From NCBI RefSeq assembly GCF_000143415.4, contig NW_003314267.1, positions 2,335,839 to 2,399,838 of the forward strand: a stretch of DNA of 64,000 nt, in the 5' to 3' direction. The notes below the pieces were generated by a model. That model did no database searches and was not told where the DNA came from. It was given only the letters and a program-made list of their open reading frames with translations. Every line of letters begins with the position of its first letter. Within the stretch, counting starts at the first letter, position 1. The stretch is from Selaginella moellendorffii. Taxonomy: Eukaryota > Plantae > Lycopodiophyta. Shown here piece by piece: positions 1-64,000 of this stretch. The position numbers were made by a program, and so were the translations under genes.

Positions 1-11
1 AATCTCCGAGG

Positions 12-969
12 TGTAAGCCAATGTTTTTGTATATATACCGATTCCTAAATCTCTTTCAATCCCCTTTCCCGAGTTAGACTGGACTTAAGGTTTGGCTACA
101 CTCCCTACAGGCACAAGTAGCCAAGCACACAAGGCCTCTAGATTTCTAACATCCTTTGGTACAACAAAACTTGCTTCTAAATCCTAAGCCTTGGGTGCAA
201 CACTTGCTTTGGGACACCAGAGGAAAACACTATGGCCTAACGGCCCGGTATGGGTACCTTTACTCCCCCACTACCATCCCGAAGGGAAGGCCTAAGCCCC
301 TAGGAAGGGGCGAGGACTAATGAGTCACAAGGTACTTAAGTAGGGCACCACTCCACATAAGCCAGGAGCACTGTAGTTGGTTTCCCTTCTAAGAATGGGA
401 GCTGGTCTTGAGCATTTCCTTGGGTGGCCCTTTTAACACCACCCAAGTCCATGCTCACTCCCACCCGAGGCCCCTTGGCCCCAGTCTCAACCTCAAGTCA
501 ATTTGGAAGCACCACTAGAGAGTTCTTCCAAGATTAGTTCCTAGACATCACTATCCCTACTACACTTTTGGAACCCCTTGTAGCCCCCCCCCTTCTAGAC
601 ACATGCTTTGGGCTTTCACCCCTCAACCTGTATTAGTATTCAGACTCGGTCTCGGACTCGATCTCGGACTTGACCTCAGACTTGGTCTCGGACTCAACCT
701 TGGACTCGATCTTGGACCCGATCTCGGATTCTGTCTTAGACTCGACCTTGGACTCAGTTTCAGACCTAATCTCGCATTTTGGACTTGGTTTCGAACTCGG
801 TCTCGAAGTCGGCGTCGGACTCGATCCTGAACTTTGTCTTGAACTCAGTCTCAGAGTCGGTCTTGGACTCGATCTCATACTCGGTCCCATCCGATGAACT
901 CTTTATTATTTCGGTCGTGCCTTCAGGGATCCTTTAGCCTACAACATCTCGGAGAGTTAGTTCCTTACA
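12..969 (-). repeat. 3' LTR of Ty3/gypsy chromovirus (LTR-A)
   Basis: Termini TGTAAG (12) and CTTACA (969) form a perfect 6-bp inverted repeat. Colinear with 6196-7320 apart from a deletion of about 150 bp near the left end. On the minus strand it is preceded by a purine-rich tract (GGGTGGCGGAGT, 970-981), a likely PPT. Confidence 0.9.
640..895. repeat. Degenerate 6/12-bp tandem array (GACTCG/GTCTCG/ATCTCG) inside LTR-A
   Basis: Repeating CTCGGACTCGAT-like units; source of the low-complexity ESEIESET/GLDLGL ORFs. Confidence 0.9.
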
Positions 970-1389
970 ACTCCGCCACCCATAGGAGAAATTCAACACC
1001 CACATTGAACGTCTCTTTTTAATCCTACGACTTGTTGACCATATCTCCGAGGGCATCCCCCCACTTAGCAGTGTGCCTAAGTTAGCTTCTCCCGCCAAGA
1101 GTATGACAACGAAATATAGGTGTCCCTATACCCCTCACCTCACCATGCCCTAGTATGGGGTGGGACTTGAACCCAACCTTTCTTTACTAGGGGGTTGGGA
1201 CTTGAACCCAACCTCCGTAGAATACATTTACGGATTCGACATTCTCATAGGGAGTCTGGTGTAGTTCCCTATGCCTGGTCAACCTAGCTAACCCATGGTA
1301 ATTAGCTTACTTTCGGTGTGCTTTCGGGTCCCAATATATGCCATTACTCAATTTCACATATTGATGCTTTAATTGAATTTTGCATAAGT

Positions 1390-4300
1390 ACATAGAGTTC
1401 TATCTTGCAAAAATTCCTTCACTAGGACTTGCGTGTTCGCCAAGTTCTCCTTCGGTTCCTATGTTGCTTCGTAGTGTAGAAATCCTTTCCACTTCACATG
1501 GAACTCTCTCACCTCACGTCCTTGTCGCTTGCTCTTGCGCGCATTGAGGATGGCCTTGACTTCGTATTCCTCTTCCCCTTGAATAACTTTAGGTAAAGGT
1601 TTTACTTGGTCCTTGCGAAGCGGATCCTCAAAGTACTGCTTGAGTAAGTTCACGTGGAACACGGGGTGCATCTTCCCCATCTCTTGAGGAAGTCGGAGAC
1701 GGTAAGCCACTTTACCGATTCGCGCCTCAATCTCGTAAGGCCCCACAAACCTGCTTAGGGAACTCAAGATCAATTCATTTACAGGAATACATGCATTTTT
1801 ACCTTTGGGTCAACTTCCAACTGATCCCACTTGGTAGCCTGAGGTTCTTGGTGTTCAGCCACACTTTCTCCCCAGTTTGGAACTCTACATCCCGGCGCTT
1901 TTGGTTCGCGTACTTGGTTTGCCTTTGTTAAGCCTGTTCCAAGGAATCCCTCACTAGATTCCAAATGCTGAGTCTTTGGACTGTGAATGCCTCCACTGCG
2001 GGTAACTCTCCATGATACTCGGCCAAGCCGAGTTCCACAGGACTTTCAATAGCTCGCCCATTGATGACTTCCCATGGACTCACCCTGATACTCGAATGTG
2101 GTGAGTTGTTATAACACATTTCCGCAAGTCCCAAATGACTTACCCAATCGGTTTGGTCTCTTGAGACATAGCATCGCAAATAATCCTCCAGCTACCTATT
2201 CACCCTTTCCGTTTGTCCGTCTGTCAAGAAGTGTTAGTGCCATCAAACTTAACTTAATACCCAATACCTGTATATGGGTGATAGGCTGTGCTGAATTTCA
2301 ACTTAGTGCAATATTGTTCTAAGAGAGTCCTCCAGAACCTACTAGTGAAGATCTTATCTCGATCTGAGATGATCTCTTTCAGCCTTCCCCACACTCAAAC
2401 CACTTGTTCAAAGAAGAGCTGCGCCATACCTTCTGCATCCACTTTCGTTGTCGTGGGTATGAAATGTGCCATTTTCGAAAATCGGTCCACCACCACGAAT
2501 ATCGTATCAAACCTTGCTTGGGGGGAGTCCCGTGATGAAGTCCATCGTAAGACATTTCCACGGACGATCTAGAATTGGGATGCTTTGCAACAAGCCCCCA
2601 CTAGCCTTAGTCACGGCTTTGACCTGTTGACATGTTAGACATGTCTTTACATAGTTTTAGACGTCCTTAGCCATATCTGGCCAATGGTACTTCCTCTTGA
2701 GTAAGCCTATCATCTTGGGCACTCTGCCGTGTCCCGCAAGAGGTCCGTCATGACACTCTTCTATGGCTACCTTCTTTAGTTCCCCTTCTGGAACATACAC
2801 CCTCGTTTGCATGTAATAGATGAGTCTGTTGCATTTTGCATAGCCCGTTTTCTCTTCTGTTGGCAGCTCACCTCTTTGGTGAGCTTCCCGTGCCTCTAGA
2901 TTCCTCAGCAAAACTTCTTGGGCTAAACCATCGTTCTCATATGCTGTCCACACATCGTCCCAAAAGGTTGCTGTCACATTGGATATCCCCAACCTCAAGC
3001 TCGCTTTTCAACTTAGCGCATCCGCCACGATGTTGCTCTTCCCAGGCTTGTACAGAATCTCGTAATCAAACTCGGTCAAGGCATTGGCCCACCGACCTTG
3101 TTTCCCTCTCAGGTCGGGCTGTGACAGGAAGTGTTTCATTGCCACATTGTCCGTGTAAACCTTGAAGTGTTTCCCAAGGTAGTGTTGCCACTCCTTGAGT
3201 GCCTTGACCACCGCAAACAATTCCTTTTTGTGGGCAGGCCACTTCCATTGAGCCTTGTCCAACTTCTTCGAGAAGAATGTTACTGGATGGTTGTCTTGCT
3301 TCAAAACTGCGCCTAACGCAAAATCCGAAGCATCTGTTTCTACCTCAAAGTCCTTACCAAAGTCTGGTAATGCCAACACGGGAGCCTTCCTCAATTTCCC
3401 TTTGAGGTGGACGAATGCCGCTTCGCATTCTGCTGTCCATACCATCTTCCCTTTTCCTGTTTGGTCCGTTAAGGGCAGGGCTACTCTCGAATAGTGTCTG
3501 ATAAACTTTTGGTAGTAGTTGCATAGCCCCAAGAATGCCCTCAACTCATGTACATTCGATGGTCGCTCCCATTTCTGGATCGCTTGGACCTTCTCCGGGT
3601 CCACCTTGAGCCCATCCTGGCCCACCACATGCCCGAGAAACTTTACCTCTTGTTGAGCAAAGTCACATTTGCTCTCTTTAGCATACAATTTGTGTTCCCT
3701 TAGTTTCTCAAACACCTTCGCCAAATGTTCGGCATGCTCTAGCATTTTGCTATAGATCAAGATGTCGTCGATATAGATGACCACAAAGTGATCCAGATAG
3801 GGTACAAAGATATGGTTCATCAATGCCGAAAACGTTGCCGACGCATTGCACAGCCCAAAGGGCATCACCAGAAACTCAAAGCTCCCATACCTGGTTTGAC
3901 AGGTTGTCTTCTCGACATCTTCCTCTGCTACCTTGATCTGGTAGTATCCTGACTTCAAGTCAATCCTTGAGAAGTATTTTGCCTTTCCCAACCTATCGAA
4001 CAGGTCCTCAATCCTTGGCAAAGGGTACTTGTTCTTCTTTGTATATTTGTTGAGCAACCGGTAGTCTATGCACATGCGTATAGATTCATCTTTCTTTTTC
4101 GTAAATAACACCAGCGCCCCATACGGCGACTTGCTCAACCTAACATACCCTTTGTCCACCAACTCCTCTAGTTGGCGCTTGAGCTCCTTGAGTTCTTTTT
4201 CGTTCAAACGATAGGGGGGACGAACCACAGCCTCAGCACCCTCAACCAGCTCAATCTTATGTTTTATCGGTCGTGCGGGGGGCAACCCCGCTGGTAGCTC

Positions 4301-6136
4301 CTCCGGCATGGTATCCTAGAATTGGTCCAACACCCGCTGGATCACTAAAAGTACTTCTTCCGTTCCTGTCTTTTTGTCACTCTTCACCGAGAGTAAGCAC
4401 AAAAATGTTACCTTAGTTTCTTTAGTGAGTTGTCCTCTCGTGGACACCAGGTTTAAGTAGGAATCTTTGGCCTTGCTTTGCCCTACCTTTAGATCTTGGG
4501 CCTCCACCCTAGATCTTCTTCTTTGGGCATTCGCCAGTACCACAAGATTTCTACCTTGTCTATGTAGGGCTAGCACGAACCGATTGAACCAATCCATCTC
4601 GAAGATCACGTCAAATCCCGCCATGTCCAACACGATGAAATCCATGTCCACTTTCCATGTCCCTACTTCGACTCTCGCTTGTCGAAGTACCTCATCAGTG
4701 CTTTGGCTACCTTGAACAAACTCTATAGTCCTTGGTTCACCTAGTTGCTGCACCGTTAGTCCAGCTTGCCGGACTATGTCTGCAGCCACAAAATTATCTG
4801 AAGCACCTGTGTCAATAAGGATCTTAACAAAGCTACCTCCGAGCTTCCCTCAGAGGGCTAGTAGATGTCGCGAATGACTCTCTACCAAAGTTTCTCGTGT
4901 AATGAGTAACTTTGAGTTAGGGACTGGATCACATACCTCAGTTTGGATTTCACCCGACTTGATGGCCATATTGGTTCTGGCCTTCTTCGAGTAGGGACAT
5001 TCCCTCGAAAAGTGTCCCGCTTCACTGCAGTTGTAGCATATGTTGTTTCCTACGCTGCTATACAACCTGACCTTCTTATCTGTGGGTTTGTCTCTTTTCG
5101 TTTGACTCCCCCACGTACTCGCTCGCTGGCCACCAGATTTGCCTTTCTGGAACCCCGAGGACTCATTCTTAGAGAAACTCTTCTTGAATTTCCCTCGGCT
5201 ATACGTTCCTCTTGGTTTGGCCCCTTTGCTAAACGTGGACCCCGATCCCGTCGTGTTTCCCTTTCACAGGTTATCGTTGAAATGCACCTTGATGGCCGCA
5301 TCCAGCGCTTCCTTGTAGTTGGTCGAGTTCCACCGCATCACCTCACCGCAAGCCCAGGTTTGCAAACCTAATATGAAGGCATGGAATGCGTCCATATCCC
5401 CCATGTCCGTGACAAGTATCCTCTTTGCCATAAACCCATTCACATATTTTTGAATGGTTCTGGTCTACTTCAGCCTACTCAACTTGTCCCTTAGATGCAG
5501 AGTAGCATTCGGAGGAACGTAAGTCGCGCGGATCCTCGCCTTCATCATTTCCCAAGTGGCCACCGGTCTTTCGTTGGCCTCTGTCGTTCTCCACCAAGAC
5601 TTGGCATTATCTGCCAAATATGGTTTTGCATATGGGACCTTCTCCGAGCTTGGTAACCACAACACTCGGAAGTAGTCCTCCATATCATAAAACCAATCTT
5701 CCACCACCTTATAGTCATTCACTCCCTTGAAGACCGGTGGGGGCTTTGGTTTGTACTTGGGAACTGCTTAAGGGACTGATTCCACTTTGGTCTGTTCGAC
5801 CTTGTTTGGTTCTGCCTCAGTCCCTACTAAAGGGTCCGCACCCTCTGCGCTGCCAGCATCTGTAGTCTTTTGCTTTTTCGTCCGCTTCTCGTCACGCTTT
5901 AACTTATGTACGAGAGTCTCTAGCAGGGCATTGGTTTGTGCCAATTGTCCTTCTAGAACGTCCAATCGAGCCTTGGACGACCGAACCTCACCACCAGACT
6001 CCTGTTTGGAAGTTGCCTCACTGGAGTTCTCCTCACGCAAGGATTCCTCATCCATAGCCTCTTGTTCGACCGGAGGCTCCAGCTCTGGAGGAGGTTCCGT
6101 TTCCGCCTTGGTTCGTTTCCGCCTTGCCTTTGCCAT
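1390..6136 (-). pseudogene. Disrupted gag-pol polyprotein (Gag, PR, RT, RH, INT, chromodomain)
   Basis: ORF fragments 5768-6136, 5465-5722, 4850-5065, 4316-4789, 3008-4309, 2657-2998, 1928-2179 and 1459-1773 are separated by stops or frameshifts. An insertion of about 40 bp interrupts the integrase HPQTDGQ motif near 2230-2270. The 3' end is approximate. Confidence 0.9.
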
Positions 6137-6180
6137 CTCCCAGCAATCCGCCTCTATCCTTCGCTAGAATTGAGGAAAAG

Positions 6181-6192
6181 GCTCCAATACCA
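6181..6192 (-). other. Primer binding site, tRNA-iMet type
   Basis: Minus strand reads TGGTATTGGAGC, 10/12 to the canonical TGGTATCAGAGC, 3 nt from the LTR end. Confidence 0.85.
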
Positions 6193-6195
6193 AAT

Positions 6196-7320
6196 TGTAA
6201 GCCATAAATTTTTCCTTTCCAATTTGCCGGCTTACCTTGTCTATCCAACCAACATTGCCTTGGCTTGTGCTAAGTTCTCTCACCAAGGTTCCCGCCTATT
6301 GTACTAGCTCCTAGTTGGTCCTACTTGATTTCAGCTACTCACTGCTGTATGAGCAACGAAGCATTAGCCATCCATCCACGGATTCCCAAATCTCTCCCAA
6401 TCCCCCTCCCCAAGTTAGACTGGACTTAAGGTTTGGCTACACTCCCCGCAGGCACAAGCAGCCAAGCACACCAAGCCTCCAGGTTCCTAACACCCCTTGG
6501 TACAACAAGACTTGATCATGGGACCCTCTAAATCCCAAGCCTTGGGTGCAACACTTGCTTCGGGACATTGGGGCGAAACACCGTGGCCTAACGGCCCAGT
6601 ATGGGTACCTTTACCCCCCCACTTCCATCTCAAAGGGAAGGCCCAAGCCCCTAGAAAGGGCGAAGACCAATGAGTCACAAGGTACTCAAATGGGGCACCA
6701 CTCCATATAAGCCAGGAGCATCGCAGTTGGTTTCCCTTTTGGGAGTGGGAGTTGCTCTTGAGCACTTCCCTAGGTGGCCCCCAAGCCCATGCTCACTCCC
6801 ACCCAAGGCCCCTCAGCCTCAGTCTCAACCTCAAGTCAATTTGGAAGCACCACTGGAGAGTTCCTTCAAGACTAATTCCTGGACCTCACTATCCCTACTA
6901 TACTTTTGGAACCCCCTGCAGCCTCCCCCCCTTGGGAGACGCATGCTTTAGGCTTTCACCCCTTGACCCGTATTAGTATTCGGACTCGGTCTCGGACTCG
7001 ATCTCGGACTCGATCTTGGACCCGACCTCAGACTCGGTCTCGGACTCGATCTCGGACTCAATCTCGGACCTGATCTCGGACTCGACTTCGGACTCAACCT
7101 CGGACTCGGTCTCGGACCCGATTTGGATCTCGGACTCTGTCTCAAACTCGGTCTCCGATTCGGCCTCGGGCTCTATCCCGGACTCTATCTCGAACTCAGT
7201 CTCAGAGTCGGTCTTGGACTCGATCTTCAACTCGGTCCCATCCGATGAACTCTTTGTCATTTCGGTCATGCTTTCGGGGATCCTTTAGCCTACGACATCT
7301 CGGGGAGTCGGTTCCTTACA
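6196..7320 (-). repeat. 5' LTR of the chromovirus (LTR-B, 1125 bp)
   Basis: TGTAAG...CTTACA termini, adjacent PBS, and the same hexamer array at about 6980-7240. Confidence 0.92.
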
Positions 7321-10300
7321 ATGAGTGCATTGTATTCTATATGACCTGTTTTTTCTTCTGTTGGTAGCTCACCTCTCTGGTGAGCTTCCTGTGCCTCTTG
7401 GTTCCTTAGCAACACTTTTTGTGCTAAACCATCATTTTCATATGTTGTCCGCACCTCGTCCCAAAAGGTTGTTGTTATGCTGGACATCACTAACTTCAAG
7501 CTTGCTTTTTGACTTAGAGTATCTGCCACGATGTTATTCTTCCCAGGTTTATATAGAATCTCGCAATCAAACTTGACCAAAGCATTAGCCCACCGACCCT
7601 ATTTCCCTCTCAGGTCGGGTTATTACAAGAAGTGTTTTGTTGCCACATTATCCATGTAAACTTAGAAGTGTCTCCCAAGGTAGTGTTGCCACTCCTTGAG
7701 CGCCTTGACAACCGCAAACAATTCCTTCTCAGAGCAAGTCACTTTCGCTGAGCCTTATCCAACTTCTTTGAGAAGAATGTTACTTGATGGTTGTCTTGCT
7801 TCAAAACTACGCCTAACGCAAAATCTGAAGCATTCATTTCTACCTTAAAGTCCTTACCAAAGTCTGGTAACGCTAACATCAGAGCCTTCCTCAACTTCCC
7901 TTTGAGGTGGACAAATGCTACCTTGCATTCCACTATCCATACCATCTTCTCTTTTCCTATTTGGTCCGTTAAAGTTAGGGTTACTCTCAAATAGTGTTTC
8001 ATAAACTTTCTATAGTAGTTGCATAGCCCTAAGAATGCCCTCAACTCGTGTATATTCAATAGTCATTCCCATTCCTGGATCGCTTACACCTTCTTAGAGT
8101 CCACCTTGAGCCTGTCCTTGCCCACCACATGCTCGAGAAATTTTACCTTTTATTGAGCAAAGTCATATTTGCTCTCTTTAGCATACAGTTGGTGTTCCCT
8201 TAGTTTTTTAAACACTTTCGTTAAGTGTTCGGAATGCTCCTCTAACATCTCACTATAGATCAAGATGTCGTCAATGTAGATGACCATGAAATGATCCACA
8301 TAGGGTACAAAAATGTAGTTCATCAATGCCGAGAATGTTGCTGGTGCATTGCACAGCCCAAAGGGCATCACTACTTCCATACCTTGTCCGACATATTGTC
8401 TTCTCTACATCTTCCTCCATTACCTTGATCTGGTAGTATTTTGACCTTAGGTCAATCCTCGAAAAGTATTTCACCTTTCCTAACCTATCGAATAGGTCCT
8501 TAATCCTTAGTAAAGGGTATTTGTTCTTCTTTGTATACTTGTTGAGCAATTGATAGTCTATGCACATGTGTATAGATCCATCTTTCTTTTTCACAAATAA
8601 CACCGGTGCACCATAAGGTGACTTGATTAACTTAACATACCCTTTTTCCACCAACTCCTTAAGTTGGCGTTTGAGTTCCTTGAGTTCCTTTTTGTTCAAC
8701 CGATAGGGGGGATGAACCAGCGCCTTAGCAACTTTGACTAACTTAATATTATGTTCTATTGGTCGTGTGGGGGGTAACCTCGCCAGTAGCTCCTCTAGCA
8801 TGGTGTTTTGGAATTGGTCTAACACCCACTAGATCACTAAAGGTACTCGTCTTTTTGTCACTCCTCACTGAGAGTAAACACAAAAATGCTGCTTTGGTTT
8901 CTTTAATGAGTTGTCTTCTCGTGGACACCAGGTTCAAGTAGAAGTTTTTAGCCTTACATTGCCCTACCTTTAGATCCTGGGCTTCCACCCTAGATCGTTC
9001 TCCCCAGGCATTCGCCAGTACCATAAGGTTTCTACCTTGCCCATGCAGGGCTATTACAAACTAATTGAACCATCCCAAAGATTATATCAAATCCTGTGAT
9101 GTCCAACACAGTGAAATCCATGTCTACTTTCCATGTCCCTACTTTGACTTTTGCTTGTCAAAGTACCTCATCTGTGAATAAACTCTATAGTCCTTGGTTC
9201 ACCCAGCCACTGAACCGTTAGTCCGGCTTGCCGAACTATGTTTATAGCCACAAAATTATCTAAAGCACCTGTGTCAATAAGGATCTTAAGAAAGCTACTT
9301 CCGAGCTTCCCTCGGAGGGTTAGTAGATGTCGCAAATGACTCTTTACCAAAGTTGCTCGTGTCATAAGCAACTTTGAACTAAGGACTGGATCATGTATCT
9401 CAATTTAGATTTCACCTGACTTAATGGCTATATTGGCTTTGGCCTTCTTTGGGTAGGGACATTCTCTCGAAAAGTGTCCCACTTCACCGCAGTTGAAGCA
9501 TATGTTGTTTCCTACACTACTAATAGACTTAACCTTCTTATCCATAGGTTTGTCTATTTTCACTTGACTCCCCCATGTACTTGCTCACTGACCACCGGAT
9601 TTGCCTTTCTAGAACCCTAAGGACTCATTCTTAGAGAAACTCTTCTTGAATTTCCCTTTGCCATATGTCCCCCTTGGTTTAGCCCCTTTGCTAAATATGG
9701 ACCCCAACCCTGTTGTGTTCCCCTTCCGTAGGTTATCAATGAAATGCACCTTGATAGTTGCATCCAACACTTCCTTGTAATTGGTCGGGTTCTAATGCAT
9801 CACTTTGGCTCGAGCCCAGGTTTGCAAGCCTAATATGAAGGTATGGAACATATCCATATCACCCATGTCCATGACAAGTATCCTCTTTGCCATAAACACA
9901 TTCATATATTCTTGAATGGTTCCAATCTACTTCAGCATACTCAGCTCATCCCTTAGATGTAGAGTAGCATTTGGAAGAACATAAGTTGCACGAATCCTCG
10001 CCTTCATCATTTCCCAAGTGGCCACCAGTCCTTCGTTAGCCTCTATTGTTCTCCACCAAGACTTGGCATTATTTGCCAAATATGGTTTTGCACATGGGAC
10101 CTTCTTCGAGCTCAGTAACCACAACACTTGGAAATAATCCTCCATATCATAAAACCAATCCTCCACCACCTTATAGTCGTTCACTCCCTTGAATATCGGT
10201 GGGGGCTTTGGTTTGTACTAAGGAATTACTTGGGGGATTGATTCCACTTCGGTTTGTTCAACCTTGTTTAGTTCTGCTTCAGTCCCCACCGAAGGGTTCA

Positions 10301-10896
10301 CACCTTCTGCATTGCCAGCATCTATAGTCTTTTGTTTTTTCTTCCACTTTTTATCACGCTTTAGCTTGCATACGAGAGTTTCCAGCAGAGTATTTGTCTA
10401 TGCCATTTTAGGACATCCAATCAAGCCTTGGACAACCGAACCTCACCACCAAACTCTTGTTTGGAAGTTTTTGCACTAGAGTCCTCCTCATGCAAAGATT
10501 CCTTATCCATAGCCTTTTGTTTGACCAAAGGCTTCAGCTCTAGAGGAGGTTCTGTCTCTGCCTTGGTTCTTTTATGCTCTGCCTTTGCCATCTCCTAGCA
10601 ATCCTTTGGTACAACAAGACTTGATCATGGGACTCTCTAAATCCCAAGCCTTGGGTGCAACACTTGTTTCAGGATACCGGGGGGAAATACCGTGGCCTAA
10701 CGGCCCAGTATAGGTACCTCTACTCCCCCACTATCATCCCAAAGGGAAGGCCCAAGCCCCTAGGAAGGGGCGAGGACCAATGAGCCACAAGGTATTCAAG
10801 TGGGGCACCACTCCACATGAGCTGGGAGCACCGCAATCAGTTTCCCTTTTGGGAGTGGGAGCTGCTCTTAAACACTTCCTTGGGGGGCCCCTCTAG
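7321..10896 (-). mobile_element. Second, more decayed copy of the same chromovirus (partial LTR, gag, PR, RT, RH), interrupted by LTR-B
   Basis: 7321-10600 is colinear with 2820-6150 but has many more stops and frameshifts. 10601-10896 matches the LTR interior and runs into the N gap. Confidence 0.92.
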
Positions 10897-10996
10897 NNNN
10901 NNNNNNNNNNNNNNNNNNNNNNNNNNNNNNNNNNNNNNNNNNNNNNNNNNNNNNNNNNNNNNNNNNNNNNNNNNNNNNNNNNNNNNNNNNNNNNNN
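10897..10996. other. Assembly gap (100 N)
   Basis: Run of 100 N. Confidence 1.
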
Positions 10997-13210
10997 AGAG
11001 ATGATAACACACCAAGGATGGGTGCAACACCAATATGATAACATGCTATAGCACCAAAAGTTTAATCCAATAAAGCAACATTAGTAGCCTCAAGTGACAT
11101 ACTCTTTGATTGATGGCATGGTAAAAGAAGAGAATGCAATGAAGATCAAAAGAAAAAATAAGTTTAAACATAGCAATAGCTAGAATTCTAGAACTTGCAA
11201 AAAGCTAATACAAATCTAGGTCTAAAAGGGAATGAAAAAATAAAAACAAAAAGCGCAATCTTGACCACTAAAGCAAGGTAGCCCCAAAAGAACTTTATTT
11301 TTCAAAGATGAACCCCAATAGTGGTCATCTCCGCCAATGTGAGTGCTTAGGATATATATTAATTGGGGTTTAAACCTTTGCTTATATAGAAGAATGGATG
11401 GACTAGATTTAGTCTTAAATGGACAATCTACTATAATTAGTATATTATTTAGCCAAGGTAATACATATATATACACACATGTATTAACAAACCTTATATA
11501 GTAAAAATAGGCTGTGTTATAATTGTCTATATTATAATTATCTGCATTAAAAAATGTCAATTAAAATTTGACATTGATATTATAATTGATATTGAACATT
11601 ATACTGACATGTTATAACTTAATAATTTATAAATATATTCAATTAATTAACTAAAATCTAAAATCTTTATGTATGGAAACAAAGTATAATTTTATTTACT
11701 TTGAATTTTAATTAATTTGGTAATTTGGTAATTTGGATTTTGAGTTTTTTTTCTTATCTTTCTAATATCACTATATTTTGGTTTTTGTTTAAGTAAGTAT
11801 CTTTTGATAATATTTTAGTGCAAAATAAATATTTACATGCAGTGAATTCTATACTAGTAAAGAGTTGTTGTGATAAACCAGGATATTGCATAAAAGATTT
11901 CTTCGTATATTGTGAACAATGTTGTGAATAATCAATTCAATTTAAAAGCTACTCTCTCCCATAATAAACTTAAGCTCCCACATATCCATAACTTAACTGT
12001 AGTATTTTTTTATAATAAAAAAAGGAAAATAAATTTAAAATTTATAAGTATATATGAATGATAAAATTATACTTCAGATTATTAGTATAGTTTCAAAGTG
12101 TTATAAAGAATATTAGTACATAATTTTTTATTATATTATTCTTAATATTTTGTTATAAATTTTAATGTTTTATTTATTTTATTCTCTTTAAGTAATATAT
12201 TATTGATTTTTATAAATAATCATAAATGTGTTTATCGATATATCTAAAATGTTTAATTACAAAAACTTTTGCAATAATTTATTATACAATATCTTAAATT
12301 ATCATAACAACTACATGCTAGTGTAGAACTTAAGCAAGACCATAATCTTGTCACCCATTATTTCTAATTATTTAGTTTATACTTTTAAGAAGATTATTTA
12401 AATATTATTTACTTGAATATCTGTTAAACCATTATAATTTAAGTATACAATATATATAGTTTACCAGTATATCTAAATAAAATGTTAATTGAAATATATT
12501 TTGGTAATACATTACCAAATGATAAAAGAATCATTCTTTAGATATAATATAAAAAGAAATGAAAGTCCATACAAAGGGTTTTATTATATGCTCTATATTT
12601 TCTTTTAATTTTAATTATAACTATAACCTAATGTAAAGTAATCTATTTTATACACTTGATAAATTACCATATATCCTAACTCCTATACAAAAATAGACTT
12701 TAACAATACTGTGTACAAACGCATTTTATTAATTAGCAGAACAAATGATTTTCTGTTTTTTGTTTTTTTACTCAAGCTACCCAATTCGGGTAGAGACAAC
12801 CCTGCATGCTTTCTTCACTTTGTCTCTTTCTCTTTCTCTCTTTGTCTTCTTTTTCTGCTTTTGTTGTTGCGAGCTTTGGAGATCGGTGTATCGTTGCCTG
12901 CCTCTGGATTGTCTTTGTCAGACTTGCTTGTTACAGAGTAAGGAAAAAAAAAAAAAAAAAATCCCTTCTTCACGATGAAGGAAAAAGGAAGCAGAAGGAA
13001 ATGCATACCTCTCGTTTGGTTTCTCTTCTTTCCTCGTTTCACCTCCGTCTCCATCCTTCGTAAAATTACAGTGTGGGGTTGATGTTACAGCCGAGTCCTC
13101 GCTAGCTCGTAGCCATCGACGAGTGTGAGAGGACCAAAACCACCGCTGGATCGGAGGTAACAGCCTGCCTGTTCTCACTGTTTCTTTCTTCCCTGCGTGT
13201 ATCCATCCTC

Positions 13211-16200
13211 TCACATCATCATCCCCAAGTCGGATAAGTCGTCCATGGGAACGTCCAGGCCCATGAGAAACTCTCCTTGATCTTGGAGCGTGGTGTCTTC
13301 CAGAGAGCTAAACCATTGCTCGATCCCTGCTCCTATATCCTGTGCCTCGTCGTGGACGCCAAGGTCCTCCGGGATTGCAAGCTGTGTGAGATCCAGGCCA
13401 GACTGGGACGCCACCGTGTTCACGCCATGGCTTTCCACCTTGAGCACTGCAGTAGCCGACGACGATGCAAGCTTTTCTTTCGGAACTTCGGCAGGCTTTC
13501 CTAGCCCGTTCACGTCCTTGAACAAGGCAGTCTTTTGCCGAGGCTTTGTCTTTGTTTTCCGCTCGCCTTTGACAGTGCCAAGGCCTTGCCGAGGAACCCT
13601 GTCGTTCTCAGCTTTCCTGTGACTCTCCTTGCCCTGGCCTTTGCCATCCCTCTCCCGTTCACTCCGCTTGCCTTTGGCACCACCAAAACCAACACTTCCA
13701 TGGCTGTTGCGCACGCTTGTGGCTCCTGTTGTTAAGTCCTCCGGTGAGTCTTTCCAAGATGACCACGAGTTGTCCTTCCCCTTTACGTGCTCCGCGTTTC
13801 CATCCATAGCACCCTTGTCTTTCGCGTCTGTTCTTCGCATAACAAGCTTCCCTGCATTTGTTGCATGTTAAGGCTGATCCTCTGGAAATTTAAACAAAAT
13901 GTACCTCCGAGCTTTTGTAGGCTGGTTTCGCTTGCTGCTGGCGTGCCAGAAGTGTCCACACTGTTGGCAGCGGCGGCCGTATCGCTTGACTTTTGGACAT
14001 TACATAGCAAAGTGTCCCGTAAGTTTGGATCTACGAAGCAACTGTGACCAGCCTCGAATTTCCGCAATCTGGCCATTGCGCGCTTGGCAGAAGCCAAGGC
14101 GGCTGCCCTCGTTCCTTTGTTCCCTGCGCCTTTGTTTCCAGCACCACCTGAGCTTCCACGACAGCCCTGCAGCTTTTACCAGTAATAAGAAAAAACTCGT
14201 GTAAAACAGTGCATAAAACCTTTCTTCGGGTGTAGGCATTCTCGACGAGTTTTGAAATGGCAAGTCGCTCACGCTCCCTAGAAATATTAACGATTATAAT
14301 AGCAAGTGAAAAAAAGGCTATTACCTTATCTCTTCTTCTCGTTTTGCCATGATACACTTTTCCAGCCAATCGACTCGTTGCCGGTTTTGTGTCGCCTGTG
14401 AAAAAGTTATGGAGAGTAAGTAACGTATTCAGGGATTCAAGTTTAATACCTGTTCCTTCAGCTCCTCCTTCAACTTCGATATCTCCACACATATTTCATC
14501 CTCGTCTCGTTGAGAAAGATCAGGCTGTTCGGCAAAAACCGTCAAGAGTAAGAGGTGCCTTCTCCGTAAAGATGTACTCACCACTTGCTCTACCACGAGA
14601 CCGATACTTTGAAGCTCGAAAAGTATCCGGTCATCCAAGTTGAGTTGCTCGTATTGGGAATCCCATGTACTAGATCGTCCTTCTGTTTTTACACCAGGCA
14701 AATGATTGGCATCACTCGCATCCGCCATGATCTCATCGCCATCAGCAACTTCATCAAAACTTGACTGGTTGTTGCCATGTCCATTGGAACAGTAATTTCC
14801 GTCAGTAGCGTACTTTTGATCCCGTAATGTACTTGAGGCTGGATATCCGTCACCTTCCAGGTTCTTCTCGGTTTCCTCCTCTCCCTCATTTATAAGAGCC
14901 GCCAAAAGCCTTTGTGACAGGGGATATATCCTGTCATACCAGCCACCACCAGCACCAGTTCGACCTCCGGTGCGAACCTCCAGACGATCACTACCGTCAG
15001 GTTCCAGATTCCCATTTGCAAAATGGGAAGACTTCTGAGCACCGTCATTCATAGGCAATGACGAGACATCACTGCTGCACTTCGAGTCAGCCTGAAAGAA
15101 AATCCGTGCATTAGAAAATAGAACCTTCCTCATGCTCTCGTGGTTTCTCACCAGTTGATGCAAGTAGGAAATGTCATCAGATGTTAAAAACGTAAAATAC
15201 GGCTCCATTTCTTTCCAAAAGTCACTCGAGCATGCGGCAGCTGCAAGGTTCAGCAGACGGTCATGTGAGTACACATTTAGTAAGGTTTGCACATCTATAC
15301 CACTAGCGTCAACTGCGGCTCGAACGGCAGCGACAAGCTCCTCATGGTCATCATCTGATTCGCCTGGAGAAATCAAAAGAGAGCCTTCAGAAATCGAGAA
15401 CACGTTAAAACGTTCCTGGATCGCTGAAAGGACAAGGCACCGTACCTAGTTCAGGTGCACTACTGGATATAGGTCGTCGAATCCTTGACATGGACTTGCG
15501 ATCAACAGCTGCTTTTTTTGTTGTTGGAGTACGACCAGGCCTACAAAATCCCAGAGTTGAAGTTGAACATCTAAAACTAAAAATGCGAACGAGATGTACC
15601 TGTCATGCTTTTCAATCCTCGCACTCCTTAGCTGTTTAGCTGTACTCGTCGCAACATCTACTTTTTCAATCGTTGTCACCATTGGCTTCGGCATACAGAA
15701 ATTCCGTCCGCTCCTTCCTTGCCTGCGAACTCCATCTCCAACATCCTCCTTCACCAGCGAAGCCTTTGCTGGTAGTATGAGGTTAGACTTGTGGTTTGAA
15801 ACAGGCCGAGAATCCCATTCTCCATGCTTCTTCCCCTTGTCTTTCATCTTGTTCTCACTGGCTTCTTCCGATTCCTCACTCTCCGAGACAACCACGGACG
15901 ACTGCATCCGTTCACTTCTCGGCTTGCTTTGCGCAGGAGAATGTACGTTCCCAGGTGGTACTCTCCTCGGAACTCCTCCGACACCGTTGACGCTATTCGT
16001 GAGTCTTGGGCCAGCTGCTGCTGCTGATGGCTCACGTTCAGGAAGCGCTTCAGGGATATCCTCAGCTGGCAAAACTCCACCCGGCGGCAAATTTACTCGT
16101 CTTGCCACCCGAGCCATCTTCTGAGGCCTTTGTCCAACCCACTGGGCAACAGGAGACGAGGACCTCGACGGAGCGGGTCGTTTGCGGTTCCCTTGTCCCG

Positions 16201-17656
16201 ATGGAATTTGAGCTTTCCCGGGGCCTTGCGGTTTCTCACTGAATGCGGTCACGCGGTTTAGATTAGAGAGATGCGCCGATGCCATGGAGCCGGACCGAGG
16301 AGCTCGGGCGGCCTTTTTCGTCACGGTGGATGTTCCAGGAGTCATGTGCATGTCATCCTGCAATATTGGCCTGCAACAAAAGTAGCATCTCGTTAATCTT
16401 TTTCTTGCAGAGACAAATAAAACTCGTACTTGACACCGTTCTTCTGGAAGCGTTCCTTGTCCGACACAAAAGAACGATCTGCTTTGTCCCCGACAGCTCC
16501 CTCAATTACACCACGAGCGCCAGTGCCGTTCATTTGCATCGAGGACTCGGTTTTGTGAATCGAAGTAACGCCATGGACAGGTCCAGACCTGTGATTTCCA
16601 AGATTATAAACGTACAAAACCTTGACTTTTGTCTGTACCTCAAACCGTGAGCATCATTCGACCTTGGTCTCGCTTCATGAGCCAGCCGATGTTGTCCGCT
16701 CCACTTGTGATCGCGTTCTCCATCAACAACGCCGTTTCCAGCGGGAGGAATATTTGCATCGGATTTTATACCAGACCGCCGTCCTTTCAATTTGATCTTC
16801 TCCCAGCCATCGTTCGGAACCCGACTTTCTGTTGGAGTTGAAGACGGGAGCACCGTAGACGATCTCGGGGACTCCCTGTCTGCTGATTTTTTCATGGAAA
16901 GGTTGCTGTTTGGTCTTGGCCCCTCCTAAAGAATGATAGTCACGAAAATGAGAGAACTTAACGATGGAGAGAAATTCAAAACTCACTCCTGCTATGGATG
17001 TCCGAAGCCTTTTATTAGGAACAACTTTGTTCTTCTCTGTAGTTTTAATACCATCGGCTTGGCCAGCAACAGTGTTAACTTTCAGTGTCGTTGATATCCT
17101 GTCAGCTGGAGATGCTCCTGGAACTCGCTCGGAACCTGTGTCAGGCTTGGACCGCTTTCTCGATTGCCGGTACCTGTCAAGCTTGAGAATCGCTTCAGAA
17201 AGGTGACGAGATCGTTCCCTGGGAGTGAGACAACAATCAGTTCAGCAATACAGAAATTACTAAAATGATGAGAACGTACCTTGCTCTTGCAGAGAGCTCA
17301 GAAACACCAGTTTTTACACGCTTGAGCTCCTCCGCTCCAAGGCTGTCTAGAGGCCTTGCAAGGGTCGGATCCTCCACCGAGCCAGTGATGGCATTAGTTA
17401 CTCTCCTTAACTCCGTCTGCCTCGCATTCCTCTGCTCTCCAAAAGGAATGCAATCTAGTGATAGTAACTGTGACAGGGAGACGAGATCGCAAGCCGGTCC
17501 CGGAGCGTTTCCGCCCCCACCACCTCCACCATGCGTGCGTCCGGCCTCGTGACCGTCACGAAAGCTGCTTGATCTATCCATACTCCTGTGTCCATTTGGA
17601 ATGCTTGTCATAAACTGCGCACCATCAGGACTGCTAGAGCCGAGATTTACAGCCAT
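13211..17656 (-). CDS. Plant SAGA complex subunit SCS1/SCS2 family (ADA3-like; At5g22450/At2g19390/At4g29790 family), multi-exon
   Basis: Family motifs SSSPVAQWVGQRPQKMAR, GDGVRRQGRSGR, ESDDDHEELVAA...FWKEMEPYF, LDDRILFELQSIG, KGKRSERERDGKG, KGERKTKTKPRQKT, and C-terminal GLDVPMDDLSDLGMM. GT-AG introns; probable 5' UTR intron at about 17740-18144. Confidence 0.8.
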
Positions 17657-18956
17657 CCCTCCACCAAAGGCACCCTTTGGTGCCTAGTTATTCCTTCAGC
17701 TCATCACGTAAAATTTGTAACAGCCTGCCGTCAACCCTGCAAAGCACCACAAACTAAGTGACGAAGAAAAAAAAAATCTAAGCCCACTAGACACTCGCTC
17801 TCCACAAGCTTGTTATTGAAACCAAACTATGTGCAAAAACTTCCTTCTAGATCACGTATGAGAAGCCTGCATTGATCCTACAGAGTTGCGAGCTTACTGG
17901 ATTCAACCCATTACATCGAAGTAGCATTCCTCTCGAGCAAATGAGAAACCACCAGGCGATAGGATACTGCAATCAAACAAGGGACTTAGAATTCACGGCG
18001 GTAGCAAGGAGCCATTAAACCCCAAGCTCGAGAAACCAAGGCAAACTAGCAATTAAACAGTGATAATCCGAAGAATTCACGCAACCCCATTAAGCTCCCC
18101 CAGGAAGAAGAAGGGAAAAAAATTTCCTAGAAGCAGCGAGCTACCCACACAATCCCTGAATTGCCCTTGCAGACCCTAGCACTCCAAAACCTTGCGAAAT
18201 TCTCCCCAACCCTTGGGAAAACCCTGCTTCATACCTCATCAAATCGCGCGCTGTGCGCCTCGTTCCAAAGCTGTCGCGCCGCACTGCTTGGATCGGGCGT
18301 CCATTGCCGGGCTTAGCCGCAACGATGGCCGCGATCCGAGCTCCACTCCATGGATCATACCCTTGCTCCACCGGGAAAGAGTAGGGGTAAAAAAAATAAA
18401 ACACCACAAGCCCCCTGTTAAGGGGAGAGAAGAGCCCTTGCGGATGAATGACCCCATGCCGCCATCCACATCCACACCATGCGATCCTGCATGAGCTGGC
18501 AAGCCAGCCGGTGTACGTGGCGCGACGTCACTGGCCATAGCCCGGCCCCACGTGTTCCCGGGGCATGATGATGTGGCATGTATGGTACTTTAGGGCTCCT
18601 CTTTTTCCAACTTTGTGCCAGCCCGATTCTTAAAGATTCTCCCTTTGGCCCCTTTGGATTGGGTGTTTGATCCAAACGTCTCTCCTCCGAATGCCAACGC
18701 CACTTTTTCTGTTTGTCCGTCCCATGGGCTAAAATTTAACGTCGCACTCACACTACACTACACACATCCCGGATGTTTGGAACTGAAACACCCAAAAAGA
18801 ATTTGACTTCCCTAGACACTGGACGAATGAAATGGGGTAACTATATTTTACATTTGGCCTGGATTGGATGGATATCGATCATCATCACCCGCCTTATAAT
18901 AATTAAAACGAAGGAACAAATCTTTTTACTTGGCTCGTCATTGCCCTTTCTTTTTT

Positions 18957-21275
18957 TCACTTTCTAGCCGTCGTCGTGCGTTTCTTCTCGTTGTCCAATT
19001 GAACAACGTAGCTTCTCAAGCTCCGCTCTTCGATCTGCGCGTTACAAAGCATATGTCGCTAGAGAAAATCGAAGCAGGACAATGGAAGTGGAGAGATCTT
19101 ACCTCCAATGTCGCTATCCTATCTAAGATCTCTCCACATTCCTGGAGAAGTGCCTTGCCTTGCGATGATACATGAGCCAGCTGACAAACAATCTCGTTCG
19201 TCTTCTCAGCCTACGAAAAGCACCAAGCACGAGAGATAAGCGCTTGCTAATCGTTACAAAAGCGCTGGTGAAACGAAACAAAACAAATCCGGAGGAATCA
19301 AAACATACCCTGGGGAGCAACTCTCGTGTCGTCGATTCTAGTGGTACCATTGCATCGCCCAGTAAAGTCAATGCATTTTGAAGCGCTGGAATGTCAACCT
19401 GGTATAAAAGGTAACACTTTTAAGAGCCAAGAAAGGAAAGCAGCTCCTTTACCTTTGCTCCGCCAGTAACCGGGACTTTCAAGGTTGCAGCTTCCAAGGC
19501 TGCAATGAATCCAGACAGAGCAATCGCATGCTCGGGCTCTAGCTCTTCCCATTCGTCCAAATGCTCACCCTGCAAAACAAGAGCTTCAAAAATATTTCAA
19601 GGCAAGAAGAAAAAGTGTGAAGCCTACATGAGCCGCAATCACCGCACGAACTTTCAAGTCCTGCTTTGCTTTTTGCAATCTGATGCGCTTCTCCGCTACC
19701 CGGCTTTGCAAATCAGAAATTTGCAACGAAGCGTTGTACAACATTCGCTGCGAGCAGCCACAAGGAAAAGCGTTAGCAACAAAAGAAAATCAAAAGTTCG
19801 AAGGTTTTCTACTTGGTATGAAGCACACATACTTCTCCAGTGGCCTTCTGAGCGCTCAACGTCGCCTGTGAACGAGCATTCACGTATCGCCACTGCAACC
19901 ATCGATTGTGGAGAATCCGGAGACACAGTGCCTCGTCCTGTTGACTCATTGCCCTTCGACCAGTCGAGCTATCATTCCCGAAGTTGAGCATGCACGCCAC
20001 ACTACCCGGACGAACTCCTTGATAAAAACCAGCAGCGCCACCACTAGGCAGGGCTCTCGTTCTTGTCGGACTCGGCAAACCTCGCGAAGGAGATGAAACT
20101 TTGGAAGGAGACGAAGGTGGCGGCGATGGCTGTGGTGCTACTGTGGATGAAACAGCACGCACAGGAGAGTATACCCAAGACGGTGCCTGACTCGGCGCTG
20201 GAGTACTCGCAGTCGAAGATGGAGCTGAATTGCCGCCGCTGGCATTGCCACTCTTGTTTGATCTTCGGTTGCTCGTCTTGGATCCCAGAAACTCTCCCTC
20301 GGGCATCGATGATCTCAGCTGGTTCACGTCCGAGAGCCTTCGAATCCGACTCCCCAAGTCTTGCCAGAACCTCGCCGGCACCACAGTTCCTCTCGCGGCC
20401 TTGCTCGGCCTAGAGGAGCTTTTCTCGCTGTCGAGAGAGCTCCTCTGAGAATCCAAAGAACTCTTGACGCTCTCGCCAGCGTCCGAGTCGCAGCTTGCCA
20501 GATCCGCGTCGTCCGGAACGCTTCTCACGCACCTTGTATCGGTCTTAGTCTCGTCGCCCAGGGAAGAGGAATCCGCCGGCTTGGATGGTTTCTTCGTCGG
20601 CTCTAGGAGCTTCCCTGTGAGCTGATTGAAGCTCCGCGCTGGAACGAGGCAGCGATTCCCTTTGGTCCCTATGCTCGACGCTCGACCCATACTTAGATCC
20701 AAGCTCCGGCTGATGGATTTCCCATTCGCCGTCCCGCTCCATCTCTGCGATTCGAGCTTGCCGCCGCCCACATTCTCGATCGGCCTGGCATTCTCCGCTT
20801 GATCCGCGCCCTGGCGGCTCCTCTTCCTCTCCGGCGTTGCCACGCGGGGCCGATTTGCCGCGGGCTTGAGGGCGTGATCAATCTTCGCCTTGTCATCGCA
20901 GAGAATCGCGCCCTGGGAGCTCCCTGTCACGATATTCTGGCAGGAAGACCACACCTCCTTGGCAGCACCGCGCTTGTCATCGCCATTGCGCTTGCGCTCG
21001 GCCGAGATGGCGCGCTTGGGAGGAAGATCGAGAGGAGCTGGAGCGGCAGGAGCGTCGCCAAGGCGGCCGACATTTGGGGATGGAAATCTGCGAACCGTTG
21101 GAGGAGGGGGAGGAGGAGGCGCTGCCGCCGCTACTCCTCCTCCCGATCCAGCGATCTTGTACCTGGATGAGACTTCCCTATTCCGCGGCTTTCTTGACAC
21201 GCCCACATTGCTCTTCTCTGCGAGCGCCAAAGGATCTCTCTCGTTTTCCAGCTCCAGCGTGGCCGCAACCATCAT
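18957..21275 (-). CDS. QWRF-motif protein (AUGMIN8/SCO3/EDE1 family), multi-exon
   Basis: N-terminal REVSSRYK, VPARFWQD, LRILHNRWLQWRYVNAR. Later exons encode LKVPVTGGAK|VDIPALQNAL, ALLQECGEIL and IEERSLRSYVVQL...ARK, with the stop at 18957. Confidence 0.88.
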
Positions 21276-21499
21276 CGCTGTGCCATGCCCGCCCGGAAGA
21301 AGAACCACAAGAGGCAGAAAACCCTAGAGCTGCCGACCTAAAACCCCTGCGATTCTTGCGACGAATTGGAGATCTGGAGCGCTGCGCGGATCCAGATCCA
21401 TGTTCTTGGTCTGCAAGCGATGGGACGCCGCCGCCGCCCTAGAGCGATCCATCGCTGCTCCTCCCGCGTGCATGCTCCCTCCAAATCCACATTCATATG

Positions 21500-21635
21500 T
21501 GGTGCAGCCGTCCGATGGGTGCATCCGAGAGCGGCAGGGCCGCCACGTGGGAAGAGCCCAACGTTCAGCCGACGAATCAAGCGAGACCGTTGGATGGAGC
21601 CACGTTTAAACGGCATCACATTGGCCGTTGGATGC
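21500..21635 (-). promoter_or_regulatory. Cluster of MSA (MYB3R) elements plus G-box upstream of the QWRF gene
   Basis: ATCCAACGGTC (21585-21595) and ATCCAACGGCC (21623-21633) on the minus strand, AAACGG near 21608, and CACGTG near 21544. Confidence 0.55.
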
Positions 21636-21849
21636 CCCCACACTCTACGTGCTTTTGAAAAATAGAAGAGTATCTCAACTTCATGTGTGCACGACAGGGA
21701 TATTTGAAATCTAAAGAATATTCTAACAATGTCTTACAGAAATTACATTTTTATAACTTACTTTATTTTAAAAACAAAAGGAGTGGGCTTTTAGTATTAA
21801 CAACACTCACTTTAACATGGAAAAAAAAAGGATAAAAATAAAAATAAAA

Positions 21850-24800
21850 TTACAGTCGAGTAGAAGGCCTTCGCCTAGCGGTATCAGTCCTGGATTTCTT
21901 CCTGGGATGGTGAATCGTTCCATCGTTTCCTCCATCCCTGTGAGCTACTACTACTGGTGGCGATGGCGAGGACGACGATAGCATCACGCTGTAAACTTTG
22001 CGAGCTCGAGCCCAGCTAAGCGGCCCGCCATCGTCTATCATGCTCTTGATCCCTCCTTTACTGCTCGAATCTCTCCTGGCACTGATAGTAGTGCTGCTGC
22101 TGCCTTGATCTACGCTCGCTTGACCCCTCTTTCGCTTGTTTGAAACTTTGATCCGCGGCTTTCTCCGGCTGTTCCTCTTCCTCTTGCAAATCACTAGATC
22201 AGCTGGGTGAGTAACTTGGTCCTGTCCTCTATCTCTATCACCTGGTCTCGTCTTCTTTCTACTGCTGCTATCCTTGCCTCTACTAACGCTACCTGTTCCG
22301 TCGTCCTCTTTTTCCTGCTGTGGTGGTGGTGCTGCTGCTGGCGTTAATCTGCCGGCCTCTGCAAATACCTGGCGTTGCTTGCGAGATGATCTCGAGCCGC
22401 TCATGCGGATGCCGATGTTGATCTTTATGGAGTTGAAGTCCACGTCTGGAAACATCAAGCCCATCCTTTGGAAGAAGAGTGAATGCAGTCGTCGAGCATC
22501 TGCCTGCACCTGAGACGAGGAAAAAGAGACGAGATTTACAAGTTTCTTCCTGAAAGGTTACGAGAAACCAACCTCGGCGTTGTGTGTGTTGTAGCGGGAG
22601 GCGTTGTCTAGCATGAGCTGAACGTCACCCGCGAAATCCAGCACCGTAGCATAATCGAAGCGCTCCAGGTGCTCTTCGATCGTTTTTGCGTCAATCGGCT
22701 TGTCGATGACTTTGTAGTAGTCTGGAAGCTCGTGACGCTTGGGAAGCTCCATTAACAAAGCGGATACCTGTCGCCCGTCCTTGTTCATTGCACCTTGCAG
22801 CTTGCTCAAGACAGCTTTGCACTGCAGACAAAAACACAAAGGCTCTTAGAAAAAATGCGAAGGAGAAAAGAAGTGAAAACGCACCTTCTTCTGGACGTTG
22901 TCCTGCATTCTTGCACCTCCTCTAACAGTCCGAGTTTCTTTCATCTCAGCGACGGCGACTTCTTCTGCCAGCTCTTGGAATCCATTGACTCTTACCTGCT
23001 TTGATGCTGCTTGCGAGCTCCAATTAGCAAAGCCAGTGTGAATGAACGTTGCTGGCCTAGGCGTGATGCTCCATACATCAGGACGTTCATATTCGCTGTA
23101 TCCCGGCCACGTTTGCAGAAAGCCAACAGGAAATACACCTTGAACAGGTACATTTCCCGCTCCAACGCCAACCTTGCGCCGGTGACGGGCACTTCGCTTG
23201 CGTTTTCTTCGTGGCTCCACAATCTGGTCTTCGTCTGGATCCTTTTCGGAAGGACTATCTCCGGGGGAGTCACCCGAGGCCGCGATTTCACCTTCTTCCA
23301 AATCCTCGCCATCCTGAATAACAAGAAAACATTAGTTCATATGCAAAACATGTGCAAAAATAAAGAACAAAATCTCTACTTACAAGGTCTTGGTTAGATC
23401 TGCTTCCCAACGCCGCCAGCGATCCAAACTTTTTGGAGTCTACCACTTGTAATTCAACTCGTGGTTCTGGACTTCCTTCTCTTTCGTCAGACGATTCTGC
23501 TACAGCTTCTGCTTCGTCATCCATCTCATCAGCATCATCCTGTTGCTGCCGCCCAGTATCGTCTTCCTCCTCATCAGAGCCGTCCCTTATTTCACCTTCT
23601 TCCTCATCTTCTCCGGATGAAGACTCTTCCTCTACAACAACTTCTTCGAGATCTTCGTCGTCCTCTATTTCTGTAGGCGGAACCTTCACCTCAAATGGAG
23701 GTCGACCTCGTCTTGCCGGCTTGAGTCCCTTGTGATCGTGTATCACAGTGAAGTTCTTTCTTGACAACGCCTTCTTCGCCAGTATTCTATCTTCCTCTGC
23801 CTTCGTTCCTATAATACCTGACATACCTGAAAATCCCTTCACTAATGCCTGCTTGGACGTAGCTTTGATAGCTGCATTCACCTCGTCCGAGCCAACGTGA
23901 AGCCACTCCGGGACCTCGTCGTATGCAACCATTTCACCAGGCCAGTCACATTCTTCGTCCATTTGATCGAAAAGCTCGACTTCTTCTTCACTCCTGGCAA
24001 TCATCCTGTTCACTTCTTTCAACGTTGGAACATCGTGAACCGACTCCTGATATCTCTCCTCGTCATGCAAGAGCGCTTCCAACGTCATGCGACGCTCTTC
24101 GTGTGTAGTCCTCTGATCGAAACGGCCAGCATTGATCACTTCATCGGCCATATCTATCTTGTGCTGCTGAATATTATTCCGGACAAGGCTTTCTACGGAC
24201 CCCATGTATCTATCCTTCCCCGCCATATCATCGTCAACGTCCAGGGAACCTCCATTTCGGAGCTCGTCCTCCATTTGATAGCTGGTGAACGACTCCACAA
24301 CAGCTTCCATGTATATCACCTTCACCTCTGACTTCTGTCCGATACGATGAGCTCGTGCTACAGCCTGCTCCTCGTTCTTTGGATTTGGATCAGGATCGTA
24401 TATAACCACTGTATCTGCTGTCTGGAGATTCAAACCACGACCTGCTGCCCGGATGCTGAGCAAAAAGATGAAGCACTGGGAACCAGGCGCATTGAAGTCC
24501 ACAATAGCAGTTTCTCGGGAGTCCAGAGGGGTTGTCCCATCAATTCGTCGATATATCAGACCACGCCACTGTAGGTAATCCTCCAGGATATCTAGCAACT
24601 TCGTCATTGTGCTGAAGAGTAAAACCCGGTGGCCCGACCTCTGTAGCTTGATCAATATCCTATCAAGTATCCAAAGTTTTCCACACATCCGAACCATGTT
24701 CTCGTTGAAGAGTCGACAGTGTGGAGGATAATTAAGATAAGGATGGTTGCACACTTTTCTCAGCTCCATGCACTTGTTCTGTAACGGAGCATAAGCCCTG

Positions 24801-27800
24801 GCCTGTCGCTTGCCATTGCCACTAGCCACCCTTTCTTCCTCATCTGCTGGATCCAGACGAATAGTACCAGTTGCCTTCACCCAGTCGTATATTGCTGCTT
24901 GAAAAGATGACATTTTACACTTCAAAACAACAGGGACCTGGAAATGTGTTGATATGAAGTAAAAGAAAAGGAAAAGACATTTTAAAGACTTACCTTGGGC
25001 GGAAGAGACCCCTCGACATCTTCAACCCGCCGTCTAAGCATAAAGGGCTCAAGTATTTGATGCAGCCGGTGAATAACGATGACTTTCTTTTCCGTTTCAA
25101 GCCAATCATCCTCAACTGTATTGGCATCTCTTTGGAATGGCTTTGAGAACCAGTCGTGAAAAGCTTTACTGTTGTCAAAGACTTCAGGAAGGAGTAGATT
25201 TAAAAGTGACCACAGCTCATGTAGATCGTTCTGACATACAACCAAAAAAATAACTTAAGTATTTAGATAGTATAAAAGCCAATACTCTTACTTGCAGAGG
25301 GGTACCGGTTAGAAGCAGCCGCCTTTGACAGCGAAAACGATCCAAGTCACGAGCAAGACGGGACTCTCGATCTTTCATACGCTGAGCCTCGTCTATAATA
25401 ATATACTTCCAATCAACTTTTGCTAGTTTTGATCTGTCGCGCATTATAAACTCGTACGTAGTAACTAGAACATTGAACTTCAATGCAGCAACTTCCTGTG
25501 CAGGGCAAATCTATCAGCCAAAAAAAATTATGACTTAAGCAAACGGCACCTGTGAGTAAATCCTAGAGCGGTCTTCTCTTACACCAACATAAAATATGGA
25601 GCTCACGGAAGGCAACCATCGGAGCAGCTCACTCTAAAACATGAAACTTTTTCAAGTTTGAAAACCAGTCATAAGAAATGAGTACCTTCCAGTTCACTAT
25701 GACTGCGTTGGGAACAATAATAAGATGTGGTCCGTAATTTCCTTTGAACTCCATCAAGTATGCAATGAGCGCCATAACCTGGACGAAAACATCTCAGACA
25801 AGCCCGGACCTCAAAATACAAAGCTAACCTGTACAGTCTTTCCCAATCCCATTTCATCGGCAAGGATACCATTTAGTCTGTTATTGTACAAAGAAAGCAT
25901 CCATTGAAGACCGACCTGCAAAAACGATCAGCGAAAGAGAAACTTACATGGACCAGCACTCACCAGCTGATAGTCACGTAATATTCCCGCCCGAAGCATT
26001 GACGGCTGCCTCAATATTTGCTCGTTCACTGCATGAGCCAGAGTATAGTACCTACAACAAGGACACAAGCATCAAGCATACAGACGAATGAAAAACCAAA
26101 AAGACTCAATCCTTACTTATTTACAGAATTGGATGTAGCACAGTTCCAGCTCCTCAATGCTACAGCTTCACTCGCTTGAGCGGCAGCACGTTCAACTTCC
26201 TCTTCGGAAAACCCCTGCACAAAATTACAAAATATGTTAAATATTAAATACCAGCATTCCATGGTAGCTTTCGTGAACGTACTTGAGATCGCGCAGAAGC
26301 AGCAGCAGCTAATGCAGCTTCTTCTCTTTCCTGCTGAGTCTTGACAGACGATATCTTTCCTCCAAGCTTGTGAAGATAATCTTCTGTTTGAGACAAGAAA
26401 GATTCCAGGACCTCAAATCGCTGCTGAGCATCACCGGGAATTTCTTTCTGCTGCTTTATCAACATCGCCCTGTATGCATCGACGTCGTTGTTCTTTAAAG
26501 CTTCCATTCTCTTACTGCGATCTTCGTCTTTCCTTTTCGAGAACTCTCGTAGAAGTTTCTCGTGGAACTTTGCAATACCTCGGTTACGGTTGATACGAGA
26601 ATCCCGAGCAGACCAATGTGCTTCAAGGAGCTTCTTCCGCCACTGAAATATGCCCTTGAGATACTTTTCCTTGCTTGTCTTTTGCAGCACCATAACTTGT
26701 CTTGAAATCTCCATCCTCTGACGCTCGCATAGACGAACAAACTTCCGGTAAGCTCTATCACCCATGGCCATGATCTCCTGTTGCTGTTCCTCGATTTCAT
26801 TTCTAACCTTCCCTTGCATCTTGAGAAGCACTAACTTCCTCTGCTCGATCCGTAGCTTCAGCTTGAGTTCAGAAGGTACGTTCAAGTTACCATCCGACAG
26901 TAGCATTTCAATGACTTTGAGCTTCTTAGCCTTCTTCTTGCCAATTATTCTTAACCCCTCCTGAAGTAGAAGCTCCCGGACGTCGTATTTCAGGGACGCT
27001 GGCGGTCCCCAAACATTCGGAGTAGGAAGCAAACTGGCCTCCGGTTTCTTACCAAGAGGAGGGAAGTCGAATAAAGGACCACGGTAACGCTTGCTTGCCG
27101 GCGTTTTGCTAAGTAGCCGAGAAGTGTTTGATTGCCGAGTTGAAAGATCGATCCCATTGTTTTCATTCGAATCCGCCTGCTTCTCGTCCTCGACCACAGA
27201 CTTAGTTGGCACCACCTCTTGGACACTTTTGAGAGCTTCACTCTGTGAGGACGCTTGCTGCATTCCTGAGCCCTTCAAACTGGGTTCTAATTCTGAGCCA
27301 CCATCTTGAGTTTTAACTGGAGATTCACGATGCGATTTTTCGTCAGCAGTTTCGTTCAAGACCTTCGGCTGGCTGGTTTCGGGTGGAGGCAACGCCAATG
27401 CCCCTTGTTTCTGTGGCGGGACTCCTAAAGGAGTCGGAGTTATAGCACGGATCATGTCTGATGTGAAGGAACGATCGCCACGCTGAAGTTACAAAACAAA
27501 AAATTAAGTTTTGCGCGAGAAGGTAAGACAGATACGCGTACCTTTAAGCGACGGAAAGCTAGGATTTGGGCGCGCAGTACCATCAACTGCTGGATAGTGA
27601 AGCCAACAGCCTTCACAGCCGGTTGAGCATGCTGAGAAGAAGAATCATTTGCAGGGGCTGGTGCTGGAGCTGGAGCTGGAGCTGGGGGTTGCTGCTGCAA
27701 ATGCTGTGACGCGACCATGGAAACCGGGGTTTGGTTTTCCAGCAGAGCTCTGGGATTGAACTGGTGCTGTTGTCTCGGATGCATCGGAAATACCGGCGAA

Positions 27801-28811
27801 GAGCTGTTGTTCACGTCCGGTTTTGTCAGTCCATTTCCTAGAGTGGAGGACAGTTGTTGCTGCTGATGCTGCTGAGGAAATCCTCCACGAAGATTGGGGA
27901 GCAAGTCAGTGGCATGCCCGAAACCAGCAACGTTGGAAGGTGGCGGCTGCGGCTCTTGTTGGTCCGAAGAAGCTGGAGAGATCATCTGCGTCCCCAGTCT
28001 CAAATGCGGAGTCTCGCTGGCAAGCTTTTGTTGCTGCTGCTGCTGCTGCATGGCGAGCATGCGAGCTTGGAGCATCTCCGGCGACATGAACTGCTGAGGA
28101 GAATTGTTCCGGGGATTGGCATCTCCAGTCCTCGGCTGGACCGGCGAAGAGCCCACCAAACTCTGTGGATTCTGTCCGAAAAGAAAAGCCATGGAGCTGG
28201 GAACTCGCTGTTGTTGGAGTCCTTGATTCTGGTTCCCAGGTGGAGAAGTTTGCTGTGGCTTGGCAGCGGCATCACTACGAGACATCTGCTGGTGTTGCTG
28301 GGATAGAGCACGATCCTGCGCAGCAGCCATGGCAGATTGGAGCTGCATAAACTCCTGGAGCTTCATATTGTTTGATCCAGGCGCCGCCTTGCTTCCTTGC
28401 TGCTGGATAGCCCTCTGCGCGAGATGTAGCGCATGCTGGAGATAGAGATGGGATTGGAGCTGCCCATCCACGGCTGCCTGCTGGAAGAAAAAAAAACCAC
28501 ACCACATTGTAAATCACCGCTCTTCTCAAATCCTCTCTCCAAAGAAGCTTTCTCCTGCCAAAGAAGCTTGGAAATACCTGGCCCTGGTGCTGGAGGAGAT
28601 GCGTCTGCGGCCACGCCGGGAGCGATCCAAATGGAAGACCCGCGCTGCCGGAGACGCTAGCAGCGGAGGAAACCGACGGATCGACCTCGGAATTCGGCGC
28701 TGCCGGAGAGGCGGAGCCGCGAGCCCGGAGCGACGCCGCTCCGCCAAGGACGCCATGGCCATGGCCGGGCGGAGGAGGAGCTGGAATCTGCTGCTGTGGC
28801 TTCTGCATCAT
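21850..28811 (-). CDS. BRM: BRAHMA SWI2/SNF2 chromatin remodelling ATPase, multi-exon
   Basis: Q-rich N-terminus, QLQ ([20 protein letters not shown]), HSA-like region, SNF2 motifs ([35 protein letters not shown]), HELICc ([27 protein letters not shown]), and a C-terminal bromodomain ([14 protein letters not shown]). Confidence 0.95.
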
Positions 28812-29859
28812 ACCCTAGCCACCGGAAATATTTCCACCGATCCTCGCCTTCCTCGTGTTCCTCGGCCTCTTGCGCCTTGTTCTTGCCAGGATTTCGCTGT
28901 CTCCACGGCACGATCCGGGCGATTTGTTCGTTGGAGAAGAGACGCTGACTGCTCGGCTGCGGAATCTAGAAATCCAGCTCTCTAGCTCTAGCTGCCGCTG
29001 TAAGAAACTCTGCCCACCGCGCGATTCTTCCAAGAAAGAATGCGGTCTCGAAGAATTCGTGAGAAGCAATTCTTTGTTTTTTTCCCCTCTTTGCTGTGAT
29101 CTGTCGTCCGGCACTGATCTAAACAACTAGACGCGTCACATTGCTGCTGCCACGGTGGGCTCCGCATCCGGCGATCCCGCTTTCTCCGCCATCGCTACTA
29201 ACCCTAGCCAAGCTTTGCTCGTCACTGTAAATGCCCGTCAATGTCTCGCGTCACAGATATTCCACGAATCTTTCTCGTTCTGTGTCCAAGCTCTTTCTTC
29301 TTTTTCCATTCTATTCCTTCGGGCTCGTCTCCTATCACTTAAGAAGTTCGTTTCTTTCTTCCCGGAGGAGAGATCTGTGATGACGTAGAACTTGGAAATT
29401 AAAACACTCAAGCGATGGCTGTGAAGAAAAAGAGGAGCTTTGACTCACACACACTTACTTCGATTGCCTGTGCCTCTTTTTCTCTCATCCCAAAAACCTG
29501 TTTTAAGTGGATGAGCAGTGGCAAAACGAAGCGAAACGAGGAGCCTTGACTCACACTTTGATGGCGGCTTTTGCCTCGTCTCCTTTTAGCAGCAAGTGGC
29601 ACTCTTGTTGCGACTCGGGCTTTTCTGACGTCCGGATGAGCTCTTTCATCTGTTCCTGGGAGTTGAACACAAAGTGATTAGAATTCGACGAAGCTTACAG
29701 GACAAAGATCTTACTGTGACGCTCGGGATGCTGTAAATGCTGTGATGGACCATGGAAAGTCGCTACCTTTGTTGATCTAGCTCTTAACAGTAGCATGCCC
29801 ATTCTTTAAGAACAGACGTTTCTTCACGCCATATCTTACTTTCGTATGTAGCATTCAAA

Positions 29860-32828
29860 TCTGTAAGAAACAAGAGAATCACATTTCCATTAGAACTTTG
29901 ATTTCTTACCAGTGATCCTTCTTCCTGCCAATCCAATCGTTCAGAGCCTGCTTTGAAACTTTCAGCCTTCCAAACGTCTCGGGCTTTCTCATTTCCATAA
30001 ACTGGGGGTCAAAGTCTAAAAAATAAAATAAAAAAATAAAAAAATAAACATTTTATATTCTGCTTACCGACAAACTTTCCCAAGTTAAAAACAGGAAGAC
30101 CAAGTTGATTCTCCAACACTTGCGTCACCACATTCTCGAGAAGGCCTGTAGCATTTTTTGCTTCACTCCGCCTCGAAGGGCCAGTGACAATTATCAAGTC
30201 TTCTTCAACTGGCACATCTGTAGCGGGATGTTAAAATCCTGAAAGAAGAAAAGAAAAGAAAACAGCTGCGTATCTGACCGTAGTGCTGTTCTTTCAGAAT
30301 TCTCAACACCACAAGAACAGCTGCTCGAGCTTCCCCCTTCAGTAAACAAGCAGTTCAGTAATTGAGAAGGGAAGACTTCCCAGGAATTGTTTTACCTTTG
30401 ACAGCCCCTGAATATCAATTGTGAAGCAATCTCCAGGAACTCTTGTAACTGACACCTTACGCAATATCGATTCTCCATACTCTTTAAAAATTTGATCTCC
30501 CGGACCACCCTTAGACTTGTTTTTAATCATCTCTTCGGCCCAGTCCTCGATCAAAGCCTTAAGTACTCGTTCATTAGGGGCATATCTGGAATCCATAGAC
30601 TGATTTAGCGGCAAAAGGATCGTTTAAACTATTTACCCATTTTTCCTCATTTCTTCGTAGATGGCTAGTATCCTTTGAATCTCACGCAGATCTCCATTCC
30701 TCCTGGCTCGTAGCAATGTATTGTATGTGACCTGCACACAGACAGCTAATAGTATTTCTTTGTATGATCTATTTAGAAGACCATACCGAATTTGGTGAGA
30801 TACCATCGCGTTTCATAGTTTCGAAAAAGCTTAAAGCCATGGAAACGTCTTGAGAGTTCACGCAAGCCTTGGAGCCAGGAAAAACCAAACCCCGTCAGTG
30901 AGTGACTAGCTACGATGACAGAACACATGTAGGACGAAGCTTATTCTGGATTCGAAGCGGACCTTGATGATGGCTGTGTAGGCGACCACATCAGCTATAA
31001 TGCCAGACCTTCCCATTCTTTGAAAAGCCTGCAAAAGTATGTCGACGTGAATACAAAATATGAGAATACAAAGCTTCTTTCTTATACCTGAACAGCCCCT
31101 TGTTTGTCACCATTGCAGCCATACGAATTAATAAGGATGCACCAGCTTCGCTTATCCGGCCTGAGACCAGAGCTCACCATCTCCTGCATAACAGCTTCGG
31201 CCTGTTTTGGAAGCTTATCACACGCCCTCATCATCGTGTTATAAGCCACTGAGTCGGGACGGACCCATTCGGAGAAGATCGCACTTTCGTCTTGAACTTC
31301 AATTCCAGCCAGTATACGTCCAGAGGTCTTCCATTCTCTAAACAGCTTATGCGCCTTGTCAGACTGGCCACCGTCGACGCAAGCGCTAAGAAGAAAGTTG
31401 TAGGTGAAGGCATTCGGAGTACACCCAGCTTGAACCATATCTTGATATACTTGAAGCGTCTTCTCAACCAATGCCCCTTTTGAGCAAGCACCAACAAGTG
31501 AAGTCCAAGTGACAACATTTGGAACAATACCGGTTGAGTCCATATCATGTTTCATTTGAAATACTCGATCAAGCATTTTGGCCTCACCAAATATCTGTAT
31601 GAAAAGCTGTTACTTACGAAAGACGTAGGGATAAATGACTACCTGGATTAATGTACCATAGCTTAGAACATTCATCTTGATTTCTTTTGCTTTCAGCTCC
31701 TCATACAACCGCAAAGCAAGTACTGGGTTCTTAGACAGACGACAAGCCTTAAAGACGATGTTGTACGTTGTTACATCCGCTGCAATACCGGAACCCTGCC
31801 TCCAGATCAAAACAGCGATGAAAAGAGATTCAGTGACAATCTCTCTACCTGCATCTGTCTGTATAGCCTCAGAACGTGCTGGATGTTTCCTGCGTGAGCA
31901 TTCATCATGCTGTTACATACGTATACGTTTAGAACTGTTCCAGCCTTCAACAATCCCTGGAAAAGATATCACAAGTTACTCGAACACGTCAAACTTTTAA
32001 ATCTCACCTCGAAAATCGCTGTGGCTTTTTCAGCATCTCCACAACGCCCGCAAGCATCAATCAGTATGCAATACGAGTACATATCTGGACGAACGCCGGT
32101 ACTTTCCAGAGCTTGAAAAACCTGGAACACCGACTGAAGATCTCCCTGGTCTCGAAATTTTTGCATGATCATGTTGCATGACTGCAAGATGTCCGGAAGT
32201 AAACAAGCATACCTTCAGTCACACAACAATAAACTACTTTTAGAACGACAGAAGAAGAGAGCTAACCTGAGAGCCAAGGCAGTGTTGTGCATTCTAGCAC
32301 AGGCTTCCATGCAAAGGGTAGGCTTCACCAAGTTCTTGACGACGAATCCACATTCTTTGGACAAAAACGAAGTAATGGTTAGAAAAAACTGGAATGGAAG
32401 GAGCAGAACTTACTTGCGAGCCTTTCCAAGCAACGAATGCATTCCTCTACTCTGTTCTCCTGGAGTAGCCGGCCACATTCATCGATAACTAGCTGCAATC
32501 CATACCTCCCAAGATAATCCGATGGAGAAGAAATTCCCAACTCGCTCAATGCGCGGCAAAATTCCACCACATAAGGAAGCCGGCGCTGCTCCAGCACTGA
32601 CACGCATCCATCACGCACGGCGTGGATCCCTACAACTTCCAAAAACGCCCTAGCATCTCCCACAGCGCCATGCTCCAAGCGCTCCTGGACCAATCCTATC
32701 ATCTCGATCAGCCTGCCACGCCGAGCCAAGCGCTTGGCTTCCCCGACGTAGAAGAGATTGCTCGTCGCCGCTGGAGCCGACGCCGCTGGATTCGCCGCTC
32801 CCCCGAGCCAAGAATGCGGCAATGCCAT
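29860..32828 (-). CDS. P-class pentatricopeptide repeat protein with C-terminal SMR-like region (At5g02830-like), multi-exon
   Basis: PPR motifs PDMYSYCILIDACG, PNVVTWTSLVGAC and PDSVAYNTMMRAC. C-terminal FTIDIQGLSK|GEARAAVLVVLRILKE and RKPETFGRLKVSKQALNDWIGR resemble At5g02830-type proteins. Confidence 0.85.
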
Positions 32829-32929
32829 AGAAATCTAGGGCTCTAGGGTTTAGGGTTTAAGGGCCTAGGGTTTAAGGGTAAAAGCAATGTCCCAAAATCT
32901 AGGGTTCTAGCTCGTGAGGAAGGGGGAGA
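32829..32929. promoter_or_regulatory. 101-bp bidirectional promoter rich in telo-box/telomere-like repeats
   Basis: Divergent ATGs at 32828 and 32930. The interval contains several TAGGGTT/TAAGGG units (CTAGGGTTTAGGGTTTAAGGG). Confidence 0.75.
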
Positions 32930-34971
32930 ATGTCGCACATCCAGTGCCCATACTGCAGCGGCCTGGAGGGACGATGCACGCCATCGGGCAGCGGCCGCTT
33001 CATCACCGAGTGTAAGGCCTGCGCGCGCGTCGTCGATGAGCGGCGCGTCCAGATCCACGAGGTTTTCGTCGAGCGCGCCACGGACACGCCGCTGTGCATC
33101 GTCACGCCGGATTTCAGCGACAACGAGCGATTCCGGGTGCCGCCGCTGGACGATGATCCGTTCGAGAGCAGTGGATTCATCACGGCATTTAGCACTTGGT
33201 CGCTGGAAGCCACACCGCTCTTCACCAACACGACTAGCACGGTGTGTGGGCATCTGGCCGAGCTGGAGAGAGTGATGGCCGAGTACTATCCGAATGGAGG
33301 GGCCAATCTCGCGGGAAGCTTGAATCTGGTGGACATGCTACGAGCGTACTTCCAGATCGTGGAGGTGTCGTCGGTGCTGGGACTGGAGAGGGATAGCTCC
33401 GAGCACGCCATCCAGCTCTTCCGGGATTGCTCCACCGCGACTTTGCTACGCAATAGGAACATCGAGGCTCTCGCTACAGCCGCGCTGGTGCAAGCTAGTC
33501 GTGAGGCGCAAGAGCCAAGAACTTTGCAGGTTGGAAGAAAATTTTAATTTTTTTTTCGTTTGACTGAATCTGAAAGTTTTTGAGCAGGAGATCTCGGTGG
33601 CTGCCAACATACCTCAGAAGGAAATTGCTAGACACATGAAGCTCCTGTCTGATGCTCTTAAGCTAAGCCAGCCGATCAACAGTAATTCTATCTCGGTTCA
33701 CATGCCCAGGTTTTGTAACTTGCTGCAGCTCAACAAGACGACTCAGGTAACTCATTTCTGTTGTTCTACTCCCTTGTACTGAGATGCGTAGATTATGCAC
33801 AGGACCTGGCCTCCCATATAGGAGAAGTTGTGATAAGCAAAAGCTTTTGCACCAGGAGAAATCCTATAAGCATTTCAGCAGCAGCGATATACTTGGCTTG
33901 TCAGCTGGAAGACAAGCGTAAAACTCAGACCGAGATTTGTAAAGCCACCGGGCTCACTGAAGTAAGTCTAGGATTTTCGAGCTTTCTCTCTGGAAGTTGC
34001 TTGACTTATTCTTTTATCGTCATGTTTCATTTGCACAGGTTACTCTACGCAAGGTTTACAAGGAACTGCTCGAGAACTTGGACGACCTGATGCCTAAAGA
34101 CTACACTCCAGCCGTTCCTCCGGAGAAGGCTTTCCCAGTAACTACAGGGCTCCGGGTTTCCACTATCTCCAAGCCTTCAGTCGAAAGCCAGGGCTCTGGA
34201 GTGGGAATCGACTCGAGCTCAGGTGCTACAGTTTTGGCTGGTGGTGGATTCGCGAGCATGCAATCCTCCGGGGCATCATTCCGGATGCCATCAACAGCCG
34301 CAGCAGCGGCAGCACAAATCCCTCCTCATCTCCGCTCGTTATCCGCGGCGTCCTCCTCGGCACCCGTGTACGTGAGGCCTCCAGGGAACGTCTTCATGAT
34401 GCCTCCGACCATGTCGAGCTCGGTGACGCCTCTGGCCTTTCTCGGCGGCGAAGCAAGCAGGGAAGCAGAGAAACCAAAGACAGGCCTGCGAACTGATAAG
34501 TTCGATGTGGATCTCAACGCAGGGTACGTCTCTCCGTCTACAAGTCCCCGAGAAGCCGAGAATCCTCCTCAGTCCTCGTTTAGCTACAGCACAGCCGCAG
34601 CAACGCCGCCACCGTTTCCTGCAACGACGGCGACCAAGCCCGAGAGACGGCCATCTCTGCACGATCTTAACATGGTTCCAACCATGGACGACGATGAGAT
34701 TGTGGAGCTGGATATGTTTGAGAGGAAGCCGCCGGGTCCAGACTTGAATGGCGCTCCTCAAGCTGCTGGAGATCACCACCAGGATTCGAGTGGTAAGTTG
34801 GGAGCCATGCCGTTTATGTGGGGAGGACCCCATGGTTTCCCGGCTGCGGCTCCAAAGAAGCAGGAAGCAGTGGCTGCAGCTCCATGGCTTTTCAACGCGC
34901 TAGAAAAATCCTCACAGGAAGTCAAGAGTGAGGAGAAGATTGCCAAGCGTGATGAGAAGCAAACCTTGTAA
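32930..34971 (+). CDS. PBRP1: Plant-specific TFIIB-related protein 1 (pBRP1), 4 exons
   Basis: Zn ribbon CPYC...ITECKAC, GFITAFSTWSLE, TFIIB cyclin repeats (RNRNIEALATAAL, RRNPISISAAAIYLACQLEDKRKTQ, TLRKVYKELLEN). Exons at about 32930-33528, 33588-33746, 33803-33961 and 34039-34971. Confidence 0.92.
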
Positions 34972-36238
34972 AAAGCAAAAGTTACATCAACTAAGCTCAA
35001 GAACACTCGCAAATTCTTTGTCTAGTATTCATAAATAGATATGCCATGAAAGCTTCGCTAACCTAAAATCTTGGTTATCTACTTTCTATCCTCCAGCTAC
35101 AACCCGTTTAGTCTGCTATCCTGCTCAAGTTCCCACTTATGCTACTAAGCTTATCTTGTTTAATATCCTTGCTATACTTCAATCCGCTGCTACGTGAGAC
35201 CTGAGAACTACTACTTCTTCTATGGCAAGCAATATGTGACAAGGTCAGAACTTTCGATTGTTGGGAGAAGCCAGGGCTTCTGACGATCAATGTAGATGGA
35301 TCGAAGGCAGAAGCTCAGCGAAAGCTCGTTTTATTTCTGTTTTATCACGAGTTCCTTCGGTTCCTGGTAAGAGAAGAAGCTCTAAGTTTGCAAACATTGA
35401 CGATGAAATGGAAGGAATCGCAGTGATCCCTTGGTTAGGTCCTTAACAGCAAATGGTGGCACCATTTTTTATTTGTAAATGGTGGCCGTTGATGGTAGGG
35501 TTCCATTCCTGGTCGTCCGATTCCAACGGTCAACATTCAAAATTCTGGCCGTCCGATTTCAACGGCTTAAATCGAATTAAAATCAGGTGCATCGAAAATG
35601 GTTTCTTATTAGCTCCATACGTGCTCCCTTGTCATCCGGTTCATCCCAATGGAACTTGCTCCTTCGTGGTGAGAGCTGTAGACGGAACAACGTTTGAAAT
35701 TGAGGGAATGGTTTGTAGATCGTTTCCTTAGTTTTTATCTCAGATGTTTTTTGCTTGACAAACACTGTGCGATTGGATCGGCTGAGTTGAAGTCCCTAGA
35801 CTTCAGGTACTAAGTGGCTCTCTGGATCCATTGCGTAGTTTTTCTAGAACTTATGTTGATCACACAGCTTTGTTTGTGAGGATGGAGCACTCTTGGCTGC
35901 CACTACAAACGGTGGCAAAACTTTGTGTTGAGGCCATTGTTATTCACTCTTCAGGCGATGTTCATGGCCGCAGCTCCATCTAGCGTCAAGCAAAGCTGAC
36001 AGAATAGTATCTTTCGCTCACTGTTCTTCCTTTCGTTCGTGGCTTCCAGGCCATAACCAGAGGGGAGACTGGAACGCACGAGGGCTTCGCACGCATCCTT
36101 TCTCAGCCTTTGACATTCGCTGCGACAAAAAGCTATTGGAATTGTAACTATTGCTTCCTTCCATCGATTTGCTTCTCACACAAGGTGGCGTTCAAGCCAG
36201 TGATAGTGTTACTTCTAATGTAACTTTTTTGTTTTCCA

Positions 36239-37650
36239 TCAAGCTTCGAAGAGCCTAACGTCAAAGACCCTAAAACCTTTGCCTTCCAACAGCGAGTTCA
36301 AAAAGGCATCACTGCTGCTAATGCCTTCTCCTTCAAATAACTCGGTGAAATCACTGGCACTGCCGCTGCCGCTGCTCACCCCGACATCATACACTAAATT
36401 CTGAGAGCTTGATATTGAAGTCTCTTCAGCTTCTTGAAACGATTCAGTGTTTATCATCTTGGCCTTCCCACCATCCTCGCCCAAATTTCGAGGGAACCAC
36501 CGCCACATAAAAGGTGGTGGCGATGCTGGTGGTTGTGAAGCGTTGCTGCTGGCTTTCTTAGCGTCACCAGTGCCGCCAGCCAGTAACTTCTGAGATGGAA
36601 ATCCTGTGGCTGCATGGGACTTTAGCATCTGTTCAATGTCCATCTTAGTACAGATGTATCTTATTCATGTCAGCAGAAGCATACCTTGTAGGATGACTCC
36701 TCGGCCATTGTTGCTCCAAGTTCTTCACTATTCTTGTATAGAAGCCTCATGTGCATTTCCACGGTGCTAGTGCCATTGCCTCGCAAGCTCCGCCTAAAGA
36801 CTGAAGCTGCTGTCGATGGAACATCAGTTTGCCTCAACTTTCGAGATCCTGCTGCTGCATGAGACTTTAGCACCTGTTCAGTGTAGATCTCAGTAATCTG
36901 ATTGCTGTCAACAGATACCTTGTAGGATGACTCCTCAGCCATTGCTGCCATAAGTTCGTGGCCTTCACTATTTTTGTCTGGAGGCCTCCTGTGCTTTCTC
37001 ACGCTGCTGGTGCCATCGCCTCTCAACCTCTGCCAAAAGACTGAAGCTGGAGGTGATGAAACACCACCTTGTTCTTCTCCATCTTGTTGTGCACTCACTG
37101 GAGCTATGAAGCGATCCACCCAGCGACGAAGATAGGAGGACCTTGCGCTTCTTCCAGAAGCATCCGTCGGGAACTGATAACTGGGATCGATGCCACCCCA
37201 AGAAATTCTTGAGTTCTTCCCATAATTCCTGGGACGTCACCTCGTCCTCCTCCAAGCCCACTCCACATTTCTTCTTTTATCGACTGAAGAGTGGTCAGTA
37301 GCTTCCAAGTCCACTCTCCAACTAGCTTCTTAAGTTCCTCCACCTCGAGATGCATTTCGGCTCTGGACGGTAGCTGCACCGACGGTAATGTCCAGGTCTG
37401 AAAGAAGCTCTGGATATCCTCCCAACTTAGGTTGTCATCATCGTTGTCGGTTGCAAGCGTCTTGCCACCGAGATGAATCCACTGTGCCAACCATGACCAC
37501 CTCTAGCTGTAAAAGAACGTTGGTGCGATTCCAAGCAAACCATCTAAGCTCTTGAGTTACCTCTTGCAACTCATGGTTGTCATCCTTGAGTACAGGTAAT
37601 GGTGGTGGATCATAGTCGGGAACACTTGATGCTCCTGCGTGGTGATAACT
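36239..37650 (-). CDS. Uncharacterised lineage-specific protein with tandemly duplicated exons (possibly a pseudogene)
   Basis: ORFs 36239-36643, 36670-37119 and 37104-37490. Repeated peptide blocks (ASVF..LRG.GTS...KNSE...AMAEESSYK; EQ.LKSHAA), each ending at a GTAT donor. No recognisable domain; start uncertain. Confidence 0.4.
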
Positions 37651-37666
37651 GCCTAAACCAAGTGTT

Positions 37667-39879
37667 TTAAATTCTATTATTCGCAAGAATAGGCGACAAA
37701 CGAAGATTATTCGCAAGAATAGGCGACAAACGAAGATTATTCGCAAGAATATGCGAAGGGCCCTTAACCAAGAGGGTGGTGGCTTCTTCTTGGATGAGCT
37801 TCCACGCAGCGTCTACGTGCTTGTCTTGCGTGAGTGGACCGCCGATGGCCATCCTCAGCGTGTAGACGCCCGAGAGCACCTATTCAGGCAAGTATAACTT
37901 TGAGAAGAGAGCTCGGATTCGCGATAGTTTTACTGGCTTACCGTGTGAGTGATAAACATTCTTCCACTGGAATTGACAGCCTCCAGAAGCGTGGAGTTTA
38001 GAGTGCGTCCGTTGTCCGGATCATCGCTTTCTGGCTTTAGCCTGAAGCAAATCAAGCCGAATGTGCGAGGAACTAGAAGCTGCAAAATGGTGCCAGCGTG
38101 TTTGAAGAATAGAACGTGTGCCTTACTTGGAAGCGTGGGTCTTCACGCACGAAGCCTTCGAAGCGCTTTGCAAGGCGGACATGGTTCCTTATGTAGCTCC
38201 GTAATCCAGAAGCGCCATTCATGCGCATGACAAACCACAGCTTCAACGACCTGTTTTACAATGTTTCCTAAGGATTTGAGTTTAAAGGAAAAAACGGAAG
38301 ACTAGAACCTGAATCTTCTGCCGAGAGGTATCTGCCAGTCTTTGTAGTCGACAACTTGATTTAAATCAGATGCCTGGAACAACAAAGAAAGGAAAGGAAA
38401 ACTTAAACACGAAAGTGAGAAAGATATGCGCTACCTTGTTACGCAAGAACTCAGGTGTTGTAGAAAGAGCTGACACCAGATGGCTGGATTCCTATCGAGG
38501 AAAGCAAAAGGTATAAGAACTCTTGGAAAATGAATGAACACCACTTTACCTTCACCCAAAGAGCAGAACAATCGAAGTTTGTAAGCAGCCACTTATGTGC
38601 GTTCATGTTAAACGAATCTGCTTTCTCAACTCCATCCAGGTGATGCCGAAACTCTGGGCAGATGCACGCAGAGCCAGCGTAGGCAGCGTCAACGTGGAAC
38701 CACATTCCAAAATCCTGGTAACATTCTTGCATTTTGAGATCGATAGAGATTGAAAAGAAAAGAGCTATACCTTTGCAATATCTCCTAAAGCAGACAATGG
38801 ATCCACGGCCGAAGATGATGTAGTTCCCACCTAGGAAAGAACATAACAGGCGTAAGGAGGGAGACAAGCTAGTTGCACGAACTCACAGTCCCGCAAAGGA
38901 AGAATGGCAAGAGTCCCTGCTTGACGCCATCCTCAAGTGCTTGTCTCATCGCAGCTGGTGATACTGCATAGTTTGTTGAGCTATCAGTTGGAACAATCAC
39001 TAGATTTTCAAGAGGAATCCCAGCAATCTGGACAACAAACACGAAGAGGTTATCACGGATTGAAAGGACTAGAAGCTTGAAATGGCGTACCGCACATCCT
39101 TTTTGCAGACAGGAATGAGTTTGATCTGACGTATACACCGCCAACTTTGAAAGAATCTCCGCTTCCGACAAACCTTTTCTCTTGTTTTCTGAAATGGCTC
39201 GAGTTCGAGCAGCGAGTAGCACCACAGAAACTGCCTCACTAGCAGTTCCTTGAATCACTCCGCCGCCATTACCTGCATTGTAAAGTGTAAGATTGATGAT
39301 CTTATAATCTAAAATTTCCACCATACCTCCAAATAGAAACTCGTCGGGAAGTTTCAACAGCTTTGCAAGCCAGTCAAGAACAATGATCTCCAGCTCTGTC
39401 GCCGCCGGCGAAGTTATCCAGCTAAATCCAACAATGTTCAATCCAGCACTTAACATTTCCCCCAAGAGCCCTGCCGTGCTACTGTTGGACGGATAATATC
39501 CGAAAAAATTCGGACTTTGCCAGTGTGTGACTCCCGGAATTATCTTGCTCTGAATATCTGAAAGGAAGGAAGCTCGGCATTTTTATCGCGCGCTTGGAAA
39601 CAGAACATACCGGCAAAAACTTCCTCCAGCGCTTCGGGATCTTCTGGCGCAGCCGGAGGCAACAAAGTTTTCAAGTATCCAGGCTGCTCAATAAATCAAG
39701 TGTCAGGCAAAGTAGAAATTGGAGGAAGAAAAGAAGGAAAAACGTACAGAGACTTGACTGCGAACGGGAAAGCTCTCGATATCACGGTAGTAATCTGCAA
39801 TGAAGTCCACCATCTCGTGAGCATGCTTGCGAAATTCTTCCGCGTCTATTGGCTTGGGCCCAATGTTCGCTTCCCCCAT
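37667..39879 (-). CDS. PLP-dependent aromatic L-amino acid decarboxylase family member, aromatic aldehyde synthase type, multi-exon
   Basis: [77 protein letters not shown] lysine motif [42 protein letters not shown]; last exon [13 protein letters not shown]. Confidence 0.93.
37676..37751. repeat. Perfect 30-bp tandem repeat (2.5 copies) in the last exon of the decarboxylase
   Basis: ATTATTCGCAAGAATAGGCGACAAACGAAG twice plus 16 bp; encodes [10 protein letters not shown] repeats. Confidence 0.95.
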
Positions 39880-40949
39880 TTCTAGAGACACGAAGACGGC
39901 AAACTGTCACACAAGGTGAGAAGCAAAACGAGACCTGCGAATTGCAAGCCGAAGAGAGGCACAGCGAACAGTGAGAAGACAGGCTCGAAAGCCAAGGCCC
40001 TAAAAAATCACGACAACGTTAAATCCAAACACACATTGATGAACAATCATAGCTTTTGTTCTTACCATGAATGGAAGGTTACATTGCTTTCATTTAAAAG
40101 CTACCAGGTAAAGTTTGGTCTTGCCGACATTTCTTGCAGCTTCTTGTGATGGCTTGCTTCAAGCTGACACTGCATTTTGCACGGTGAGGAATTTCAAACC
40201 TGTTGCAAAAGACAAAACAGAAAACTTACTCTGCATTCCTTGAGAAGAGGGGCTCGAGAAAAGACGACTTGAAGAAGTGAATTGACTTGGCAAGGGATGA
40301 ATCCTCCAGCTCAATTGGAGCAACAGGCTGCAAGAGAAGATTAGTTACATTTGGAGTTACCTCTTTATCATCCTTGAGAACAAGTGCATGAGTTTGTATT
40401 TTAATCTAGCCATATTAATTAAAACATTTCTAATAATTCCAATAGACTTGATTCTTCAGCATACTTGGGAACATTTGATGCTGGGTCACTACTAGTGATC
40501 ACTACCTCGAGTTGCAAGGGCAGTGCTGGGAAATCCTCCACTTTCTTGGCCGCTGTTGCTGCAGGAGTCTGCCCACACGCAAAACATGTCAAAGAAGAAG
40601 AAGAAATGATAGAAACAAGCGAGCTGTACACACCTCAAGGAGGAGGATCTTCAATCCCCTGCTTGCCTGTGTGCTTGCCTGTGCTGGAGCGCATCGCCGC
40701 CAATATGATAGGGCAGGGTTACTATGTAAAGTATAGATTTAGAAGATCGTGAGAGATAAGGAATATTATCGTAAAGAGATTTGCTTGGATCTCAAGCAGC
40801 TTGCGAATCTGAGGATTATCACTGTGTACAATAATCTCAACATAACGGATTTCCAACGCTGCCTCACCAGCCACTTCTGGGTATTATCAAAGGTTTAAGT
40901 AGTCTTAAGCAAAGGAGCCGAAAAACACGCGATCAAAGTATCAAGAAGA

Positions 40950-42030
40950 ACCTCAAAAAAGAAATCGCTGGATCACCACGAAGATGCATTCGCCATGCCT
41001 CGAAATTTTTCCAAAAGTGCCCAAAACAGCGCAACTGATGCTTGTGGAAATACACCATCCTGAGACGACTTTTTAGCTTGACGATTTTCCGCTTCCATTC
41101 TCTCCGGGATAGCAAAGGGAAAAAAAAACCAAAGAGAGATTTTCTCTCCTTCTCTTGTCTAGAACCAAGAAGCACAATACATTCTACCACTCTTCTCTTG
41201 CTCTCGGGTGATATCGATACCTTCAAAACACAGGAATCACGCAATCGCAGTGCACTGAGCTGGTACTCCGCGTGACTTGCAGTAGAAGATCAAGGTGGTC
41301 AATGACACGGGCATGGCTGCAAATACAGCCTTGGCCACATCAAGATGCCCTTCTTGGGCATTTTCTGCAACTATAGACGTCCATGCCACTACATCCCTCT
41401 CAGGCATTTTGACAAAGATCTACTTTGCCTCTCTGTTTGCGATGTTTCCATGGAGGATGATGTTCCAGAGGACCAGATTTTGATCAAAGCCATGATCAAG
41501 CATCACCTTTGCCTCATCCAGATGCCCGTTTTGGGCATACGCTGCTACCACTGCCGAGAAGCTCACTAGATTCCCGGAATTCGATCGCGCACCGTATTTG
41601 CAAAGGTGACGATCTCATTTTCCAAGTAGGCCTGAAGCATCGCTGTGCGCGAAACGACGTTCCTCTCGCTCATCTCCTTGAGCATTTTCCTCGCAGAGGC
41701 TATCCCGTGATCATCGCCATTAAATTCCACGAAACTAGGCTCCTATCGGGCATCTTGTGGCGCCCCCGTGCTGCACAAATCCCGACGCCAAAATCGTCCA
41801 GGACACCACATTCCTGGCGCTCATCCGATCAAAGCACTCCTTGGAGCGCTCCACTTGGCCGTTGCGATGGAGCAAAGCATTCGAGGAACTGATCGATGGC
41901 CTTGCGATCCCCAGCGGCCATCCAGCGCATTGTGCCTGTGGAGCTCCTTCGCCCACTCCATGCCTGGATCGCTCTGGCGCGCTCGAATCCCCTCGATTTC
42001 CCACGCTGGAGAAGGCAGTCGATTGCCGCC
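40950..42030 (-). pseudogene. PLS-class PPR pseudogene fragment
   Basis: NGQVERSKECFDRMSARNVVSWTILASGFVQHG and KMPERDVVAWTSIVAENAQEGHLDVAKAVFAAMP, broken by stops and frameshifts. Boundaries approximate. Confidence 0.75.
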
Positions 42031-45000
42031 AGTGAAGTGTGCTATTGAGAGGAATAATTTATCATCCTCGCGTGACCAAACAGGCATTTGAGAGATTGTA
42101 ATCGATCGAATCGAATGGTTTTTTAATGCAATGTCTGGCCATATCCCAATGGATTCGTTCATAGTAAAGCTGGATCTTTATTTATTTATAAATAGAGATT
42201 GTGGACAAGATGGCATATTTTCTCTTCTCGCAGAGGATCGGGAATCTTTCCTAGGTTCGTGGAGTGGCTCAAGTCCAAAGACCAATAACTGTGTACAGGG
42301 GTGATGTTCTTGTTGTCGTTGCTTATACGCTCAATACTATTTAGCTCGGACACAAGCTTGGCAATGGACTCCTTGGTACCGTTCTAGAAAAGCCAATAAA
42401 GAAAATGTTAAGACCCACAGTGGATAGACACGAAGCACCAGAAAAAAAAAACGCAAAAAAAAAGAAGGTACTTAAACATTTCCAGTTTCCTCCAACGAAG
42501 AACTGTCAAGGAAAGAAGAACGCATCGAATCAGAACGAGTAAAATTGAAGAAGAAATCTACTAATGTAAGATCCATGACCCTAAATTTCATCCAAAAAGC
42601 ATGAGATGGATGATGTCGATTTCCCCTGTTAAAGACAGTCAAGACTAACTAGAACAATGGAAAAGGTAAAGAGAATTCTGTTATTGTATTTAAGGTTATA
42701 AGCTAACCTTTTTCTTCTTTTGAATGCTCTAATGCTTTGGCAGGATTGGAAGCTTGTGGGACAAACAATCCAAGTCGGTTCGAATCTACATGGCACAGTA
42801 GGGATGGATCCATATGTCAGGTTTGGGCTGCTCCTTCTTTGTCCTCTCACCTTAGCTGCTCTTGGGTTTGCCCGGCTTGTCAAAGTGCAATATTTTTGCG
42901 GCAGGATTGCTCAACACAAAGAGATGTTATGCGTGGCCTCTCCAATGATTTTTCTCTGTGTTAGCCTTCTCAGCCGTGACAGAAATGGCCTTTATCTTTC
43001 TCATACATATGCTTTTGTTTTCAAACATGTACGGGAACAATTGCTATTATGCAACTGTTGGCAATGCAGGCCAAGATTCTTCAACCCAACCCACCCAAGA
43101 AGGTGGCAAACTCTTTCTTGTATCAAGAATCTATTCAAACTCATTGGAAACCTCTCTTAATACTTCTCTCACACTTGGGATAACTGTGCTTTTATAGCTG
43201 GTCATGATTAACTAGATTCCACTACAAAGTAGGGCTAAGCTTGAAATTCTCTCTAGACACTTTGGAGCTTCTTCCATCACACTTAAATATTTACTATCAC
43301 TGGTAAAGTGATGCAATGGCTGACTTTGGTAAGCTGATTAACCACCACCACATTAATAGCATTGAAACTTGCAAGCTTGAGATAAAATTTATTATGATTG
43401 ATGTAAATTGAGTTTAAGCTATCCAAGTGGCTTAAAAACTTTGGGGATGTTATTATCTCCTTTTTGATCTATTGGTAAATACTAGATTTCTTCACCTAGT
43501 TCTTTACCTCCTTCTACAGCCCTTCTAATAAATTTTTTTTTCACTTTAAATAGTATGTGTATATTATACTAGTACCTTCAAACTACTTTATATTTTTAAT
43601 AAAAAATATTTGATTAAATTTTTAACTTCTCTGTAATCATATTAATTTTTAGTAAAAAATAGTTACAGAATTTTAATTTTTTCCGAAAAAGTAGTTAATT
43701 TTGATTAAAAAAAATTTAATCAAATTTAATCACTTTTCTATACCACTAAAATATACAATTACCGACTTGAATGACATTACATAAAGATCTCATTATCTAA
43801 GTATTCTTTGTTTCAATTGATTAAGGTTTTTAGAATACGTGGGGTTAAATTCCCTTGAATTTAAACTATTAACCTTTTGTGAAATAATGATTTGGTGCAA
43901 AATTAAGAAGTTTAGAATTGGGATTACTAAAAATGTCTCTTTAAGAAAATGAGTGTATTTCCTCCCACATATACCTTAACAGAGCAATGACAATAACATA
44001 AATTTATCAAAGTAGTTGAATAAACCTAAGAATGCTCTTAGGTATAGTTGTGCATATATGGCTTCAAATTATTAATGAATTCTCAACACATGAGTATATA
44101 AAATTTAATTATTAATAGATCCCAATAGCCCCAAAACACATGCCAAACACTATATCAGTTTCATGTCATGCCTTTCAACTTGACAATTGCCCTTACTATT
44201 TGATGAATGACATTTTCAAGAGCTTTATAATGGTTTTTCTTTAATGATATCCTTATTTATAGCATGAATGTAAATAAACATCTAAAAAATATTTTCCAAC
44301 GGCTGAAAGAGTTCTTATTTATTGCTAAGTTTTCTAAGAGCACATTTATGTTACTGAAAGTTGAATATTAGAGGGTTTTGGATTGCAAAAAGCTTACAAC
44401 CAAATCCAAGAGCCTTTAGACCAAAACTTCATCATGACATTTTCAATCCTTGGGATGTGAAATTTATTTTTCACAATGAGCACATTCATGATATAGTCTT
44501 CATAAACTCTTGTTTATATAGAACCAAGCTTTTATAGCCAAGCAGCTGCATGGAAATAGTATATACATACTCAAGGTCATGAAATCTCATTTTGGCATCC
44601 TAGAAGTGTTCCAAGTTTAAGGCCAAGGGATTTGTGGAGCATACCCTCAAAAGAGATATGTATGGAATTCACAGGATGGGCTACTTGATGTGTATGAGAG
44701 GGAGCTCCTATAATAATAATACATAATATAGTAATAATATTCATAGGAACAAGTGTTTTGCTTTGCAATGTTATTCAAGAGGATGAGTAAAGAAATTGGT
44801 AAAACCAATACAATATAAATCAATTGGTATAATCTTAGTCCTCCTGGAACAACTTTGCAAATTATTAGTAAGACTAGTACTTGCCTAGAAGCTGCACAGT
44901 TAGCCAAGGTAAATTTAATACTAAAACTGATGCAATGCATCATACTAATCATTGTGCTATATGATATTTAGTATATATTTGTTCTTCTTTTCCTGCTGGA

Positions 45001-45640
45001 TAACAAAGGAAAAACTCTTGGTGAGATTTTTTTTCTTCCACAAAAAGGAAGCATGATATCTATTCCCAATTTGAGCAAATTATTTCAAGCACCCAAGCAA
45101 TGCTATGTCATCAAGCACATGCATTCTTTATTGTAGTGTTTAATATTAATTCTGAAATTAGAGTTTTTTTGTTTGTAAAGTGTAAGTGAAGCATTTGGCA
45201 AAGGGTAATATGGGTGGCAATATCACTTGACCATGCTGACCACACATAGCAATGCTCTCATTTTTAAAATGTGATGCATTAGAAAAAGATGATAAGAAAA
45301 AAAATTCAAATTTTAAAATTTGTGAATCTTTGTATATAGTGTGACTTGCTAGTGTGGTGTGTGAAGATGGAGATGGTGTAGTGGATATTGCTTGATGTGT
45401 ATATAGTTCATTTTGATTTGAAGTAATTTAAAGTGGCTTAGGGTGTTTATCAGAATTATTAGTATTTAAATTCTTATCAAAATGATTGGTATTTCTTATA
45501 GTTCTAAGAAGATGATGAAGGCGAGGCATAATTTGAAAATGTCGAGTATAAAGCTAGAAAACTATAGCTTATACAAGTTCATGTTTGTAAACAAACTCAA
45601 ATTTGTAAGAAAAATATAAAATTTTAATATATGATAAAGC

Positions 45641-46299
45641 TATAAATAACTAAAGAGAATGATTTAAGAGATGATTCATGGGGTTCAAATATAAAGGGAA
45701 AGGGCCCATGAACAAGAGTGCACCCCCTTTTCCAATTGGTTAAGGGTATTCAGATATTTGGGGTTAAACATATTTGGGTTTGAATAATATTGAGTTAGGA
45801 AGTCCAAACTCATGAGCTTACATTTGGTATCGGAACGGTCTCAGGTCCGACTCTTATTGGTTGGCTAAAAGAATTACACCACATATTAATTTATATTTGG
45901 CAGGTCCAATTTGCTCCCGAGGGGTAGGATGTCAAGAGAGCGGGGCTCTTAGAAAAGCTATGGCTTTCAACTTTTGTTCATAAAAGCGTAAATTTGCAAG
46001 GAAGTATAGTGGGGGTAGGATGTCAAGAGAGTGGGGCTCTTAGAAAAGCTATGGATCTTAGCTTCCGTTCACAAGGGTGTGAACTTTTCAAAGAAGTATA
46101 GTGGATTGTAAACAACCAAAAAGAATAACTTGAGAGACGATCCATGGAATTCAAATATAGAGGGAAAGGGCTTATGAACAAAAGTGCGCCCCTTTTTCCA
46201 ATCGGTTAAAGGTTTTTGGATACTTGAGGTTAAATGTCTTTAGGTTTGAATAGTATTGGGCTGGGTGACCTCCTGGGAAGTCCAAACTCAAGGCTTACA
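45641..46299 (+). mobile_element. Cassandra-type TRIM (non-autonomous LTR retrotransposon with 5S rRNA-derived LTRs), 659 bp
   Basis: Direct repeats at 45641-45822 and 46107-46299 (T[G/A]TAA...CTTACA). PBS TGGTATCGGAAC at 45825-45836 (tRNA-iMet type). Purine-rich tract ending GTGGAT before the 3' LTR. No coding capacity. Degenerate TSD AAAGC/GAGGC. 5S rRNA segment in the LTRs. Confidence 0.88.
46218..46283 (+). other. 5S rRNA-derived segment (A box, intermediate element, C box) inside the 3' LTR; not an rRNA gene
   Basis: TGGGTGACCTCCTGGGAAGTCC (46262-46283) matches plant 5S rRNA as recalled; upstream GGTTAAATGTCTTTAGGTTTGAATAGTATTGGGC aligns to AGTTAAGCGTGCTTGGGCGAGAGTAGTACTAGGA. Both ends of a 5S gene are absent. 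Confidence 0.88.
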
Positions 46300-47939
46300 G
46301 AGGCTAAGGATATAAACAAACACAAACCTACTGCATACTTGGTTCTCAAGAATCTCTAGTGCAGCCACAAAGCGATGGTAAAAAATTGCATTAAGAAAAG
46401 GGTGTGCCACGAACTAAGAAGAAAAACTATTATGTGAAGCAAGAGATCAAAACTTGTGACGTGCCAAATACAAATTTGATCTAGCACTTTTGGGCAATTA
46501 AGATTTCCACAGCATTGCAAGGCATTGAGGTTCTCACCGCCTTAGCCACAACAGTGTCAGATTAGTTGCCATAGCTCAAGAATTTCTAGTGCTGCCACAA
46601 AGCGATAGTAAAAAATTGCAAAATCGATTCCTTTGTTCAGAAAATCACTCGAGACCCTGGGCAAGGAGATGAGGAAGTTGCAAGAGCTCATAGCACACTG
46701 CAGATTCAAACTCATCCCACTTCCATGCTTGCCATTGGCACTACCTGCAAAGCACTTAGTTCAAGGCAACTCTTGCCGGCATGGGAATGATACAGAATGG
46801 AGTGAGGACGCGTCGTCTTGACAATAACTTCTCCAATGAACTCCTGCTACAAATTGCTCATACAGTTGGGGTTCCAGTGAATCCAGTGGCTCTATGCTAG
46901 GAGCTCTTGTAGTTTAAGAAGGAAAAGGAGATGTAAGTTTTAAATAGCACAAAGTGTAAGAGAGGGATTTTGAGTTTCTTCTCTTTAGCATTTTTCACTT
47001 TTTCCTCTTTTTTTATTTGTTTGTTTCTCTTCTGAGTTACCAAAGTATTCCTCAAACTTTTTACCTTCTACTTTTCTTTGAGCATTTATCTTTCTCCACA
47101 ATTACCCAGTTTGGGCATCTTTCTCTTTGTGAGTTTCTCTGCAAAGCATGGGGCTAGGGCGTTGGGGCAGAGATATATGGGAGATTCTTAGAGATTTTTA
47201 GAGATTGAGAGCACGATATAGCATTTCTCTTTAATATAGATCTCTTCCCATATGGAGAGATCAGCATTGCTCGACACAATTCCTCTCTAGTTCAATAGAG
47301 ACCCTTCTTTACCTTTTGGTAAAGTACTAATTTTAGTCATCTGACTTTAATTAGATGATCAATTAAAGTCTTCAGTTATCAGTTCATACATTAGAGATAC
47401 CAAAGAAAACAGCTACAAGGATTTCATCAAATGTAAGTAGCATCATGAATGAGTTCATAGTGGCATACCTTTACACCAAAATATGACAAGAGGTTTTTGC
47501 ATCCATAAATTGCTTAAGAAAGCGGTTAGAAGGAATAATTCCCAAGTTTGACTCTCTTACAATATATTGATTCTAACATAGAATTGGCTGTTGCATTTCC
47601 CCTTCAATCGAGAGAGAAGTTTGTAAAACTGTTTTAAAGTTTTCTTTGTGATTAAAGATTTTGGTCATAATCTTAATTACAAGCATACTAAATCTTACCA
47701 TCACAAACGGTTTGCACTTTCATTGAGGAGACTAATAAAATCAAGCCATGTCTTGGCTTTAAATAAATACCTTTTTGTCTGTCATCCGTGTGTGACATGC
47801 CAAACTTCTTGTAGCAAATTGCCATGCAATACTTGCCACATGGCTAAGCAATACTGAGTCAGAAATAACAAACCATGTTCAAGAGCTTGGGGTGGGACTC
47901 TCCGTTCGAGAATGTGAATTCCCAGCTTTCATTTCCTGT

Positions 47940-49532
47940 CTATGAATCAAACACTGCTCCAAATGCCACGATCTTCTTTGTCTTGCACACGTCGCGAACG
48001 GCCTCCGTGAACTTCGCGTTGGACACCACAAAGATGGCCTCTGCCCTAAACTCCTCGTAGCTCGCCAATGCGATCTCCGGCTTAGGCCGCCCCATCTCCG
48101 CGGTGTCGTAGATCGTGTGGGAATGTTGGAATACGCGATCACAGATCTCGTCCCCGTAGATTCCCCGGTGCTTCTTGGCGATCCAGACGACGTGAATGGC
48201 GACGCGATCGCTGCCAATGTGTGGGAGGATTGGGGCAATTCCAGCCCCAGTGCCCACGCAGATCACTCTCTTGTAGGCATAGACAGAGTACATAAACCCT
48301 AGCGGGCGGTGCCACCGGATGAAGGCCTTGATCGTCGTCTCTCCCGAGGAGGATTTTGTGGATGGAGGAGCTTCCAGATCCGGCGGTGCCGTGAAGAATT
48401 CGTCCACGACCTGCGCCCGGTTCTTGCTCACGGATCTATCCAAGCGATTAAGGCAGCGCTGCGCAAGGTTTTGTGTCCAATCTCCCGCCACTCCCACAAC
48501 CAGGCCGTAGGCGCGATTCTCTCGATCGCTGAAAGCCACCGAGAATGCGTGCCACTCTGTGAGATTGAAGGAGATCTTGGCGAAGGCGCCGGGGCGGGCC
48601 TTGCCGTGGAGGCGGACGATCAAAATATTTCCCTGCCTGCCAACGCGGACATGGACGCTCTGGCGCTCGATCAAGAACCACGAGTAGAACACGAGAAGGA
48701 GACAGGCTATGGCGATCGTAGCGCTGGCGATAGCAATTCCTGACAGATTCCAGCGAGAATGGAAGAATTTCCTGAGCAAGATCGCCGTGAGGAGGAGAAG
48801 GAGTGACCAGCCCAGGTATCTGTGGACTCTCTCGAAGAGATTGTGGTGCCGGACCCTAACGATCGGCATTGCCAGGATCGTCATGATCGAGAGACCGGCG
48901 ACGAGCACGGCCAGCATTGCGACGTTCGCGGCGTCGATTCCATCGGCAATGTGGCCATGATCGCCGCGATTGGCGATGGGGAGGATCAAAGCGATGGTCG
49001 TCCACACGAGAAGCATGATCGCGCAGCCCGTGTGGATGCCGCCATTGCAGTGGAGCATTCGATTAAAGAAGTATTTCTTCCATGGGATCCGGACGACGAT
49101 CTTGTAAAGCAGCAGCAGCACCGTGCCGTCGCGGATCGCCGCTACCGCCAGGAGATTCACAAGCGCCATGGCGGTGGCCAGCTCCGCGCGATTGACGCGA
49201 AGGTCGTCCTCATCGATCGAGAAGAGGGCCGCGACGATGGCAAGATTGACGGGGAATATCACGAGCCACCACACGTTGTAGAGAGTGAATCCAAACCTTC
49301 TTCCCCATCCAGCTCCCAGACGAGCGGGCTGCTTCTTCTCCACGATCGCATTGAGCCGCTTCTCCATCCGGCGCGTCGTGGATTCCTCATGGAGTTCTTG
49401 GGCGGCAAACTCCATGATTCTCTCGATGGCAGTGGCAGAGCAGCAAAGCACCGTATAATGCCGGAGACGCCAGACCCGCTCTCCGATTCTCCCTCTCTCA
49501 ATTCCTTCGGCTGGAACTTTCACATTTGTCAT
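47940..49532 (-). CDS. Intronless membrane oxidoreductase: ferric reductase-like transmembrane region plus FNR-like FAD/NAD(P)H domains (NPS12/adenylate-forming reductase C-terminal module family)
   Basis: Uninterrupted 530-aa ORF with about 6-7 hydrophobic helices, candidate heme His motifs HCNGGIHTG and HHNLFERVHRYLGW, then EWHAFS, VAGDWT, VGTGAGIAP, IYDT..GRP, IFVVSN and terminal AFGAVFDS. The true start may be a downstream Met. Confidence 0.8.
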   Translation of the reverse strand: MTNVKVPAEGIERGRIGERVWRLRHYTVLCCSATAIERIMEFAAQELHEESTTRRMEKRLNAIVEKKQPARLGAGWGRRFGFTLYNVWWLVIFPVNLAIVAALFSIDEDDLRVNRAELATAMALVNLLAVAAIRDGTVLLLLYKIVVRIPWKKYFFNRMLHCNGGIHTGCAIMLLVWTTIALILPIANRGDHGHIADGIDAANVAMLAVLVAGLSIMTILAMPIVRVRHHNLFERVHRYLGWSLLLLLTAILLRKFFHSRWNLSGIAIASATIAIACLLLVFYSWFLIERQSVHVRVGRQGNILIVRLHGKARPGAFAKISFNLTEWHAFSVAFSDRENRAYGLVVGVAGDWTQNLAQRCLNRLDRSVSKNRAQVVDEFFTAPPDLEAPPSTKSSSGETTIKAFIRWHRPLGFMYSVYAYKRVICVGTGAGIAPILPHIGSDRVAIHVVWIAKKHRGIYGDEICDRVFQHSHTIYDTAEMGRPKPEIALASYEEFRAEAIFVVSNAKFTEAVRDVCKTKKIVAFGAVFDS

Positions 49533-50242
49533 TGGAACTTTTCCTTGGACTCTAATTTTTTATATGACTTTAGATAACGACACAGAAGAAGTTGGAATAC
49601 AACACTCCCAAGAGTGGAATCGATCTTGAGATCAGGTCAAGACCTTGGGAGTGGAATTCAAGACGATGTCAGAAGCTTGTGGCTCGGGGGTAAGCTATTA
49701 CAAAACTCTTGCGTCTTCTTCTTTTAACGTGTTCGCTTACTAGCTACGAAGTCGGGACGCCTGGAACACGTAGAAACGTCAGAGCAAGCTAAGGCTAAAA
49801 GAGGTCCAAATGCCGTACGTTTCCATGAGTTTCTAGACTTTTTCTGATATTCTGAGCCTGTGCAGATGGTAGAGAGGGAGTTTGTTCAGGTAGTGACGCC
49901 TTCAGCATCAAACACTTGCTAACAGTGAAAGAGGTTATTGTGTATTTTGAAGTTGCCAAGCACTTATATGTTAACCAGGGAACCACTGGACCGAGCGCTG
50001 TAATCTATGGGTTTTGCTTTTGCTGCCATGTCGCTCATTCTGCTGCCTTGGATGCGCTCGTCATGCAGGTATGTCAGCACGCTACTTACCTCTTGCCATA
50101 AAAGCTCATAGCTAGTTAGAACATCCGTTGGATCACGGAGACAAACTGTTGCCCAAGGCTTTTGTCGATCCTCCATTTTCAAAAGTAAAGCCTGGAGTTT
50201 TAAGTTAAAATATCCAACAGCATTAGATATTGAAGAAGCATT

Positions 50243-50280
50243 TTTGCTCCTTGCTCCTTGCTCCTTGCTCCTTGCTCCTT
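50243..50280. repeat. (TTGCTCC)n heptamer microsatellite
   Basis: About five tandem TTGCTCC units just downstream of the 50330 stop. Confidence 0.9.
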
Positions 50281-50329
50281 CACACTTCAATCCTAGAAGC
50301 ACTTGGTGTCCTCGAGAGCACTTGGCCAT

Positions 50330-51808
50330 TCAACTGACCACAGTGGCAGTGTCCTCTTCAGTGTCGCCGTCAACATCAGTGGCAGTGTCCTCTTCAGTGT
50401 CGGCATCAGCATCCACCCATACCCCACAAGCAGCCTTGATATTTCTCACTTCTCGCCAGAAAAACCGTGGGACTTGTGAGCTCGTAGGGACCTTAACATC
50501 AGAAAAGCCAACAATGGCCAGCTGCAATGGCTCATTGCTCTTGACCAGTAGTGAATTTGAGTCGAATCTACCGAGTAGCAGCCCCCTCTTATGGATCTTC
50601 TTCAGTATAGGGACTGCTGCTTTCGCGTAAACGTCAGCAGGATGCCCCCGTACTAGCTTGTTTCCCTCGTAGCTAAGAACCAACACCGCAAACATCTTTC
50701 CACACATAAAGCCGTACTCCATGAGCTTGGGAATGCCACGACCTTGGAGAGTCTTGAGCTTCTTGTAAGCCCAGATTTCCTTAACAAAGGCATGGAGCTG
50801 ATCCAAGAAACTTCTGTATCCCATATCTCTGATCTTGAGCACAACATTCTCCCCACTGGTACGAACTTGAGCATGGATGACATCGCAGCAAGCCTTTGAC
50901 AGCTTTGTCCCCAAGACAAAGTCAGTCACCTTCCAGAATTTGACCTTCTTGTGAATCCCACCAGAGAAAAACTTCTTCCCTACTGTCAATGCCCGGAAGG
51001 AGTGAGAGTTGTCATCGCCGAAGCTGGACGCCTCCTGTTGAACCATGCACACCACAGCAGCCTTCATAGATGCCGAGTCCAGTATCCGATGCACAGTCTC
51101 GCCTTCAGTGATAATCTGCGGGCGCTGCTGCCCAACCGAGAGCGCCATAAGATACCAAAAGCAGCCTAGCTTTGCTTCCACTCGTTTGAGTGGACGTGAG
51201 ATGGCCAGCTTCCCTGAACCATCGCTGAAACAGAACCAATACAAGTCCCGCGTCGTGAAGAAGCCGTAGTTGAGCCCGGCAAGCGCTAGGAGCTCCCGCA
51301 GGCGGTTCAGCACAGCCCAAAAACAGCTTGTGGGAGACGATTGTAAGGCCCCGGCAATCTCCTTTGGTGTCAGCTCGGGCAGGAAAGAAGGATGGTCCAC
51401 GAGACCGAGCAAGAGGCCGGTCTTGTGACCAGTCCGCTCAAAGAACACGTTTGGATGGCCAAGCGCGCTTGTAGCCGTGTCGCTTACGTTAAAACCCAAG
51501 CTTTGGATGCTCTCCATCACGTCTGCGGCCATGCTGCATGACTCAGGCTGCCTCTCTTCCCAGTAAAAGGCGCCGGTGTTTGGGAGGCGAGCCATAAAGC
51601 GCGCAACCTCGGCCTCAAAGCTGTCCCAAGAGGCCAGCGACCATGGGCTTCCATCGCCACCAAAATCCTGGTTAATGGGGTCGTCACCTGAAAAGGGGAC
51701 CGGCGCAGGGATGACCATCTTGGAGACCTCGGCCGCAGTCAGCGTATCATCGTAAGTGACTGCTGTTTCGGAATGCAACGAAAGAGCTGCTGACACTGCG
51801 GCATCCAT
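50330..51808 (-). CDS. Intronless fungal/Crinkler-type kinase-like protein with degenerate catalytic motifs
   Basis: 492-aa ORF. VVLKI...KEIWAYKKLKTLQGRGIPKLMEYG and ILKKIHKRG match the E..AY..L..LQG..IP kinase type. An upstream LNYGFFTTRDLYWF motif and an acidic repeated tail (DTEEDTAT twice) are present. Confidence 0.6.
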   Translation of the reverse strand: MDAAVSAALSLHSETAVTYDDTLTAAEVSKMVIPAPVPFSGDDPINQDFGGDGSPWSLASWDSFEAEVARFMARLPNTGAFYWEERQPESCSMAADVMESIQSLGFNVSDTATSALGHPNVFFERTGHKTGLLLGLVDHPSFLPELTPKEIAGALQSSPTSCFWAVLNRLRELLALAGLNYGFFTTRDLYWFCFSDGSGKLAISRPLKRVEAKLGCFWYLMALSVGQQRPQIITEGETVHRILDSASMKAAVVCMVQQEASSFGDDNSHSFRALTVGKKFFSGGIHKKVKFWKVTDFVLGTKLSKACCDVIHAQVRTSGENVVLKIRDMGYRSFLDQLHAFVKEIWAYKKLKTLQGRGIPKLMEYGFMCGKMFAVLVLSYEGNKLVRGHPADVYAKAAVPILKKIHKRGLLLGRFDSNSLLVKSNEPLQLAIVGFSDVKVPTSSQVPRFFWREVRNIKAACGVWVDADADTEEDTATDVDGDTEEDTATVVS

Positions 51809-52912
51809 TGGTGACTGCCCTAGCAGTAGAGAACCCTAGCTGAAAGAGCTTTGCTGGCCGACGATTCGGGAGAGAGGGATCGTGCTTCAACAAAGTAAGT
51901 TTTGTATCTGCTTTTTTTTGGTTTGGATATACTTAAATATGTTTCAATATTTTAAGATATTTTACTATCTAACGGTTGTTATTTATTAGATTAATCTTGT
52001 TATAATTTATAAACATGTTTATAATTTATAAATTTTCTTGAACCTTTTCTAGTATATTCTTTTTTATTCTATCATCTAATGGTTGATATGCAATAAAATT
52101 AATCTTGTGTTTATAAATTACAAACATGCTTATAATTATAAACTTAGAGAATGTGTAGTCAATTTGGCTACTTGATGTTATTTGTGCTAGCTGATTGCAT
52201 GAAAGATTAGGGCTGTTTGATCAATTGGATTAAGAAGTATAATAACACTATTATTAAGTAAATCAGATGTTGTTACGTGTAGCAATTTATTTTCTATTTA
52301 TTTTATTTATATCTTGGCTTACTGTTAGAGGATTTGTTATAAAATATTTATAAAAAATATGTAAATACTTCTTCTAATTACCTATTTATATGTTTTCATT
52401 GTTATCCTTTAAAGTGTTATGCGTAATATCTAATATATAGTTAAATAATAAATAATAATAATAATTTATAAATAAATTACTAACATATCTTGCTGTGTTG
52501 CATTTGATGGCAATTGTTCAAGTCTTGATAACACACCAGAAGGATCTTTGAGATCTTAGTGTTGATCCAAGTTTCTTTCAAATCAAAGTCAGACCATGGA
52601 TTCCCATAAGAAAATTAATAACCTTATTTTTTCTAGAGGAACCATTAAAAATGTTGTGTAGACGACCAACGTCAGAATGACAAAGGTCTTTCCATCCTAC
52701 TGTGTGGATTGCTGGTGATACTGAGAAGAGCAGTGCCAAGATAGAACACCTGCAAAGCAACTTGCAAGATCTGAGCGGCTAGATATGTAAGCTTGTAGCT
52801 TTGCTGGAATGAAGGATTTGTTGCAAAGATCTGCATTGATGTCAAACCAAAGGTGAACCACTACTACTAGAACCGAAAGAGCTGGAACTTACATAGAAAA
52901 ACCATACTCCAT

Positions 52913-55900
52913 TTAGTGGAGATAACCATATAGCTCCAAGTAACATATGGACAAGTTCCAAGGTGCTGCCACGGCTGCAATAGGCTGCTGCAACAGCACT
53001 CTAAAGAACCTGAACGGGATCAAAGATTTCGAGCCGTGAACCGGCCATGACGCGTACTGTGCCGGCCGATAGATACTGTGATCCTTCTCGTGCTTTCTCA
53101 AGTCGGTCCACGTCTCGCCATCACCCGATCCCTGTCAAGATAACCATAGCAGAAACCTTGCCGATTTTTCTCTAAACCAATGAAGCTCACCTGGAATGTC
53201 CAGTTGCGAGCAAAGTTCGTGGACCCGTCCTGTCGCACGGAGTAGTAATTGCACATCAACTGCGACATCGTGGAACTCAGGGAGTGGGAAACAAACTAGA
53301 AACCCGTCACTGATTATTCGAACCTTGTGATCCGGTCCCAAGTCCACTCTCCACCAGGAGACTGTCTCTCCGCGTTCAATGCATGGTCCAGCGAAGGACG
53401 TAGCCTGGAGCCAAAAATCTGGTCTTATAATTGACAACATACTATCAATATTATACCTGGTAATTGCGAGAGGCAAGCACCTTCGGATCAGTATATCTGG
53501 AAGGGGGACTGCTTGCGGATAATGTAATTTGCTGCAAAAAATGTGATACCATGGTACAAGTTTGATGATGTAACTTCTTGTACCTTCGTGACCATAGGAT
53601 TCATCCATTCATGTGCTCCATATGATGTCCCGGCGTAATAAAGAACACCGTTACCGTCTCCGTCGCAAAGGTAGTTGAGTTCTTTATAAGACGAAAACCT
53701 TCTAGTGAACCATAACCCGTTCTTTGGCAGGCTTATGAACCGTCCTTGATTTGAGCTGCGAATCAAATCCCTGGAACACTCGCACGGCTAAGCACTGGAG
53801 AACCGAAGCACGGAAAACTCTTTACTTACTTTTCATCGTCTGAAACAAAGGACTCTTGTTTAAGATAATGGCATGCTTCTCCCACCTAAACAAAGGTCTC
53901 ACAAATCATAAATAAAACGAGAGACCAAACTAACCATCTGTCGGAGAAGTGGTAGCTTTTCGCAGAGAGAGGAGGAATCTAGCTGCAAAACGCGAGAAGA
54001 CAGTCCGAAAACGTGAGACGGTTCTTTCCGATGAACAGCTTACCTGCTGAAGCAACTCCATGGACATGAGAGGAAACCGAACCAATGGAAGTAATACTTT
54101 CAAGTCCTCTTCACGGTCGGGGCATATAACTTGAAGACCGACTTTGTACTTTGTATCAGCATCTTCCCAGCACTGAACCCCTTCCATCTTTGATCCCCAC
54201 ATAAACACTGCGTCGAGAACTTTCTCTTCTGACGTGACGAGGAGATCCGGGAGCTGTAGAAAGTAGGATTACAACAAGCACATACCCATGCAGAGATGAA
54301 GTGCTTCAGCCACACCACGTCTTCAGCAAAGACTTTCACACACAGGCTCACTCCGACTGACAGAAAAATGATTCTTGTCTACCATGTAGTCAGCAATTCA
54401 CCTGCAGGATCCTCATAACACTCTGCCCGTCCAGTTCCGTGAACTCGGTCGCGGAAGACGCTACACAATAGTCAAAATGTTTGGCACAGCTTTCTTCGCA
54501 CGCCTGTCTCAGGGTCTCGCAGCGTGCCATGGAAGATGCTACTTGAAGAATAGCGCATGAAGAATCCTGCAAAATGCATATAAAGCTACATTGCTACACT
54601 TCAGAAACTTACCTCGTTAACGCAGGCAAGGAGATGATCTAAGCATTCCTGATGTAGAACACGAACTCCATATCTATCAGCCATAATAAGAAGAGGAAGC
54701 AAGAGAGAGCCCACATTGTCCTTCCCTTCCAGATCAAGGCGGCCAGTGTACATGAACCGAATCATAGTCATGAAGGCGTCAAGGTGAACGTCCTTGATGG
54801 TTACTCGTGTTCTGCTGCTCTCTTTCATACCAATAGTAAACATCTGCCATAAAGATTACTGTGAGAGAATCATATAAGCAGCAAAAAGTACCTTCGCAAA
54901 TGGAGCACTCCATACACTCAAGACGAGTCGATGCAGCTGCAAGCATAGATCGTAATCTTCGAGATAAACTTCAAGGTCGCTCAAATCCCCAGTCAACAGC
55001 ATGCGGGTGAAAGCGGCTGGATTCACATGCACCGGAGAATTTGTATCGTAGCAGTGCATTGTTAAAAGCACCAAATCTCCTGAAGAATCGTAAGAAACTT
55101 CCCTTATATGCTGTTTGCATTGTGCGGCTAAATTCTGGAAGCCAATCAGTTCAGCGAGTCCACGCAGCTGAACCAAGTGCTCCTTGCCAATCTGCCAGAA
55201 AACCTCTGGTTACATCTCTATACAATACAGCTTTTGTTTCTTACCTCCGCCTTGCCAGTGTAGACGTAACGAAGAGCAGCATGCAGCACCAAATAATCAA
55301 CGCCGTGTAACACCAGCTCCGTCGTCGTCAGAAACGGACACTCCTTGGAGCTGGATCCAGTGACTAGAACCGCCCGATGAGCACAAACTCTTCTATTCTC
55401 CGGGAAGAGCACGAACTCAAAGTCGGACAAGTCCCCGCTCTCCAGAAAGTTGGCCAGCCCAGTGCTCCACTGAGAATCGATCGCCGAGGTTGTCCTGTAG
55501 AGGCATGGCGGAAGAGCAGCGACACTGATGTTCCTGTATCCGACGTGCTTGTCCCAGCTGCTAAGTCCCACGAACTGGACCTTACAGTTCGGCTCTGGAT
55601 CAACCCACTGGTAGACCACATTCTGCCCGAGCTCTCCTTTTCCCACCACGATCGATCCCTCGTCCACACTGATCCAGTAGCGCTCGAAAACCAGAGGACT
55701 CACCACCGGACCAGCCACATCCACCACAGTTCTTCCATTGGCGGCGATCTTGAGCCTCTTGTTTAAGTTGCTCCCGATAATCACCGTGTAGTTTGGATCG
55801 CTATCGGTCCTGTAGTGTTTACACCCGGCGAGCTCCTTGAAGATCACTGTGACATCGTTCTCGGCCCTGGCCTCGAATGCTACGCAGCCCCTGCCAGCCT

Positions 55901-55985
55901 CTGGGAAGCGGAGCTCCTCCTCAAACAGCCACGCGCAGTCGAACGGAGGCACGACCAGGACATTGTTCTCGACGAGCTTCATCAT
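52913..55985 (-). CDS. BTB/POZ protein At2g30600-like (FAMeT-like N-terminal domain, two BTB, BACK, F5/8 type C domain), multi-exon
   Basis: VPPFDCAW..LRFPEAGRGCVAFEA, VQFVGLSSWDKHVGYRN, two BTB starts (SDFEF...AHRAVL; SDLEV...LHRLVLSVWSAPFAKMFT.GMKES), LLPLVRFPLM, DGDGNGVLYYAGTSYG, YASWPVHG...PFRFFRV...YLELYGY. Confidence 0.9.
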
Positions 55986-56250
55986 TCGCGGCGGCGGCGA
56001 TCACAGCGATCACAGCGGCGCCTGGAAATGCGAGGATTTCGACCGATCTGCGCGAATCGAGAGAGATTTCATACCTCATGAGAGAGACCGCTCGCTAAAA
56101 GCTCCCAGGCAAGGATCTATTCAAAACCTAGCCAAACGTGAGGTTTAGAGCAACGTGAAGGTACACACGTGTACGATTTCTTGAAAACCCACGCTTATCT
56201 CAAAGCATCTTTGGATATGCTTGAGCAAAGAAGAATAAACAAAAAAAGTT

Positions 56251-56323
56251 TGCGGTGAGCGTGGATCGAACACGCGACCTTTAGATCTTCAGTCTAACGC
56301 TCTCCCGACTGAGCTATCCCCGC
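56251..56323 (-). tRNA. trnF-GAA: tRNA-Phe (GAA)
   Basis: GCGGGGATAGCTCAGTCGGGAGAGCGTTAGACTGAAGATCTAAAGGTCGCGTGTTCGATCCACGCTCACCGCA, 73 nt, canonical plant cytosolic cloverleaf; T7 Pol III terminator at 56241-56247. Confidence 0.97.
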
Positions 56324-56575
56324 TTTGTTTCAGATTATCTTTAACATTCTAATAACAATGCAGCTCCATTAATAAATTAATAATAACAATAATAAAAAAT
56401 ATATAAATAATAATATTCTTTTCTAAGTTATAAACTTTGTAGCTTAATATTAATTCCGATTTGCAGGATTCTTGAGCTTATTGGGCATGAAAATTTTTGT
56501 CATACAAGTTTAGACAAGTTACATATAGATTGTGATGATTGTCTGTAGCGAATTATTATTTTTTTTTGATGCCCA

Positions 56576-57881
<1,306 letters not shown>

Positions 57882-57994
57882 TGCTCCAGGCAATCGAGCT
57901 CCAAAACTGCCCTAGACTCTCTCCCTATAGTTCTATTTCAATTATAAAGGATTAGCCCAAAAGCCCTAAAACCCTGTTTCTATAGGGCTCGCCC
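57882..57994. promoter_or_regulatory. 113-bp bidirectional promoter with site II and telo-box-like motifs
   Basis: Divergent ATGs at 57881 and 57995. AGCCCA (site II, reverse) followed by AAGCCCTAAAACCCTG near 57954-57976; TATA-like TTATAAA near 57942. Confidence 0.65.
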
Positions 57995-60174
<2,180 letters not shown>

Positions 60175-61035
60175 ATTGCTCTACACTTCTCGGGTAAATG
60201 TAGAGCAATCCTTTCCACCTCGGTGGTTTTCTTTTTTTCTTTTTTGCTTTTACGAAGAGATTTTTGCGATAAATGCTTCCATGTCTGGAAACAGCTGCTT
60301 TGTTTGTCGACGAGACAAGAGACACCGCATGACGTTTTGTTTTTGTCAGAGCTTGCACAAGCGAACGAGCGCTTTTTATTGACAATCCTGGATCGGATCG
60401 GTATGTTCTACTTGTATCGCTCCTTGTGGATCTCTCTCACCTGATTACTGACTTGCAGATTGTCGTGTGGATCGATCAAAAGTTCCTTGTAAGATAAAAC
60501 TCAAGTTTTTTTCTTTTCACTCGTGAGTTCCTCGATTAAGGAGGATGCCATGGATGAGAAATTGAGGTAAAACCAAAACTAGACAGCTGGTTTGTCATGG
60601 TAAGCTGACGACGATCCTGCAGGGCAATAAACATCTCGCGTTCGCAGTGGCCTTTGTTTTCATTCCCGACTGGTTCGTTTCCAGAGTTTGTCCGTGTGTC
60701 TGGTATAAGAACTCTCTTCATCTACACACACGGTACGTAAGCTTTCTAACTCCACTTGTCTTTCATTCCTCGCGCAGGGATCTTTGGAAAGCTCCCGCAG
60801 CGGTGATCGATGGTGTCAAACGTGTTTGCAATCGCCCAAAAAAGTGAGCTTTGTCGATGCCCACCTAGTGATCTTTCGTTGTCACTGGCGACACCATAGT
60901 TTAATCCAGGCAAATAACGTATCGACGCAAACACACACTGGCGTCAATCGACACGATCGCGCGAAAATGATCCAAAGCTCTTGGTATGCTTGTCACGAGG
61001 GATATGCGGTGGGATATTCGTCCCCTCAGATTCGC

Positions 61036-61095
61036 CGCACGCGGCGGCATCTGAGGCAAACACGTGGCGCGCACGCGGTGGCTGACGTGGCGGTG
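61036..61095 (+). promoter_or_regulatory. ABRE/G-box plus CE3-like cluster upstream of NF-YA
   Basis: ACACGTGGC (61060-61068), CACGCGGTGGC (61072-61082), TGACGTGGC (61083-61091), and another CACGCGG near 61038. Confidence 0.5.
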
Positions 61096-61706
61096 CCCAC
61101 GCTCCCTTGCAGGTCCACCGGCTGGAACCGGTTGGCGGGACAAAACCCTGGGGTGAAAAACCAAACTTCTTACCCGCTGGGTAACAAATTCCACCCCAAT
61201 GTTGACGCCATAGCCGGGTCTGCGAGGAAGCGATTTCCAAAATTTGGCAAGTGTGGGGGCGATCTCTTGGCATATTTGGAAGCTCGCGAGGAGCATTGGC
61301 GAGGGCTAGATCGTCGCGGCGGGGGCGAAGAAATCGCGAGCGCCAGCGATTTGGCGGGGGCGCTGCTACTATGGAGGAGGATTCTTTTCGTTTCCAGGGC
61401 TGGGGGATGGCGACGGCGATGGCGATCACAAGGCGCGATTTCTTCGTCAAGCTCAAGCAGCGGCAGCATTCGAGGTTGAAGTAGGGGAGCTCACAATCTT
61501 TGGCTCTTTGTTCTTCTTCTTGGATCTTTTTTCTATCTCCCAATCTCTCCCTCTCTTTCTCTATCTCTCTCCCTCTCCCTCTCCCTCTCTCACTGCCTAG
61601 TTCGCTCGTCGCCTGTCGACGCTCAAGCACAGCGGTGAGTCGGGTTCTTTGATTCTCATTCTTGCGGATTTGGTGCTCATTCCTCTCGAAATTTCGCTCT
61701 CCAGAG

Positions 61707-63127
61707 ATGCAATCAGGGGATTCGGATGGGCAATTAGCAGCAGCTGCTGCCGCCGCCGCCGCCGCCGCCGCCGCTGGTGCTGGTGCTGGATCGTCGTCCG
61801 TGGCTGGAGTTCCATGGTGGGGTGGAGTCTGCCATCTCCCACAGCAGCCTTCTGCAGCTCCCGATAAGCAAGTGGTAGCGTCTGCCGCGCACAATTCCAC
61901 CACAGGTGTGTGCCGAATTCTTCCTTCCGGTGTGGAATTCTCTCTTCTTCTTTTCCTTCTTTCTTTTGCTCGTTCTTGCTTGCGTTAATCTTTTTGTCCT
62001 AACCATGGTTTCATGTTTGAAGCTTTCTAGTTTTAGAGTTAAGAGAGCTCGTGTACTGATGCTGAATGCATCGCAAGGTTTTGCAGCAGTTCTTCTTGCA
62101 GTATGTACTTTAGGACTAAAGATCTTTGTTCCTTTTCTTTTGAAGTTGCTCCTCGATTGCTGTTCTAAACTTTGTTTTTTGGGTGTTCCTCCTGGTTTCT
62201 TGCCTTCGTTTCTTATACAGGCTATGATGAGAATGGTGGCGATGAGGCGCAGCACCAGCAGGCACAGCAGAATCCAGCGCTGGCCGGGCTTCCACCGCCT
62301 CCTGGCGAATATGTAAGTTGCTTTACGTCTCCTATATATCTAGTGTTTAAACTTGTAGAACTGGTTTTCATAGGTGCAAGCCGCGTATCCATATTCGGAC
62401 CCCTTCTTTGGTGGTATGATGGCGGCGGCGTATGCAGGCCAGGGCTTAGTAAGCTATAGAACTGTGGATTTGTTGGATTCAAGGTTGAGCTTTTGTGGTT
62501 TGTTTGTTTCGCAGGTCCAACCTCATGTACTTGGGCTCCAGCAAGCTCGCATGCCACTTCCAACGGAAATTCTCGAAGAAGAGCCGGTTTATGTCAATGC
62601 GAAGCAGTACCACGGCATCCTTCGCCGCAGGCAAAGCCGAGCGAAAGCCGAGTCGGAGAACAGACTGATCAAAACTCGCAAGGTTGGCAATCTTAGAAAA
62701 ACTCTTTGTTTCGTTTTTCCTTTTCTTTCTTTTCTGATCAAACTTTGGAAACTTTGAACAGCCTTACCTACACGAATCCCGGCATCTCCACGCCTTACGG
62801 AGAGCTCGAGGCTGTGGGGGCAGATTTCTCAACAAAAAGACCAACAAAGACAGCGAAACCGAGACAACGATGACAAACGTGACATCTAACACTTCCACCG
62901 GCAGCCGCAACCGCAACACCACCAACATCAACGCTCCCAGCAATCGATCTGAGAGCTTATCATCGGTAACCACAGGAAACCTGGAAGCGAGTAACGCCTA
63001 CCATCACGTAATGGCATTCTCGAACGGCCACCATAGCTTGCAACAGGACTCGCAGCTGTTCCACGCTTCGGCATTCCATCCCATCTCCGGCGATGAAGGA
63101 GTCCAAGCAGTGGCAGCAATGCAATGA
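61707..63127 (+). CDS. NF-YA: Nuclear factor Y subunit A (NF-YA/HAP2), multi-exon
   Basis: [17 protein letters not shown]...[28 protein letters not shown]|[22 protein letters not shown]; N-terminal poly-Ala and PWWG; probable 5' UTR intron at about 61636-61704. Confidence 0.93.
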
Positions 63128-63647
63128 GAAGAGATCCATCCAACTTTCGAGAAGTTCGACGAAGACTGTCTCTGAGCTGCGCTAAGAAGAAGGAAAAAAG
63201 AAAGAAAAAGAAGAAATGAGTGTCAAGTTCTAGGAAAACGTAGAGAAGAGAGGAGGAGTTTAGTTTGATCCTTTTGTTGTGGCGTGTATAGATTATTGAC
63301 GCAAGCACAACACGATGGTGATTATTTTATGCTGTGTTTGCGATTCCACTTGGCAGCCAGGAACTTTGTCTAGTTTTTGGTACGGACGCTCTCTTCTACG
63401 GCGCTTCGTCTTCCTAGGTCAGAGTCAAAAATATCCATCTAGTATTTGAAACTATTTTCTTCAAAAAAAATTTCAAAATTCATTTTTTTAAACGAATAAA
63501 TTATTTCTAAACCTTTATGTATGACGTGTAAGAATACGGGATAAAAAAGAAATTCCTTTGCACGTTTTTTTCCAATTCCCAAAACAATGCACCTTTATCT
63601 TACAAATCCGTATTGGAACAAAGTTCCTCTCAAGCTTCCGTCAAGTT

Positions 63648-64000
63648 TCATCTCCCAATCAACGAATGCGGGGCAGACGAAGTCCCGGACGACTGCGAGG
63701 AGATCGAGAACGCAGTCGAGGAGGAGGTGGCGGTCGCGCTGCCAGACGAGGAGGCGGCGGAGGAATCCATCGCCACCTTGGGTGGCGGCGGAAGCAGCAC
63801 CGCCAAATTCCCCTCCAGCATTTGCACCACCTTACTCATCACCGGCCTCGCACTGGCCACGTCCTGTATACACCAAAACGCCGCCTTCACCACCCTCTCC
63901 AGCTGCACGCCGTCAACGTCCGCGCGGTACATCCGCTCGTCCACCGCGCCCTCGAGCCGCCCGGCCTCGAGCTCCCTGTAAAGGTAAGCCGGGTACCGCT
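63648..64000 (-). CDS. Receptor-like Ser/Thr kinase C-terminus (probably G-type lectin SD-2 class), truncated by the window edge
   Basis: VDERM...QLERVVKAAFWCIQDVASARPVMSKVVQMLEG..LLPPPP. Confidence 0.85.
   Translation of the reverse strand, partial: RYPAYLYRELEAGRLEGAVDERMYRADVDGVQLERVVKAAFWCIQDVASARPVMSKVVQMLEGNLAVLLPPPPKVAMDSSAASSSGSATATSSSTAFSISSQSSGTSSAPHSLIGR

Follow-up and report, generated by a model that had tools for sequence, protein, structure and literature searches.

A probable fossil Cassandra-type TRIM with a 5S rRNA-derived control region from the lycophyte Selaginella moellendorffii

To our knowledge, no LTR retrotransposon lineage other than Cassandra has been validated as driven by a Pol III promoter, and its age, the number of its origins and the identity of its helper are the questions on which a family from a lycophyte bears. 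The lineage is defined by an "about 70 bp core" of 5S (10.1101/2023.07.14.548913). This 5S module provides an internal promoter for Pol III, while reverse transcription is primed by tRNA-iMet and from a PPT, the proteins come from autonomous elements, and integration produces a 5-bp duplication (PMC7215508). In the angiosperm Cassandras the 5S core falls within 25-75% of the LTR, and even the short Asteraceae versions have a median LTR of about 270 bp (10.1101/2023.07.14.548913); the fern versions are distinguished by a PBS that lies only 8 nt from the 5S part (PMC7215508). The recorded hosts of Cassandra are monocots, dicots and ferns; gymnosperms are not among them (PMC7215508; 10.1101/2023.07.14.548913; PMC10886601). 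The lineage has been traced to the ancestor that ferns and angiosperms share or, as a guess, to "early vascular plants" (PMC7215508; 10.1101/2023.07.14.548913).

In S. moellendorffii, Gao et al. 2016 described eight TRIM subfamilies, SmoRetroS1-8, which together comprise 10,158 copies and 1.19% of the genome, and tied one of these subfamilies to a Ty3/gypsy partner, SmoLTRA4 (PMC4717578). None of the eight was named Cassandra, and TRIM families other than Cassandra were stated to be free of 5S sequences (PMC4717578). Kojima 2024 reported a tRNA-carrying TRIM from the same species, and none carrying 5S (PMC10886601). Our literature search recovered no report of Cassandra in lycophytes, and an entry for such a family may already exist in Repbase, Dfam or SmoRetroS; as far as the searchable literature goes, a lycophyte family of the Cassandra type is new.

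Here we describe an element found in a 64-kb stretch of DNA, which is called the window below. We consider it very probable that this element is a fossil, non-autonomous Cassandra-type TRIM of about 580-660 bp, which bears the 5S internal control region in its LTRs and is a member of a high-copy S. moellendorffii family. The initial annotation, made from the letters of the window, had already supposed the host to be a lycophyte; one ORF of the window is identical to an S. moellendorffii protein, which settles the point (last line of the feature list below).

Anatomy of the element and its 5S-derived core

The element spans 659 bp (45641-46299) and is devoid of genes, the longest ORF that overlaps it being 52 aa, in line with the initial reading of it as having no coding capacity. 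Its parts are the following, given with the positions of the window and the evidence for each, and followed in the last line by the ORF outside the element that identifies the host:

45636-45640, plus strand: left copy of the TSD, AAAGC (sequence; an empty-site contig joining 45635 to 46303)
45641-45822, plus strand: 5' LTR, 182 bp, TATAAAT...CTTACA (BLASTN and alignment to the 3' LTR)
45762-45773, plus strand: box-A-like stretch of the 5' LTR, decayed, GGTTAAACATAT (alignment to plant 5S genes)
45825-45836, plus strand: PBS of the tRNA-iMet type, TGGTATCGGAAC (10/12 to the published Cassandra PBS)
45837-46089, plus strand: internal domain, non-coding, inside which a 91-nt tandem duplication starts
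46090-46106, plus strand: PPT-like purine-rich tract, interrupted (sequence; directly 5' of the 3' LTR)
46107-46299, plus strand: 3' LTR, 193 bp, TGTAAAC...CTTACA (BLASTN and alignment to the 5' LTR)
46228-46283, plus strand: 5S-rRNA-derived core of the 3' LTR (Rfam, Cassandra motif, plant 5S alignment)
46228-46239, plus strand: box-A-like part of this core, followed by an 18-nt spacer
46258-46270, plus strand: box-C-like part of this core
46300-46304, plus strand: right copy of the TSD, GAGGC (sequence; empty-site contig)
19809-21308, minus strand: QWRF-domain ORF, 100% identical over 96% of its length to SELMODRAFT_407120

The two LTRs recover each other in a BLASTN comparison with an E of about 1e-36, and their alignment has the same base at 145 of 181 sites (80%), the other sites being 32 transitions and 4 transversions; a further 13 columns are gapped (K2P 0.25). 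Both end in CTTACA, as the initial annotation had recorded of its two direct repeats of 182 and 193 bp. At the opposite terminus the 3' LTR begins with TG and the 5' LTR with TA, a difference of a single transition. The 5' LTR is further marked by a deletion of 12 nt relative to the 3' LTR, which falls between 45794 and 45795 and takes in the C-box; for this loss the initial annotation had proposed a deletion of about 13 bp. The flanking pair AAAGC/GAGGC is the same at 3/5 positions, with both differences being A/G transitions, and agrees with the degenerate 5-bp TSD that had been reported.

Two nucleotides past the end of the 5' LTR begins the PBS, TGGTATCGGAAC, which matches the Cassandra/iMet PBS TGGTATCAGAGC at 10/12 positions and upholds the iMet-type assignment of the initial annotation. 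PBS-like matches occur 3 times in the 64 kb against 4.9 expected, a count that is not above chance; hence, the assignment is founded on the position at the LTR junction and not on the number of matches. The internal domain contains a tandem duplication of 91 nt (45921-46011 and 46012-46104), whose units are 83-84% identical by repeat search and BLASTN, and which Tandem Repeats Finder did not detect. The second unit of this duplication extends into the purine-rich tract at 46090-46106, which had been picked out at the outset as PPT-like and whose junction with the LTR recurs in other copies (see below).

An alignment to Rfam RF00001, which the initial annotation had put forward as a check, gives a match at 46214-46294 of the 3' LTR with 27.8 bits and an E of 0.0022 for the 951 bases searched, a score that lies below the gathering score of 38; the 5' LTR yields no Rfam 5S match. 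The published Cassandra motif (box A RGTTAAGYRHGY, 18 nt, box C RRRATRGGTRACY) is found at 46228-46270 with 3 mismatches and in 0 of 100 shuffles of the window. Likewise, the 21-mer GGGTGACC to GTCC is unique in the window, and 0 of 100 shuffles match it. For comparison with real plant 5S genes we used the plant 5S rDNA arrays returned by a metagenome scan for the 5S core together with the PBS. From box A to GTCC the 3' LTR aligns to these genes ungapped, with 41/56 positions the same, and at 46262-46283 it has 22 consecutive bases identical to plant 5S, in agreement with the 22-nt match to the C-box region, preceded by an A-box-like stretch, of the initial annotation. In the upstream alignment the first 49 nt of 5S score 17/49, no better than random. 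The identity downstream, set against the random score upstream, delimits the captured module as the internal control region with the 13 nt that follow it. The recognisable 5S in this copy is therefore only about 56 nt: box A, the 18-nt spacer with the intermediate element, box C and 13 nt. The 100-nt 5S-like stretch of this decayed copy folds no better than its shuffles (z = +0.88).

The metagenome scan itself recovered four plant 5S rDNA arrays and no Cassandra relatives, TGGTATC being present in the spacer of these arrays by chance. The arrays (JGI metagenome contigs Ga0209489_106539, Ga0209489_109507, Ga0209700_110341 and Ga0123340_1010853) are long tandem arrays in which the 5S rDNA units, many of them mutated, recur about every 290 bp, and are presumably host-plant DNA.

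The 5S core occupies positions 122-177 of the 193 of the LTR (63-92%), ends 16 nt from the LTR terminus and stands 19 nt from the PBS. We treat this position as descriptive rather than defining, because the fern PBS has been reported at still closer range to the 5S part. As characters of Cassandra we took a non-coding element of less than about 1 kb, LTRs at least 74% identical with TG...CA termini, a box A-IE-box C arrangement in the LTR, an iMet PBS and a PPT. The element agrees with these in size, non-coding nature, LTR identity, 5S region and iMet PBS, and at the place of the PPT it has the interrupted purine-rich tract; the TG...CA termini are intact in the 3' LTR only, the 5' LTR being one transition off.

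Ancestry and a candidate helper

The lycophyte/euphyllophyte split lies about 400 My or more in the past, and a lycophyte representative is the deepest vascular-plant outgroup with which one ancient origin of Cassandra can be tested against repeated capture. One possibility, which we advance tentatively, is that the Selaginella family is a true orthologue of the fern and angiosperm Cassandra, both being parts of one lineage that predates this split. Such a lineage would have persisted on both sides of the split as a non-autonomous parasite, and the question of one or several origins raised by Maiwald et al. would be decided for a single origin in the earliest vascular plants. The other is that the family has the same anatomy and mechanism but stems from a Selaginella-specific TRIM that independently captured a part of the host 5S promoter, a case of convergence like that of Ajax; this too we regard as conceivable, short of calling it probable. 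In favour of independent capture is the lack of any part beyond the 5S core and the PBS for which a counterpart in known Cassandra elements could be named, although even the angiosperm Cassandras have almost nothing in common outside the 5S core, their overall identity being only 44% (10.1101/2023.07.14.548913). A further point in its favour is an LTR that is much shorter, at 193 bp, and that carries its core at 63-92% of its length and not in the middle. Ajax provides the precedent of a box A-IE-box C module that was captured independently (PMC10886601), and a Selaginella TRIM has been linked to a Ty3/gypsy element, as against the Ty1/copia partners in flowering plants (PMC4717578). However, the 5S module and the iMet PBS are the same as in Cassandra, the distance between the two is short here as in the ferns (19 nt and 8 nt, respectively), and the origin preferred by Maiwald et al. 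is a single one, in early vascular plants (10.1101/2023.07.14.548913).

The window also contains, at 37-10900 on the minus strand, a tandem array of Ty3/gypsy elements, consisting of three LTR pieces and two internal regions, with an RT/RNase H ORF at 3008-4309. The gypsy LTRs begin with TGTAAGGAAC (TGTAAG...) and end with GGCTTACA, after which come ATT and an iMet-type PBS, TGGTATTGGAGC (6181-6192). The termini and the type of primer are thereby common to the gypsy element and the TRIM (TGTAA...GGCTTACA, TT, TGGTATC...), a shared signal of only about 6 informative bases between LTRs whose bodies are unrelated by BLASTN. These likenesses raise the possibility that the gypsy element represents the helper lineage of the TRIM, a lead that agrees with the link between a Selaginella TRIM and Ty3/gypsy drawn by Gao 2016 (PMC4717578). 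When the RT ORF of the gypsy element was used as a protein-word query, all the matches came from other plants and metagenomes, and no further TE-rich loci of Selaginella were recovered. The genome of S. moellendorffii is small and finished, and the many copies that it holds make it a convenient place for a helper search.

Copies elsewhere in the genome, the empty site and decay

Contigs from four public runs were placed on a 1551-base stretch around the element at a likeness of at least 80%. The three runs of one sample gave 9134, 8429 and 4308 contigs and a small run of a second sample gave 36; these figures are contigs and not reads, hence not copy counts, and may include related LTR families. 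The summed contig depth over the LTRs and LTR cores is 100-1000 times that of the flanks, and it is also very high over 46240-46291, the part with the C-box. Loose contig ends after the LTR end read CTTACA, TT, TGGTATCA, which is the LTR-PBS junction of other copies, and those at the LTR start read ...GTAGTGGAT followed by TGTAAGC, the corresponding PPT-LTR junction. At the site of the 5' LTR deletion, other copies have GGCTGGGTGACCTCC directly before 45798 and so retain the C-box, which is preceded in some copies by ...TACTAGGAT, as in plant 5S genes, and in others by ...TATTGGGC, as in this copy. Other copies with these two junctions, and 5S similarity extending beyond a single LTR, were what the initial annotation had singled out to be looked for: the former are present in large numbers among the contigs, and the contig depth together with the C-box junctions establishes the core as a feature of the family. 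Further contigs skip from 45915 to 46012, such that other copies have a single internal unit, which places the usual element near 570-580 bp. The element thus belongs to an abundant, high-copy TRIM family of S. moellendorffii.

Within the 64-kb window no second full copy was found. There is a decayed LTR-core fragment of 58 nt at 43808-43865 with a box-A-like GGGGTTAAAT, which is probably what is left of another copy or of a member of some related LTR family. A search with the 40-aa translation of the open minus-strand frame of the LTR produced no candidates for further copies.

In an empty-site contig, 45635 and 46303 are separated only by GGAA, and the match extends over 224 nt on the left (at 92%) and 44 nt on the right; there is one such contig per run of sample S2, all thus coming from one sample. 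The empty site reads GGAAGC, and as a sequence this would fit an ancestral target GAAGC with one change in each flanking copy, one extra G being unexplained. The characters of a TRIM, i.e., a dispersed multi-copy family, a TSD and an empty site, are hence all present. Most of the contigs over the flanks, at 6-17 contigs per position, differ by 8-10%, which indicates that the contigs counted derive either from a related genotype or from repeats paralogous to this one. The AT-rich flanks (45200-45635 and 46303-46346) are themselves repeated, with the same 6-17 contigs per position at about 90% identity, from which it follows that the TRIM sits in an older AT-rich repeat. The contig depth falls sharply beyond about 46346.

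That only the 3' LTR of this copy has an Rfam match could be explained by an ordinary TRIM in which a 5S pseudogene or a 5S-derived SINE had landed in one 3' LTR. We consider this very improbable: the 5' LTR can be aligned right through the 5S region, where it fails the motif merely for want of the 12 nt that hold box C; other copies have the C-box at the site of this deletion and the contig depth is very high over 46240-46291; and the core has no flanking target duplication. The chance that the repeat pair is a local segmental duplication and not a transposon, as might be thought from a TSD that is only 3/5 identical and from the presence of another local tandem duplication inside the element, is negligible in the face of TG..CA termini, a PBS and a PPT-like tract set exactly at the junctions, the thousands of copies dispersed elsewhere and the empty-site contig.

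By analogy with Cassandra, active members of the family would be transcribed by RNA polymerase III from the internal 5S promoter, and reverse transcription would be primed by tRNA-iMet at the PBS and from the PPT. The proteins would be supplied in trans by an autonomous element, probably of the Ty3/gypsy type, and integration would generate the 5-bp target duplication. Judging from the sequences, the cis elements needed for a Cassandra-like cycle all appear to be present in the Selaginella family; transcription by Pol III, mobilisation by such a helper and a continued activity of the family are inferences from this analogy. Among the public runs, the stretch was found in no RNA run. The copy described here would have inserted into the older AT-rich repeat and then decayed. 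It is dead: its 5' LTR no longer has box C, both LTRs have a decayed box A, and two positions of the PBS and one of the LTR termini have changed. Its internal domain has in addition acquired the 91-nt tandem duplication. The 8:1 excess of transitions between the LTRs fits the deamination of methylated cytosines in a silenced repeat. If 1.3e-8 to 5e-9 changes per site and year are assumed, a range without calibration in Selaginella, the K2P of 0.25 places the insertion roughly 10-25 My ago. To the study of the family the locus itself contributes a documented empty site and a pattern of decay that is dated and rich in transitions.

Several other features lie in the surroundings of the element. 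Just downstream of it is an unexplained 46-nt direct repeat (46345-46390 and 46575-46620), 93% identical and with a spacing of 230 bp. Two ATG ORFs on the minus strand, 47940-49532 (530 aa) and 50330-51808 (492 aa), are found just downstream of the TE island, and neither has a Pfam match or corresponds exactly to a gene on record. Further along, a tRNA-Phe(GAA) gene occupies 56251-56323 on the minus strand (Rfam 66 bits; ARAGORN).

Comparison with known systems

Within the same genome, Helenus-1_SMo is another TRIM that has a 5-bp TSD and, in the LTR, a small-RNA module of the Pol III type, but this module derives from a tRNA (boxes A and B), and LTRs of 120 bp enclose an internal part of 85 bp (PMC10886601). 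Ajax, from nemerteans (Kojima 2024, PMC10886601), resembles the Selaginella family in being a TRIM whose LTR contains only the promoter part of 5S and which has a 5-bp TSD. It differs in its animal host, shows no relation in sequence and is thought to be derived from a SINE3 insertion (PMC10886601).

SmoRetroS1-8 share with the element both the genome and the TRIM class, and the 5S-carrying family may well be one of these eight. Either the family or its 5S content was missed in the catalogue of Gao 2016.

From the described Cassandras the element is set apart by its lycophyte host, by an LTR of only 193 bp, which bears out the initial impression that the LTRs are short for the group when the median of about 270 bp in the short Asteraceae forms is taken as the measure, and by a core at 63-92% of the LTR, which is outside the angiosperm range of 25-75%. 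The short distance of 19 nt between 5S and PBS is a feature that it has in common with the fern versions. The captured piece corresponds in kind to the "about 70 bp core", and the Selaginella family shares with Cassandra its gene-less form of less than 1 kb, the 5S control region in the LTR with its 18-nt spacing, the TGGTATCAGAGC-type PBS, the 5-bp TSD and the high copy number, and has a PPT-like tract before the 3' LTR.
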